This document shows positions 1-64,000 of a stretch of 64,000 bases of DNA, one piece after another. The notes beneath the pieces were generated by a model. It was not told the origin of the DNA and did not search any database. It worked only from the letters and a program-made list of their open reading frames with translations. Position 1 is the stretch's first letter. The number at the start of each line of letters is the position of its first letter. This DNA is from Chamaesiphon sp. (GTDB lineage Bacteria; Cyanobacteriota; Cyanobacteriia; Cyanobacteriales; Chamaesiphonaceae): assembly GCA_965246715.1 (NCBI GenBank), contig CBDFFH010000002.1, forward strand, positions 128,001 to 192,000, read 5' to 3'. Position numbers and translations under genes: made by a program.

Positions 1-942
1 CCAGCTAGATTTGGTCTGAAAGAAGTCAAATTCTGTCAGTTGCTCGATCCCATGTCGGGCGTACATCGATGTGTCTGTATGGATCGTGGTCGTGGCATAA
101 TTGGGTTGCCAAGCACCAAAACGTCTGAGTTCTGCCACAGTAGGATCGGCGAGTAATGCCAACACGCGATCGGGTGGAGTCGCAAAGATGACTTTATCGA
201 ATAATTGAGTTGTACCATCAGCTAAGTGAATCTGGATGCCACCATCAACCAATCGCCAGATTTGGGTAATATTAGCATTGAGATATACTTTGCCCCGAAA
301 GCGTTCGAGAATCTTTTCGATATAAGCATAAACTCCACCTTTAACGCGCACCCATTCAGTCAGTACATAATCGCGTAAAGCCGGAATTGCTAGCTCTGCG
401 GGGACATTATCGATCGACTCAAACGGAATCGAGTAACTATACATCGTCAATAATTTCAGCCAGTCATTGCGCGCCGATTTACCCGGCAAATATTGCGATA
501 ACGGTCGATCGTAAAAACTTTGTAAATTGGCAGCAGCTAATTTCCAGCGCAATCTCAGGGTTTGTAAAACGATCGTATTCAGACGCAAATATTCGATCGC
601 GCGCGCGATCCCCTTGAAATTTTTCCGAATCGTGGTGCCAGAGAGAACGTGTCCACCATCGCGAAAAAACAGCGCCGAACCGAGATCGACTGGCTCTAGT
701 TCTACGCGTAATTCTTGCATCAACGCCAGAAAATTATGAAACTTGCGTGTAAATTCGACAACTCCAGCTTCGAGAAATAATCCAGGCTCTTGCAGTTTGG
801 TGCTGACATTTTTATTTAAGGTGCGAATATGTCCGCCTAACATTGGTTGGCTCTCAAATACACTGACTTGATGCCCTTTTTTGTCGAGCAGGTAGGCAGA
901 TACCATTCCACTCGCACCACCGCCGATAACTGCTATTTTCAT
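1..942 (-). CDS. FAD-dependent oxidoreductase (amine oxidase-like), 3' end outside window
   Basis: Not in the ORF track. Read manually from ATG at 942: MKIAVIGGGASGMVSAYLLDKKGHQVSVFESQPMLGGHIRT (Rossmann GxGxxG plus GG motif); runs to the window edge. Confidence 0.8.
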   Translation of the reverse strand, partial: MKIAVIGGGASGMVSAYLLDKKGHQVSVFESQPMLGGHIRTLNKNVSTKLQEPGLFLEAGVVEFTRKFHNFLALMQELRVELEPVDLGSALFFRDGGHVLSGTTIRKNFKGIARAIEYLRLNTIVLQTLRLRWKLAAANLQSFYDRPLSQYLPGKSARNDWLKLLTMYSYSIPFESIDNVPAELAIPALRDYVLTEWVRVKGGVYAYIEKILERFRGKVYLNANITQIWRLVDGGIQIHLADGTTQLFDKVIFATPPDRVLALLADPTVAELRRFGAWQPNYATTTIHTDTSMYARHGIEQLTEFDFFQTKSSW

Positions 943-957
943 TTTTTTACTTAATTT

Positions 958-2490
958 CTAACCTAAAATCGCATCCCCAGATAATCTTTGATATAAACTC
1001 GCACCCGTCCAAAATGTCGGTGCAAAACCGGGATAGCCAGCGGAAGCATTACAGAAATAAAAGTTTTTCAGCGATGTTTCATGATTGAGTCGGCCGATAC
1101 CCATATTTTGTGGTGTCAGACTAGAGCCATAAGAATTACCTTCAGGACACCAACAGTAGTCTTCATTAGTAGTAGGACTACCAGTGACATTAAAAACCAA
1201 GTATTTCCGGAAGTTGGGAATATAATGTTGCTCGACGACATCGAGGATCGATTCAAAGATTTCGATTTTTTTCTGGCGATATGCTTTGGGGTCGGTTACT
1301 TTGAGATTTTTAAAGTAGGCGTAATTAGCAACTGTTAAAAATTCGACGATCTGACAATCTTCAGGACAATCTCGCGATGCAGTAGTTAGTAATGTCGGTG
1401 TGGTAATCGCAAAACTGGGATTTGAGAAGTCATTTTGCAAGTACATGCGATCGAATGCCACATTCAAATCCACATCTCCGGTATGAAATGTATTCCATTT
1501 CCCAAATCCATAAGCCTGAAGATCGAGATCTTTGACTACGCAGTAAGCCATATAATTAGATGGAGAATAATCATAATTCAGCTTTTTCCTCACTGCTGGC
1601 GAAAACTTTTCCATCCCGATCGAGCGCGCTGCTGTTTGCGGATCGATATTACAAATTACTATTTTCCCAGTAAATTCTTCGCTCTGTTTAGTCCTAAGAT
1701 TTTTTGCGCTCACGCCAGTAACTGTTTTATTGTCGAGGATAAATTCAGTCACTTCTCGCTCTAGCAATACCTCCCCCTCACAACTTTCGATCGTTTTCAC
1801 CAAACCATCGATTACCTGCTCGAAATGGTGGGTAGGATAAAAAGCACCTTTTTGATAACCAGTAAATAAGATTACCCACGCATAAAACGACAGTCGAGCG
1901 GGAGGTAATAGAAAATCCGGCCATTGTGAGGCTAATAATGTTTGAGCGCCTTGAGGCAGATCGAAGCGATCGAATACATTTTGCAGCGTACTATTAAGCG
2001 AGCGTAATGTCTTAGCTACCGAACTAAAATTACGAAATATTTCAGCAGTTTTAATCGGCGGCGCTAAAATTTTTAAGCTATCGCCAACGATTTGGATTTC
2101 ATCGATAAATTTATTGATTTGAGTGGCAGCTTCCGGAAACAAATCGATTAATCGTCGCTTTAATTCCGCTGATGATGAGGGGATTGCCAGACTATAACCA
2201 GGCATGTACATGCGATCGAATCCATCCGGATCGTAGCGCTCGAAGGTAACTTCCCGATCCAATTCGAGTTTTTTGAGGACGCGATTGACAGTGTAGCCTT
2301 CGCCACAATCCCAGACATAATGCAGTTGAGCATTAAACTTATATTTGTTTGCCAGCATAAAAGTATGACCGAAGCCGCCAGCATGTTCGTGTGCTTCCAA
2401 CACGCGCACTTTTTTACCAGCTTTGGCCATTAAAGATCCAAATACTAATGCCGACAAACCACTGCCTACAATTAGATAATCTGTTTCCAC
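958..2490 (-). CDS. Phytoene desaturase/retinol saturase-like NAD(P)/FAD oxidoreductase
   Basis: 510 aa; DYLIVGSGLSAL...EAHEHAGGFGHTF N-terminus; C-terminal SPTT...GNSYG, LKNFYFC and GYPG motifs. Confidence 0.8.
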   Translation of the reverse strand: METDYLIVGSGLSALVFGSLMAKAGKKVRVLEAHEHAGGFGHTFMLANKYKFNAQLHYVWDCGEGYTVNRVLKKLELDREVTFERYDPDGFDRMYMPGYSLAIPSSSAELKRRLIDLFPEAATQINKFIDEIQIVGDSLKILAPPIKTAEIFRNFSSVAKTLRSLNSTLQNVFDRFDLPQGAQTLLASQWPDFLLPPARLSFYAWVILFTGYQKGAFYPTHHFEQVIDGLVKTIESCEGEVLLEREVTEFILDNKTVTGVSAKNLRTKQSEEFTGKIVICNIDPQTAARSIGMEKFSPAVRKKLNYDYSPSNYMAYCVVKDLDLQAYGFGKWNTFHTGDVDLNVAFDRMYLQNDFSNPSFAITTPTLLTTASRDCPEDCQIVEFLTVANYAYFKNLKVTDPKAYRQKKIEIFESILDVVEQHYIPNFRKYLVFNVTGSPTTNEDYCWCPEGNSYGSSLTPQNMGIGRLNHETSLKNFYFCNASAGYPGFAPTFWTGASLYQRLSGDAILG

Positions 2491-2753
2491 GATTTATTAC
2501 CTCTAACCGATCGAACTCTAATAAATACTCGATCGTGTATCGATAAGATCGCTATTTATAGATGACGTAATACCTCAATCTTGGCGCTATTTTTTTCGAT
2601 CCGGTGAATTTAGTTACATATCTTCAAAATTGTGCAATTCTGTAAATATGGCTACAAGCGATCGCTACTATAAGCGATCTTTTCCTCACAACTTACTCAT
2701 ATTTTATTGATATAATCAGATCGCAATCTGCGATTTATCACAACCATCTTTCG

Positions 2754-3431
2754 ATGAGTAAAAGATTTCGCGATCGAGCCGAAGCTGGACAACAACTCGC
2801 CCAAAGACTGTTAGCTTACGCCGAGACTTCACCAGCGAACGGCTTGCAGTCGATCTTGTCGCGCGCTACGACAGCAATCGTCCTAGCGTTGCCGCGCGGC
2901 GGCGTTCCTGTTGCTGCGCCGATTGCCAAGACGCTTCAACTGCCGCTAGATGTGTGTCTCGTCCGCAAGCTCGGTGTTCCTGGCAATCCAGAACTAGCGA
3001 TGGGTGCGATCGATCTCTACGGTGGCAGGTATTTAAACGAGCGGATCGTGGCTGAATTAAACATCTCGCCAGCAAGCATCGATCGAGTGACAGAGCTAGA
3101 ATCGATCGAATTGCGCCGCCGCGAGCGAGTATATCGCGGCAATCGTCCACCATTAGACTTATCAGATCGAATTGTCATCTTGGTAGATGATGGGTTAGCA
3201 ACTGGAGCCACGATGCGATCGGCAATTCGATCGATTCAGCCGCAGCACCCAGCCCAGATTATCATCGCAGTGCCAGTTGCTTCCAGCGAACTAGTCGCTG
3301 AAATGACTGCTTTAGTCGATTTATTTGTTTGCTCGATCGTGCCGAAATCCTTATATGCGATCGGTGCTTGGTATGAAAAATTTCCCCAGACTACCGATGC
3401 CGAAGTCTGTGCAGCTTTAGACGATGTTTAG
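2754..3431 (+). CDS. Phosphoribosyltransferase family protein
   Basis: FRDRAEAGQQLA, LALPRGGVPVA and VILVDDGLATGATM (PRPP-binding) motifs. Confidence 0.9.
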   Translation: MSKRFRDRAEAGQQLAQRLLAYAETSPANGLQSILSRATTAIVLALPRGGVPVAAPIAKTLQLPLDVCLVRKLGVPGNPELAMGAIDLYGGRYLNERIVAELNISPASIDRVTELESIELRRRERVYRGNRPPLDLSDRIVILVDDGLATGATMRSAIRSIQPQHPAQIIIAVPVASSELVAEMTALVDLFVCSIVPKSLYAIGAWYEKFPQTTDAEVCAALDDV

Positions 3432-3480
3432 AATTGCTTTAAACTATGTTGTCTCGTTCGTTTAATCGATCGCCGCAAAA

Positions 3481-3837
3481 CTACAAAAATTTGAGGATAA
3501 CGATCCAGAGTTAAATGGTTATCTAGTGGGTAGTTTGGCAGCAGATTTTAAAGCTGTAGAAACTGCACCGCTAATTGAAGCCGCCTATGCTGCCGATCGA
3601 GTCGATCCTTCATTTGTCGGGAATTGGGATGACGCTCAAGTTTGGCTGGGTTTGAAAAAAGCACCAAAAGTTCCCACCAAAATTCGCGAACGGCGAAGAT
3701 TATTGATGAAAATTATGAGCAGAGATATCGATATCGATCGAGAGGATCTAGATAATAAAATCAAGCAGGGTGCTAGTAAAAGTAAAACTAAACGCAAGCA
3801 GCAACAAGCCGCTCGTTGCAAAAACCGCAAAAAATAA
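3481..3837 (+). pseudogene. C-terminal remnant of a DUF1186-like protein
   Basis: In-frame LQKFEDNDPELNGYLVGSL...AVETAPLIEAAYAADRVDPSFVGNWDDAQVWLGL plus basic tail; N-terminal part missing. Confidence 0.5.
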
Positions 3838-4016
3838 TGTTTAAAACTATTCGGCTCTTCACTTGCTGGTATGCTAATCATCACTTGAAACCTTCCTAAT
3901 CCTTGTAGAGAGCCAAAATTCACGAAAAAATCTAACAGTAATCAGTTTTGAGGCTCAAGCCCTTGTCAGGTAAGGATTCTAGGCATAAATTAGCATACTA
4001 AGTAGTGAAGAGCCAA

Positions 4017-5234
4017 CTATTCAAACGATGAATAATATCTGTCTTCGTTTCCGTCCTCTTGAGATCTTGACTCAACAATATATGAAGCTTCTCTAAGTAG
4101 GTTGATTCCAGCTTGAGAAAGATAGTTTCTAGATACATTCAATAGATTAAGATGCTGTAACTTAGTGCTGCTAGATAATTGAGTTGCATGTTGGTCTCTG
4201 ATTGTGCATGCCTCCAGATCCAAAACAACAAGATTATCTACAATCGACGAATTCAGTATAAGCGACATTAAATCTTCAGGATTTTCATAGCAGCAAATAC
4301 CAAGATATTCTAATCGAGGTACGCTCATATTTTTTATTGGATCTAGAGTGATGTTTTGATTCCAAGCTTGTGTTCCTAACCATACCTGAAAATATTCTAA
4401 ACTAGGTAAACTCATATTGCAGATTTGAGTTAGACTGTCATTATGCATTGAGGCAGTTTCAATAATTAGAGACTTGAGGCTTTCATGTTGTATTTCTCCA
4501 CAAGTTAAGATTGAATCGTAAAAATTACCATAAACTTGTAGAACTTCTAAATCTGGAAATGCTTGCAAGATAGGTTTAATATCGACAATTTGTAATTGAG
4601 ATAGGCGGTATTGATAATAGTCACCTCTAACGTCGCCAATAAATATCGCTTTTACATTCTGCAATAATAATTTTGCTTGGCAAATTGCTTTTATAGCTAC
4701 GCTACATGCCCAATCCCGATCGGGTAATTCACTACCGATCGATATCTGAAATATTAATGCTTGTAATTCACTAATTCGGGGATCTTCAATCAGAGCATAG
4801 AATCGATCGATATCATAATTATCTTCTTCATCTGAAATAGTTAATCTCACTGTGTAAGCAATACTTTCAGGATCGATAATCCCAATACCTGGATAGTACG
4901 TTTCTGCTCTCCAATCATTGAGAGTAGTAAAATATCCGAATGGATCTGCTACTAATAATGTCTCTTTCCCTGATTCACCTGTTTGATTTCGCAGTAATCT
5001 ACGAGCCAATCGGCAAATATCTTCATCATCATCTGTCAATGATTCAATCAATAAATCAACCCCATCAGTTCCATATTGAATTGCATCAGTTAGGGCTTGA
5101 AATCTAGTTTGTAGAGATTCCATTTTTAAGCGTTTTTTGATTCCAGCTAAGCCACCTAAAGTAACAGCATTTATTGGTGTTGGGTTTTGTCCACCTAAAA
5201 CTAGATCTGATGCGTCGGGAATGGATTCTGGCAT
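4017..5234 (-). CDS. HEAT-like N-terminus plus leucine-rich-repeat (STM4015-like) protein
   Basis: ILQAFPDLEVLQVYG, HESLKSLIIET, LPSLEYFQVWLG and LNLLNVSRNYLS LRR-type repeats. Confidence 0.7.
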   Translation of the reverse strand: MPESIPDASDLVLGGQNPTPINAVTLGGLAGIKKRLKMESLQTRFQALTDAIQYGTDGVDLLIESLTDDDEDICRLARRLLRNQTGESGKETLLVADPFGYFTTLNDWRAETYYPGIGIIDPESIAYTVRLTISDEEDNYDIDRFYALIEDPRISELQALIFQISIGSELPDRDWACSVAIKAICQAKLLLQNVKAIFIGDVRGDYYQYRLSQLQIVDIKPILQAFPDLEVLQVYGNFYDSILTCGEIQHESLKSLIIETASMHNDSLTQICNMSLPSLEYFQVWLGTQAWNQNITLDPIKNMSVPRLEYLGICCYENPEDLMSLILNSSIVDNLVVLDLEACTIRDQHATQLSSSTKLQHLNLLNVSRNYLSQAGINLLREASYIVESRSQEDGNEDRYYSSFE

Positions 5235-5324
5235 GGGTATCTATTCGATATGAGGTTGTACTTATTATGCCCGTTGGTGGAGCCTACCGGAGGTAATCGA
5301 TCTTACTATTTCTCCATCGATGCA

Positions 5325-5437
5325 GCCCTCAAATGAATTTGGGGCTAAGAGCAAAAGTCCGTTGAAACGGACTAAGATTAATTCCTAGTTATCTTCAGAT
5401 AACTTTCGCTATGAGCGCGAAATTCTATTTCAGCGCG
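5325..5437. repeat. Branched palindromic dispersed repeat (copy 1)
   Basis: GCCCTCAAATGAATTTGGGGCTAA..CAAAAGTCCGTTGAAACGGACT with nested hairpins; matches 25121-25258. Confidence 0.7.
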
Positions 5438-5460
5438 GATGTCGCTTTCTCTAGTCATAC

Positions 5461-7038
5461 TTAATTCAATTTAGCGATCGATCCCCGTTCAACCAAAACC
5501 CTATTAGTCAATAAATCCGTCACCGTCACCACCAAAATTCGATGTTCCGTCACGGCAAATTCCACCGCAATGCGATCGATTCCTAATTCCCCAGGTGGTT
5601 CTAATCTCGCCAGGCAAACTGAATTGCGATCGCGTTCTAACGAGCGATATTGCGATTGTTTATTCACTGGCATACTACTCATCCTCCCCTGTGCATCATA
5701 AGTAACTTCTGCGGTGCTAATTTGGGCGATTTCCCCGATATCTAGGCGGATTTCGGTTTGTCCTTCGATCGCGACTTGGAGGGTTAATGATTCCACGCGG
5801 GTGCAGGGATATTTAATGCCAGCTTCAAATAGGGGAAAATAATTGTAGGTACGAGTATATGGTTCCCACAGGCGGATGCAATATCCATGTCGGAGATAAT
5901 CTTCTAATCCGGCAATTTGGGTGAGTGCTAATGCTCCATGTGCGACGGCTTCAAAGGGTTTATGGAGCTTTACGCGTTGTCTGCCAAAGTAGGAGATAAA
6001 TAGTTGTTGAATTGCTTGAATCTGACAGCTTCCGCCGACTAATAATATCTGTTCGATATCTACTTTTTGGACACCTTTTCGCAAACCGAGGGTGAGAATT
6101 TCATCGATCGCATCGCGAAATTGTTCGAGTAATTGTCGCTGTTCTAATAGTTCTTCTAATTGCGATCGATCTAAAGTCAGATCGTAGGACATAAACGTAT
6201 CTTCATCCAACCAACTTTCGCGCGCCTCGCGATCGGTAGTCAAGCGAATCTTTAAGCGTTCGGCGATCGCGAGTAGATTTTGCCAACCGACTTCACCGAT
6301 GGTTTCTCGATCGCTATTTAATCGTATTAAATAATCTTCAATAATCCACCTGTCGATATCTTCACCACCCACATATACATCAGTCTTGGCTAATACCTCC
6401 GCCTGGAGTTTGACATCATCCGTACCCAATGGCGACGTTCTCACGAGACTCAAATCGAGCGTTCCGCCCCCAAAATCAGCCACTAACACGATCGAACCCG
6501 GACGTTGCACGGCATAGCCCAAAGCTGCTGCTGTCGATTCATCGACGAACTTAACCGTGGGTAATTTTAACTCAATCGCGACATCTTTAAACCAATCTAA
6601 ATACCGCTCGAACGTACCGACGGGAACTGTAAAAATGACTAACGACGGTTCGATTTTGGCAGCCAACACTTCTTGCCAAATCTGAGTCAGAAATGCTACC
6701 GCCACACTATGGGAATCAAATACCTTATCCTCGATCGTTCGTGGTGGTATTTGAAAATCTGCCGCCAAATCGCGTTTAAACGCCCGAAAAAACCGTTGCG
6801 GTTGTGACAGTCCCAATCGCTGAGATCGCACCTTATCCCCGACGATAATTTCTCGCCCATTACCGACATATACTAAGCTCGGAATGACTGCGATCTCTCC
6901 ACCAGTCGCGATCGTATCGCCCAAACTAAATACCCGCGACAAACTTGGAAACCTCAGCGTTTTTGGTGTCTGGGTATCGGGTTCTAAGATACTGACTACT
7001 GTATTGCTGGTGCCAAAATCGATCGCGATGGCTGTCAT
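5461..7038 (-). CDS. Hsp70-family protein (atypical DnaK-like)
   Basis: AIDFGTSNT, DESTAAALGY, DFGGGTLDLS and LLVGGS motifs. Start moved to ATG 7038 because the upstream extension is heptamer repeat. Confidence 0.85.
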   Translation of the reverse strand: MTAIAIDFGTSNTVVSILEPDTQTPKTLRFPSLSRVFSLGDTIATGGEIAVIPSLVYVGNGREIIVGDKVRSQRLGLSQPQRFFRAFKRDLAADFQIPPRTIEDKVFDSHSVAVAFLTQIWQEVLAAKIEPSLVIFTVPVGTFERYLDWFKDVAIELKLPTVKFVDESTAAALGYAVQRPGSIVLVADFGGGTLDLSLVRTSPLGTDDVKLQAEVLAKTDVYVGGEDIDRWIIEDYLIRLNSDRETIGEVGWQNLLAIAERLKIRLTTDREARESWLDEDTFMSYDLTLDRSQLEELLEQRQLLEQFRDAIDEILTLGLRKGVQKVDIEQILLVGGSCQIQAIQQLFISYFGRQRVKLHKPFEAVAHGALALTQIAGLEDYLRHGYCIRLWEPYTRTYNYFPLFEAGIKYPCTRVESLTLQVAIEGQTEIRLDIGEIAQISTAEVTYDAQGRMSSMPVNKQSQYRSLERDRNSVCLARLEPPGELGIDRIAVEFAVTEHRILVVTVTDLLTNRVLVERGSIAKLN

Positions 7039-7040
7039 TT

Positions 7041-7080
7041 GGATTGGGGATTGGGGATTTCGGATTGGGGATTGGGGATT
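7041..7080. repeat. Heptamer short tandem repeat (STRR, CCCCAAT-type)
   Basis: ggattggggattggggatttcggattggggattggggatt. Confidence 0.8.
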
Positions 7081-7087
7081 AATATTC

Positions 7088-7120
7088 GTAGGGTGTGTTA
7101 TCGCGCTAGCGTAACGCACC
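7088..7120. repeat. GTAG-type REP-like palindrome
   Basis: GTAGGGTGTGTTA-tcgcgctagcg-TAACGCACC; related inverted copy at 33371-33403. Confidence 0.6.
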
Positions 7121-7121
7121 A

Positions 7122-7772
7122 TCATTTCGCATTCGCAGGTAAAGTACGGCTAACCTTGGCTGGTATAAGAATTCGATCGCCTTTCTGATAGCCGACAAAC
7201 CGCACGTAAACCGATTCACCTGTTTGGATGTCTCCGACATCACTTTGATGGATCTGCGGGTCGTATCGCACCATTTCCCACGGTTTACCGATCGATTGAC
7301 ACTCCCAGAATTTAACGATATTTTCGAGGGATGTTAATAAAGCGACGATATTTCGAGCGGGTAAATCTGGTTGACTTTCTACCATCTTCCGCACGCTGGG
7401 ATATTGAGTCAGGAGTGTTTGAATCTGCTCGAAGCCTCCATCGATCGCATCCGATCGAACTTGCGCTGCTTGTGTTTTCAATTCTTCCCGCAATCGTTGA
7501 CATTGTTGTGTCAATCCGATAATTTCTGACTTCAATCTTGCTTTATCTACTTCACTAGTTTGGAGTTGAAATTTTATCTCTGTTAATTGAGATTGCAATT
7601 TCAGTTCGGTTGCTTGCGATCGCCCTTGTAATTGATTAATTTCTGTGGTTAAGCGTTGTTCTAATGCTACTCGATCGGCTGTCGCAATTTTAAGAGATCT
7701 CAAATAAAAAAATCCTAGTGTCACGATACTCGTGAAAAACCCCACCAATCCACCGATTAATTCTGGCTCCAT
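7122..7772 (-). CDS. GrpE-like protein with N-terminal membrane anchor and coiled coil
   Basis: N-terminal hydrophobic helix; C-terminal YDPQIHQ...VYVRFVGYQKGDRILIPAKV (GrpE head-like); adjacent to Hsp70. Confidence 0.7.
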   Translation of the reverse strand: MEPELIGGLVGFFTSIVTLGFFYLRSLKIATADRVALEQRLTTEINQLQGRSQATELKLQSQLTEIKFQLQTSEVDKARLKSEIIGLTQQCQRLREELKTQAAQVRSDAIDGGFEQIQTLLTQYPSVRKMVESQPDLPARNIVALLTSLENIVKFWECQSIGKPWEMVRYDPQIHQSDVGDIQTGESVYVRFVGYQKGDRILIPAKVSRTLPANAK

Positions 7773-7844
7773 TTTTATACCAATTTAAAATACAAAGGTG
7801 ACAGATGGGTTTGCAGACTCCAGCCTAGCAGAGCTTTCCCAAGC

Positions 7845-7871
7845 CAAAATCCAAAATCCAAAATCCAAAAT
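7845..7871. repeat. Heptamer tandem repeat (CCAAAAT)n
   Basis: caaaatccaaaatccaaaatccaaaat. Confidence 0.75.
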
Positions 7872-7878
7872 GTTATTA

Positions 7879-8097
7879 CTATCCTTGAGTTTCGTTAGCT
7901 TGGGACTGCTCGTTGACGAGGTAATTATCCGCACCATCGTGGTATTCGGGTAATAGTTCCCGCGATTCGACTTTACCCAAGGATGCTTCGATATCTTGGG
8001 TAGCGAGGGTGCAGGTTTCGCCGCTACCATTGATGACAGTTTCGGTGACTTTGCCGTCTTTACCAATGCGGTATTCGATTTTTTGATATTCAGCCAT
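7879..8097 (-). CDS. DUF2997-like small protein
   Basis: IEYRIGKDGKVTETVINGSGETCTLATQDIEASLGKV pattern. Confidence 0.75.
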   Translation of the reverse strand: MAEYQKIEYRIGKDGKVTETVINGSGETCTLATQDIEASLGKVESRELLPEYHDGADNYLVNEQSQANETQG

Positions 8098-8127
8098 GAT
8101 TTTTTTTGGATGTTGGAGTTGCCGTCT

Positions 8128-9297
8128 TTACCAAAAAATATTGGTAGAGACATGTGGCATTTTACAGCGAAGTTCTTCAGGTGTGTTGGGATGCTCTGCT
8201 ATTGCTCGTCCTAATTGATGTTTAATTTTTTCGGTATCTCTCCTGAAAAAAACTGGATGGACGATGATTTGCTCCATATAAATAGCCAGTTTTTCTAATA
8301 TATAAGTAGGGGTTTGTGGATTTTTGGCTATTCCTACAGATGCTCCATTAGGTCTTGTGCCACATTCTATTACATCATTCATGATTTCTTCTAATATGTC
8401 TATAGTACTACTTGGATTGGCAGCAATCTGTATACGAACGCCAGGACGACCAAATTCAAGCAAGTATTGTAAAAATTCAATTGGTGTATCAGGATGATTA
8501 GCGATCACTTTCTGAGTATAGTAGTTTCCGTCTATAAATTTAGGATTTTCAAGAATCAATTGTGGCAAAATTGGGTTGCAGATAAAGTCAGTTGGAAACC
8601 AACGACCTAAATTTAATAGTAACTCGATTGGCGAATTGGGGTGTCTAGTAGCATCTCGGTAAATTTCACAAGCAACTTTAACAATTTGGACAATTTCAAT
8701 CGAGATATTTAAGTCAACTAAGTTTTGATAATGCGTTTCTAAATCGACGTGCGCGTAACCAAAAGGATTGAAATCAAAATCGACAACATGACCGTAACGA
8801 AAAGGATTTAAATTAAATTTCTGCTTTAATTTAGACCATTCCTGAATATTTGCGGCTAATATTGCATTCATATTGCTAATATCGCCTAACTCAGACAATA
8901 CATCTGGAGGTGTGTTCGGATTGTTAGCTAAGTTTTTTACAGTTGTCAGATCCTTAGATCGAGAAATTTCTGCGAGCAATTGAGGCTTAGAATCAGTGTC
9001 GTTGGCTAACATTCTAAATAATTCATTTTTCTCGGTTTCTTCCAATAAATTATCCAATAATGTGGATGCTAATTCACGAATTTCCTCAGCAGGATCTGCA
9101 AGGAATTGAATGACTAGATCGAGCGCATCTTTACCATATTGAATGGTATTATCTAAAGCCTGAAGTCTTACTGTTATAGATTCACTCTTTAACCGTTGTT
9201 TTACACCAGCTAAACCACCCAAAACAGCAGCATCGATCGGTGGTGGATTTTGTCCGCCGATAATTAGATCTGATTCGCGAGGAGTGAGTTCTGACAT
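8128..9297 (-). CDS. HEAT / leucine-rich-variant repeat protein
   Basis: Repeated A(N/K)(N/H)PNTP units. Start moved to ATG 9297 (MSELTPRESDLIIGG), which removes the overlap with cysC and matches the N-terminus of 4017-5234. Confidence 0.7.
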   Translation of the reverse strand: MSELTPRESDLIIGGQNPPPIDAAVLGGLAGVKQRLKSESITVRLQALDNTIQYGKDALDLVIQFLADPAEEIRELASTLLDNLLEETEKNELFRMLANDTDSKPQLLAEISRSKDLTTVKNLANNPNTPPDVLSELGDISNMNAILAANIQEWSKLKQKFNLNPFRYGHVVDFDFNPFGYAHVDLETHYQNLVDLNISIEIVQIVKVACEIYRDATRHPNSPIELLLNLGRWFPTDFICNPILPQLILENPKFIDGNYYTQKVIANHPDTPIEFLQYLLEFGRPGVRIQIAANPSSTIDILEEIMNDVIECGTRPNGASVGIAKNPQTPTYILEKLAIYMEQIIVHPVFFRRDTEKIKHQLGRAIAEHPNTPEELRCKMPHVSTNIFW

Positions 9298-9360
9298 AGG
9301 TATCGACAGTGTGAGATTATTTCTATTATGCCCGTTTGGGCTATGAGGTTCGGTGATGAC

Positions 9361-9891
9361 ATGAACAAGATCCAAAATTCGATCGTCTGGTTCACCGGAT
9401 TGAGCGGCGCGGGAAAAACCACGATTTGTCAACGAGTAGCCGCAGAACTCCAAATGCAGGGGCAAAAAGTCCACTGTCTCGATGGCGATACGCTCCGCCA
9501 AACCCTAACGGCTGACTTGGGATTTAGTCCGATCGATCGAGCCGAAAATATCCGCCGGATCGGGAATATCGCCCAGCAAATGACCCTAGAAGGCGCAATC
9601 GTCCTTGTTGCCGCGATCGCGCCATACCGACAGATGAGAGCGGCATTACGAGCGCAAATTGAGGCATTTGTAGAGGTGTACGTCAATGCCCCCCTCGCAA
9701 TCTGCGAACAACGCGATCCGAAGGGATTGTATCGCCGTGCTAGAGCGGGGGAAATTAAGCAATTTACCGGAATCGACGATCCCTATGAGCCACCATTGAA
9801 TCCTGAAATTACTTGTTATACCGATCGCGAATCGATCGCTCAAAGCACCCAGAAAGTCGTCGATTATTTACAATTTCACCATCGATTGTAG
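9361..9891 (+). CDS. cysC: Adenylyl-sulfate kinase
   Basis: VWFTGLSGAGKTT, LDGD, DLGFSPIDRAENIRRI, RDPKGLY and FTGIDDPYEPP motifs. Confidence 0.95.
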   Translation: MNKIQNSIVWFTGLSGAGKTTICQRVAAELQMQGQKVHCLDGDTLRQTLTADLGFSPIDRAENIRRIGNIAQQMTLEGAIVLVAAIAPYRQMRAALRAQIEAFVEVYVNAPLAICEQRDPKGLYRRARAGEIKQFTGIDDPYEPPLNPEITCYTDRESIAQSTQKVVDYLQFHHRL

Positions 9892-10016
9892 GATGGCATT
9901 GCCCGAATTACGGAATAAGCTGACATGCATTCAAATCGATCGTTCGTTGGCGGAGCCTCTCGTAAGAGAATCCGTCGATGATTAAGATCGCAAATAATCC
10001 TCAAATACTCACTGCG

Positions 10017-10048
<32 letters not shown>

Positions 10049-10772
10049 AAACCATCAGCCATAACTCGATCTAGATGTCGAACAGCTTAGTGTGGAAGTT
10101 ACGTAGTGTAATTTAATGCACTGGTGTCAGCAGAGTTAATACTCGATCGATATTTATCCTGAGATTTAAATACCCGATCGCATAATTGTCAATAACTAAT
10201 ATCACAATAATATCCTGGGTATGATATGTAACGATCGATCGATACATTACAAATATCGATAGATTTAATACATTTTTAATATTTAATGTCGATCGATAGC
10301 CGCTATAAATGCCTGCATTATTCTTACCAACAACGATTAAAAATTAGCAGCGATCGCGCAAAAAATTCCAGCCCTAATCCTGCCAATCATGATAAGTCGG
10401 CAATTTGGCTTAGTTGATTACATCATATTACTAATTGTGAAGAGCCGAGGTCGATCTGCTTAGAAAGCATGTTTTAATACAGTGACTGAGCGCTATGTTT
10501 TAAAACGCGGTAATAAGCTGAATCGAGCTTAGCTTCAGGTTGTAACGACATCAAACGATATCGATCGAGTTTTGTTTGTTGAAACTTAATTAATGCCTTG
10601 TATGAGTAAAATATAAAATTACATCCAAGTCGATAGCGAATATTTTTCGACAAAGGTAGAGTAATAATCGGCGAGACGAATCAGTCGAGCGATATCGGGC
10701 TGGGGCATTCGACCTCAGTAGTTTTGGTCGTTCACAGCTAAATATTTATTAATCTCCGCAGGCAATACTACC

Positions 10773-12091
10773 GTGTTAATTAAACAAGATATTTCAGACT
10801 CACATTCTTACCACCAAAGATTAAATATCGTCGATCGAGATCGAACGATTACTAAAGCCGATCGCGACCCAAATTACCTCAATCGCGATCGAGGAGCTAG
10901 TCTCGATTGCACTCATCACAGCCGTAAAAACTCTGGCGTGGCAGTCTTAGCGAGATCGCCGTCTGGCGAGTTATCAAGTTTGGGGAATGGAGTCGCTCGC
11001 CCGCACCTGATGGAGCATCTGCCGTTAAAGAGCCATCACACCAATCTTGGCAGCCTGCAAATAGTTACGCTGGAATGGCAATCGACATTTAAATTGGAGT
11101 ACTGCCCGATCGTGGCAGATTACACGATCTGCTTACCGCTATATGGTTGTAGCGATCGCAACGATCGAGTTAGTCCCGTGTCAACAGCTACTGTGATCGA
11201 TCCCGGTCGATCTTTTGCTGGGATTGCTGGTTCAGCGGGTTCCATCGCGTTCGTAGGGATCGATCGTGAGACGATCGAGAACGAGCTGGCAAAATTACTC
11301 GATCGGGCATTAAAACAACCGTTATTATTTGAGCCAACCATCGATCTCCGTACCGATTTTGGGATGAGTTTGAAGGAACTGATCGAATTTGTGGGACGAC
11401 AGCGCGATCCAGCGTTGAATATTTCATCACCCTTGATGCAGGGAGAGTTAGCAGGGGCTTTATTGGCTTGCTTGCTTAAAGGAAGTTAAAAATAACTATT
11501 CTGATGAAATCCTGTATCACAGTCAGGGGGCTTTTGCCTGCTATGTCAATAAAGCTATTGCTTTCATCGAGTCTCATCTTCAGGACGAGATCGATCTCGC
11601 AGATATTGCTGGGGCAGTGAATATTTCGCCGAGGCTGCTCCAAAAAGCCTTTGCCCAACAATATGACTGTTCGCCCATGCGATTTGTCACCCGATCGCGG
11701 CTGCAGCGAATCCGGCAGGAATTGGAGCGAGCCAGTGGAGATACCCGGATTGTGGATGTGATGATGAATTATGGCATTACCCAAGGTGGGAAGTTTGCCA
11801 AAGAATATCAGCAGTTATTTGGCGAAAAACCCTCAGATACCTTGAAACGCGCCAATCAGATCGATCGAAAACACCCATCCGCTCTGGCAAGAAATCGACG
11901 ATTTTCGCTCCGAGCAGATCGTCGGGGGAGTAGCTCCTGCAGCTCGCCGCAATCTCGATCTCCCGATCGATGGTTTCACGCTACCGCCCTTCTGGTGCGA
12001 TCCTGCGATGTGGGGCAGTTATTTACGAATGATGGGGATACATTTAACCAACCAGTTGCTGCCATCTGCGATCGCTTTGCCGATCGACTAG
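10773..12091 (+). pseudogene. AraC-family transcriptional regulator with two +1 frameshifts and a GG-leader-like C-terminal extension
   Basis: N-terminal AraC ligand-binding-like part 10773-11489. After a +1 shift near 11484 it reads NNYSDEIL..KAIAFIESHLQDEIDLADIAGAVNISPRLLQKAF..FAKEYQQLFGEKPSDTLKR (AraC HTH). After a second +1 near 11875 it reads PLWQEIDDFRSEQIVGG... to TAG 12089-12091. Confidence 0.75.
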
Positions 12092-12158
12092 CTCGAAATA
12101 AATTGAATATGCTCACATCTTGCATCAGTTTAAATCTACTATTGCTTAGCGTAGATCC

Positions 12159-12221
12159 AGGGTACCCACAAGGGGCACCCCTACAGGTTAATTGTGTAGG
12201 GGTGCCCCTTGTGGGTACCCT
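12159..12221. repeat. Perfect 27-bp inverted repeat (GTAG REP-like doublet / possible terminator)
   Basis: AGGGTACCCACAAGGGGCACCCCTACA-9nt-TGTAGGGGTGCCCCTTGTGGGTACCCT. Confidence 0.85.
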
Positions 12222-12485
12222 CAGCTTCCAGCTGGTGATCCTGTATTGGTGCCAGAGGTGAATATGCCAAATACGATCCGATCGGTCGATCTGACGTTCG
12301 CGATTGGCATTTCCCCACTCGGTTGCAACTTGTATTATGAACTCATGGAAGCACTCAACTGCTGCGCGATCGAGTTTACTACCCTTCACACCGAGTCCAA
12401 TCTATCCGGGGATGAAGTAGTCAGCAAGAGCTTGCCAGTTGAGGGATCTCCACTTTCAATTCACCATATTTTCTGGAGCAGTAAT

Positions 12486-12758
12486 ATGACTACTAATTTT
12501 TGGATCGAAATTTCTGATGATTCCGCTCAAAATGTCAGTGGTGGTTTCAACAGCGCCTACGGGAATGTTTATTTCAGCGAATACTTTAACGTTTATAAAA
12601 ACGTTTACTCTAACGTAGATCCTCGTGGTCACTTGGCAACTGCGGAGTCCGATGCTAAAGCATATGGCTATGGAACGGTCGCGCAGATCTTTACTTACAC
12701 TGAAACCACTCCTTATAGCTCTTATGCACAAGGCACCAGTATCTCAGCAAGTAAATAA
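12486..12758 (+). CDS. Double-glycine-leader precursor 1 (bacteriocin/EbfG-like secreted protein)
   Basis: GGAG RBS then MTTNFWIEISDDSAQNVSGG|; core rich in Y/S/T/A/N; upstream of the C39 transporter. Confidence 0.8.
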   Translation: MTTNFWIEISDDSAQNVSGGFNSAYGNVYFSEYFNVYKNVYSNVDPRGHLATAESDAKAYGYGTVAQIFTYTETTPYSSYAQGTSISASK

Positions 12759-12947
12759 CGACTATCTTGGTTAAAGTGTAACCGCCACCGACTGGTCTAC
12801 TATCACGTTGTGTGGTTGGCGATCGAGGTAACTAGAGATGCGGTTAAATCTCCATACTCTCTGGTTATCCTCACTAATTTCCGATCGAGCTGGTGAAAAT
12901 CGCCCGATCGAAACGTAGGGATATTTTATTATGAATTATTTTTTGCC

Positions 12948-13307
12948 ATGAAAAGCGTTGATGAGAGCTACCGTAAGGAGCCTTTAGACGGCTTTTTCTT
13001 TGTAGAGATTTCAGATTTTGCTGCTGCCGCGATTGTCGGGGGTGCAGTTGCTGGAGTGAGTGCAACCGCCTATGCGTCTGGTAATTCAAGCTTGGCTTGG
13101 ACGAATACCAGTACTAGTGCAACTCACTTGCCCTGGGGCGGATCGATCGCCCAAGGATACGGAACTGCGGTCGCGATCGGAAATAATCCATCGTCTAATG
13201 TGAATGCTTTCGGCAGCGGAGATATCGTACTGACATACAATTCGACTTACTCTACCAAAAAAAAATCGGTTTCTACCGGATATGTCTTCGCCCTCGACCT
13301 TCCGTGA
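12948..13307 (+). CDS. Double-glycine-leader precursor 2
   Basis: FFVEISDFAAAAIVGG| then an A/S/T/G-rich core ending GYVFALDLP. Confidence 0.8.
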   Translation: MKSVDESYRKEPLDGFFFVEISDFAAAAIVGGAVAGVSATAYASGNSSLAWTNTSTSATHLPWGGSIAQGYGTAVAIGNNPSSNVNAFGSGDIVLTYNSTYSTKKKSVSTGYVFALDLP

Positions 13308-13335
13308 TTAAACTTCCAAGAAACAGGCACAGATT

Positions 13336-13704
13336 ATGAAAACTACTAAATCGAGCTGTCGAGTAGTGCATCCTGACAGCTTTTGCTCAATTGAAGTCTC
13401 GGACACTGTCGCAGCCACCATCGTTGGGGGCATCGCGATTGCAGTTGGAGCCGAGTCATCTGCTGCTGGGAATTCAGGCTTTGTCTACATCGATCCAACT
13501 ACTACGGCAGAATACCTGTCTTTTGATAGTGCGATCGGCAATGTTAAAGAAGTTGCTGCCACGCTCGAACAGATGGCATCTACTTATCAGACCAGTTACC
13601 AGAGCGGCGACAAGGTGTTTGGGTTTACCAAGAAGTACCATTGCTTTAAACATCAAGCTTGGATGATGGCGAAGGGATTTGGCTTCGCCATCGAGTATCC
13701 TTAA
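13336..13704 (+). CDS. Double-glycine-leader precursor 3 (paralogue of 2)
   Basis: CSIEVSDTVAATIVGG|; core resembles precursor 2 (AAGNSG vs ASGNSS; GFGFAIEYP vs GYVFALDLP). Confidence 0.75.
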   Translation: MKTTKSSCRVVHPDSFCSIEVSDTVAATIVGGIAIAVGAESSAAGNSGFVYIDPTTTAEYLSFDSAIGNVKEVAATLEQMASTYQTSYQSGDKVFGFTKKYHCFKHQAWMMAKGFGFAIEYP

Positions 13705-13797
13705 CCGTCGCCGTACTCGTCCAGCCCTGCCCGTTCCTGAGAGTTAGTAGGGCTATTTCCCCGAATCGATCGGTAGTATTAATTGAGGCACACACTC

Positions 13798-15942
13798 ATG
13801 CCATATTCCTGCACCCTCCAACATAGTGAAGAAGACTGTGGCGCAGCTTGTCTGGCTACCGTTGCGAAGCATTATGGGCGGAACTTCACACTTGCCCGGA
13901 TTCGGGATGCGGTGGGGACGGGATCTCGCGGTACGACCTTACTGGGCTTGCGGCGGGGTGCAGAAGCATTGGGGTTTCATGCGCGCCAAGCCCAGGCGAC
14001 TCTAGACGCGATCGAGCATTTAAATCGAGCACCTTTACCTTTAGTCATTCATTGGCAGGGCAATCACTGGGTCGTACTCTACCGCCAGCGGGGGAAGAAA
14101 TATATTATCGCCGATCCGGCAGTCGGCATTCGGTATTTAACCAAACAAGAACTACTAGATGGGTGGTCGAATGGTTTGATGCTGGTGTTGCAGCCCGACG
14201 AGGAGCGATTTTACGAACAGCCCAATGATAAAGTTGGCGGATTCGGGCGATTTCTCCGCCGAGTTTTTCCGTATCGGTGGATTCTGCTCCAAGCGATCGT
14301 TATTAACATCGCGATCGGCATCTTGGCGCTGGCGCTACCGATTCTGATGCAGATCCTGACCGATGATGTGCTCGTCAGGGGGGATTTACAGCTACTGACG
14401 ACGGTAGCGATCGCGGTAATTACGATGAACTTGTTTCGGAGCGCGATCGGGTTGATTCAGTCCCATTTAGTGGGACATTTCGGTCAGCGATTGCAATTGG
14501 GGCTGACTCTCGACTATGGTTTCAACCTGCTGCGCCTGCCTTTATCCTATTTCGACGCTCACCGCAGTGGCGAAGTCATCAGTCGGTTGGGGGATGTCCG
14601 CACCGTCAATAATTTAGTCGGGCAGATCGTCCTCGGTTTGCCCAGTCAGTTTTTTATTGCGATCGTCTCGCTGGTGTTGATGCTCCTCTACACCTGGCAA
14701 CTCAGCCTCGCGGCGATCGCGGCTTTTGTCCTCCTCACACTAGTCAACCTCTTATTTCTCCCCGCACTGCGCCAAAAAACTCGCAGCCTGCTCGTCGAAG
14801 GGACGGAAAATCAAGGATTTTTAGTTGAAACCTTCCGCAGCGCCTTAGTCCTCAAAACGACGCAAGCCACACCCCAAGTTTGGGATGAGTATCAGTTGAA
14901 TTTTGGGCGACTGGCAAATCTGAGTTGGGGCGCGATGAAACTGGGCATGTATAGCTCTACGCTGACAGGGATTATCTCTAACTTAACCACGATCGGCTTA
15001 CTCTGGTTTGGGAGTTATCTAGTCATCGATCGCACCCTCTCGATCGGTCAGTTAATCTCATTTAATGGGATGAGTAGTAACTTTCTCGGATTTCTGAGTG
15101 CGGTTGTCGGTTTGACCGATGAATTTATTACCGCCCAGATTGTGATTCAACGGCTCTCGGAAGTGCTCGATGCCCAGCCAGAGGAAGCTTATACTACGTC
15201 TAAGCCGTGGGCTGATATTCCCCAAGATGCCAATATTTCTTGCCTGCAAGTTAATTTTCACCATGCGGGACGAGTCACGCTGCTAAAGGATTTCAACCTA
15301 ACTATTCCCGGCGGGAAAGTTATCGCCCTGATCGGCGAATCTGGCTGCGGAAAGAGTACGCTTGCCAAACTCATTGCTGGATTGTACCCACTTCAGTCGG
15401 GGAATATCCGCTACGGGGTATACAACCAGCAAGATTTAGCCCTAGAATGCTTGCGCCAACAAGTAGTATTAGTCGTCCAGGATGCCCAATTTTGGAGCCG
15501 ATCGATTATCGATAATTTCCGGCTTGCCTATCCCAATCTCTCGTTCGAGCGGATCGTGCGCGCTTGTCAAATTGCTGGAGCGGATGAGTTTATTAGCGAA
15601 TTACCGGATAAGTATCAGACCGTATTGGGCGAATTTGGCGCAAACCTGTCCGGCGGCCAAAAACAACGGTTGGCACTCGCCCGTGCCTTAGTCACTGCTC
15701 CATCCGTACTGATCTTAGATGAATCCACTGGCGCACTCGATCCAACGACTGAAACTGAGGTGTTGGAGCGAGTGCTGGCATCCCGCAAACAGCGCACCAC
15801 GATCCTAATTAGCCATCGTCCCCGCGTTGTGCTCCGTGCCGATCTGGTCGTCTATCTCGATCGCGGTGAGCTGAAACTTATGGGTACTCCGAGTGACTTA
15901 TTAAGCATTGCTGGCGCGCATCAAAATTTTTTGAAGCCCTAA
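13798..15942 (+). CDS. Peptidase C39-containing ABC transporter (PCAT)
   Basis: QHSEEDCGAACLA, HWVVLY and ADP C39 motifs; ABC membrane domain; GESGCGKST, LSGGQKQR and LDEST. Confidence 0.95.
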   Translation: MPYSCTLQHSEEDCGAACLATVAKHYGRNFTLARIRDAVGTGSRGTTLLGLRRGAEALGFHARQAQATLDAIEHLNRAPLPLVIHWQGNHWVVLYRQRGKKYIIADPAVGIRYLTKQELLDGWSNGLMLVLQPDEERFYEQPNDKVGGFGRFLRRVFPYRWILLQAIVINIAIGILALALPILMQILTDDVLVRGDLQLLTTVAIAVITMNLFRSAIGLIQSHLVGHFGQRLQLGLTLDYGFNLLRLPLSYFDAHRSGEVISRLGDVRTVNNLVGQIVLGLPSQFFIAIVSLVLMLLYTWQLSLAAIAAFVLLTLVNLLFLPALRQKTRSLLVEGTENQGFLVETFRSALVLKTTQATPQVWDEYQLNFGRLANLSWGAMKLGMYSSTLTGIISNLTTIGLLWFGSYLVIDRTLSIGQLISFNGMSSNFLGFLSAVVGLTDEFITAQIVIQRLSEVLDAQPEEAYTTSKPWADIPQDANISCLQVNFHHAGRVTLLKDFNLTIPGGKVIALIGESGCGKSTLAKLIAGLYPLQSGNIRYGVYNQQDLALECLRQQVVLVVQDAQFWSRSIIDNFRLAYPNLSFERIVRACQIAGADEFISELPDKYQTVLGEFGANLSGGQKQRLALARALVTAPSVLILDESTGALDPTTETEVLERVLASRKQRTTILISHRPRVVLRADLVVYLDRGELKLMGTPSDLLSIAGAHQNFLKP

Positions 15943-15992
15943 AATATTATTTTTTTAGAATTAACTGTTGAATATTTATTGGTACAGGTAAT

Positions 15993-17696
15993 ATGAGCAA
16001 CCGTAACCTCCTCAATGGCAAAAGCGATCGTGATTTTAGCGACGGCAAAATGTTTACGACCAACTTCTCCACCACGAGTGGTTATATCCGCTCCCAATTT
16101 AAGGAGAGTGCCTTAAATCCGAGTGATACTTCGATAACTCTACCCGAACCGAGTGGTTCTCTAGTCGCGGCACCAGAACCGAGCGGTGCGTTAGTTCCGT
16201 ATCAGCCTAATGTCGGGGATCTCTGTCGCCAAACTACACCAGATGATTATTTGCCCTCGATCGGTCGATTTCTACCGATTTGCGGCGCAGGCATGGTGGG
16301 GTTATTTTGCATGGCGATCGGTCTGAGTTCGATTTTAAAATATAAGACTACCGTTCAAGCTTCTGCAACGATTCGGCCCAACGGCGAACTGCGGATCGTT
16401 CAATCCGCGATCGACGGTTCGGTAGTGAGTATCCGCGTGCGGGACAATCAAGTCGTCAAACCGGGAGAGATCGTCGCCACTGTCAGAGATTTACGGCTCG
16501 AAAGTAAATTACAAACCAAGCGCGCTCAATTAATCGGCGACATTCACAAAGGTAAGCAACAGATCGGTAAAATTGACGCTCAAATTCTCGCGCTCCAGCA
16601 TCAAAGTATGGGCGAACTGGAGCAAACAGATCGATCGATTGCTGGGATCGAATCCGAACGCAGTCGTGCGGAGCGCGACTATCGCGACAAACAACGCATC
16701 AGTCGCGCCGAAGTTACGGAAGCTACCGCCAATATCGAAACTGCCAAGAAAGATAAACAAGCCGCCGAGATGGAATTACTCGTCGCCAATGCTAATTTAA
16801 AATCGATTCAAGCCGCTCATCAAGCTGCGGTGGCCAAACGCGATCGTTATCAAGACGCAGGTACGGCAGGGGCGATTCCCCAAAATCAAGTGGAAGAAGC
16901 CCAACTCGCTGCCGAACAACAAGCCCAAGCCATTGCTGCCCAACAAGCGACGATTGCCAAGCAAACCCAAACCATCGCCCGCTTGCACCAAATCATCGTC
17001 TCAGCACAAGCTAGAGCGACCCGGATTCAGGTTGCCCTCGATCCCAGTCATGCCGAAGTCGAACAAATCGCCCATAAAATCGAGCGCGAACGGGCAAATA
17101 GCAAAACAACAATCGCCCGGTTCCAGCAAGAGCGCCAAAAACTGCTCCAACAACGGGTCGAGATCGCTAATCAAATTGTTACTACCAAGCGCGAAATCGC
17201 CCAAATTGCTACCGATCTCCAGCCTACCGCGATCGTTGCGCCGATCGCTGGCACGATCCAGGACTTGACACTGCGAAATAATCATCAGGTCGTACATTCC
17301 GGCGATAGTCTGGCGCGAATTTTGCCTACTGGTACGGCAATGCAAATTAAGGCTTATGTTGCCCTTGCGGATATTGGCAAGGTAAATATCGGGCAAACGG
17401 TGCAAATGCGTGTATCCGCCTGTCCGTATACCGAAAATGGCGTGTTGGCAGGGAAAGTAACTGAGGTCTCTGCTGATGCCAAGTCGAGCGATAAAACTGC
17501 TGCTAGCGCGCAGCAATTACCATCAGCAGCCAATAGCTATGCGGTCACGATCGAACCAGCTACCGCTAGTATCGGTACTGGTAAAAGTAAATGCCACATG
17601 CGCTCGGGCATGGAAGGTCGAGTGGATATTATTTCTAAGGAAGAAACCATCCTCCAATTCATGCTGCAAAAGGCGCGGTTATTAGTCAATTCTTAA
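15993..17696 (+). CDS. HlyD-family membrane fusion protein
   Basis: TM helix, IVQSAIDGSV lipoyl half-motif, long coiled coil, IVAPIAGTI; directly follows the PCAT. Confidence 0.9.
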   Translation: MSNRNLLNGKSDRDFSDGKMFTTNFSTTSGYIRSQFKESALNPSDTSITLPEPSGSLVAAPEPSGALVPYQPNVGDLCRQTTPDDYLPSIGRFLPICGAGMVGLFCMAIGLSSILKYKTTVQASATIRPNGELRIVQSAIDGSVVSIRVRDNQVVKPGEIVATVRDLRLESKLQTKRAQLIGDIHKGKQQIGKIDAQILALQHQSMGELEQTDRSIAGIESERSRAERDYRDKQRISRAEVTEATANIETAKKDKQAAEMELLVANANLKSIQAAHQAAVAKRDRYQDAGTAGAIPQNQVEEAQLAAEQQAQAIAAQQATIAKQTQTIARLHQIIVSAQARATRIQVALDPSHAEVEQIAHKIERERANSKTTIARFQQERQKLLQQRVEIANQIVTTKREIAQIATDLQPTAIVAPIAGTIQDLTLRNNHQVVHSGDSLARILPTGTAMQIKAYVALADIGKVNIGQTVQMRVSACPYTENGVLAGKVTEVSADAKSSDKTAASAQQLPSAANSYAVTIEPATASIGTGKSKCHMRSGMEGRVDIISKEETILQFMLQKARLLVNS

Positions 17697-18739
17697 AAAT
17701 CCACACTACTCCAGATCGCCAGTAACCCCAGCCATAATAGAAAACTATAGCGGGTCAGATTCAGAGCTTGCTCGATAATTTCCGGTGAGATCGATCGAGT
17801 TGCATCGCCCAATAGTGGCTTCTCCTGTATTTGCCCTCGATAGTAATTGATGCCCCCAACTTGCACCCCCAATGCTGCGGCGTAGGCGCATTCACTCCAG
17901 CCAGAATTGGGACTAGGATCTTGACGCGCATCGCGCCAACACAGTCGCCAGACAATCAGCGGTTTACCAGAAATGATGCTCAGGGTGAGGACGGTAAGCC
18001 GACAGGGGAGCCAAGTCAGCACATCCTCAGTTTTGGCACTACACCAGCCGAGATCGGCGTATGGCTCGCGACGATAGCCAACCATTGAATCGAGGGTACT
18101 GGCGGCTTTGTAGGCCATTGCCAGCGGTACGGCTCCGATCGCGGGGATAAATGCGCCGACGATCGCGTAGAATAATGGAGCCATCACACCATCAACAGCA
18201 TTTTCGGTAATGGTTTCGAGGATCGCACGATAGATATCGGGAATGGTGAGTTTATCGGTATCGCGACCGACATACATCCTTAATTGCGATCGGGCCGCAG
18301 CCAGATCATCAGTCTTTATAGCTGCGACAACATCCTCAGCTGCTTTCCGGAGACTTTTGCCAGCAAAACAACTAGCTAAGGCGATCGATCTTACGGCCAT
18401 TCCCCACCACGGATGCAACCACTGACAAACATCGATTAGCAGCCAACTCACGATCGCCGTACCCAAGATTAAACCCCAGCACAATACCACTCCAGCCAGC
18501 CGGCGCGAATCCGGATGCAGGCAATATTTGAGGGCGGTCTGGGTAAATCTGTGGATAAACCAGCCCATGACCTGAACTGGATGCAAGCATTCCCACGGAT
18601 CGCCAATCAGGTAGTCTAGATACGCCGCAATAAACAGGAAATAGTAGAGATGAGCGCTTAGCAAGTAAGTAACGTGAGTTCGGGACAAGAATTTAAGCTG
18701 CGCCCCCAATTCAAGTACCAGACGATCGATAAACACCAC
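17693..18739 (-). CDS. cbiB: Adenosylcobinamide-phosphate synthase CbiB/CobD (start uncertain, probably further downstream)
   Basis: LDYLIGDP..HPV, VGRDT, TENAVDGVMAPLFY, TLDSMVGY and SPNSGW motifs. Confidence 0.93.
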   Translation of the reverse strand: MVFIDRLVLELGAQLKFLSRTHVTYLLSAHLYYFLFIAAYLDYLIGDPWECLHPVQVMGWFIHRFTQTALKYCLHPDSRRLAGVVLCWGLILGTAIVSWLLIDVCQWLHPWWGMAVRSIALASCFAGKSLRKAAEDVVAAIKTDDLAAARSQLRMYVGRDTDKLTIPDIYRAILETITENAVDGVMAPLFYAIVGAFIPAIGAVPLAMAYKAASTLDSMVGYRREPYADLGWCSAKTEDVLTWLPCRLTVLTLSIISGKPLIVWRLCWRDARQDPSPNSGWSECAYAAALGVQVGGINYYRGQIQEKPLLGDATRSISPEIIEQALNLTRYSFLLWLGLLAIWSSVDF

Positions 18740-18884
18740 CCACAGATCGACCCATAGTGCGGAGCTAATGCGAAGCGCTCTGTGCTGCTTACAAACTAAC
18801 CCTTGTGCAGGGGAGTTTGAGGGGCGGCACTCCGCTCCTCAACGGGGGGTCTGGGGGTTCCGACCCCCAGATTCGGGTTTTTGC
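18729..18884 (-). repeat. ~155-bp GC-rich structured dispersed element (copy 1)
   Basis: Reverse complement aligns with 40218-40373; two hairpins. Confidence 0.8.
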
Positions 18885-19081
18885 TGCTCACAATAACTTA
18901 GAACCAAGCACCAGTCCAAGAATGGTCTAAAAGGGAAATCCTTAACCCGAACTGACGTTAGATTAATTGTCAAGCGGCATTTTAGGCGATTGCTGACGCA
19001 GACTGCAAGCCGTTCGACACACAGGTAAAAGCCAGCAAGAGGTTTGCCAGCCCACAGCAACGATCTTTGCTCGAGCGAAAC

Positions 19082-19291
19082 TCAGTAGCTACTATCGTCA
19101 GGGACAGCATGGACTGTCAGCTCGTGATTTGCCCCGTTCAGCCTGTCAGAAATTGCTTTGCGCCACTCCAGACTGATTGTGGGGTCGGCCAAGATTTCCA
19201 CTGCTGCTTGACGATATGCCGCACTAGTAGTTGCATCGACGCGATCGATCGATTCCAGGTTTTTGTAGACGGTTTCTAGAGAAGGTTGCAC
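19082..19291 (-). CDS. Small hypothetical protein
   Basis: 69 aa, GTG start with GAGG RBS, co-oriented downstream of gltD. Confidence 0.65.
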   Translation of the reverse strand: MQPSLETVYKNLESIDRVDATTSAAYRQAAVEILADPTISLEWRKAISDRLNGANHELTVHAVPDDSSY

Positions 19292-19362
19292 GATCGGTAC
19301 CTCTATTAGTTAGTTTAGAATAGGTAAAAACGTTTTATCAGCACATTTCGACAATTCGATCG

Positions 19363-20847
19363 TTAGGGTAAGTCGGTATTGCCCATCAGGAATCGATCGC
19401 ATTCACGCGCGGCACCGCGACCTTCATTAATCGCCCAGACGACCAAACTTTGACCGCGCCGACAGTCACCTGCGGCAAATACGCCCGGAAGACTGGTAGT
19501 ATAGCGATCGTGGTCGGCTTTGATATTGCTCCGAGCATCTTTCTCGACACCGAGAGCATCGATTAATGGCTGTTCGGGGCCGAGGAAGCCCATCGCTAAT
19601 AAAACGAGTTGTGCGGGAACCACCCGTTCGCTACCAGGAATGTGGTTGAGGACGAATTGACCTTTTTCGTTTTTCTCCCACTGGACATTGACGATGTGAA
19701 CGGCGGTAACATTCCCGTTTTCATCGCCTTCAAATTTGGTGGCGGTGGTGAGATATGCGCGCGGATCTGCGCCAAATTTGGCAGCAGCTTCTTCTTGCCC
19801 ATAGTCCATTTTGTAGACTTTCGGCCATTCTGGCCAGGGATTATCCTGGGCACGGGTGAGGGGTGGCGTGGGCATGATCTCCAGTTGGGTGGCATTGGTA
19901 CAACCGTGGCGAATGGAGGTACCGACACAATCGGTACCAGTGTCACCACCACCGATGATGACAACGTTTTTGCCTGCGGCGGAGATGAAGTTTGGATGTT
20001 CGCTGTTGTCTAAGACTGTTTGAGTATTGGCAGTCAGAAAGTCCATGGCGAAGTGGATGCCTTGGAGTTGGCGACCTTCGATCGGTAGATCTCGAGGTTT
20101 AGTCGCACCAGTGCAAAGTACGACGGCAGCGTACTGAGATAGAAGGTCGGCGGTGGGAATATCTTTGCCAACTTCAACGTTACATTTAAATACGATCCCT
20201 TCGGCTTCGAGCAGTTGGAGGCGACGGAAGACGACTTGCTCTTTCGCCAACTTCATGTTGGGAATACCATACATTAGCAGTCCGCCTGGTCTGTCCGCGC
20301 GTTCTAATACGGTGACCAAATGTCCAGCTTTATTCAATTGAGCTGCTGCGGCAAGTCCCGCAGGGCCAGAGCCAATCACGGCAACTTTTTTGCCTGTTCG
20401 TTTGGCTGGCGGTTCGGCAACGATCCAGCCTTCTTCCCAGCCTTTATCCACGATCGCGTGTTCGATACTCTTAATCGTCACCGCCGGGTTATGGATGCCC
20501 AATACACAAGAGCCTTCACATGGTGCAGGGCAGACTCTGCCAGTAAATTCAGGGAAATTATTGGTTTTGTGCAGTCTGTCTAGCGCTTCGCGCCAGAGTC
20601 CGCGATATACGAGGTCGTTCCATTCGGGGATCAGGTTATTGATCGGACAACCACTCGCCATCCCACTAATCAAGGTACCAGTATGACAGAACGGCGTGCC
20701 ACAATCCATACACCTTGCGCCCTGATTGCGGAGTTTGTCATCGGGCAGCGGAATGTGGAATTCATCCCAGTTGTGGATGCGATCGAGTGGCGCGATGTCG
20801 CCTTCTACTTCACGGCGATATTCGATAAAGCCTGTTGGTTTGCCCAT
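19363..20847 (-). CDS. gltD: NAD(P)H-dependent glutamate synthase small subunit
   Basis: MGKPTGF start, [38 protein letters not shown] and [15 protein letters not shown]. Confidence 0.95.
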
Positions 20848-21297
20848 TTTATTTATAATTATTTGTAGCACGGTCAGTCGTTGACATTTATTTAGTTACG
20901 CTAGTGGCAACTTACAAGGTGACTGACCTGTCTATAGTTTAGCGATACCTACTCTATGCTATTTTCTAAACGTGTCTGTGGCGATCGACTGCAACAAATA
21001 TTTGTTAGCTGATACAAATATTTAACTACAGTAAACCTCCTGCCTAAATTCCTTACAAATTTATTCGCCAGACTACTAAATAAACTACAGAGATTCGATC
21101 GCTGGCGGCAATTATTTAAACCGAGCGAACTCTAGCTAGCACGAGTCGATCCCATTATCTCAGTGCTAATTCCTCCGAACACATCATCAAACCAGGCACA
21201 CACACCGAATCCCCCAATTTCAACCCTTGTGCGGTACCGCAACGGCGCAAATATCCTTAACCTGTTGGCGGAGCCTCGGTGCAAGGGGAAACTCACA

Positions 21298-21984
21298 TTA
21301 TTTAACTACCGACTTAATCTCGATCGATTTACCTCTTTCCCCAATCCCGATCCAGCCACCATCACCACTAGCGATCGCACAGTATCTAGTCGGACAAATC
21401 ACCACGATCGACCCATCTGCTTTAGAAAAAGTATATTCGTTTAAGCTATTACTACTTAATTCTTTGATGATTTTTTTGGTATCTTCTTCAGTCGGCGTAA
21501 AACTTGGTTCGTTTCCAGATTGAGAGAAACTACTTACATTCGTAACGGGAACCTCAGCTCGGGTGATTTGAGAATAGGTTGTTTGACACTGACGACTACT
21601 CAGATCGTCGCGATCGATAACAGGCATCGTATTAATAATCGCTCGCCGATAAGCTCTTCTACGAGGTTGGCAATCGATCGAATTATTTCTTGCATTATAC
21701 CATTCAAGTTGGGCGGCTTCTCTTTTTCTGGATACTTCCTCTTGGTATTTCGCCCGAGTTTGAGCGATTAACTTAGTTTTTTCACTCTCGATATTCGTAA
21801 ATATTTCTTGACAACTAGCTGGGCTTTCTCCACATGCTTTATATCTAATTTCCGTGGTAGGAACGAGCTTGAGTGTAGATGTCGAATTGACTCGAATCAT
21901 CTGGTCTTGGGCGCAGCTATTAGCGCCGATCGAGATTGCCACGATCGAGATCGCGCCATATATATGCTTGCTAGGAAATTCCAC
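21298..21984 (-). CDS. Hypothetical exported protein / possible lipoprotein
   Basis: Hydrophobic N-terminus ending GANSC; 228 aa. Confidence 0.55.
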   Translation of the reverse strand: MEFPSKHIYGAISIVAISIGANSCAQDQMIRVNSTSTLKLVPTTEIRYKACGESPASCQEIFTNIESEKTKLIAQTRAKYQEEVSRKREAAQLEWYNARNNSIDCQPRRRAYRRAIINTMPVIDRDDLSSRQCQTTYSQITRAEVPVTNVSSFSQSGNEPSFTPTEEDTKKIIKELSSNSLNEYTFSKADGSIVVICPTRYCAIASGDGGWIGIGERGKSIEIKSVVK

Positions 21985-22134
21985 AACCTACACCATCATT
22001 GATTGACGATCGTATATCCAGCGATCGTTAGTGCAGATCCGGATGAAAATTAATCTGTAATTATATATCCCGACAGTTTCATTTAATCCGCCGATAATTA
22101 CAACTACCAACGGTTGCTGTCCTGGAGATCGACC

Positions 22135-22323
22135 CTATAACATCGATCCAGCAACACCCGATCGATTAGTTTCGATATTAGCTACTACGGCATCAAAATC
22201 CGAATCATCTTTAAAAATACCTGCAAAATTTAATATCGGATGCTCCTCTTCGATCGATCCCAGCCGCTGTTTTACCTCTTCTGTTGTCAGAGTTGGACTT
22301 TTACTCTGGCGAATCGCTAACAA
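22135..22323 (-). pseudogene. Antitoxin-like remnant
   Basis: HPILNFAGIFKDDSDFDAV resembles WWEKIAGTFAENSAYDEA of 26014-26226; its 3' end runs into repeat sequence. Confidence 0.35.
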
Positions 22324-22629
22324 TTGCTCAATAACTGCTGGATTAACTTCTAGCCCAACATCTGGATCTATGTACCGATAGCACTTTTCGTCGATATATT
22401 CTTCTACTCTACTTTAGTCGCTATGTCTACTATATCTGAGATTCGATCGCACATCACCCCAAACCCGATCGATCCTAGCAACACCCGATCGATTAGGCTT
22501 TGCCTACGCTACGCGAACGCAAGCAAATAAATCGACATTAATATCACCATTGGATTGTGCCAGAGACAATCGGGTAATAGTAGAATAGGATATGCACTCG
22601 ACCGAAAGTGACAAGATTAAATTCATTCC

Positions 22630-22961
22630 ATGAAGTTACCAAACCCAAATTTAGCAGTCATTGACGCTCGCAAATTAGCTGGATATAGTCTAAATTTAGA
22701 CCATGATGAAGGCAAACATAAAGCACGGTGTTTAAGGCGGCTTTAAATATGGATGTATCTCATCTTGAAGAACTCAAGCAAGCTTTGCGATCGGCATTGG
22801 AGAGTCACGATGCGGTTCCTGCTGCGAGAAATGCTTATGGGCAAAAGTATGTTATTGATTTTCCATTAACTCGTGAGGAGAAGACTGCCATAATTCACAG
22901 TGTATGGATAGTTAAAGACAATGAAGATTTTCCTCGTTTAATTACTTGTTATATTCTCTAG
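22630..22961 (+). pseudogene. DUF6883-like protein, frameshifted
   Basis: ATG 22630 MKLPNPNLAVIDARKLAGYSLNLDHDEGKHKAR; one G missing at ~22727 before VFKAAL...SVWIVKDNEDFPRLITCY. Confidence 0.7.
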
Positions 22962-22976
22962 GATGAGGTGGTTTTT

Positions 22977-23192
22977 ATGAAGTTATTAGATGTTGTGGCA
23001 CTATTGGAAGATTTACCAGAATTAAGTTTAGTTCGCGGTCAAGTTGGTACGATCGTGGAAGAATACGAACCGGATGTATTTGAAGTTGAGTTTAGCGACA
23101 CTAATGGTCGTGCTTATGCGATCGAGACATTAAATTCTGCTCAATTATTAGTTCTTCATCACCAAGGAAAAGAATTAATAATGGCTGGATAA
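22977..23192 (+). CDS. DUF4926-like protein
   Basis: MKLLDVVALLEDLP..LVRGQVGTIVE..FEVEFSD; usual partner of DUF6883-like genes. Confidence 0.8.
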   Translation: MKLLDVVALLEDLPELSLVRGQVGTIVEEYEPDVFEVEFSDTNGRAYAIETLNSAQLLVLHHQGKELIMAG

Positions 23193-23471
23193 CGATCGAA
23201 TCTAAACAACGATCGAATCCTACCACCACCCGATCGAATCCAAACAACGATCGATCGCAACAACACCAGATCGATTAAGTTTTACCTACGCTACGATATC
23301 GAACCCAAAGAAATTAACATTAATATCACCCTTATATCAAACATCTGAACTATGATTAGAATGATTTCAGGATGGACTACGATCGTTTCTAGGGCTAAAT
23401 TATAGTCGATCGTTCATCACCTCAAACCTGCTAAATTAACAGATGAGACATACCTATCATCAAATCCAGCA

Positions 23472-23810
23472 GTGGCTAAACTACCAGACTCCATAATCAC
23501 CGATATTTTTACTCTACAACGCAGACTAATTGAGTGCATCGATGCTACCACGGCAATGGAGTTCCGATTATTCCAAGAAATCGGCGAAACGCCAGAAACA
23601 ATACCAGAACTAGATGAACTCCAGAAGATCGAAGAGCGGTTACTATCTTCACACTCCCGCTTGTATAACCTGCTGTTGAGAGTTGCCCAATCTCAGCCAA
23701 TCGCCTCCAAGGGTGTGCTAGATTTATTGTATGAGTCAATCGAGCTAGCTCAAGCCTGCTTAGATACCAGTATTGCTAGCCTACAAGACATTCAACGTAA
23801 TTGGAATTAG
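23472..23810 (+). CDS. Hypothetical helical protein (module gene A, copy 1)
   Basis: 112 aa, close paralogue of 32693-33031. Confidence 0.75.
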   Translation: MAKLPDSIITDIFTLQRRLIECIDATTAMEFRLFQEIGETPETIPELDELQKIEERLLSSHSRLYNLLLRVAQSQPIASKGVLDLLYESIELAQACLDTSIASLQDIQRNWN

Positions 23811-23812
23811 TC

Positions 23813-24016
23813 ATGAACACCCAATGTAGAATTCCCGACCCAGAAACTAGAGCCAAATCTGTTGCTAATTTGAGAGAGGCTTGTCGTCAGTTAGACTTGT
23901 TAAATCTGAAGCTTGATGAAGCGATCGCACTAGCAGACGCAGATTTACTCAAACAACGTCAGGCAAGATTATTATATAAATCTAATTATCTACCAACAGA
24001 ACAGATCGAAAGCTAA
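23813..24016 (+). CDS. Hypothetical small protein (module gene B, copy 1)
   Basis: MNTQCRIPDPETRAKSVANLREAC; paralogue of 33034-33237. Confidence 0.7.
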   Translation: MNTQCRIPDPETRAKSVANLREACRQLDLLNLKLDEAIALADADLLKQRQARLLYKSNYLPTEQIES

Positions 24017-25010
24017 GGGACTAGCTTAAAAATAGAGTACCAGCTATTCTGAGAGAGTCAGAAATAGAAGCAGCAGCAAAATGAGATTGAGTGAAGAAAT
24101 CAAATCGACATTTAAAGATGCAGCCAAAAAGCTAACTGGGAGCAAAAAAAGAGAATTCACAGCCAAAGTAACAGAAGACTATCTGGGTAGTTCAGCACGT
24201 CGAGCAGAAAGCGTGTTTGGGTGGAAACGTCAGAGTGTGGAACTAGGATTGCAAGAACGGCGAACAGGAATTGTCTGTGTCGAGAACTATCAAGCCAGAG
24301 GAAGACAAAAAAGTGAAGAGTTGAAACCGAAGCTAGCGATAGATATACTGTCACTGATAGAAGGGAAATCCCAAGCAGACCCAAAACTTCAATCAACCTT
24401 CGCCTATACCAGGATTAGTGCTAGAGCGGTGCGAGAGGCGTTGCTTTGTGAAAAAGGATACGAAGAAGAAGTAGAACTACCAAATCGACAGACGATTGGT
24501 GAGATTCTAAATCGGCTGGGATATCGCCTAAAAAAACCCAAAAAACTAAGCCATTGAAGAAGATTGCCGAAACAGACGCAATTTTTGAGAATGTGTGGGC
24601 GGAAAATCGAGCAGCAGACGAAAATATCCAATCATTGTAATCGGACTCAATTTATCAAACGAATGGTGGAATTCTCTCAAGTCAATAACTTACAAATTCG
24701 ACTGATTTACTATCCTCCTGATCACAGCAAATACAATCCAATTGAGCGATGTTGGGCTGTACTGGAACACTATTGGAATGGCACTGTCTTGGACTCGGTA
24801 TCCACTGCTCTCAAGTGGGCGGCAAATATGACTTGGAAAGGTATTTCACCCATTGTCCATTTAGTCACAACCACTTATCCCAAGGGGGTTAAGGTTCTAC
24901 CCTTCGAGCTACAAAAATACCTGGACTTCTGGCATCGCTCAGAAACTCTACCTCAATGGGATATCACTATTACTTCTGGCTGATTGGTACTTTATTTTTA
25001 AGCTTGTCCC
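24017..25010 (+). mobile_element. ISAzo13-family insertion sequence, internally deleted
   Basis: 26-bp terminal IRs with 2 mismatches (GGGACTAGCTTAAAAATAGAGTACCA / TGGTACTTTATTTTTAAGCTTGTCCC), TAA duplication at 24014-16 and 25011-13, transposase fragments 24081-24557 and ~24630-24983 (YYPPDHSKYNPIERCW). Confidence 0.85.
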
Positions 25011-25120
25011 TAATTGTAGAATACTCATCAGAGTCGATCGAACCCAAACATCGATCGAATCCCACCACCCCCAAATCGATATTAATAGATCGATCGCGTA
25101 TCATATCAGATGATTGGCTC

Positions 25121-25258
25121 CGCACCAACACCGCCCTGAACTGTAAGTTCGGGCTAATAGCAAAAGTCCTCTGAAGAGGACTGCATAGAATTCAATTAGT
25201 TCGTTTCAACGAACTTTTGTTATTAGCCCCAAATTCATTTGAGGGCGGTGTTAGTGCG
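25121..25258. repeat. Branched palindromic dispersed repeat (copy 2)
   Basis: CGCACCAACACCGCCCT...AGGGCGGTGTTAGTGCG outer stem with inner AGTCCTC/GAGGACT and AGTTCGTT/AACGAACT hairpins. Confidence 0.75.
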
Positions 25259-25299
25259 AAGCTAAGAATCTTTAACTGGAGATCGATCCCACCAACACC

Positions 25300-25593
25300 C
25301 GATCGAATCCATAAAGAGATCGAATCAAAACAGATCGATTCCGCAAAGCAGAGGCTACGCCAACGCACCAACACCCATCGCCTAACATACTCAAAGCCTA
25401 ATCACCCTTATCTAGATCGATCTGTCCCGAACTATGATGAGAATGATTTCTGGATAGACTATGATTATTTCTAGGGATAAATCATAGTCCATCTCTTAAT
25501 CAGATAAATCAAAGTTCCAGACATTAATATCACCCTTGCATCATACCAAAATCGATTAGGCTTCGCCTACTCTATGCGATCGAGTGTCAATAT
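25300..25593 (+). repeat. ~295-bp direct repeat, left flank of the PIN TA cassette
   Basis: Aligns with 26272-26567; near-identical core with hairpin at 25453-25493. Confidence 0.85.
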
Positions 25594-26013
25594 TAATTTG
25601 CCAGAGGGATCGTCCAATCTTCAATTGACAAACCTGATATTTGACCAAAATCAGATGAATTTCTTGTCAATAGTATTGACCGATTGACAATGGTTATTGC
25701 TGCAATCTTTAAATCCATCGTGCCTAACCTTGGATAAGCTTTTCTCAGGCGATTAAACTGTCTCACTGCACCTAAGTCAAATTCAATCACTGGGCATCAG
25801 TTGATTTTTAAGCTGTTTATAAGCTTCAACCTGCTTATCCTCGTTTTGCGCTTTGGCGATGTAACTCAACCATCCACGCATTTGTTCTTCATAGCTAATA
25901 ATGGTTGTTGAAATCTGAGCTGGATCGATCGCCATCATTCGCTGTAACAGCGGTTGGGCACTAGCTCCTTTACGCTCTAAAACGCTGAGATGATCTGTAT
26001 CTAGTATATACAT
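25593..26013 (-). pseudogene. VapC/PIN-domain toxin, frameshifted
   Basis: MYILDTDHLS..ISTTIISYEEQMRGW, then a frame change near 25790 to PVIEFD..GTMDLKIAAI..LLTRNSSDF. Confidence 0.8.
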
Positions 26014-26226
26014 CTATTCCGCTACTGTATCGACAGCAGTTGTTCGATCGGATTCTCGATACTCACGCCCCAATTTCATTGCTTCATCATAAGCAGAATT
26101 TTCAGCAAAGGTGCCAGCTATTTTTTCCCACCAAGGTAAATCGGCTGGATTTGAATCGATTTTACGTTTTAGTCGATCGACTTCAGCTTCTAATAATGTC
26201 AGCCGTTCTTCTAGTTGCTCTGGCAT
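26014..26226 (-). CDS. Putative antitoxin partner of the PIN toxin
   Basis: 70 aa LEERLTLLEAEV..PWWEKIAGTF..YDEAMKLGREYR; stop codon abuts the toxin start. Confidence 0.7.
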   Translation of the reverse strand: MPEQLEERLTLLEAEVDRLKRKIDSNPADLPWWEKIAGTFAENSAYDEAMKLGREYRESDRTTAVDTVAE

Positions 26227-26271
26227 GATTTATTAATCCTTTCTAGCTCTAGTACTATTATATCCAATATT

Positions 26272-26567
26272 CGATCGAATCCACATATAAAACGATCGAA
26301 TCAAAACCGATCGACTGGAGCAAAGCTGAGGCTACGCTAACGAAGCAACACCCATCGATCGACAGATCCAAAGCCTAATCACCCTTATCTAAATCAATCC
26401 GTCCCGAACTATAATGAGAATGATTTCTGGATAGACTATGATTATTTCTAGGGATAAATCATAGTCCATCTCTTAATCCGGTAAATCAAAGTTCCAGACA
26501 TTAATATCATCGCGCATCATACCAAAATTGATCGCGTAGCGTGCCATCGGCAATCGAGTGTCAATAT
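26272..26567 (+). repeat. ~295-bp direct repeat, right flank of the PIN TA cassette
   Basis: Aligns with 25300-25593; hairpin core at 26430-26470. Confidence 0.85.
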
Positions 26568-26661
26568 CGATCGAACAATTGGGCATAATAGATCGAACCG
26601 CAACCATCCCTATAAATATCCAATTTTACAGTTAAAATATGTTTATAGGAGGAAAAAATCA

Positions 26662-27546
26662 ATGTCTACATACGATGATTTGAAAGCTATTGCTTATATC
26701 GAACAAGCAATTCGGGAAGGTCGCGATCCCGCAGGTGGCCCATTTGTTTTTCCTGGCACACCCACGAGCGATATTCGTAAATTTATCGACCGAAATGGAC
26801 ACGAAAGTTACCGAGATGAGATTGCCAAGGCTAAAATCCGTATCAATCCCAGCAATGATCGCGATCTTGATGTTCGTAACTATCAAGATCGTCTCCGCAG
26901 ACGTGAGAGAGAATATGAAGATGAGCAGGAAAAAATTAAAAGAAATCAATATCAAAGTTCCCAATCTTTCCCAGCAACTTATAATTCAATCTCCAACCCC
27001 GCTCACACTGATGAACTTTGTAAGCAAATTATTCGAGATTTAGAAAAATCCCTGTCTAGTTATGATTCAAGTCATGGCTTTGAATTTATAGCTTCATCCT
27101 TAGAAGCTATAAATTCTGCCTTGAAAATCAGCAAGACTCCTACTTGGTTTGAAAGTGAGTTATTACTCTTAAAAACAAAATTTAATGATATAGCCAAAGA
27201 TGCAGCAAAAATCGATGAAGTTTGCAAGCAAGTTATTCAAGAACTAGAAAAAACCTTGTCTGGTAATTATTCAAGTGCTGACTGGGAAAAATTGAATACA
27301 GGTCTAAAAACTATAAGTGAGGCTTTGCAAATCAGTGGCAATCCTACTTGGTTTAGAAATAAGTTGCAGGAATTAGAAAGTAAGTTTCATCATAGAAAAT
27401 TTGCAAAGATTAGCATCGATATAAAGCACAAAAGTTCTGAGCCTCTCTCTGATAATGAAATCAAGCTTTTGACAAATGCGCCCGATGAATCCAAAAACCG
27501 CTGTACGATGAATCCCAATTATTTTAAGAAAAAGTTTTGGATGTAG
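26662..27546 (+). CDS. Hypothetical protein with an internal ~68-aa tandem repeat
   Basis: AGGAGG RBS; DELCKQIIRDLEK..ALKISKTPTWF and DEVCKQVIQELEK..ALQISGNPTWF. Confidence 0.75.
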   Translation: MSTYDDLKAIAYIEQAIREGRDPAGGPFVFPGTPTSDIRKFIDRNGHESYRDEIAKAKIRINPSNDRDLDVRNYQDRLRRREREYEDEQEKIKRNQYQSSQSFPATYNSISNPAHTDELCKQIIRDLEKSLSSYDSSHGFEFIASSLEAINSALKISKTPTWFESELLLLKTKFNDIAKDAAKIDEVCKQVIQELEKTLSGNYSSADWEKLNTGLKTISEALQISGNPTWFRNKLQELESKFHHRKFAKISIDIKHKSSEPLSDNEIKLLTNAPDESKNRCTMNPNYFKKKFWM

Positions 27547-27584
27547 CAACCTATGTAGTGAGCACTGTTCACTACATAGGTTGC
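27546..27584. terminator. 16-bp perfect hairpin between convergent genes
   Basis: GCAACCTATGTAGTGA-7nt-TCACTACATAGGTTGC. Confidence 0.7.
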
Positions 27585-27625
27585 AGTCGATTATTAAACT
27601 TGTTCCTGTCTCACTTCAACCAACA

Positions 27626-28996
27626 CTAAGCACTAAAATACTTAGCCGTTGGATGATAGACAATCAACGCAGTAGTAGACTGCTCAGGATATAGCTGCTC
27701 GCTCTCATCCATCGTCATCCCCATCCGCTCGGTACCCATGATTTTCAACTGCTGCAACTGATCCGCCACATTCGGACAAGCTGGATAGCCGAAACTATAC
27801 CGCGAACCCTGATAGCGTTGCGCTAACATATCCCGAATATTATCAGGCTCTAAATCGCCATAACCCAACTCCTTGCGGATGCGGGCATGTCCCCATTCGG
27901 CTAATCCTTCGGCCATTTGGACAGCCATCCCGTGGAAGTAGAGATAGTTCGCATAGTTATCGGCTTTGAATAACACTTGGGCTTGCTTGCTGGCGACTTC
28001 GCCCATCGTCACGGCTTGCATCGGGAATACGTCGAACTTATTCTCTGAGAGGGGGCGGAAGAAATCAGCCAGACAGAGGCGACGCAGGGATTTTTGGCGG
28101 GGGAATGTCCAGGTGACGACAGGGGTGGCGGTTTGGGGGGTTAAGCCTTGCTCGATGACGCTGGGATCGTAGACGTGGACGGAGTTACCTTCGGCGGTAC
28201 AGGGGAAGTAGCCATAGATGAGTTGGGGTTCTAGCCATTCTCCGGTGAGGATTTTGGCTTTCCATTCTTCGAGGATGGGGTGGACTTTATCGGCGAGGAA
28301 TGCGTCGTATTCTTCTCGGGATTGCTCTTTGGGTTTGCGGAATTGCCATTGTCCGGCGATGAGGGCTTGGAGATCCATGTGCCAGAATAGATCTTCGAGG
28401 GCGATCTCATCTTTGAGGATTTTGGTGCCCCAGAATGGTGGTGTAGGCCTGTCGATATCTAATGATACATCTGCCGATCGCACGGTATCAATTACCGCTG
28501 GTTCTTTGCTCTCTTCAGTCTGCTCTTTTGGCTCTTCAATTTCGACGGCGGCTTTAATCGGGTTGCCATCATCATCGAGGAAACCGTGGGTGTCGTCCCA
28601 CTTGTTGCTCTGTTTAGCAGGCATCAGGGCATCCATAAAGTTCAAATCGGCAAAAGCATCTTTACCGTAGATTACCTGTCCGTTATAAGCCTGCTGACAG
28701 TCTTTGTAGACAAATTTGGGGGTGAGCGCAGCACCGCCGAGGATGATTGGGATCGTGATGCCTTTTTCGTTGAAAACTTCGAGGTTTTCTTTCATGAAAG
28801 CGGTGGATTTGACCAGCAGTCCGCTCATGGCGATACAGTCGGGTTTGTGGGTTTCGTAAGCTTGAACGATCGCTTCTACGGATTGTTTAATCCCCATATT
28901 GACGACTTCATAACCATTGTTGGTGAGGATGATATCGACGAGGTTTTTACCAATATCATGCACGTCCCCTTTGACGGTAGCAATTACAAATTTACC
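27626..28996 (-). pseudogene. metH: Duplicated 3' part of metH (B12-binding and reactivation domains)
   Basis: Direct repeat of 33436-34806 (offset 5810), from [16 protein letters not shown] to the stop codon; open frame. Confidence 0.9.
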
Positions 28997-29009
28997 CTAT
29001 TATTTAATT

Positions 29010-30392
29010 CTAGCAGTCCATGAACTTATTCAGTATTATTTGAATACTAAAAAGTGTTCCTGTTGCTGATTCTTGTTTTTCGACAAAACCACGTCTACCT
29101 AAAGATTGCAAGGCATTAAATAAGTCTGGTGGAGATATTTGGGTGAACTCTATCAATTGAGAAATAGAAACTGTATGAGGTTGATTTGCGATCGATAGCA
29201 TGACTTGTTTCTCTAATGCTGAAAGTCGATCGAACTGAGAATTCAAGATCGATCGTAGATCGTCTGGTAGAAGCAACGTTTCATATTTAGCTAATTCACC
29301 AACTCTACCACCAAATAAATCTTTAACCATTGTGGCAACTATTTTTAGCCATAATGGATTCCCTTGATATTGGTTAATCAAATCCGTCCACTTTGATTCT
29401 TCGGTTAAACCTTTATCCTTGAGTATTTCTCTGGCGGATTCACCCAAGCTATTCAGTTGTAATGTCTGAACTAATTTACTTTTCCCTTCTAATAGATCGA
29501 TCTCTCTCGGCTTGTCCCAGCTTAAAAGTAAAACACAGCTTTGATGATTTGATTCTTTGATTCGTTTGAGTAACAAGCCATAATCTTCACAGCCTTCTGC
29601 ATAAGTACTTGCTAATTGTCCATTGCTGAAGACTCTATGAAAATCATCTAGGATAATTAGATAACGTTGCTTTTGTAAATGCTCGATCGAGCGTGATATT
29701 CTAGCGGCTACATCTAAATTTGGATCGATCTTTAGATCGGGAGAAAGAGACGGTAGCAGATCTTTATCCATGAATTCAACTATCGATCGCTGACAACCGA
29801 GGTTTAGCCAGACAACTCGATCGAACTCATCCCCAATCTCTTCTAATAATTGTCTAACTAGAGCAGTTTTACCAATCCCACTCATGCCGAAGATAGTGAC
29901 AATCCGACAATGTTCTGTTACTACCCATTGTTTTAGTTGGTTTAGTTCGCTATTACGTCCATAGAATGGAAAAAGATCGGGAATATTACCCACATCTTTT
30001 TTCACTTTGACTAAACCATTGTTTGATTTTATGTTGGTTGGATCTTCTGGTCGATTACCATTTTTGGACTCTGAACAGAAGTTGATATTACCAATCCGTA
30101 CAACATCTTTCACATGATGTGAAGAAACAATAGAAAATTGATACCGCTCGATCGCAGACTTGAGATTAGATTTACTTACCTTTTCACCGATCGTATCTGA
30201 AAGTGTCTTCCACAGGTTTGATGCCATATCTGTGACATGACCTTCACTACAATTAGACTCCTCGGCTATTTTTGAGTACTTCTTACCTTCATACACTCCT
30301 TGGACGATCGATTTCTGCAAGTCATCTAGATATTTGCTAGTCGATTCAAACACCAGATCGTCGGCAATTTTCAGGACTTCGGCAATATCCAT
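29010..30392 (-). CDS. NB-ARC/STAND-type ATPase with N-terminal HTH (vWA-MoxR-associated-like), no C-terminal repeat domain
   Basis: FYGRNSEL, GMSGIGKT Walker A, LIILDD Walker B, YQGNPLWLK. Confidence 0.8.
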   Translation of the reverse strand: MDIAEVLKIADDLVFESTSKYLDDLQKSIVQGVYEGKKYSKIAEESNCSEGHVTDMASNLWKTLSDTIGEKVSKSNLKSAIERYQFSIVSSHHVKDVVRIGNINFCSESKNGNRPEDPTNIKSNNGLVKVKKDVGNIPDLFPFYGRNSELNQLKQWVVTEHCRIVTIFGMSGIGKTALVRQLLEEIGDEFDRVVWLNLGCQRSIVEFMDKDLLPSLSPDLKIDPNLDVAARISRSIEHLQKQRYLIILDDFHRVFSNGQLASTYAEGCEDYGLLLKRIKESNHQSCVLLLSWDKPREIDLLEGKSKLVQTLQLNSLGESAREILKDKGLTEESKWTDLINQYQGNPLWLKIVATMVKDLFGGRVGELAKYETLLLPDDLRSILNSQFDRLSALEKQVMLSIANQPHTVSISQLIEFTQISPPDLFNALQSLGRRGFVEKQESATGTLFSIQIILNKFMDC

Positions 30393-30602
30393 AGTGGAGC
30401 GTGTGGTAGGTTTTCTCTATTGTAGTCCTATTTTTTCCAGTTTTTTCTGGTCTGAGAATATTTTTTCCGAGGTTGGCAGATGATTTTAGTTGAAATTTAG
30501 ATTGTTTTTGTTTGTAACTACCTATTTTTTCCTAGTGAGAGTTAAGACAGGAATGGGAAATATAACAATAGCCGAGGAAAATATATTTCCAAAGCCATTT
30601 TA

Positions 30603-30851
30603 ATGAATCTACTTACAGTGATTATTGTTATGTCTCATCCAGTCAAATTATCAGATATTGAAGATGTAAGCCTCCAACATCTCAGTTCTAACAAATTAGA
30701 AGCTTTAAATAGTGGGAAGAGTCCTGATGGGCCTATTAAATTAAGACGCTCGACAGGAAAACCTTACTATATTCTCGACGGAAGACACAGAATTTATCTG
30801 GCTCGTCAGGCAGGAAAATCACTAATCGAGGCAAATTTTGATGATGATTAG
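30603..30851 (+). CDS. Small ParB/sulfiredoxin-like domain protein
   Basis: PIKL..YYILDGRHRIYLA motif; start may be ATG 30630. Confidence 0.55.
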   Translation: MNLLTVIIVMSHPVKLSDIEDVSLQHLSSNKLEALNSGKSPDGPIKLRRSTGKPYYILDGRHRIYLARQAGKSLIEANFDDD

Positions 30852-30963
30852 ATGAGTGAGAAATTGACACCATCTAGATTCGATCTTGTCTCAGTCTAAC
30901 AAATACTTACGATGACCTACTTATCATTTATTTGTCAGATTTTGTAAATTAATTGAGGGAAAT

Positions 30964-31152
30964 ATGTCAACGGCAAAATACCAAGCAGATCCAAATGCAG
31001 ACAGTTATGTTTGTGGCTCTTGTAAAAGAGAGCAAGATCCCAGAGAAGGCGAGAAGTGCATTAAGTATGGCAAGCCTACTGTAACTTGGCTCAAGTCTCA
31101 AAACCAGAGTTGGGATAGGTGCTTAGAAAATTGGAGACACTGGTTTAGCTAA
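30964..31152 (+). CDS. Small putative zinc-ribbon protein
   Basis: GAGG RBS; YVCGSC...KCIKYG (second CxxC degenerate). Confidence 0.5.
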   Translation: MSTAKYQADPNADSYVCGSCKREQDPREGEKCIKYGKPTVTWLKSQNQSWDRCLENWRHWFS

Positions 31153-31471
31153 AAGCAAGAACATTTAATTGGTAGTTCACAGCATATATAGTTAGGAGAA
31201 AATTGTGAATAAAATAGGTCAAGTAAAATCAACATACGGCACGGCTTATGATGTTTTTTGGAATTCATCAAGTGGTGAAATTCGAGTTGCCAGCGAACTA
31301 GCTGGATATGCCAATACACAGCGCGAAGCAATGACTAAGGCTGATTTTTACGCCACTACAGGACAAATAATGAAAGATTAGTCATCTCTAAAGACAATAT
31401 TTGTAGTTGCCTTGATAAATGATAGCTACAATTATTCCTTTAACTACTCATTGTAAAAATAAATATAGGAG

Positions 31472-32260
31472 ATGCATTCAATGACAATAGGAACAGAATA
31501 TTCAATCGTTTGTCAGACAGCGATATCATATTTTGAGGACATTAATCAAGAAATTAAAAAGCTTGAACAACAGGATAATTATCTTATGAAAGAGTCTAGT
31601 GGCAAGGCTCTCATTGATGGAGATTTAAAGCTTTTCCATTCTGAAATTATGAAATCACAACCTCATGAACAGCCGTCTCTCTTAGGAATGTATTATTCAT
31701 GCATTGGCAGAATAAAAGAACTTAATTATTTTGCTCAAATAAAATTTGGAATGGTTAATGAAGGTATAGGTAAAAATGCCAAAAAGAATTTAGCAGAGGC
31801 TGCTGAAGCTTTTTCTAATGCGGTTGCTGCCGATCCAGATCCTCTATATCAGTATAGTTTAGCTTGTACTTATCTAAATTTAGATCGTAAAGCTGAAGCA
31901 GTGCAAATGTTTGAATTAGTTACTAATGGAGACAACTCAGGACTTGCTCTTGAAGCACGTAAAACAATCGGTCGAATTGGTTCTGTCACTCCAGCAAAGC
32001 CTGATTCTCCCCACCGAGAGACAAATAATAATGCTTGGGTCGAAACGGACACACCAATAAAATCTAATTCTTCTTCATTAAGTGATGACAGCAGAGATCG
32101 TAATCGCCAGCAAGAACCAGAGTGGGGTAAGATTATAAAAGGTAGTTGCGCCTTATTCTTTGGCTTTGCCTTGATTAAACTTCCTATTATTGGAATTCCA
32201 CTTATCATTTGGGGTAGTTGGATCGTAATAGTATATTGTATGAAAAAATTAAATAACTAA
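31472..32260 (+). CDS. TPR-like protein with C-terminal membrane helices
   Basis: AGGAG RBS; YQYSLACTYLNLDRKAEAVQMF TPR-like segment; two hydrophobic C-terminal segments. Confidence 0.65.
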   Translation: MHSMTIGTEYSIVCQTAISYFEDINQEIKKLEQQDNYLMKESSGKALIDGDLKLFHSEIMKSQPHEQPSLLGMYYSCIGRIKELNYFAQIKFGMVNEGIGKNAKKNLAEAAEAFSNAVAADPDPLYQYSLACTYLNLDRKAEAVQMFELVTNGDNSGLALEARKTIGRIGSVTPAKPDSPHRETNNNAWVETDTPIKSNSSSLSDDSRDRNRQQEPEWGKIIKGSCALFFGFALIKLPIIGIPLIIWGSWIVIVYCMKKLNN

Positions 32261-32309
32261 ATTGGATAGAACTGAAAGTAAAAGTATGATTAATCAAGGA
32301 GAATAAATT

Positions 32310-32540
32310 ATGGCACAATGGAAAATTGTAGAGGGCTATGAAGTTAAAGAAACTATTGCCCTTTGGATGATTAGAGAAATAGGTCAAACAAGTGACTATC
32401 CACACTATAGTGTACCTAAAACACTCACAGGCAAGCCTGATATTTACAACGCTCATTATTCTGATAATCGCAGAGATCATTATGGAATGAATGAAATAAC
32501 TGTCGCAGCTATCATGATGGCTTTAGGATATAAAGTGTAA
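32310..32540 (+). CDS. Hypothetical protein
   Basis: AAGGAG RBS, 76 aa, followed by a hairpin at 32591-32628. Confidence 0.6.
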   Translation: MAQWKIVEGYEVKETIALWMIREIGQTSDYPHYSVPKTLTGKPDIYNAHYSDNRRDHYGMNEITVAAIMMALGYKV

Positions 32541-32590
32541 GTCTATATTTTTTATTGATATTTGGATTGAACCAGGCTTATTGAAATAAA

Positions 32591-32628
32591 TAAAATACCG
32601 ATCTCATTTCAATGCGATCGGTATTTTA
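32591..32628. terminator. Hairpin terminator
   Basis: TAAAATACCGATC...GATCGGTATTTTA. Confidence 0.55.
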
Positions 32629-32692
32629 TATGTTTTAACATCCAAAACCTGATAAATTAACAGGTGAAACTTACCTCTCAGCATATCCATCA

Positions 32693-33031
32693 GTGGCAAA
32701 ACTACCAGATACCATAGTCACAAACATCTTTACTCTGAAACGCGGATTGATTGAGTGCATCGACGATACTACTGCAATAGAGTTTAGATTATTTGAGCAA
32801 ATCGGCGAAACAGCCGAAACACTGCCAGAGCTGGAAGAACTTCAGAATATCAAAGAGCGGCTATTATCTTCATACTCTCGATTGTATAACCTGTTGTTGA
32901 GAGTCTATCAATCTCAGCCAACTGCCTCTACTGATATGTTAAATTTATTGTATGGTGCGATGGAGAGTGGTCAAAACTCTCTGGATGCCAGTGTTGCTAG
33001 TTTACAAGATATTCAACGTAATTGGAATTAG
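32693..33031 (+). CDS. Hypothetical helical protein (module gene A, copy 2)
   Basis: Paralogue of 23472-23810. Confidence 0.75.
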   Translation: MAKLPDTIVTNIFTLKRGLIECIDDTTAIEFRLFEQIGETAETLPELEELQNIKERLLSSYSRLYNLLLRVYQSQPTASTDMLNLLYGAMESGQNSLDASVASLQDIQRNWN

Positions 33032-33033
33032 TC

Positions 33034-33237
33034 ATGAACGACCAATTTAAAATTCCCGATCCTGAGACTAGAGCGAGATCGATCGCCAAGTTGCGAGAAG
33101 CCTGTCGGTTATTAGATTTATTCAATCTACAGCTAGATGAAGCGATCGCACTAGCAGATGCAGACTTGCTCAAACAACGTAAAGCGAGATTATTATACAA
33201 ATCTAATTATCTACCAACAGAGCCGATCGAGAGTTGA
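33034..33237 (+). CDS. Hypothetical small protein (module gene B, copy 2)
   Basis: MNDQFKIPDPETRARSIAKLREAC; paralogue of 23813-24016. Confidence 0.7.
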   Translation: MNDQFKIPDPETRARSIAKLREACRLLDLFNLQLDEAIALADADLLKQRKARLLYKSNYLPTEPIES

Positions 33238-33305
33238 TTTTAAAGATAATCGTTCCTACGTGTCTCTTCTAAAAAACCGATTAAAACTATCAATTTAGTT
33301 AATAA

Positions 33306-33339
33306 ATATCACCGATTTCTTTGAAGAAGTCGGTGATAT
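33306..33339. terminator. Hairpin between convergent genes
   Basis: ATATCACCGATTTCTT-tg-AAGAAGTCGGTGATAT. Confidence 0.55.
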
Positions 33340-33435
33340 AGAAGTGCGTCAATTAACACACATTAGGATTGGTGCGTTGCGCTGTCGCGACAACACACCC
33401 TACGCAATCAAAACTTGAAATGGGGAATGTAGGAA

Positions 33436-36400
33436 CTAAGCACTAAAGTACTTAGCAGTCGGATGATAGACAATCAACGCAGTAGTAGACTGCTCAGGAT
33501 ATAGCTGCTCGCTCTCATCCATCGTCATCCCCATCCGCTCGGTACCCATGATTTTCAACTGCTGCAACTGATCCGCCACATTCGGACAAGCTGGATAGCC
33601 GAAACTATACCGCGAACCCTGATAGCGTTGCGCTAACATATCCCGAATATTATCAGGCTCTAAATCGCCATAACCCAACTCCTTGCGGATGCGGGCATGT
33701 CCCCATTCGGCTAATCCTTCGGCCATTTGGACAGCCATCCCGTGGAAGTAGAGATAGTTCGCATAGTTATCGGCTTTGAATAACACTTGGGCTTGCTTGC
33801 TGGCGACTTCGCCCATCGTCACGGCTTGCATCGGGAATACGTCGAACTTATTCTCTGAGAGGGGGCGGAAGAAATCAGCCAGACAGAGGCGACGCAGGGA
33901 TTTTTGGCGGGGGAATGTCCAGGTGACGACAGGGGTGGCGGTTTGGGGGGTTAAGCCTTGCTCGATGACGCTGGGATCGTAGACGTGGACGGAGTTACCT
34001 TCGGCGGTACAGGGGAAGTAGCCATAGATGAGTTGGGGTTCTAGCCATTCTCCGGTGAGGATTTTGGCTTTCCATTCTTCGAGGATGGGGTGGACTTTAT
34101 CGGCGAGGAATGCGTCGTATTCTTCTCGGGATTGCTCTTTGGGTTTGCGGAATTGCCATTGTCCGGCGATGAGGGCTTGGAGATCCATGTGCCAGAATAG
34201 ATCTTCGAGGGCGATCTCATCTTTGAGGATTTTGGTGCCCCAGAATGGTGGTGTAGGCCTGTCGATATCTAATGATACATCTGCCGATCGCACGGTATCA
34301 ATTACCGCTGGTTCTTTGCTCTCTTCAGTCTGCTCTTTTGGCTCTTCAATTTCGACGGCGGCTTTAATCGGGTTGCCATCATCATCGAGGAAACCGTGGG
34401 TGTCGTCCCACTTGTTGCTCTGTTTAGCAGGCATCAGGGCATCCATAAAGTTCAAATCGGCAAAAGCATCTTTACCGTAGATTACCTGTCCGTTATAAGC
34501 CTGCTGACAGTCTTTGTAGACAAATTTGGGGGTGAGCGCAGCACCGCCGAGGATGATTGGGATCGTGATGCCTTTTTCGTTGAAAACTTCGAGGTTTTCT
34601 TTCATGAAAGCGGTGGATTTGACCAGCAGTCCGCTCATGGCGATACAGTCGGGTTTGTGGGTTTCGTAAGCTTGAACGATCGCTTCTACGGATTGTTTAA
34701 TCCCCATATTGACGACTTCATAACCATTGTTGGTGAGGATGATATCGACGAGGTTTTTACCAATATCATGTACGTCCCCTTTGACGGTGGCAATTACAAA
34801 TTTACCTTTAGAATTACTCGTACCCGCATCGGCTTTATCCATGTGGGGTTCGAGCAGAGCTACGGCAGCTTTCATCGTTTCGGCGGATTGCAAGACGAAT
34901 GGTAATTGCATTTGTCCCGAACCGAAGAGTTCGCCGACAACTTTCATCCCATTTAGGAGATAAGTATTGATCACATCGAGCGGTGGATATTTCTCGATCG
35001 CTTTCATCAGATTGGCTTCTAATCCCACCCGTTCGCCGTCGATAATATGGCGAGTAAGTTTCTCTTCAAGTGGAAGTTTATCATCCTCGGCTTTATCCCG
35101 TTTGGTACTCACCCCTTCAAACATGGTGGTAAGTAAACCGAGTGGGTCGTAGGTGCAAATATCACCATCAAATTGACGGCGATCGTAAATCAGATTCCGA
35201 CAGATTTCTTGATGTTCGGGGGATATTTTAGCGAGTGGGAGAATCTTATTCGGGCTGACAATTGCCGCATCCATCCCAGCATTCATACACTCATGTAAGA
35301 ACATCGAGTTTAGTACTTGACGCGCAGCGGGATTTAGACCGAAGGAAATATTAGATAGTCCTAATAGAACGTGACATTGGGGGAGGTTTTCGCGAATCAT
35401 TTTAATTGATTCGACGGTGGCTTTACCATTCTCCCGATCTTCCTCAATTCCGGTCGAAATCGGTAGTGCTAAAGGATCGAAGAAGACTTCATAAGCCGGA
35501 ATCCCATATTCTACCGCTGCTCGGTATGCTCGTTGAGCGATCGCAAATTTCCGCTCGGCTGTCCGTGCCATTCCTTCTTCATCGATTGTTCCAATCACGA
35601 CTCCTGCCCCATATTTCTTGGCAAGTTCCAATACTTTATAGAAGCGTTCTTCGCCATCTTCATAGTTAGTTGAGTTCAGGAGACATTTACCCCCTGCAAC
35701 TTTCAATCCAGCTTCCATTTTCTCCCACTCAGTGGAATCCAACATCAACGGCAGACTGACGTTATTAACAACACGAGAAACCACCTCGTGCATATCTTTC
35801 ACACCATCGCGTCCAACATAATCAACGTTGACATCGAGAATGTGGGCACCTTCTTTGACTTGGGATTTAGCGAGAGAAACTAAACCATCCCAATTTTCTT
35901 CATTTAATAAATCTCGACACTTTTTCGAGCCACTCGCATTCAAACGTTCGCCGATAATTAGGAACGAGTTATCCTGATGATATGGCTGGATCGACATCAA
36001 TGAAGATGCGGCTGGTTCAAATTCGGGATGGCGTTCTTTGACTTGGAGTGTCGAGCCAATTTCGGCTAAAGCTTTAATATGATCGGGACGAGTTCCACAA
36101 CAACCACCAATTACTTGCACACCCCAATCTTCGACGAATTTATACATCGCCAATTTGAGTTCTAAAGGCGTTAATTTGTAATGGGCGTGTCCGCCAATGT
36201 TTTCCGGTAATCCAGCATTTGGCACACAAGAAACCACAAATGGCGATTGTTCGCACAAATGTTTAATATGGGGAGCCATTAAATCTGGCCCAGTCGCGCA
36301 ATTTAATCCTAAGATATCGATCGGGAATGGTTGTAATGCTGTTAATAGTGTCGCAATATCACTACCCGACAACATAGTCGCCTGGGGATTTTCAAACGTC

Positions 36401-36984
36401 GCCGACACCATAATCGGGAGTCTGGCTCCTTTATTTTTAAAAACCCGCTCTAGTCCATTGATTGCTGCCTTAATTTGCAGCACATCCATACAAGTTTCGA
36501 TTAGGAATAGATCTACACCACCGTCATACAGGCCTGTAGCCTGCTCGGTGTATGCTTGCTCTAGTTCTTCATAACCGATATGGCCGATCGAGGGTAGCTT
36601 AGTACCAGGGCCGATCGATCCAGCAACAAATCTCGGTTTCTCAGGTGTCGAAAATTCTGCCGTGCATTTTTTCGCTAGTTCTGCGGCAGTCTTATTCAGA
36701 TAATAAACCTTATCTTCCAATCCATATTCCGCCAACGTCGTCGCCGTACCGCCAAAGGTATCGGTTTCAATCACATCCGCACCCGCCGCCAAGAAATCGC
36801 GGTGAACTTTGGCAACTGCTTCGGGTTTGGTATGGACGAGATATTCATTACAACCCTCATACTCGGCACCACCAAAATCTTCCGCTGTCAGATTTTGAAC
36901 TTGGAGATTGGTACCCATTGCTCCATCGAAGACGATGACGGGACGTTCGGGACTGTGGAGACGCGCGAGGAAGGTATTAGTCAT
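33436..36984 (-). CDS. metH: Cobalamin-dependent methionine synthase
   Basis: [42 protein letters not shown] and [10 protein letters not shown]; 1182 aa. Confidence 0.97.
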
Positions 36985-37178
36985 ATTATTTTTACTTTAT
37001 ACAGATGCGATCGTCGGGTAAAGTCGATTTTAGCAAATCACCTAATTAGTAATCGGCTTGAGAGACTACGCTCTTATTGTAATCAAGTTTGTGTAAGCGA
37101 TTCATCCCAGAGGCTACTGAAATCGCGGCGGAGGGGATGTTTATTTTGCGGTATATTTATTGACGGTTAGAGTGGATT

Positions 37179-38927
37179 CTAAAATCCTAAATCCATTTGT
37201 GCCGCTTTCGCTGCCACCAAGATCTCCTCATCCGACTTAGTAACCCAGTCGGTATCGCCGATTTCCTCATAGAATTTCTGGTCGTAGGGACGAGTCCGAA
37301 CTACTACTGGCATCGGTACAGCATGACCTAATACTAATGCTTGTTGTTTAGAATCCAACTTCGCTAAAACTGATTTCAAACCCTGTGCGCCTGATACGCC
37401 AGTGAAGATTGCATCGATATCTTTTTCGTCGTTAATTAGTGCCGTAATCCGCGTACCGATTTGCGACATGATCTCATTGTCGATGCCAGATGGCCGTTGA
37501 TCGACGATTAATAGAGTTACAAAAAACTTCCGCATTTCCCGCGCGATCGTGCCAAAAATCGTACTCTTGGCAATCGCTGGATCGAGAAATCTATGTGCTT
37601 CTTCGATCGTGATAATCAAAGGAATCGGTCTGTCGGCTTCTTGTTTGCTCTGTAAATATTGCTCGGCTTTATCTACATATAGTTTGTGAATCCGGCGGGT
37701 GAGCATATTCGTCACCAGCATATAAGATAATAAATCTGACTGGTTGCCAAATTCGATCACGATATTTTTACCAGCCTTAAGAGCTTGCATCAGACTTTTA
37801 AGATTGTCCTGACGACTGATGGGTTTGAGATATTTGAGTTTCTCCAACCGCATTAATTTACGTTGTAAAGAGGAGATCGAGCCTTTATGTCCCTTCCCCG
37901 ATTCACAGAATACAGTAATATCTTCATTACTCATTTCTAATAAACGACTAATCCAGCTACTCCCATATTCAGCAGCTAAAATATTCGCATTATCGAGACT
38001 TGCTTCGGAGAGATTTAATTCTCGCGAAACTAGCTGTAAATCTTCGATATCGATCATCTCATAAGTGAGATAGAGATCCTGTGCGTCCCGAATCCCGCGA
38101 TTGCGACTGGATTCGGGATCGAGGGTGTATACCATCACGTCATTCGGGAATAGTTGGCGCAATCCTTTCACCGTTTTGACATTTTTGCCCTCTTGTACGG
38201 CTTCCCAGCCATATTCTGAGTGCATATCGAAGATCAGATTTACCGCGACTTTTTTGCGAATTACCCCGGCAAGTAACAGCCGCGTTAGAAATGATTTCCC
38301 CGTTCCCGATTTCCCAAATACGCCATTACTCCGCTCGACAAACTTCTTTAAGTCCAGACAGACAGGGACATCCATATCTAATGGTTGCCCGATCGAAAAA
38401 TTCTTCCGTGTCGGATCGTCTTCCCAACCGAATACCGATCGGAAGTCGTTCTCATTGGCATCGAATACTTGGCTGAAGTGGCTGGGCACTGTCTTGACTG
38501 GCAATAGCTCCCATTCCATGTTTGTATTAGCTTCAAAGGATGCTAAAGCGGCTTTACCATTCTCACCTTTCGCTTTTTTACCTTTGCCGTTCCCATTCAA
38601 ACTTGCCGTACCAGCTGGCACTGGGTGGATTTGGGTAAACTTATTGAGCATCAACATTGGCGAGAGATTTACCGTCCCATAGGTACCGCTACCCGATAAC
38701 ACATCGAGCAGAAAATCATCATCGGGATGGGGTGGATTGACCAAAATTCGATCGCTAGAAGTCCCCAAACAGACATCGGTTAACAAACAAAAGAAGTCAT
38801 ATTGTCGCCCGCGCACTACCAAAAATTTGCCCACCCGCATATCTTCAACAGAGATATCGGGATGCAGCCGCACTTCTAAGCCACCAGTGAGCGAACCTTC
38901 AATTACCGAGCCGAGGGGTTTATTCAT
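37179..38927 (-). CDS. HerA-like (DUF87) ATPase
   Basis: GKSGTGKS, FDMHSEY, IEEAHRF, IAREMRKF and DQRPS motifs. Confidence 0.85.
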   Translation of the reverse strand: MNKPLGSVIEGSLTGGLEVRLHPDISVEDMRVGKFLVVRGRQYDFFCLLTDVCLGTSSDRILVNPPHPDDDFLLDVLSGSGTYGTVNLSPMLMLNKFTQIHPVPAGTASLNGNGKGKKAKGENGKAALASFEANTNMEWELLPVKTVPSHFSQVFDANENDFRSVFGWEDDPTRKNFSIGQPLDMDVPVCLDLKKFVERSNGVFGKSGTGKSFLTRLLLAGVIRKKVAVNLIFDMHSEYGWEAVQEGKNVKTVKGLRQLFPNDVMVYTLDPESSRNRGIRDAQDLYLTYEMIDIEDLQLVSRELNLSEASLDNANILAAEYGSSWISRLLEMSNEDITVFCESGKGHKGSISSLQRKLMRLEKLKYLKPISRQDNLKSLMQALKAGKNIVIEFGNQSDLLSYMLVTNMLTRRIHKLYVDKAEQYLQSKQEADRPIPLIITIEEAHRFLDPAIAKSTIFGTIAREMRKFFVTLLIVDQRPSGIDNEIMSQIGTRITALINDEKDIDAIFTGVSGAQGLKSVLAKLDSKQQALVLGHAVPMPVVVRTRPYDQKFYEEIGDTDWVTKSDEEILVAAKAAQMDLGF

Positions 38928-39304
38928 GGAAGGGGTACGTAAATGTAGGTGCGCCCAACCCCTCCCCGGTTATTTTTAAAAACTTTGCGGATTGGAGTTT
39001 GTTTTTACTAGTAATAACACAAACTTGCCACTAGAAGATATTCGATCGGACGATCGGACGCATCTATTTCGATTTTTTTGGGCTGTTCGCAAACTCGATC
39101 GTGAAGTTTTGGGCGTTGCTGGATTAGAGGATGAAAAAGCTAGTTGAGGAGAGGGGGACACATAATATTATTGCAAAGTAACAAACCATACCAGATCGAA
39201 GATGATGTCGATCGATGGTGATTGGTTCGATTCTTAGCAGAATGGCCTGCAGACGTGCGAGAATTTTTATCTAACGCCATAGCAGATGGGAGTTTTCGGA
39301 TCGC

Positions 39305-40138
39305 ATGACTCAGATATATACTCTCTATCACAACAACTGTCCAGATGGATTTGGTAGTGCCCTGGCAGCTTATTTGAAGTTCGGTACTCGCTCCGAATAT
39401 ATCGGTGTCAAACATCAACAGGATCCGCCAGAGATGGCAGCGGGTTCGGAAGTTTATATCTTGGACTTTAGTTACCCGCGCCTGGTGATGGAAGAACTGT
39501 TGCGACAACACGATCGAGTAATTACGCTCGACCATCATAAAACTGCCCAGGAAGCCTTGTTAGGCTTGCGAGGTGCCCTGTTCGACATGAATCGATCGGG
39601 TGCGATGATTAGTTGGGAATATTTTCATCCCGATCGAGAAATTCCCGAACTATTTAAATATATTCAAGACCGCGATCTCTGGGAGTGGAAGTTAGCAGAA
39701 ACTGGAGAGGTGACAGCAGGTTTGCAATTACTCCCGCAGGAATTTGACTGCTGGCTCGAATTATTAACCCCTGAAGGTTTAGCAAAGTTGAGACAGGATG
39801 GTAAGACGATGCTTAAATATCAAGCTAAGGAGATTAATGGCATGTTGAAGCATGTGTATTTGGATAATCTCCCGCCTTATCAAGCGCCGACTGGCGAGTG
39901 GCTAACCGATCGAAAAATACCAACGATTAACTGTTCCAATTATGATATTGTCTCCGAACTATGTCACCGGATGTTGGAAGAGTATCCGGACTATCCGGTT
40001 GTGGCTAGTTGGTTGAGAGGGAATTCTAGTATTTCTTATTCGTTGCGTTCGCAGCCGGATTTTGACTGTTCGGCGATTGCTAAGTTGTATGGGGGTGGCG
40101 GGCATAAAAATAGTGCTGGTTTTAAGATAGCTATTTAG
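39305..40138 (+). CDS. DHH/DHHA1 phosphoesterase (NrnB-like)
   Basis: YHNNCPDG, ILDFS, LDHH, DRDLW, SLRS and GGGGHKNSAG. Confidence 0.85.
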   Translation: MTQIYTLYHNNCPDGFGSALAAYLKFGTRSEYIGVKHQQDPPEMAAGSEVYILDFSYPRLVMEELLRQHDRVITLDHHKTAQEALLGLRGALFDMNRSGAMISWEYFHPDREIPELFKYIQDRDLWEWKLAETGEVTAGLQLLPQEFDCWLELLTPEGLAKLRQDGKTMLKYQAKEINGMLKHVYLDNLPPYQAPTGEWLTDRKIPTINCSNYDIVSELCHRMLEEYPDYPVVASWLRGNSSISYSLRSQPDFDCSAIAKLYGGGGHKNSAGFKIAI

Positions 40139-40217
40139 CATCTGCTCGGGATGAGATCTGTCCAAAGCGAAGCGGCAAGCGGTATATATTTGTGGGCTGT
40201 GAGTTTTACTGGTGGGG

Positions 40218-40373
40218 GCAAAACCCGGATCTGGGGGAGGCTTCCCCCAGACCCCCCGTTGAGGAGCGGAGTGCCGCCCCTCAAACTCCCCTGCACAAGG
40301 GTTGGTTTGTTGGCAGCATAGCGCGCTTCGCATTAGCTTCGCAATGGAAATCGATCTGTGCGTTGGGGTTTAT
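40218..40373 (+). repeat. ~155-bp GC-rich structured dispersed element (copy 2)
   Basis: Inverted match to 18729-18884. Confidence 0.8.
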
Positions 40374-40605
40374 TTTTTGGGGCGGCTCCGAAACGAAGCC
40401 AGGAGTCATTACTCCAAAATCCTTATCCCGAACTCACGTTATTTAGGGTTTGTCGAACAAAAGCTAAAACAAAGATATAGCGGTTCCCGATCGAATGAGT
40501 TACATTCACTAGCCACTAGCCACTAAAACCACTAATAATGCCCTTCACTAGGATGATAACCGCTAGATGAGTATATTCTAATCAAGTGAATATCAGCGAT
40601 CGCGC

Positions 40606-41394
40606 TTAAATAAGCTCGATTTTAACTTCTAAATCTGGTTCGACAGTGATGATACTTTGCATCGGACAGGTTTGCCAATCACCTTTAAATATCGGCTCGG
40701 AGGCAAGGATGACGGCATCGGGATATTCGATGCTATCTTTAATCCAGTAGAAGGTCGGAACGGTAGCACTGTGAGCGAAGCGAGAAGCAATCAATCGCTT
40801 GCCATCGCTAATCACGATATTTGCTGAAATTGTCGTGCGATCGACTGTCGCTAAATCGCGTAGTAGTCTCAAGGTACGCTGCAGGGCAATTTCGAGGGGA
40901 AGTTCGGGATGGGTATGCAATTCGTTGGAAAATAGCGCAAAGATATGTTCGGAATCAGTAGTACCATCGATCGCTCGATAAATATGATGGTGTAATTTAT
41001 CGCGGATTTGCTTATATAAACCGCCCCGAAAATTCTCGATAAATCCGTTATGAATAAACAGTAAGTTACCATCGCGAAATGGCTGGCAGTTGCTCATACT
41101 AACTGCTTGTCCTGGCGTTGCACTGCGCACATAGCTCAACATACAACCAGTTTCGATCGATCTGCCGAGATCGGGTAAATTGGTGTCGCTCCAAATCGGA
41201 ATCGTTTGTTTATAAATAAACGGATCGGTATTTTGCTGGGGATGATACCAACCGATGCCAAACCCATCCGCATTAATTACCCCTGCGGTCATTTCCTTGG
41301 GTTGGTAACTTTGGACGATCAGCGAATGTTCTGGTTCAGCAATCAATCGATCGATCGATTGAGGTTTACCCTGATAAGCAAGCAAACGGCACAT
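40606..41394 (-). CDS. egtC: Ergothioneine biosynthesis amidohydrolase EgtC
   Basis: MCRLLAY Ntn-hydrolase start, PEHSLIVQSYQPKEM, NADGFGIGWY, HNG and GTTDSEH. Confidence 0.88.
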   Translation of the reverse strand: MCRLLAYQGKPQSIDRLIAEPEHSLIVQSYQPKEMTAGVINADGFGIGWYHPQQNTDPFIYKQTIPIWSDTNLPDLGRSIETGCMLSYVRSATPGQAVSMSNCQPFRDGNLLFIHNGFIENFRGGLYKQIRDKLHHHIYRAIDGTTDSEHIFALFSNELHTHPELPLEIALQRTLRLLRDLATVDRTTISANIVISDGKRLIASRFAHSATVPTFYWIKDSIEYPDAVILASEPIFKGDWQTCPMQSIITVEPDLEVKIELI

Positions 41395-41665
41395 TTAAAT
41401 TATGAGTTATGAATGTAAATTTGGGATCTCTCAGGGGCGAGTTGATGCTAAAAATGCCTACCTTCAATTGAAGTTGTCGAATAAAAACCGCCCTCACTAC
41501 ACTAGTATTTGGAGCTAAATTACGAGTTACGGTTGCGATCGCAACCGTTATCTAAGACTAACTCTCACCACACTAGAGATTGCAGTATAGATGATGGAGC
41601 CAAAAAAAGGTAGGCACTGAGTGCCCACCTCCGATCGTAAGTGTGAGTTTAAATCTCTGGAATCG

Positions 41666-42892
41666 TTATGGTGCTAGTGCATTACCACGGAGGAGACTAC
41701 CGATCGTTTTAGCGGTAATCTTCATCTGTGTGAATGGATTCGCAGGAACTACTGTTTTGTACAGATAGCTATCGAAAGTGAGTTTTTGCACGTCGATGTC
41801 CCCACACATTTCGACGAAGGCTTCGCGAGTCGCATCGGAACGGTAGAATACTGCTTGAAGGATATCCAAGACCTTGTAAGTCAAGCCGTAAGCTTTATCC
41901 CATTGCTTGATATAAACCTTGAGATCGGCTTCGGTCGGAATTTTCGCACCCTGTTCGGAACGCTCGACGATAACTTCCGCACACATCCGTCCGGATTTAG
42001 CTGCAAAGTAAATCCCTTCACCAGAGGACTTGGTCACATAACCTGCTGCATCGCCGACTAAGGCACAACGACCGACGACCCGACGCGGACGTGGATGTTC
42101 GGGGATGGGATGCGCTTCGACTTTAATAATCGTGCCACCTTCGAGCTTCTTGGCAGCGCGTTTGCGGATGCCAGCTTGCAAATTCTTGATATCTGCTTTG
42201 TGTACCTTCATCGTTCCCGTACCGACTGCTACGTGGTCGAACTTGGGGAACACCCAAGCATAAAAATCGGTAGAGACATCATCGCCGACATACATTTCAG
42301 CGAGGCTGTGGTAGTATGCCATTTTGTCTTCGGGCAGTTTGATGCGTTCTTGGAAAGCGATCGCATAGTTATAGTCGCCAGCATCCATTGCTTTGGCAAC
42401 GCGAGAATTGGCTCCATCAGCGCCGATTACCAAGTCAACTTTGAGAGTTTTCGCTTCGCCTTCGAGCGTGCCATTAGCATGATCGGCATAATGCAACACG
42501 TAAGGGTCTTTGGTGTTGAGTCCGGGCATTTCCAACTTGTGGACGGTGCCATTAATCAGTTTCGCGCCTAGCTTCGCCGCTCGATCGCGCAAAAATCCAT
42601 CTAGGACTTCGCGCCGACACATGCCGATGTATTCACCGTCTTTGAGCGTTTGACCGATATCGACTTCGATATTCGACGGCGAGATCATCTTCATTTGCCG
42701 TACCTCGCGATCGATAATCTCTGGCGGCAAGTCAAATTCACTCACCATACAGAGAGGTATCGCTCCCCCACAAGGCTTGGCGTTATCTAATTTGCGTTCA
42801 AATAAATAAGTTTCAATTCCAGCTTTAGCTAGGACTTCAGCAGCAGAAGAACCCGCTGGCCCAGAACCGACAACAGCAACCCGTAGTACCAC
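41666..42892 (-). CDS. chlP: Geranylgeranyl reductase
   Basis: LRVAVVGSGPAG, KPCGGAIPLCM, EAHPIPEHPRP and SGEGIYFAAKSGR. Confidence 0.97.
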   Translation of the reverse strand: MVLRVAVVGSGPAGSSAAEVLAKAGIETYLFERKLDNAKPCGGAIPLCMVSEFDLPPEIIDREVRQMKMISPSNIEVDIGQTLKDGEYIGMCRREVLDGFLRDRAAKLGAKLINGTVHKLEMPGLNTKDPYVLHYADHANGTLEGEAKTLKVDLVIGADGANSRVAKAMDAGDYNYAIAFQERIKLPEDKMAYYHSLAEMYVGDDVSTDFYAWVFPKFDHVAVGTGTMKVHKADIKNLQAGIRKRAAKKLEGGTIIKVEAHPIPEHPRPRRVVGRCALVGDAAGYVTKSSGEGIYFAAKSGRMCAEVIVERSEQGAKIPTEADLKVYIKQWDKAYGLTYKVLDILQAVFYRSDATREAFVEMCGDIDVQKLTFDSYLYKTVVPANPFTQMKITAKTIGSLLRGNALAP

Positions 42893-43090
42893 AGCTATAT
42901 CTCTCTATAAATTTGCGCTTACAATTACCGGATGTTAGCACGGACTTTTAGTGTCAGGGGCTAGAACCCTATCCAGTCAGCCTGAATTGAAATATTCCTT
43001 TATATAACGACATATTTAGTCAATTATCCCCACGATCGACCAAATCCACACTTAGGAATAAGAATTAAATAACTTACAATTCCTCCTTTG

Positions 43091-43216
43091 GTAGGGGCAA
43101 TGTCTTGTCTCGCTTTTTACGTCGGGAAACCCGACGAGCGCGAGCCGCTGTCTTGTCGTTTTTTTTATTCGGAGGTCCCCTCCGAATAAAACCGCCGCTT
43201 CATGAATTGCCCCTAC
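43091..43216. repeat. GTAG REP palindrome interrupted by two tandem mini-elements
   Basis: GTAGGGGCAAT|TCATGAATTGCCCCTAC split by 43102-43149 and 43150-43199, each GTCTTGTC...GCCGCT with an internal hairpin. Confidence 0.7.
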
Positions 43217-43271
43217 TACCAAAGATTGGGGTAAGCGTAGATCTGCATCTTATTAAATCCTCATTCCTTAA

Positions 43272-43487
43272 TTGTGGGCGGTTGTGGTAACGATGATATT
43301 GCAGTTAGCTTTGGTCTACATTCCACCACCATCCCAAGCATTTTTTGGGACTTATTCCTTGAGCTTATTGGAACTGGGCAGCTGTTGGATCTGTTGTGGT
43401 TCTAGTTTGGCGATCTTTATCTGGATTGAAAGAGAAAAGCTGGTTGCTATTTCCCAACAGGTCTATTATGGAAGTTCGCCGCTCTAG
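43272..43487 (+). pseudogene. C-terminal remnant of a P-type cation ATPase
   Basis: [32 protein letters not shown] resembles the cation-ATPase C-terminus; rest of the gene absent. Confidence 0.6.
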
Positions 43488-43608
43488 CAGTAGAGCGCTC
43501 GATATTATTTCCTAAATTAAAATAAGTATTGTAAGTGTCGGTCTGATGCAGATTGAGAGTCATGTCAAACTCAGTGATATAGATGAACATGTTTTGTGCA
43601 GATGAAAG

Positions 43609-46186
43609 ATGTTACTCCAAGAGCGCTCTACGATCGTAGTTATCGATGATTCCCTGGAAGATATCGAAACATATCGACGCTATCTCAGCCGCGATCGCCG
43701 CAACACTTACGATATTCACACTGCCCAATACGCCGCAGCGGGTCTAGAAATTTGTGAAGCACATTGGCCGGATGCAATCCTTCTAGACTTTTTCTTGCCT
43801 GACTTAAATGGCAGCGAATTTATCGAAGCACTTCAAGCCCGCTCGCATGGGCGGATTTTACCAGCGATCTTAGTCTTAACAGGTCAGGAAAATACCGAAA
43901 TTGCCGTTGCCTTGATGAAACAAGGTGCCAAAGATTACTTGCTCAAAAATAAAATCACCGAGCAAGGTTTACAATCGACATTAGCACAGACTTTTAGAAC
44001 GAGTACGATTGCAGCAAGCACTAAAAATCCAACAACGATGGCAGCAAGTTTTAACTGAGACAGCATTACGCATTCACCGCTCGCTCGACCTGACAGATAT
44101 TCTGCAAACTGCCGTCGATGAAATCAAGCAGTTCTTAAGTTGCGATCGCGCGATCGTCTATCAATTTGAAAAAGATTGGCGGGGAAACATCGTTGCTGAA
44201 GCGGTTGGAGCGCAGTGGAAGAGCGCTCTGGCAGCGCCCGTTGCCGATACCTGCTTTCAGGAAACTCATGGCGAGTTTTATCAAGCTGGTCGATCGAAAG
44301 CGCTCCAAGATATTTATCAAGCAGGGCTATCTGCCTGTTACATTGGCTTGCTGGAGGAGTTTCAAGTCCGGGCAGTTCTGGTGGTACCGATCTTACTCGC
44401 ACCAGATCCCCCAGCCAAACAGCCTCAACTGTGGGGATTTATCATCGCGCACCAATGTCAGGCTCCAAGACGCTGGACAGACAGCACTGTAGCGTTTTTA
44501 GACCAGCTAGCGGTGCAACTAGCGATCGCGATTCAACAGGCAGAGCTATTGAACAGACTCGATCGAGAGTTGCACCAACGCGAACGCACCGAACGCGATT
44601 TAAGCCATCAAACCCAAGAGCAACAGCGGTTGATTCGAGAATTAGCCCAAACAACCCAGCTGTTACAACAGCGCAATCGAGATCTCGACTCATTTGTGGC
44701 AGTCGCCACCGATGCGATTCTGCTCCGAGATCTAAACAATCGGATTCTATTTTGGAATAAAGGTGCCGAGCGGCTCTATGGCTGGAGTGCCGCCGAAGCG
44801 ATCGATCGAGATCTAAATACATTGCTATATCGAGATCCCTCACCAGCAGCAGCAACAGCATTCGAGATCGTGTTGCAACAAGGGGAATGGCAAGGCGAAC
44901 TGGAAAAAGTTACCAAAACCGGACAACCGGTCATCGTGCAAAGCCGGTGGACGCTAGTACGCGATGAGTCCCGCAATCCCAAAGAAATTCTCAGTGTCGA
45001 TACCGACATTACTGCGAAAAAACAACTGGAGCAACAGTTTCTGCGCGCCCAACGCCTGGAGAGCCTCGGCACCCTTGCCAGTGGCATCGCTCACGACATG
45101 AACAATGTCTTAACGCCGATTTTAGCCGCTTCGCAACTCCTGCCATTACGACTGCCCGATATCGATGAGCGCAGTCGATCGCTGTTACATATGTTAGAAG
45201 AAAGTGCCAAACGTGGGACTAACTTAGTACAGCAGATTTTATCGTTTGCGCGGGGGTCGGATGGTAGTCGAAATTTAGTCCAAATCCGACACGTCCTCTC
45301 CGAAGTAGTCCGCGTAGCGCGGCAAACCTTTCCTAAATCGATCGAGATCTCCCTCAATCTAGCAACTGTCGATTTATGGCCGATTTCTGCCGACTCGACC
45401 CAACTGCACCAGGTATTGATGAATTTGACCATCAATGCCCGCGATGCGATGCCAGCTGGGGGTATCCTGACGATTGCCGCTGACAATCTCGTGTTAGATG
45501 AAAATCATGCCCAGATGAATCGCGATGTGCGGAGCGGGCCTTATGTTATCGTCACGATCGTGGATACGGGCACTGGCATTTCCCCTGAAATCTTAGACCG
45601 GATCTTCGATCCATTTTTTACTACTAAAGAACCAGGCAAAGGCACAGGATTAGGATTGTCGACCACGTTGGGCATTGTCAAAAGTCATGATGGCTGGATG
45701 ACGGTTGCCAGTCAAGTGGGTCGGGGCACTGAGTTCGCGATCTATCTGCCTGCCGAAGTTACGCCCCAGACCGAGAGCGCGAGCGACACGCTAGCAATGC
45801 CGATCGGCAATGGTGAATTAGTGCTAGTCGTCGATGATGAAGCATCCGTCCGCGAGATTATCAAAGTATCGTTAGAAGCATCCAATTACCGAGTAAGGAC
45901 AGCCAGCGATGGGATTGAAGCGATCTCGATTTACGCTCGCTGTCGATCGGAGATTCAAGTCATTTTACTCGACCTGATGATGCCGTCGTTAGACAGTGTT
46001 TCTACTATTGGCGCTCTGCAACGAATCGATCCCAAAGTATCGATCGTGGTGATGAGTGGCCTTGTCGCAACCGAACCGATTAAAAATATGAGCGATGTCA
46101 ACGTGCAAGCGTTTATAGCCAAGCCGTTTACCTCACAGGTATTATTACACACATTACACCGACTGATAACCGATCGAGTCAGGTAA
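43609..46186 (+). pseudogene. Hybrid sensor kinase REC-GAF-PAS-HisKA-HATPase-REC, split by a +1 frameshift
   Basis: REC 43609-43990; extra T in ACTTTTAGAA (~43992); then GAF (DTCF..ACY), PAS (FWNKGAERLYGW), GIAHDMNN, FFTTK..GTGLGL and a C-terminal REC. Confidence 0.85.
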
Positions 46187-47224
46187 CTGGAGATTGGGGA
46201 AAAGATCCAGCCACATTTGTGAACGGTCTCATCCTTTAGAGAAGATCCTAAATTTACGGTAGCAAGTGCAAAAAGTTTGCTGCCGACTCAAAATTATGAA
46301 TCCAAATATTTAGCTAAACCACTTTGGTAAGTGATGGTCTTGCTGTTCGAGGTGCGATAAAACCCACCAACCAAAGGTCGTAAAGCTCAGTAAGAAGCAA
46401 GTGGACAAGAGATAAGCACTACAGATAACACGAACAATAGCAGGTGCAGAGACAGAATCGAACATGGTTCATGCAGCTCAAGGCTGTTGAGATTGTTAGC
46501 GAATTACTTTATATAAGTAATTCTGCGATCTACTACGCGGACTTGGCGGTGTTTTCCAGCACTTTAGGTGTGTGTTCTAGTGCCAGCATCGCTGGATCTA
46601 CCAGTTGCAACGAGACGATCGCTAATTGTCGTCAAAGAAGTTTCTTTGTCCGAGCAGCTCAGAAATCGAGCTACCGGTCTGGCGATCTGATGTTGAGGTG
46701 ACGAATTAATCTCTACCTATGCTTATTTTACCCCAATTTGTTAAGAAATGTTTAAGAGATTTTGACAATCTTGGATCGTCGGCTGAGGAGCCAGACGCTG
46801 TGGTTGTGGTGGAGGTTGCCCAACTCGAGCGTTTTCCATCAAAAAAATTTTGCAATTATCGCAATGGCTATCGTTTCGTTCCCAACGACCTATGATATCT
46901 CGCGCAAACTCACAAAGAAAGCAAATTCCCAGTTATCGATATACTTGTTGACAATTTGTGACTATTGGGGCAATGGCGTAAATTGACGGACACTAGCGGT
47001 TAAGTGGAGCGGGTGGAATGGTTAGCTTAATGGTACGATTTTGGAGGGCACGTCATTAAGCAAATTTATCGATCGAGCATGTTTACAGCAGCCGATCGAG
47101 CGCTTGGTTAAAGCGAATGCTTGCTTTTTGAAGCTCGATTGTTTTATTATCTTAACAGTTCAGTTAAGATTTGTAACAAAAGCTGGATCGTTCGCTACTT
47201 ATCCTTCACTAGGTCATAGTACTT

Positions 47225-48187
47225 ATGTCAATCTCACTCAAGTCCGCTCAGTCGATTTTCTCCAACACCCAGATTGCTGATGCCGTACCAGCTACTACTA
47301 GCGCGTTCGACCAACTCAGTGTTGAAGATCGATTAGCTTTACTTTGGTACGCTTATACCGAGATGGGTATAACGATCACTCCTGCGGCGACGGGTTCGGC
47401 AAGTATGGCACTAGCACAACCGCTGTTGGATCGAATCAAAGCGATGCAGCCAAACGAGCAGACTCAAGTGATGACTGACTTGGCAATGAACAACGACACC
47501 GAAATTTGCCGTAATTACACTGCATTCCGGATGAATACCAAACTTGGTTTTTGGTATGAATTGGGACAAATGATGAAACAGGGTTTGGTTGCACCGATTC
47601 CGTCTGGTTACGCAGCTTCACCTGAGGCAAATGCCGTACTCGAAAATATCAAGCAACTCGATGCGGGTCAACAGATTACGGTATTGCGGAACACTGTAGT
47701 GAACATGGGTTATGACCCTGCACGCGGTCAAGACTACGACAAACGCGAAGCTGCAGCAGTCACACCAAAATCTTTCTCCGATCGATCGCGCGCAGCGATC
47801 GAGGGTGTAGACAACTATACCGTGTTGAGCTACATCGACAACATGAATGCCTTTGACTTTGTTGCTGCATCCAGCTTATTTGCCGAAGAAGGTGCGCTCC
47901 AACCTCCTTTCCAAGCGCCAGTTGTCGGACAAGCCGCAATCCTCACGTACATGCGTGAAGAATGTACTGGCTTGAAAATGTTACCCGAGCGCGGTGTTGT
48001 CGAATCGATCGATGATGGTTACACGCAAGTCAAAGTAACTGGTAAAGTCCAAACTCCGTGGTTTGGTGCCAGCGTCGGCATGAACATCGCATGGCGTTTC
48101 TTGCTCGATCCTCAAGGTAAAATCTTCTTCGTCGCGATCGATCTTTTGGCTTCGCCGAAAGAATTGCTCAACTTACGTCGTGTGTAA
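47225..48187 (+). CDS. ocp: Orange carotenoid protein
   Basis: EDRLALLWYAYTEMG, KLGFWY, QQITVLRN, GALQPPF and KVTGKVQTPWFG; 320 aa. Confidence 0.95.
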   Translation: MSISLKSAQSIFSNTQIADAVPATTSAFDQLSVEDRLALLWYAYTEMGITITPAATGSASMALAQPLLDRIKAMQPNEQTQVMTDLAMNNDTEICRNYTAFRMNTKLGFWYELGQMMKQGLVAPIPSGYAASPEANAVLENIKQLDAGQQITVLRNTVVNMGYDPARGQDYDKREAAAVTPKSFSDRSRAAIEGVDNYTVLSYIDNMNAFDFVAASSLFAEEGALQPPFQAPVVGQAAILTYMREECTGLKMLPERGVVESIDDGYTQVKVTGKVQTPWFGASVGMNIAWRFLLDPQGKIFFVAIDLLASPKELLNLRRV

Positions 48188-48206
48188 GTAAGGGAATATG
48201 CGATCG

Positions 48207-48240
48207 GGGATAGAGATTATTCTCTATCCCTTATTTTTTT
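48207..48240 (+). terminator. Rho-independent terminator of ocp
   Basis: GGGATAGAGA-ttat-TCTCTATCCC followed by a T-run. Confidence 0.75.
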
Positions 48241-48358
48241 GTGTTGCTAAATTCAGAGATGATTTAGTTTAGAGGCAAACCCGCAAAATGTAGGGTAGTG
48301 GCAATTCATGAAGCGGTTGACCCAATCGATCGCTGACTTGTGATGAAACTAGACGATT

Positions 48359-49618
48359 TTAATCACCAGCGTCTCTAAGCTCGATGAGCTTGCGCGTTCT
48401 TTGCGGGATGACATTCGATGCAACTTGGAATTTAGCTGCCGCAGCACCCATTTTCATCGATAGCAACCGCTCGTCATCTAGCTGAATTTTAGCCACTGGT
48501 TTACTCGGCTTAATTGCCATCGCTCGAACGATTTGCTTGGCAACCGCACGCGCGAGTAATGGTGGGACAGAGTTACCAATCTGTCTACAACCATGCCATT
48601 TGGTAACGTGAAAGCGAAACCAATCGGGGTATGAATGTAGCCTTGCTGCCTCACGAACGGTAATGCACCGAGGTAAATAAGGATGTATCGGTCGGGGACT
48701 AGTATGTGCCCCACGATCGCTCCCCGTACCCGCTCTTAAGGTATTGCACAAACCATCGGGATGAAGTTTTAAAAACCTACTGATCGCTTCCGCTTTACCC
48801 ATTGGTGTGTTAGCAAATCTTTGCTCGATCTTTTTGGTATGCTGCGTTCGCATACTAGAGGTTAAAATCTGTGGATCGAAAGTTCTGAGATAACTATAAT
48901 CATGAGGATCTGTTAGCAATCCGCGCATGACTTTGGCATAGTCCGAACCCTGTAAAAATTTTGTTTTCACCCAATCTCGATCGAGTAATTCTGGAAATTT
49001 ATCGGCATCGGGAAGATCGCCAATTGCCTCCCAAACTGTGGTACGAGCGATCGGATCGGGATATATCGGGAGTGTCTCACCCACTCTTGCACCGATCAAA
49101 AATAACCTCCGGCGATCTTGCGGCACACCAAAATCAGCAGCATTTAATACTTGGTAGGGTAATAACACTCGATAGCCAATTTTATCGAATGTTTCGACGA
49201 TTTCTTGGAGAAATTGCTTGTGCTTTCCGATTGTTAAACCTTTAACATTTTCTAATACAAAATATTTAGGTTCGAGTTCGGTGACGATGCGTAAAAAGTG
49301 GAATACTAGCGAGTTACGCGGATCGTCGAGCGCACGTTTGCCCATCAGCGAAAATCCTTGACAGGGCGCACCACCACAAACAACATCGATGTCTCGTCGA
49401 TCGAGCTTAGCTAATTGACGAATTTCGGCACCACTCGTATCGATGACACTCTTACAAATCGTTGTGGTGTGGGGGAAATTAAACTCATGAATTGCGGCAT
49501 GAATCGGATCGATTTCTACAACAGCAGCAATATCAAAACCAGCTTGCTCGAATCCCAGACTCAATCCTCCTGCACCAGCAAACAAATCGATACAGATCGG
49601 ACGGTTGGACGGTTGCAT
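48359..49618 (-). CDS. DNA (cytosine-5) methyltransferase, no adjacent endonuclease
   Basis: DLFAGAGG, PCQGFS, ENV, QDRRR, TVREAARL and QIGNSVPP. Confidence 0.93.
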   Translation of the reverse strand: MQPSNRPICIDLFAGAGGLSLGFEQAGFDIAAVVEIDPIHAAIHEFNFPHTTTICKSVIDTSGAEIRQLAKLDRRDIDVVCGGAPCQGFSLMGKRALDDPRNSLVFHFLRIVTELEPKYFVLENVKGLTIGKHKQFLQEIVETFDKIGYRVLLPYQVLNAADFGVPQDRRRLFLIGARVGETLPIYPDPIARTTVWEAIGDLPDADKFPELLDRDWVKTKFLQGSDYAKVMRGLLTDPHDYSYLRTFDPQILTSSMRTQHTKKIEQRFANTPMGKAEAISRFLKLHPDGLCNTLRAGTGSDRGAHTSPRPIHPYLPRCITVREAARLHSYPDWFRFHVTKWHGCRQIGNSVPPLLARAVAKQIVRAMAIKPSKPVAKIQLDDERLLSMKMGAAAAKFQVASNVIPQRTRKLIELRDAGD

Positions 49619-49766
49619 GGGCGGTTAAAACGATCGCAAAGTCTGGAACTAAACCATATTATCATTCTGTGCTGAGTGAAAATGTCGAAAGTCCCGATGT
49701 CGCTACCACTCGGTCAATGATGCTAAGCTGAAATTATCGCATGTCAATGTGCCAAACCCAATACTT

Positions 49767-50195
49767 ATGAGAGTAGCAGCATTAGGATTAGATGTCGGTA
49801 GCAAGCGCATTGGGGTAGCTGGCTGCGATGGATTGGGATTGATCGCGACAGGGCTGACTACAATTTGGCGGAGTTCGTTTCAAGAGGATGTCGCTCGATT
49901 GGCTGAGATTATCAAAGAGCGCAATGTCGAACTGCTCGTTATTGGTTTGCCTTATACGATGGATGGAAATTTAGGCTCTCAAGCTAAACAAGTCCAGAAA
50001 TTTGCGCGGCGGATATCCGCAGCATTAGAATTACCGATCGAGTATGTAGACGAACGCCTGACTTCCTACGCCGCCGAACAAATGATGATCGCGGCGAAGA
50101 TCTCAGTATCGGAGAATAAAGCAACGATCGATCGGATCGCCGCCGCTGTTATCCTTCAACAATGGTTGGACGAGCGGGATCGAACCCAATCATAA
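49767..50195 (+). CDS. ruvX: YqgF/RuvX pre-16S rRNA nuclease
   Basis: LGLDVGSKRIGVA, GLP, VDERLTS and DRIAAAVILQ. Confidence 0.92.
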   Translation: MRVAALGLDVGSKRIGVAGCDGLGLIATGLTTIWRSSFQEDVARLAEIIKERNVELLVIGLPYTMDGNLGSQAKQVQKFARRISAALELPIEYVDERLTSYAAEQMMIAAKISVSENKATIDRIAAAVILQQWLDERDRTQS

Positions 50196-50422
50196 ATTCA
50201 TCTTTAAAATATCGTCCCCAACTAGAGCGCGCAATGCTAACGAGTGCGCCGGATTTTCGGATGCCTTATGAGAATGTATGGATGCCAATCGCTGGAACTA
50301 GCGAGCAGCTACATGGCTGGTGGGTTCCGGCGGCAATTTCATCGGGAAAATTGAGCAATCGAAAATCTGAAACTAGAGATTGGGATCATTTCCATAGTGC
50401 GACCAGTGCAATAGTACGATGA
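50190..50422 (+). pseudogene. N-terminal remnant of an alpha/beta hydrolase
   Basis: YRPQLERAM..P..MPYENVWMPI..QLHGWWVPA, then truncated. Confidence 0.45.
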
Positions 50423-50523
50423 AATGGATGTGATATTAAGTCAGAATAAAAAAGTCATTTACACCTCGGTCGAAGTGACTCCCAAAGAAACTAGATAACT
50501 AAAAAAACATTAATAAATTCATT

Positions 50524-51213
50524 ATGAGTATAGACCGCAAGTGGACATCTAAGAAAAAACGAGCACTAGAAGTATTGCTCAGACTGAAACGATTGTATCC
50601 AGATGCCACTTGTAGTCTAGATTATACAACTCCGGTTCAGCTATTAGTAGCGACAATTCTCTCAGCACAATGTACCGATGAGCGAGTGAACAAAGTTACT
50701 CCGACATTATTTGCCAGGTTTTCTGATGCTCGATCGATGGCATATGCAGATATCATCGAAATTGAAGAGTTAGTGCGATCGACTGGCTTCTATCATAACA
50801 AAGCTAAAAATATTCAAGGTGCCTGTCGCAAGATCGTCGAAGAATTTAATGGCGAAGTGCCTCAACTAATGGAGCAATTACTGACATTACCAGGCGTAGC
50901 AAGAAAAACTGCTAATGTTGTCTCTGCTCATGCTTTTGGGAATATTCAAGGCGTTACTGTCGATACCCATGTCAAACGGCTGACAAATTTACTCGGGCTA
51001 ACTCAGCATTTCGATCCGATTAAAATCGAGCAGGATTTAATGAAATTAATCCCGAAAGCAGATTGGGAAAACTTTTCAATTATGACCATCTTTCATGGTC
51101 GAGCGATTTGTAATGCCAGAAAACCTAATTGTCCCGATTGCGAGCTAGCAGAACTGTGTCCTTCAGCAAATCAGCCAGTCAGAGTAAAAACTAAGACTGG
51201 TGTTGGTAAATAA
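50524..51213 (+). CDS. nth: Endonuclease III
   Basis: LLVATILSAQCTD, LPGVARKTAN, VDTHV and the CxxxxxxCxxCxxxxxC 4Fe-4S motif. Confidence 0.95.
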   Translation: MSIDRKWTSKKKRALEVLLRLKRLYPDATCSLDYTTPVQLLVATILSAQCTDERVNKVTPTLFARFSDARSMAYADIIEIEELVRSTGFYHNKAKNIQGACRKIVEEFNGEVPQLMEQLLTLPGVARKTANVVSAHAFGNIQGVTVDTHVKRLTNLLGLTQHFDPIKIEQDLMKLIPKADWENFSIMTIFHGRAICNARKPNCPDCELAELCPSANQPVRVKTKTGVGK

Positions 51214-51244
51214 TCGATCGAGATCTATCCCAATTCGATCTTAG

Positions 51245-52816
51245 TTAAGCGGTGATTTTCAAATCTTTTAGAATAGCTGCTGCCGCGATCGCTCCTGTCG
51301 CACAGCCACCCTCCATATAGCCTTGAGCTTCGCTCGAACAATGTTCGCCGATAAAGAATAGATTGCCGACTCTTTCACCTTCAGAGCCAGCGAATTTAGT
51401 CCATTGTCCGACTAAATAACAAGCATAAGATCCGCGCGAGTAAGGTGCGTCGATCCAGTTGGTAACTAAAGATGTTCTTGAAGCTAAATTTTTAGTGCCT
51501 GGATAAATACGATCGAATTGCTCCGTTAATTGAGTATTAGCAACTGATGGTATCGATCGACCAAGTTTAATACCGAGATTACCACCGCTGAAATTAGTAA
51601 TTAAACCAATTTTATTGTCTGTATAACGAGTCGCTTCCCAGGTTTCACTGGTGTCTAGATTACTAAAAGATTGACCGTTAGATTTATACTTATTTCGCCA
51701 TAACCTGTCGCTATAGCTCGTAATTACTTTAGTATTCGTGCCATAGCCAATTTCTCGGATCGCAGCGCGTTTAGCTGCTGGTAAGCTTACTCCAAGATCG
51801 ATATGTCTGAGGACGCTAAATGGTAATGCGAGAATTACGCGATCGAATAGATATTCTTTGCTATTTTCACCCGATCGGAGACTGACTCGATAGCGATTAT
51901 TGGGAGTAGAACGGATCGATTCTAGATGCGTGTTTGTCTCGATGCGATCTCGCAATTTAGCTGCTAATCGATCGACGATCTGTTGATTGCCACCTTGGAT
52001 CTGATATCGCTGATCGCTATTCCCAAAAATCTCGATCTTATCTAGATTTTTGCCAATGAGTAATAATAAGTTAATTGCCGATTGCCGATCGATTTCTAGT
52101 CCGTATTCATTGGTATAGGCAACCTCAATGAATTGTCTCAAGATCGGATCGCGACAATAGCGATCGAGATAATCTGCAATCGACAGTCGATCGATTTGAG
52201 TAGCGAGAGGATTAGTAGACTTATAATTTACTTCACCGATAGCTTTGACATCGCGATCGATTTGTCGGGCTAGGGGTATGAATGCTTTAATTAATTCACT
52301 CTCGTTAACCGACCGATGATTAAAGAACCAAGTATCTTTGGTTAAATTGCGATCGGCAGCAAATAAATCTACTTCTACTAAGCCTAATTCTTTGGCTAAT
52401 TTCCGAATGTATTGATGCCCAGAATCGATGAATTCACCACCTAATTCTACAGTTGTTGGAGTACCCAGTGCCTTGGCACGACTGAGAATCCTACCCCCGA
52501 TGCGATTACTGGCTTCAACAATTCGGCTTGGTACGCCAGATCGATCGAGATAATAAGCCGCTGTCAATCCCGCAATCCCAGCACCGACAATCAACACGGG
52601 TGGCGTTGCTGCCTCAGCTTGGCAATGAAGTTGGCGATCCAATGCCAGCGCGGATAAGGTTCCAGCAGCCGCCAGAGAGCCTCGAAATAGGTTGCGACGA
52701 CTGATTCGCGATTCCCATATTTCTAGAGCTGTTGCTGGCAAAATTTTCTGGCGATCTGCAAATCTCGCAATTCGATAGCCGCAGCGTAACATCTGAATCA
52801 GATGAGTTCTAGCCAT
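51245..52816 (-). CDS. Flavin monoamine oxidase / L-amino-acid oxidase family protein with Tat-like motif
   Basis: SRRNLFRG, IVGAGIAGL, EASNRIGGRI, ELGGEFI and GEH...GYMEGG. Confidence 0.85.
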   Translation of the reverse strand: MARTHLIQMLRCGYRIARFADRQKILPATALEIWESRISRRNLFRGSLAAAGTLSALALDRQLHCQAEAATPPVLIVGAGIAGLTAAYYLDRSGVPSRIVEASNRIGGRILSRAKALGTPTTVELGGEFIDSGHQYIRKLAKELGLVEVDLFAADRNLTKDTWFFNHRSVNESELIKAFIPLARQIDRDVKAIGEVNYKSTNPLATQIDRLSIADYLDRYCRDPILRQFIEVAYTNEYGLEIDRQSAINLLLLIGKNLDKIEIFGNSDQRYQIQGGNQQIVDRLAAKLRDRIETNTHLESIRSTPNNRYRVSLRSGENSKEYLFDRVILALPFSVLRHIDLGVSLPAAKRAAIREIGYGTNTKVITSYSDRLWRNKYKSNGQSFSNLDTSETWEATRYTDNKIGLITNFSGGNLGIKLGRSIPSVANTQLTEQFDRIYPGTKNLASRTSLVTNWIDAPYSRGSYACYLVGQWTKFAGSEGERVGNLFFIGEHCSSEAQGYMEGGCATGAIAAAAILKDLKITA

Positions 52817-52896
52817 AAGGTCGCAGTTAAACAACTAGGGATAGATTACTAACATAATTTATGTTGTATTCTTTATCACCAATGAGTTATGGAGAT

Positions 52897-52911
52897 GTGC
52901 AGTAACCGCAT
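52897..52911 (+). promoter_or_regulatory. Possible NtcB (LysR) site
   Basis: GTGC-N7-GCAT, one mismatch to ATGC-N7-GCAT, upstream of the NtcA box. Confidence 0.45.
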
Positions 52912-52948
52912 ACTTTCAATGCATTTATCTCAAGACAACCCCGAAACT

Positions 52949-52990
52949 GTAACAAAAACTACCATTCTAAGGATAGCATTCCCGTAGCTT
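52949..52990 (+). promoter_or_regulatory. NtcA-activated promoter of nrtP-narB
   Basis: GTAACAAAAACTAC (GTA-N8-TAC) at 52949-52962, 22-nt spacer, TAGCTT (TAN3T) at 52985-52990. Confidence 0.85.
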
Positions 52991-53072
52991 AGGTGTACTG
53001 AGATGCATTAGCCAGTTCGCGCAACTGCCTAATGCATCTCATCGATCGGCGTACAATTTTGGTTACAGCCTT

Positions 53073-54575
53073 ATGCTAAAGGGATTACTTTCGTTTAAAG
53101 GTTCATATCGAACCTTACACCTCACCTGGTTCGCTTTTTTTCTCACCTTCGTATGTTGGTTTAACTTTGCACCGTTTGCATCAGTCATTGGCAAAGAGCT
53201 ACATCTAGATGAGTCGCAAATCAAAACGCTCCTAATTTGCAACCTCGCAATTACGATTCCCGCACGGATTATCATTGGTGCATTACTCGATCGATATGGC
53301 CCCCGCATCACCTACTCGATCCTACTGATGTTTGCGATCGTCCCCTGTATTGCTACGGCTGTAGCCCAAGATTTTAACCAAATGGTGATCGCCCGTCTGC
53401 TGATGGGGATCGTCGGTTCTGGCTTCGTATTGGGAATTCGGATGGTTTCCGAGTGGTTCCCTCCCAAAGATATCGGCATGGCTCAGGGGATCTATGGCGG
53501 TTGGGGTAACTTCGGAGCCTTTGGTGCAGAATTTGCCTTACCAATCATTGCTACTAGTACAGCCTTTTTGGCTGGTGGTGCTACCAATTGGAGACTAACG
53601 ATCGTCTTAACTGGTGTAATTGCCGCGATCTACGGCGTAGTTTACTTTAATAGTGTCACCGATACGCCCCCTGGCAAAGAATACAAGCGTCCTAAGAAAT
53701 ACGGTGCGATGGAAGTCACCAGAGCCAGAGACTTCTTCGGCTTGTTAATTATGAACTTCGGGCTGATTTTTGCCTTGGGATTATTGGCATGGCGGTTGGC
53801 GCAACCGAAACTGCACTTCCTCAATCCTGGGCAGATGTATTTTATCTGGTTCGTACTCGCCGCTCTATATGCCTACCAAACTTATCAAGCTTGGTTAGTT
53901 AATCGCGATGTCGTGCTCGGCAAAAAACAATTTGCACCTGCCGAACGTTATGAATTCAGTCAAGTTGCTCTATTGCAACTTACTTATATCACCAACTTTG
54001 GTTCCGAACTAGCTGCTGTCTCGATGTTACCAGTTTTCTTTGAGAAAACCTTTGGCCTCCAACACGCCGCAGCGGCGATGATTGCGGCTACCTATCCCTT
54101 CCTCAACCTCTTTTCTCGTCCCACTGGTGGTTTTATCTCCGATAAATTCGGCAGTCGCAAATGGACGATGACGATTGTCTCGGGTTTGATTGGGGTGGGC
54201 TATCTTGCCGCTCATCAAATTAATAGTAGCTGGGCGTTACCTGTCGCGGTGGCGGTGACGATGTTTGCCGCCCTCTTCGCGCAAGCTGGTTGCGGTGGTA
54301 CCTATGCGATCGTACCGTTAATCAAGAAAGAAATTACCGGACAAGTCGCAGGTAATGTCGGGGCTTACGGCAACTTTGGCGGTGTTGTCTATCTGACAAT
54401 TTTCAGCTTGACTGATGCACCGACACTATTTGCGGCGATGGGTATGGGTGCGCTGATCTGTGCCTTCCTCTGTGCCTTCTTCCTCAAAGAACCCCGCAAT
54501 TCCTTTGGATTGGAGAATGAGCCTGAAGATCAACTCATTCCGATTCCTAGCAGTGAATTTGGAATGCGCGAGTAG
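53073..54575 (+). CDS. nrtP: Nitrate/nitrite MFS permease (NarK family)
   Basis: LHLTWFAFFLTFVCWFN, GGWGNFG, NFGSELAAVSMLP and GAYGNFG; upstream of narB. Confidence 0.93.
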   Translation: MLKGLLSFKGSYRTLHLTWFAFFLTFVCWFNFAPFASVIGKELHLDESQIKTLLICNLAITIPARIIIGALLDRYGPRITYSILLMFAIVPCIATAVAQDFNQMVIARLLMGIVGSGFVLGIRMVSEWFPPKDIGMAQGIYGGWGNFGAFGAEFALPIIATSTAFLAGGATNWRLTIVLTGVIAAIYGVVYFNSVTDTPPGKEYKRPKKYGAMEVTRARDFFGLLIMNFGLIFALGLLAWRLAQPKLHFLNPGQMYFIWFVLAALYAYQTYQAWLVNRDVVLGKKQFAPAERYEFSQVALLQLTYITNFGSELAAVSMLPVFFEKTFGLQHAAAAMIAATYPFLNLFSRPTGGFISDKFGSRKWTMTIVSGLIGVGYLAAHQINSSWALPVAVAVTMFAALFAQAGCGGTYAIVPLIKKEITGQVAGNVGAYGNFGGVVYLTIFSLTDAPTLFAAMGMGALICAFLCAFFLKEPRNSFGLENEPEDQLIPIPSSEFGMRE

Positions 54576-55194
54576 AATCGGCGAAGTTTTAATGCTGGAG
54601 AGTAATTACTCTAGAGGCGGGCGAGATCTAGATCTTATCCGCCTCTATCGATCTAGAATTCATTGCGGATTTTTTCCAGCGCAAGAGCGGAGAAAGTTGA
54701 TGCCAAAATACTATAGGCAGGGTACGAGCGACAGGGTATTTAGTATTCTCAAATACAGAATATCTCAGCCAAGATCGGTACCGTGCAAATTGAGCGATCG
54801 AACGATCGCAACCCCGATGTACGCTCACAGTAATTTAAAGTAATTCAGTAGCTGAGTGTAAGCTCAAATATAGATGGTAAAAAGTGTCCATCTTCCACAG
54901 CTAATAATCCAAAATCCGGTTTGCAATTTGTCGGCGAGCCGACCACTAGCTTTGTACGTCTGGTTCCCCTTGGATGGGGAACCTTCCAGAACGACGAGAA
55001 GCGTTGGGGTAAGCGCAAAGCGCAGCGTTTGCCTTAGCAAAAGCCTGCCATAGATCTGGAGGTTGGGCTGAACAATGAAACTAGGGCAGCCGTAACCAAA
55101 ATCGGTTTCATCCATTAGACGACATTGATGTCGGTTTAGATGCCCAATACCCGATCCGTACACTGCAAAATCCAAAACTCAAAATCCACCAACT

Positions 55195-57390
55195 ATGACT
55201 GACACAATCAAAACACTTTGCCCCTATTGTGGTGTCGGCTGTGGGTTAGAGGCTTCACCTCCCGCCCAACCAGGAAAATCGATTTATCGGGATAGCAGTG
55301 GTACGCCGATTTGGAAAGTGATGGGAGATAAATCTCACCCGTCTAGTCAGGGGATGGTCTGTGTCAAAGGGGCAACGATTAGCGAATCACTCTACAAAGA
55401 TCGGTTAACGCACCCGATGGTCAGGGAGAGTTTGGACAAACCATTCGTGCGTGCGAGTTGGGATGAAGCCTATCGCCGAATTGTCGAACGGATGCAAACT
55501 GTCATCGAGACGCAAGGTGCCGATGGGATCTGTATGTATGGCTCGGGGCAGTTTCAGACCGAGGATTACTATATCGCCCAAAAACTACTCAAGGGTTGTC
55601 TGGGTACGAATAATTTTGATGCGAATTCGCGGCTGTGCATGTCTTCGGCGGTATCTGGCTATATCCAGAGTTTCGGTGCCGATGGCCCACCTTGCTGTTA
55701 TGACGATATCGAACAAACCGATTTTGCGTTTCTGATCGGGACGAATACCGCCGAATGTCACCCGATTTTATTCAATCGGCTGCGGAAATATCATAAACAA
55801 CACGATCGGGTGAAAATGGTCGTAGTCGATCCGCGACGGACAGCAACAGCCGAAGCCGCAGATCTCCATCTGGCGATTACGCCGGGGACGGACATCGACT
55901 TATTAAATGGGATTGCTTACTTACTCCTGCGCGCGGGTAAAATCGACCAGCAATTTATCGAATCCTGTACTAGCAACTTTGCCGCCTTTGCCGAAGTTAT
56001 CCAACACTATCCCCCAGCTGTCGTCTCCGCAAAATGTGGCATCTCCGAAGCAGATTTAGAAAAGACCGCCAAATGGTGGGGCGCTGCAAACAACGTCTTG
56101 TCACTGTGGTCGATGGGGGTGAATCAGTCTAGCGAAGGTACTGCCAAAGTTCGGCATATTATCAATCTCCACCTGATGACTCGCCAAATCGGGAGACCAG
56201 GAGCGGGGCCATTTTCTCTAACCGGACAGCCGAACGCGATGGGCGGACGCGAAGCAGGTGGACTCAGTCATATCCTTCCTGGCTACCGCCTCGTCAAAAA
56301 TCCCGCCCAACGTGCCGAACTTGAAGAGTTGTGGGGTTTGGCACCAGGACAAATCTCCCCCAACACTGGCAAAACTGCCTGGGAGATGATTACCGGTATG
56401 GAAACAGAATCGGTGGGCTTGTTGTGGATTGCCGCCACCAATCCGGCCGTAAGTATGCCCGACTTAGAGCGAACGAAAGCGGCGCTGGCGCGATCGCCAT
56501 TTACGGTTTATCAGGATGCCTACTATCCCACCGAAACATCGAAATACGCTCACATCCTCCTCCCTGCCGCCCAATGGAGCGAGAAAACTGGAGTGATGAC
56601 TAATTCCGAGCGCACCGTCACGCTCTGTCCCACCTTTAGAAGTCCACCTGGGGAAGCGAAAGCCGATTGGGAAATCTTTGCCGAAGTCGGACGGCGCATG
56701 GGTTTTGCCAAACAGTTTTCATTCAATAACAGTGCAGAAGTTTACGCCGAATTTGCGCGACTCAGTCAAGGTCGCCCCTGTGATGTCACGGGACTGAGCC
56801 ATCAAGTCCTCAAAGATAACGGCCCCATCCAATGGCCCCATCCGACTGGCTGTAAGACTAAATATGGGAAACGGCTCTATACAGATCTGCAATTCCATCA
56901 TCCCGACAAACGCGCCAAATTTGCCGCCTGTCACTCCAAAGGATTGGCAGAGCCTCCCGATCCAAATTTCCCGTTCGTGCTGACCACCGGGCGACTATAC
57001 GGTCACTGGCACACTTTGACGCGAACCGGACGCATCCCCAAAATTCAACAGATGCATCCCGAACCCTTTATCGAAATTCATCCCCGCGATGCCTCACGGC
57101 TGCAAATCGAGCAGGGGGATTGGGTGGAAGTGCGATCGCGTCGCGGGACAGGGCGGTTTCCGGCGCTGGTGACATCAGCGATTAACCGAGGGACGGTATT
57201 CGTCCCCATGCACTGGGGCGATTTGTGGGCGAAGGATGCCGCCGCAAATACGTTTACGCACCCCGCAGCTTGTCCAGATTCGCTCCAGCCAGAATTGAAA
57301 GCTTGCGCCGTGCAATTATTTCCAGTTAAATTTATCGGACTTACATCGGAAAAATTCAAATCAGCTCAATTAATCGAAGCACCCCGTTGA
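55195..57390 (+). CDS. narB: Ferredoxin-nitrate reductase
   Basis: [29 protein letters not shown] and QPELKACAV. Confidence 0.95.
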
Positions 57391-57404
57391 ATAGGGCTTT
57401 GACA

Positions 57405-59621
57405 TCAGTTTTGCTCGTGCAGATCGATCGAATGTCGATCGATCTGTTCCAGATGTTTGGCCCACATTTCCTGATAGGCTTGTTCCATGTCGATCGTAAA
57501 TTGTTTGGCATTCCAGACAGGTGCAGTCTGACGACCAGATCTCAACTTTTCTCGAACTTGCATTCTTAACTCTCGATCGAGTCCCAATTTAATGCCCCAA
57601 TCGATATATTCTTGCTGATTCCAGGCAATTCCTTCACTAATCCCCGCATTGAGCATAAACGTGTAGCTATTGCGCGCTGCAAATTGCTGCCCTACCTGCG
57701 TTACCATCGGGATCCCCAGCCAGAGCGTTTCCAATGTTGTAGTGGCACCATTGTAGGGGAAAGTATCGAGCACGATATCGGCGATCGCTAAATTAGCACG
57801 GTGGGTATATTCATCTGCCACATTCCCCAAAAAGCGTAACCGATCGAATTCGATGCCTTCCTCAGCCGCAATTTTACCAAAAAATTCCTCAATAATCGTC
57901 GGATCTGTATCTCCTTTAATCAGAAAATAGCTACCAGGTACAGATTTAATAATCCGCATCTGAGCGCGAACTGTATCGGGATGGCGCTTATGTCCTCGTT
58001 GTCCGCTCCAGTAAATTATCGCATCGCCAGGAATCCCTAAACTTCTACGGCTAATTGTGGGCGTACCGACCTCAAAACCTGCTACTGACAGATAACACTG
58101 AGGTAGTCGCCAGATTTTTTCCTGATAATAATCTTGAGCATTAGCTGGTAACACATATCGATCGGCAATAAAATAATCGACAGTTGGTAAACCAGTAGCA
58201 TCCCATCCCAACCAACTGACTTGAACTGGGGCAGGTTTGGCCGCTAAGATACTGCAAGTAGTATCTAACGTGAGACTATCGAGATCGATGAGAATATCTA
58301 TTTCATCAGCACTAATTTGGGCGCTAATCTCAGCAGCATCTCGACCGAAACAATAGCTCACATCCGATCGATCGCGAAACCACGTTTGGTAGAACGGATC
58401 TTCCGAATTTTGATTGATACAGTAAGTAAAAATTTGAAATTTCTCGCGATCGTGATATCGAAATAACCAACGGCTCAGCCAGCCAACAGAATGACTTCTT
58501 AGTGTCGATGCCAAGTAACCGATTCTGATAATTTCCAAGCGTTTGACTACAGATGATGGTGCGATCGATCGATCTGGTAAGCGATATTGAATCGATTGGA
58601 GATATTTTTTAGCAATCTGATTTTGAAGCGATCGAAAATATTTGGGTCGATCGGTCAGACAAGCAATAAAAACTGCAGCAACGATGATGAGCTGATTTGT
58701 ATTTGCAAGTAATAGTTCGTCTTGTCGATCGACCAATTCTGACAGTAAGCGATAGTGTCGATCGATAATTTCATCTGCATTGAGCCAGTCGCCAGAACTG
58801 AGGGTAGCTCTGATAATTGTATTGTTAGTAACGATCTTACTAATTAAATTATCGCACAGCTCGTAAGCATGGGTGCAGCTCTTAAGAGCTTGCTTATAGT
58901 CGCGTGTATTGCAATATAATCTCGATAGAGCGTTGAGAGTTGCAATATTATGGGGCTGCACTGCCAAACATTTCTCTAAAACTTCAATAAAAAATGTTTT
59001 ACTACCAAATTGATGTTCTAATGCCAATACTGCATCGATAACTGTAGCGATCGATTCAGTTTGGTACTCAGTCAAATAAACTAAACATTGCCAGATAAAC
59101 TCACGAACTTCTATTGATGGGTAATACAATATTGAAGCTAGCAGGTTAGCCAACAGCTGGCGATCGACATCCCGATCTGCTGCATTTTCCAGCACAGCGA
59201 CAGCATCGAGATCTGACAAAGTTTCTGGAATGAATCTCTCCAACTTAATTTCTAATAATATCGAACGTAATAAGTTATTTACATGAGCAGCATCTATCTC
59301 GCGCAAGTACTGACAGATCGGCCAAACATCATCGAGGCAATCTTGGGCGAGTTTTTCAGTGGCAATCCGATCGAGCGTGCCAGCCAGATCGTGAGTCAAA
59401 GCTTCTATATCTGCCGAATCGCTCTCAAAGGGAATAAACCAAGTTGCTTGAGCGTCTACTTCCCGTTCTTGAAGGAGATAGGCAATACCGAGATACCAAT
59501 AATTGAGATTAGATTCGTCACCCCGGTCGATTATCATCTCATAATACTCGATCGTTTGCTCTAAGATATCGGTATCGAACTGACGATCGATCGAGCTTTG
59601 AGGTAGATGTAAAACTTGCAT
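57405..59621 (-). CDS. SPINDLY-family O-GlcNAc transferase (GT41), copy 2
   Basis: RIGYLASTLRSHSVG, IDILIDLD, PAPVQVSWLG and LDTFPYNGATTTLETLWLG; TPR-like N-terminus. Confidence 0.88.
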   Translation of the reverse strand: MQVLHLPQSSIDRQFDTDILEQTIEYYEMIIDRGDESNLNYWYLGIAYLLQEREVDAQATWFIPFESDSADIEALTHDLAGTLDRIATEKLAQDCLDDVWPICQYLREIDAAHVNNLLRSILLEIKLERFIPETLSDLDAVAVLENAADRDVDRQLLANLLASILYYPSIEVREFIWQCLVYLTEYQTESIATVIDAVLALEHQFGSKTFFIEVLEKCLAVQPHNIATLNALSRLYCNTRDYKQALKSCTHAYELCDNLISKIVTNNTIIRATLSSGDWLNADEIIDRHYRLLSELVDRQDELLLANTNQLIIVAAVFIACLTDRPKYFRSLQNQIAKKYLQSIQYRLPDRSIAPSSVVKRLEIIRIGYLASTLRSHSVGWLSRWLFRYHDREKFQIFTYCINQNSEDPFYQTWFRDRSDVSYCFGRDAAEISAQISADEIDILIDLDSLTLDTTCSILAAKPAPVQVSWLGWDATGLPTVDYFIADRYVLPANAQDYYQEKIWRLPQCYLSVAGFEVGTPTISRRSLGIPGDAIIYWSGQRGHKRHPDTVRAQMRIIKSVPGSYFLIKGDTDPTIIEEFFGKIAAEEGIEFDRLRFLGNVADEYTHRANLAIADIVLDTFPYNGATTTLETLWLGIPMVTQVGQQFAARNSYTFMLNAGISEGIAWNQQEYIDWGIKLGLDRELRMQVREKLRSGRQTAPVWNAKQFTIDMEQAYQEMWAKHLEQIDRHSIDLHEQN

Positions 59622-59626
59622 ATAAT

Positions 59627-61843
59627 TTAGTTGTTATTGTAGCGATTGCTTGGATGAAATTGAGTTTCCGCTTGATATTTTGCCCACATTTCTCGATATG
59701 CTTGCTCCATGTCAAGAGTAAATTGTCGAGCATTCCAAACTGGGGCAGTTTGTCGCCCCGCACGCAATTTTTCGCGAATTTCCATCCGAAGTTTTGGAGC
59801 GAGTCCCAATCTAATGCCCCACTCAATATATTCCTGTTGATTCCAGGCAATTCCTTCTTCAATTCCGGCGTTAAGCATGAACGTATAACTATTTCGCGAC
59901 GCAAATTGTTGTCCTACTTGAGTCACCATCGGAATTCCCATCCATAGAGTTTCCAGGGTAGTAGTGGCACCATTATACGGAAAGGTATCGAGAACTACAT
60001 CTGCGATTGTCAGATTAGCACGGTGTGTATATTCATCAGCAACAGTTTCTAAAAATTTCAATCTTTCTAGATCTACACCTTCTTCCCTACAAATTCTGCC
60101 AAACAAATTGCGAATTATCTCTGGATCGCTTTTACCTTTGATTAATAAATAACTGTTTGGCACCGCTTTAATAATACGGATCTGACAGCGAATATTATCT
60201 GGATGACGTTTGTATCCACTCTGGCTGCTAAAATACACTACAGCATCGACAGGAATATTTAGCTCTTGACGAGTGAGAGTTGGTACCCCAACTTCAAATC
60301 CATCTACGGCAACATAGGTTTGAGGAAGTCGCCAGAGCTGTTCTTGATAATATTCGCTAGCATCATCTGGAACTACATAAGGATCGACAATAAAGTAATC
60401 GATCGCAGGTAAACCTGTTGCATCCAGACCCAACCATGTTGCTTGAACTGGAGCTGGCTTACATGCCATTACCAAACAGCTAAAGTCGAATGTCAGACTG
60501 TCTAAATCGATCAAAATATCGATCTTATCTGTCCTAATTTGGGCGACTATCTCTTGATAGTTGATATCAAAGTAGTAGCTAACATCTGCCTTGTCTCGAA
60601 ACCATTGATGATTGAAAGGATCGTTTGGATGTTGATTGACGCAATAAATATAAACTTCAAAATATTGTCGATCGTGATGGTGAAATAACCATCGACTCAA
60701 CCACCCAACAGAATGGACTTTCAGAGTAGAAGCTAGATAACCGATCCGGATAGAACTTGTCTTCTTGGGTAGCGGTGGAGACAATTGATATTTAAATGTC
60801 GATTTAAATAGAGACGGGATAACTTGTTGTTGATAAAAAGCTGCTAGTTTATTCTGTAGGATTCGATCGATGCGAGGATTGTCATCGATATAAAAGCTAT
60901 AATATGAAGTAACTATTAATTGATGTGAAGTATCGGAAGCTGCCTGTAAATCAGCGATCGTAAGATTTTCGAGTAGGTAACGATGCCGATCGATTCTTTC
61001 TTCATAGCTATCCCAATTTCCAGCTATGAGATTTGCCCCTTGAATTAAATAACTTGAAAACAATAGATCGATAGAATTGGAGGCGAGCTGTGCGTAACTT
61101 TCAGCAGTGGCTATCGCTTTTGTAGATAGCCCGATTGCAGAATATAATTTTGATAAAAATTGAATAATATCTAGATCGTTTGGAGAAAAATATAAACAAA
61201 TCTCTACTAGACCTACAGCAAATGTCCCTTGCTTGTATCGATGAAATAGCTCGAAGGCATTAATTATTAATCTAGAGACAACTTGTATTTGTGTATCTCC
61301 TAACAAACGTAAGCAAGCATCGATCGATTTTAAGCTTAGTTCTGTATGTAGTTTATGCGCTAAAATTGAAGTGGTTTCTGCTACTAATTCTTCACTAATT
61401 ATGCAGGCTGTCGTATCTTCTAATAATTCCACTAATTGAAAATTTATTAAATCTTCATCTACTAATCGATCGAGCTGTGCTGTTAAAACAATCGACTTAA
61501 ATATATTTTCTAATAAATCTGGTTTTAGTACCCAAATATAGTGACGAATCGACCAAGCATTCTCTAAATCCGAGATCTCGGCTCGATGGTTTGCTTCTCG
61601 ATCTAGGATCGCTATTAGTTCTTCAGTATATCGCTCTGTTTCTAGCTCGTTTGCATCTGCAAACGGCACAAACCAAGTGGTTATAACTTCTTCTTCTCTA
61701 CCTAATAATAAATAGCTCAGCCCCAAATACCAATAGTTACCGATGGTCGTCGGTTTATTTGCAATCTCCGCTTCGTAAAATTCACATGACTGAACTGCTA
61801 TCCTTGGAGTAGTCAAGTTATGAGTAATTGTAGATATTGTCAT
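59627..61843 (-). CDS. SPINDLY-family O-GlcNAc transferase (GT41), copy 1
   Basis: Same motifs as 57405-59621; also 738 aa. Confidence 0.88.
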   Translation of the reverse strand: MTISTITHNLTTPRIAVQSCEFYEAEIANKPTTIGNYWYLGLSYLLLGREEEVITTWFVPFADANELETERYTEELIAILDREANHRAEISDLENAWSIRHYIWVLKPDLLENIFKSIVLTAQLDRLVDEDLINFQLVELLEDTTACIISEELVAETTSILAHKLHTELSLKSIDACLRLLGDTQIQVVSRLIINAFELFHRYKQGTFAVGLVEICLYFSPNDLDIIQFLSKLYSAIGLSTKAIATAESYAQLASNSIDLLFSSYLIQGANLIAGNWDSYEERIDRHRYLLENLTIADLQAASDTSHQLIVTSYYSFYIDDNPRIDRILQNKLAAFYQQQVIPSLFKSTFKYQLSPPLPKKTSSIRIGYLASTLKVHSVGWLSRWLFHHHDRQYFEVYIYCVNQHPNDPFNHQWFRDKADVSYYFDINYQEIVAQIRTDKIDILIDLDSLTFDFSCLVMACKPAPVQATWLGLDATGLPAIDYFIVDPYVVPDDASEYYQEQLWRLPQTYVAVDGFEVGVPTLTRQELNIPVDAVVYFSSQSGYKRHPDNIRCQIRIIKAVPNSYLLIKGKSDPEIIRNLFGRICREEGVDLERLKFLETVADEYTHRANLTIADVVLDTFPYNGATTTLETLWMGIPMVTQVGQQFASRNSYTFMLNAGIEEGIAWNQQEYIEWGIRLGLAPKLRMEIREKLRAGRQTAPVWNARQFTLDMEQAYREMWAKYQAETQFHPSNRYNNN

Positions 61844-62008
61844 GAGTGAATATCGATCGGATGGTAGATCGTATTCCAGTATATTGAACCTAGATAGATT
61901 TCAAATCAGTGCAAATACTTATAGATAATTTTCGCTCGCTCGCTCGCCCAGTAATTACACTAATTTGCTGTCTCAGGCAATAGAGATCGAATTTAACAAT
62001 AAATTGTG

Positions 62009-62542
62009 CTACAACGCGATATATGGGGCAGTGCAAGTAGACGCAGCATTGGTAGGGGTGATAGGTGTAGTAGGAGCTGAAGTTCCAGGAGTCGCCGCTT
62101 CACACAAGACTGTCGAAACTGCGGCTAGATTAACAGAATTGATATACCGATTGGCAGCACCACTGTATCCTTTGCCAGAAGAATCATTAGATTGAGCGAG
62201 AATAGTGGCATTGTCAGTCGTACCATTCAAAGTGTAATTATAATACTTGGTGCTAGCTGTCGTGCTACCTGAAATATTACCGATCGCTATTTGATCGAAT
62301 GTACTAGCAAATTGGCTGTTTTGAGACCGATAAACATTTTGAACGCGATTACTCGCACCAATAATTTGTTTAGCTTCAGACTGTTTCGCTTTAGCAGATT
62401 GGTTGAGGAAGCTGGGTAGTGCTATTGCTGCTAAGATGCCGACGATAATAATTACCACTAAAAGCTCTACAAGGGTAAACCCTTGTTTGTGTCGATCGTG
62501 GTTGAGGTATTGGATAAATTTGGCTTTGAGTTCGGTTCTCAT
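62009..62542 (-). CDS. pilA: Type IV pilin
   Basis: MRTELKAKF..QG|FTLVELLVVIIIVGILAAIALPSFL; C-terminal Cys pair. Confidence 0.9.
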   Translation of the reverse strand: MRTELKAKFIQYLNHDRHKQGFTLVELLVVIIIVGILAAIALPSFLNQSAKAKQSEAKQIIGASNRVQNVYRSQNSQFASTFDQIAIGNISGSTTASTKYYNYTLNGTTDNATILAQSNDSSGKGYSGAANRYINSVNLAAVSTVLCEAATPGTSAPTTPITPTNAASTCTAPYIAL

Positions 62543-62596
62543 GTTCGTTATTCGGATTGAAATTTGTGAGAAATAGGAGTCGGTAGTTATCCCTAT

Positions 62597-62603
62597 CTTA
62601 CCC
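62597..62603 (-). promoter_or_regulatory. SigF-type promoter element
   Basis: GGGTAAG on the - strand ~55 nt upstream of the pilin ATG. Confidence 0.6.
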
Positions 62604-62664
62604 AAACATTGACGATTGTCTATCATCTATATCGATAATTAACTCGAAATTTGTATGAGTTTTC

Positions 62665-62711
62665 TACGAAAAAGCACCACGATCGAAGTGAGATCGTGGT
62701 GCTTTTTCGTA
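62665..62711. terminator. Terminator hairpin between the pilin genes
   Basis: TACGAAAAAGCACCACGATC-7nt-GATCGTGGTGCTTTTTCGTA. Confidence 0.8.
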
Positions 62712-62765
62712 ACATTATTAATTTGTAAATCGATATTTAACTTACCGATTAATTAAGCTATACTA

Positions 62766-63323
62766 TTACAGCTTGACGGGAGCGGTACCAGGACAAGTAG
62801 CTTCAGCGGTAGTGGTAGCAGTAAAAGTACCAGGATCCGTAGTATCAGGAGCGGTTCTTTCGCAGACAAGAGAAGAAATTACAGGTAAGCTAGAAGAGTT
62901 AGTGTAACGGTTGCTACCACCAGTATATCCTTTAGTCGCACTATCCAGTGAAACAGCTTTGAGTGTTGCACTATCTTGAGTACCGTTCATGGTATAACTA
63001 TAGTACTTTGTAGTAGCAGTTGTACTACCCGACAGAACACCCATTGCTAATGCGTCGAAACTAGTAGCAAAAGTATTGGAACCTACAGCACCATTGCCAT
63101 CACCACCACGGAAGGAAGTTTGTAGACGGTTGAAAGTACCGATGTTTTGTTTAGCTTCGGATTGTTTTGCTTTAGCAGATTGGTTGAGGAAACTAGGCAG
63201 AGCGATCGCAGCTAAAATACCGATGATGATGATAACAACTAACAATTCGACGAGAGTGAAACCTTTTTCGCTTTGTTTGCGGTTGAGGTGTTGGATAAAT
63301 TTAGCTTTTAGTTCGGTTCTCAT
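62766..63323 (-). CDS. pilA: Type IV pilin (probable major pilin)
   Basis: MRTELKAKF..KG|FTLVELLVVIIIIGILAAIALPSFL; GGAG RBS; own terminator. Confidence 0.92.
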   Translation of the reverse strand: MRTELKAKFIQHLNRKQSEKGFTLVELLVVIIIIGILAAIALPSFLNQSAKAKQSEAKQNIGTFNRLQTSFRGGDGNGAVGSNTFATSFDALAMGVLSGSTTATTKYYSYTMNGTQDSATLKAVSLDSATKGYTGGSNRYTNSSSLPVISSLVCERTAPDTTDPGTFTATTTAEATCPGTAPVKL

Positions 63324-63380
63324 TTTAAATATCTCCGGAAGGGTTAAGGGTTTGTTGTTTCGTTTGCTTCGTGTCCTCAG

Positions 63381-63387
63381 CTTACCC
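63381..63387 (-). promoter_or_regulatory. SigF-type promoter element
   Basis: GGGTAAG on the - strand ~58 nt upstream of the pilin ATG. Confidence 0.65.
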
Positions 63388-63685
63388 ACTTCTTTCAAAC
63401 TACCTATCACCCCTTTCAAAGTTTTTTTTAAATACCCTTTAAAAGATACGGTTATCCACCCTCAAACCTACTTCTCCAGCCAAAATACCGATCGAAATTA
63501 TTTTTTTAGGACGGTCGATATTGAAGATCGCGATCGCAAATTAAATGCGATCGCGATCGAGTTCTTAGTTACATATATGTGTTTTCTATATTTCTCGATC
63601 TCCCAGTGAAGATATTCGATCGACGACTCTAACTCTTAGCGCCCTCTTCGCAGCCGAAAGCAGCTAGGGGATGGGGAGAGGTCAT

Positions 63686-64000
63686 CTACTCATTCATAGT
63701 CTTAAATGTAGCTACGGCAGATGGCGATTGACCGCTGAGGTACCGGAAGATCCAGTATTTGAAGACTGTATCGATAAATACGGGGAAGGTGGCAATGAAC
63801 AGGGAGTTGAATGCTGGGTTTTCGGGGATGCCTAAATGGACGGCGGTACCTTGGAGGATGACTTCCCAGCCGTGGGGAGAGTGAAAGCCGACGAAAGTAT
63901 CGGTGACGAGGATAATGATAAAGGCTTTGGCCGTGTCGCTGAGTCCAGAGACAAGATCGTCGAGGAAGGATTTGAGTACGACGATCTGTTGTTTGCCATT
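63686..64000 (-). CDS. CemA/PcxA-family proton extrusion protein, 3' end only
   Basis: Manual translation: [31 protein letters not shown]...[37 protein letters not shown]. Confidence 0.9.

Follow-up and report, generated by a model that had tools for sequence, protein, structure and literature searches.

The C39 peptidase domains of PCAT exporters cut small precursors after a leader that ends in two glycines, the product being exported, and such double-glycine leaders are usually hydrophobic at positions -4, -7, -12 and -15. Haft and colleagues reportedly described, in 2010, precursors of the NHLP and Nif11 types whose long leaders were derived from whole protein domains. These leaders, of about 70-90 residues, have lost the function of the parent protein and serve peptide-modifying enzymes. 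FlgM is exported by the flagellar apparatus, and the cascade of ExsA (a member of the AraC family), ExsD, ExsC and ExsE serves type III secretion. For cyanobacteria, the available part of one study describes the small GG-motif proteins EbfG1-4, which together with the PCAT PteB are needed for biofilm in Synechococcus elongatus PCC 7942 (PMC4997328). The available part of another presents HetC of Nostoc PCC 7120 as a PCAT without a known substrate, and offers a model in which the N-terminal cleavage product stays in the cell and acts on a transcription regulator, and the exported part signals to other cells (PMC10986499).

We analysed a stretch of 64,000 nucleotides from Chamaesiphon sp. (contig CBDFFH010000002.1, positions 128,001 to 192,000), hereafter the window, and confirmed that a Chamaesiphon AraC regulator beside a peptide-exporter cluster carries a double-glycine leader and a tail at its C-terminus. 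No fusion of a regulator and a precursor of this AraC and GG-leader kind was found in the literature searched. As in the PCAT/AMS substrates (PCAT1-CtA, ComA-ComC, CvaB-colicin V and LahT), the leader ends in GG and is hydrophobic at -4, -12 and -15, its gene adjoins those of a PCAT with an intact C39 Cys and His and of an HlyD protein, and a variable segment follows the GG, as in cores. Unlike those leaders it has Ser at -7, and it follows a complete two-domain transcription factor instead of forming the N-terminus of a small peptide. The leader starts after about 370 residues of regulator, a distance from the N-terminus that is, to our knowledge, unlike that of any known substrate. With the NHLP and Nif11 precursors the regulator shares a folded, protein-sized segment N-terminal to the GG site of what may be a PCAT substrate, but here that segment is a full regulator with both of its Pfam domains, and the NHLP and Nif11 families gave no match at E up to 10 to the window's 81-residue frame or to the C-termini of 14 relatives.

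The regulator gene of the window lies on the forward strand and is split over three frames, which hold the sensor part, the HTH part, and the leader with the tail. The N-terminal part (10773..11486) contains a cupin-type sensor domain, AraC_binding_2 (PF14525, residues 87-234, E 4.4e-10, 40 bits against a cutoff of 27), a domain that is also precomputed for nearly all of the 120 homologues listed. The second frame encodes an AraC-type DNA-binding domain (HTH_18/HTH_AraC, about 11605..11850); PF12833 matches residues 52-133 of the ORF 11452-11880 (E 2.9e-15, 56.7 bits, cutoff 33.6), PF00165 scores 44.9 bits (cutoff 26.6), and the profile of the regulator family matches the solved AraC-type domain 3mn2 (E 3e-23). 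The canonical AraC profiles stop at the end of the HTH, with AndR and EutR matched up to their last positions (320/321 and 344/350), whereas the Chamaesiphon regulators continue beyond. In a three-frame translation of 10700-12300, the third frame opens after a TGA at 11843-11845 and reads NAPIRSIENTHPLWQEIDDFRSEQIVGG, then VAPAARRNLDLPIDGFTLPPFWCDPAMWGSYLRMMGIHLTNQLLPSAIALPID, up to a TAG at 12089-12091. The stretch after the HTH comprises a linker (11851..11881) that is variable in length and dN/dS comparisons, the leader LWQEIDDFRSEQIVGG (11882..11929), supported by its rank in an HMM search, its conserved W-15, G-2 and G-1 and its low dN/dS, and a tail or 'core' of 53 residues with a clade motif, which together with the stop codon occupies 11930..12091. 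A C39 cleavage site is predicted after the GG, between 11929 and 11930. The original prediction had described a hidden GG leader and a 53-residue core after the AraC HTH, in a frame with a stop at 11843-45 and no start before the motif. The third frame of the window reads in just this way, and no ATG, GTG or TTG was found in it between 11846 and the leader motif.

Two indels had also been predicted, near 11484 and 11875, and extra bases do stand at about 11483 and 11874 when the window is compared with an orthologue of 97% identity (G011), relative to which it has one base more at each place. The first insertion (about 11483..11484, GGAAGT where relatives have GGAGT) moves the AraC gene to the second frame, so that the N-terminal frame ends at TAA 11487-11489. 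The second (11874..11876, ACACCCAT where G011 has ACACTAT) moves the leader and tail to the third. Because of these two insertions, which may be genuine or errors of assembly, the gene as assembled in the window's genome cannot make the fusion. Both are absent from all relatives compared, and all public contigs covering 11483 or 11874-11877 omit one base there; those of X1, X2 and X3 each do so at 11483, and a 367-nt contig matches the window throughout except for a one-base gap at 11874. We rejected programmed frameshifting as an explanation at 11483 or 11874, since the relatives read plain in-frame at these places. None of the public sequencing runs contained more than 0.54 of the sampled words from the window. 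Contigs from RNA libraries (X22 and X23; X24 is probably DNA) and from the DNA run X12 covered no more than the 95 or so most conserved bases (11748-11847) and belong to distant relatives; they do not bear on transcription across the junction.

In the relatives the fusion is encoded without interruption. In 14/14 same-genus orthologues a single open frame runs from the AraC domains through a short linker into the leader and a tail, and 118 of the 120 database homologues listed keep W-x12-GG within the last 45% of the protein, with the consensus L-W-x-x-[ILM]-D-D-x-x-S-x-x-[VIL]-x-G-G in frame after the HTH and a tail behind it. The in-frame C-terminal GG motif that the original prediction expected of homologues was accordingly present, and neither of the two contrary cases that it named occurred: these same homologues do not end after the HTH, and a search by shared 5-residue words found no relative with the segment as a separate precursor gene. 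Both glycines and the Trp at -15 are kept in 118/118 leader-bearing homologues, W369, G382 and G383 are invariant in the alignment of the regulator family, and the W and GG are held across regulators that are only about 40% identical. In dN/dS the leader (0.00-0.23 at dS 0.3-2.4) evolves as slowly as the DNA-binding core (0.02-0.19), the values being 0.25-0.92 for the tail and 0.11-1.10 for the linker. Measured from 14 residues past the FGE motif to the leader W, the linker has 4-16 residues (median 8, 118 homologues).

These figures bear on whether the extension might be a functionless relic, that is, a precursor gene that was joined to the regulator when a stop codon was lost and is merely tolerated. 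A tail dN/dS of up to 0.92, the frame-shifted state of the window copy and of the tail of one relative (G015), and the occurrence of the regulator-leader family in no genus searched other than Chamaesiphon would suit such an origin, but neutral sequence would not keep the W and GG in every leader-bearing homologue across regulators so far diverged, nor would it be expected to show the low leader dN/dS at these values of dS. We disfavour this explanation and consider it extremely improbable. It is also very unlikely, if slightly less so, that the leader and tail are translated alone as an ordinary precursor overlapping the 3' end of the regulator gene, from an internal start, which could for example be a rare start codon or the two conserved Met residues of the HTH. 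Four of the 14 orthologues do have an in-frame ATG, GTG or TTG directly before the leader, the leader of G022 begins MWQEIDD, and some 55 residues upstream of the leader there are conserved Met residues. The HTH itself, however, accounts for these Met residues, the other ten orthologues have none of the three codons in frame between the HTH and the leader, and a search by shared 5-residue words only found no free-standing short homologue of the leader and tail among proteins of 30-241 aa. Longer fused forms of the leader and tail were likewise not found by this kind of word search.

The likeness of the regulator leader to those of known precursors was measured with an HMM trained on 39 separately encoded precursor leaders, which came from this cluster and its relatives and included no AraC tails. 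The HMM was used to scan every one of the 109,424 six-frame open frames of at least 30 aa in the window's genome. The AraC-tail frame of the window ranked 4 of 109,424 (21.3 bits, E 9.4e-4) and was aligned through to the GG. Ranks 1-3 were taken by the cluster's three precursors, all of them in the training set (28.8, 25.4 and 23.6 bits), and rank 5 had 11.3 bits (E 1.3), so that the AraC-tail frame was the sole non-training match above 12 bits. The likeness exceeds chance, and the regulator leader is of the same type as the leaders of the cluster's separately encoded precursors; the original observation that it matches those of the three downstream precursors is borne out by its rank directly behind them. 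The free-standing precursors in the same genomes read LWxEL[TD]ExQxExINGG or FxIE[IL]SDxxAxx[IV]xGG. Among the regulator leaders, -4 is V, I or L in 114/118, -12 is I, L or M in 118/118 and -15 is W in 118/118; at -7, Ser stands in 105/118, and the cluster's own precursors likewise carry Ala or Ser/Thr there. The curated precursor families gave no match to the regulator leader, and no curated family covers the C-terminal extension in any of the 15 C-termini compared.

The same likeness could be read without any part for the exporter. The sensor domain might bind precursor leaders, and the C-terminal leader copy might be an autoinhibitory mimic, a built-in pseudo-ligand that folds back until free precursors displace it. 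Besides the resemblance of the copy to the leaders of the neighbouring precursors, the ligand-binding AraC_binding_2 domain and the flexible length of the linker would agree with this arrangement, but it leaves both the invariance of the GG and the tail beyond it unexplained, and we regard it as rather improbable.

Beyond the GG, the tails are clade-specific and range from 5 to 110 aa among the 118 homologues. The motif in the window's clade is DPAxWxxYLRxxGIxLT, of which P..W..Y....GI.L persists in at least 80% of the 24 tails compared, although the bodies of these regulators share only 59-94% identity; G011 has TAC at the place of the window's TAG and continues with YLEIN. The tail of G015 is a frame-shifted version of the tail of its relatives, and tail types T0 and T3 are interleaved within one tight clade, where T0 is a loose single-linkage cluster whose '10 changes' do not represent ten events. 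Because of the 5-residue tails, the shifted G015 tail and the interleaving of T0 and T3, the exact tail is not always under constraint. Two ideas about the tails were discarded. For an amphipathic helix there was no clear signal, the mean maximal hydrophobic moment being 0.440 against 0.418 in shuffled tails and higher in 70/114, and a relationship to the cargo of the neighbours was unsupported, since tblastn of the tail against the loci matched only the regulators' own ends.

Downstream of the regulator and on the same strand, the window has three precursor genes, recognized as ORFs and by the leader HMM: precursor 1 (12486..12758, leader TNFWIEISDDSAQNVSGG), which has a weak match to the CTB family of bacteriocins (E 0.004, below the cutoff), precursor 2 (12948..13307, leader GFFFVEISDFAAAAIVGG) and precursor 3 (13336..13704, leader FCSIEVSDTVAATIVGG). 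They are followed by a PCAT gene (13783..15942) for a C39 peptidase, an ABC membrane domain and an ABC ATPase (PF03412, 2.3e-35; PF00664; PF00005), and by a gene for an HlyD-family periplasmic adaptor (15993..17696; PF13437, 1.5e-16; TIGR01843, 1.7e-41). The PCAT aligns end to end with its best solved relative, PCAT1 (4ry2; E 5e-105, residues 7-714), and in the C39 domains of the PCATs Q13, C19 and H95 are invariant and D111 is present in at least 90%. It had been suggested that AraC homologues be sought next to PCAT genes, and a PCAT with an intact C39 Cys and His lies downstream of the regulator, on the same strand, in 12/14 orthologue loci. In G002 it starts about 150 bp past the regulator stop (the tblastn matches are 255 bp apart), and the gap holds no separate precursor; the regulator of G016 does not adjoin the PCAT. 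G003, G014, G023 and G020 have related PCAT clusters whose precursors are of the same kind but which lack the regulator, and the regulator fusion is therefore accessory. The EbfG1-4/PteB system, in which a cyanobacterium likewise combines several small secreted GG-motif proteins and a PCAT in one cluster, is the nearest studied counterpart for what the whole cluster may do, although no regulator with a GG leader is described in the available part of that paper (PMC4997328).

The likeness of the leader, the invariance of the GG and the gene neighbourhood lead us to infer that the C39 domain of the neighbouring PCAT may cleave the regulator after the GG, the tail being exported or discarded and the changed regulator staying in the cell; we would put this at about an even chance. 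The same features support the earlier interpretation of the regulator as a possible substrate of the cluster's own exporter. The regulator leader would dock on the cytoplasmic C39 domain like the leader of a normal substrate, and cleavage would leave a regulator of about 380 residues whose new C-terminus is the leader, while a tail of 5-110 residues would be freed to enter the transport path. The ratio of uncut to cut regulator could in this way report whether the exporter is present and free, and transcription of the precursor and exporter genes would be matched to export capacity, in the way of secretion checkpoints, of which FlgM export and the ExsA/ExsE cascade are examples. As in those systems, the proposed state of the regulator would depend on what has just left through the export machine. 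The FlgM and ExsA systems rely on distinct partner proteins and on type III machines, whereas here one and the same chain holds the regulator, the secretion signal and the proposed exported piece, and the exporter is of the ABC type and carries a protease domain. The HetC model embodies the same concept; in the available text it comes without a known substrate, whereas in Chamaesiphon the candidate substrate is the regulator itself (PMC10986499).

If cleavage occurs, the exporter would edit its own regulator, which would form a direct protein-level link from export capacity to gene expression and so tie gene control to export. The regulator would also be a concrete candidate for the HetC idea that what remains of a PCAT substrate in the cell plays a regulatory role, and the search for PCAT substrates would widen to leaders located within large proteins or at their end. 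Several observations count against cleavage: the Ser at -7, the distance of the leader from the N-terminus, the G016 regulator away from a PCAT, the clusters that lack the regulator, the 5-residue or frame-shifted tails, and the window copy spread over three frames.

The leader might instead dock without being cut, tethering the regulator to the C39 domain or competing with the precursors as a decoy, so that the regulator would be sequestered or released by the precursor load and the tail would have little part. The neighbourhood evidence serves this reading as well as it serves cleavage, conservation is much stronger in the leader than in the tail, and the leader is kept even where tails shrink to 5 residues or shift frame. 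However, the C39 domains keep their Cys and His and would thus be expected to cut a GG leader that they bind; the conservation of both glycines in 118/118 is needed by a cleavage site and exceeds what a docking helix needs, and the tails of the window's clade do keep a motif. We think docking alone unlikely. An extension of the cleavage reading, which we hold to be doubtful to a similar degree, is that one chain holds both a transcription factor and a secreted signal peptide, which the exporter's protease splits apart, with the tail as a pheromone or pherotype marker. Each regulator molecule would then release one clade-specific peptide outside, tied one-to-one to the regulatory state of the cell, and the whole would be a self-contained module in which the regulator plays the 'leader'.

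Between the regulator and the first precursor, an alignment break marks a 146-bp insertion (12113..12258) with a palindromic high-copy repeat that is absent from G011. Its segment 12140-12230 has 121 BLAST matches in the genome, some contigs skip 12075-12258 or 12104-12258, and contig depth there is in the thousands; the insertion is no part of the system. Directly behind it, on the forward strand upstream of precursor 1, an alignment of seven genomes shows a conserved non-coding block (12259..12335) in which many columns are invariant (TATGCCAAATACGATC ... GTTCGCGATCGGCATTT); a TAnTAT box and a TGGAG ribosome site come after it. The block is a candidate for the cluster's promoter or operator.

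Three-frame translation of positions 10700-12300 and domain matches confirm the gene layout of the original prediction exactly, with the AraC-family gene split across three frames. Its N-terminal part (10773-11486), which gives a Pfam AraC_binding_2 match, ends at a TAA at 11487, and the HTH_18/HTH_AraC DNA-binding domain lies in the next frame at about 11605-11850. The third frame opens past a TGA at 11843-11845, closes at a TAG at 12089-12091 and reads NAPIRSIENTHP-LWQEIDDFRSEQIVGG plus 53 more residues, with ATG, GTG and TTG all absent ahead of the leader motif. Downstream are three small genes with double-glycine (GG) leaders (starts 12486, 12948 and 13336), a PCAT (13783-15942; C39, ABC membrane and ABC ATPase domains) and, after it, an HlyD adaptor (15993-17696). 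Compared with G011, a related genome whose intact orthologue encodes a 97% identical product, the window carries two single extra bases, at about 11483 and about 11874, as anticipated, and both are missing in all near-relative public contigs. Approximately 13 kb aligned with G011 contains no other frame-breaking indels in the cluster coding sequence, the remaining 1-bp indels being intergenic; the window's TAG is TAC in G011, whose tail is five residues longer. A search for a sequencing run holding the window's reads found none. A 367-nt contig (11808-12175) is the same as the window, including the TAG and the start of a repeat insertion, except for a single gap at 11874, so either the gene was inactivated very recently in this strain or one or both insertions, the second at least, come from faulty assembly. 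The fusion cannot be made from this genome as assembled, and the account given here applies to the regulator family.

The HTH frame of the window stays open for about 135 codons beyond the domain (11851-12258), so ORF callers will add a false C-terminus (…RKHPSALARNRRFSLRADRRGSSS…) to the broken gene. Directly after the regulator stop there is a 146-bp insertion relative to G011 (12113-12258), which looks like a small mobile repeat. It contains a palindrome at about 12161-12222 (GGGTACCCACAAGGGGCACCCCTAC... and its complement), some public contigs skip it, and the segment 12140-12230 has 121 BLAST matches in the window's genome and a depth in the thousands in metagenome contigs.

When the HTH part was searched against 41 related genomes, close orthologues (E 1e-49 or better, 63-97% identity) turned up in 15 of 25 genomes of the genus, counting that of the window. 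In all 14 orthologous loci fetched besides the window, one uninterrupted frame of 403-495 codons encodes a sensor domain, HTH, short linker, leader and tail, and the leader motif is L-W-x-x-I-D-D-x-x-S-x-x-V-x-G-G. The intact G011 protein had 150 matches at E 1e-10 or better in a collection of 5.8 billion proteins; among the 120 listed, 118 carry W-x12-GG within the final 45% of their length; the exceptions are P0111, which ends within the leader, and P0120, which ends 11 residues past the HTH. The homologue search proposed with the original prediction thus recovers the in-frame C-terminal GG leader in every orthologue and nearly every listed homologue, rather than proteins that end after the HTH. 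In those 118 listed homologues W(-15) and both glycines are invariant, position -12 is I, L or M throughout, 114 have V, I or L at -4, and D-D occurs at -11/-10 in 114; a diverse 41-member alignment (about 40% identity to the first member) has 37 invariant columns, including W369, G382 and G383. The invariance of GG argues against the leader docking on the exporter without being cut, which we regard as unlikely, and against its acting as a fold-back pseudo-ligand, which is somewhat less probable still. Our preferred reading, based on sequence, is that the neighbouring PCAT is predicted to cut the regulator after GG.

Internal initiation of a separate leader and tail is improbable, more so than docking without cutting or the pseudo-ligand, given the lack of start codons: 10 of 14 orthologues lack any ATG, GTG or TTG in frame from the HTH end to W. 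In word-limited searches we found neither proteins of 30-241 residues sharing words with the G011 leader and tail nor a longer fused form. These results support the proposal that the leader is made only as an AraC fusion, and no separate precursor gene was found in the relatives. The curated AndR and EutR profiles matched to their last positions, at the HTH end, and no curated family covered the extension in any of 15 C-termini tested. Since the curated AraC profiles are complete at the HTH and leave the extension uncovered, the extension is an add-on to a complete regulator, one that shows the AraC-family features in full except that the chain continues beyond the HTH.

The original prediction held that the leader matches those of the downstream precursors. 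A leader HMM was built from the 18 residues that end in GG of 39 script-collected, separately encoded small genes lying between regulator and PCAT in the window and 12 related loci, with regulator tails excluded, and was scored against every one of the 109,424 six-frame open frames (30 residues or longer) of the genome that holds the window. Ranks one to three went to the known precursors, all members of the training set (28.8, 25.4 and 23.6 bits), and rank four to the regulator tail frame (21.3 bits, E 9.4e-4, aligned through to GG); the fifth frame scored 11.3 bits (E 1.3). Within the 6.1 Mb of the genome, the tail frame is therefore the sole further such leader, located next to the exporter. 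Free-standing leaders encoded in the same genomes as the regulators, which read LWxELTExQxExINGG or FxIELSDDSAQNVSGG, closely resemble LWQxIDDxxSxxVVGG of the regulator. The window's genome (G000) has a second PCAT (C37:67097-69241), 62% identical and followed by an HlyD-like gene; its flanking frames score nothing with the HMM, so its substrates bear a different leader. A 611-residue open frame with a weak chance HMM match is present in at least four copies (C20:257876, C34:136922, C39:116651 and C43:41574), identical at and after the aligned segment, and C2:27459, beyond the window, holds another piece of 298 residues; it is probably a mobile-element gene.

A PCAT (66-98% identity) lies downstream on the same strand in 12 of the 14 loci, with HlyD after it in all 8 loci long enough to reveal it and 0-4 free-standing GG precursors between regulator and PCAT. 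On the 3.7-kb contig of G002 about 150 bp separate the regulator stop from the PCAT start (255 bp between tblastn matches), with no separate precursor between. Of the remaining two genomes, G022 has a contig that ends after two precursors, and G016 has unrelated genes after the regulator and a precursor-PCAT-HlyD cluster on another contig. PCAT clusters with such precursors and without the regulator occur within the fetched flanks of G003, G014, G023 and G020; the fusion is an accessory part of the PCAT cluster, not core. Across the C39 domains of 13 clusters Q13, C19 and H95 are invariant and D111 is present in at least 90%, and residues 7-714 of the window PCAT, catalytic Cys included, align with PCAT1 (Protein Data Bank 4ry2, E 5e-105). 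In one genus branch (L021, L022, L027 and L029) the free-standing cargo is Gly/Tyr/Asn-rich and of low complexity (GGGYGYGYS..., ...YYSVYTYYPGYGYYNTQYSY), unlike the Ala/Ser/Thr-rich cargo of the window cluster.

The fusion hypothesis is supported: the fusion, its conservation, the identity of the leader, the linkage and the intact protease are established, and cleavage is a prediction. The leader would dock on the cytoplasmic C39 domain, which would cut after GG, the tail entering the transport path, and the cut would change regulator activity. Uncut regulator would build up only with the exporter missing or saturated, and transcription of precursors and exporter would then track free export capacity; such a capacity checkpoint is the most likely logic. 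The natural candidate target would be a non-coding block (12259-12335) ahead of the first precursor gene, strongly conserved in 7 genomes, which reads TATGCCAAATACGATC ... GTTCGCGATCGGCATTT, with ATGCC/GGCAT in opposite orientation, and is followed by a TAnTAT box and a TGGAG ribosome site. This block is a candidate operator or promoter.

The regulator has most features of PCAT GG-leader substrates and would work alike, but its leader is not the N-terminal leader of a small precursor. NHLP/Nif11 precursors have protein-sized leaders, and FlgM and the ExsA cascade are secretion-coupled regulators; to our knowledge, neither group combines the two in one chain. A full-text literature search, with subscription journals outside its scope, turned up no regulator with a GG leader; the works it brought up include Wang et al. 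2011 (PMC3140520), Parnasa et al. 2016 (PMC4997328), Bobeica et al. 2019 (PMC6363468) and a graspetide survey (PMC8939145) that offered nothing relevant. The discussion of the HetC paper proposes that the N-terminal product of a PCAT substrate, kept in the cell, might influence a regulator (PMC10986499).

In a pattern scan of one genome per GTDB species, the regulator family (at least 38% identity) occurred only in Chamaesiphon contigs or in cyanobacterial bins matching our same-genus genomes, and the next matches were proteobacterial AraC proteins (24-30% identity). No match extended past the HTH in 400 further cyanobacterial genomes from 155 genera, where the best had 35-38% identity over query residues up to 139. 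The genomes searched yielded no member of the family outside Chamaesiphon; the database homologues are named "AraC family transcriptional regulator" and come from Chamaesiphon species.

Codon-level dN/dS in seven orthologue pairs, in which the short segments make single values noisy, was 0.02-0.19 for the DNA-binding core, 0.00-0.23 for the leader (at dS 0.3-2.4), 0.11-1.10 for the linker and 0.25-0.92 for the tail. The ranking is consistent, with constraint on the leader similar to that on the core and far stronger than that on the tail, and these values make a neutral relic the least credible of the alternatives, at most a slight chance. The tails are 5-110 residues long (median 32), with threefold the Trp content of the remaining protein and scarce acidic residues. 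They sort into 28 sequence classes, which mostly track the regulator tree (14 changes for 11 classes versus 64.9 with shuffled labels). In the window's clade P..W..Y....GI.L is kept in at least 80% of 24 tails, with regulator bodies 59-94% identical, and the motif suggests that here the peptide has a further role of its own. Against constraint on the tail, two tails have just 5 residues, two tail classes are interleaved in one tight clade, and in G015 the tail is shifted in frame relative to that of its relatives. Since tiny and frame-shifted tails exist, protease encounter is more likely to be the conserved function than an exported peptide. At the G015 locus (L025) the in-frame tail (CHAITSGTLQQVEPNG...) diverges from its relatives after about 8 residues, and an overlapping frame still spells out the ending seen in the relatives (...SSQMVFTS..LPSKLVKILF..VCFNN), reflecting either a tolerated frameshift within the tail or a bin error.
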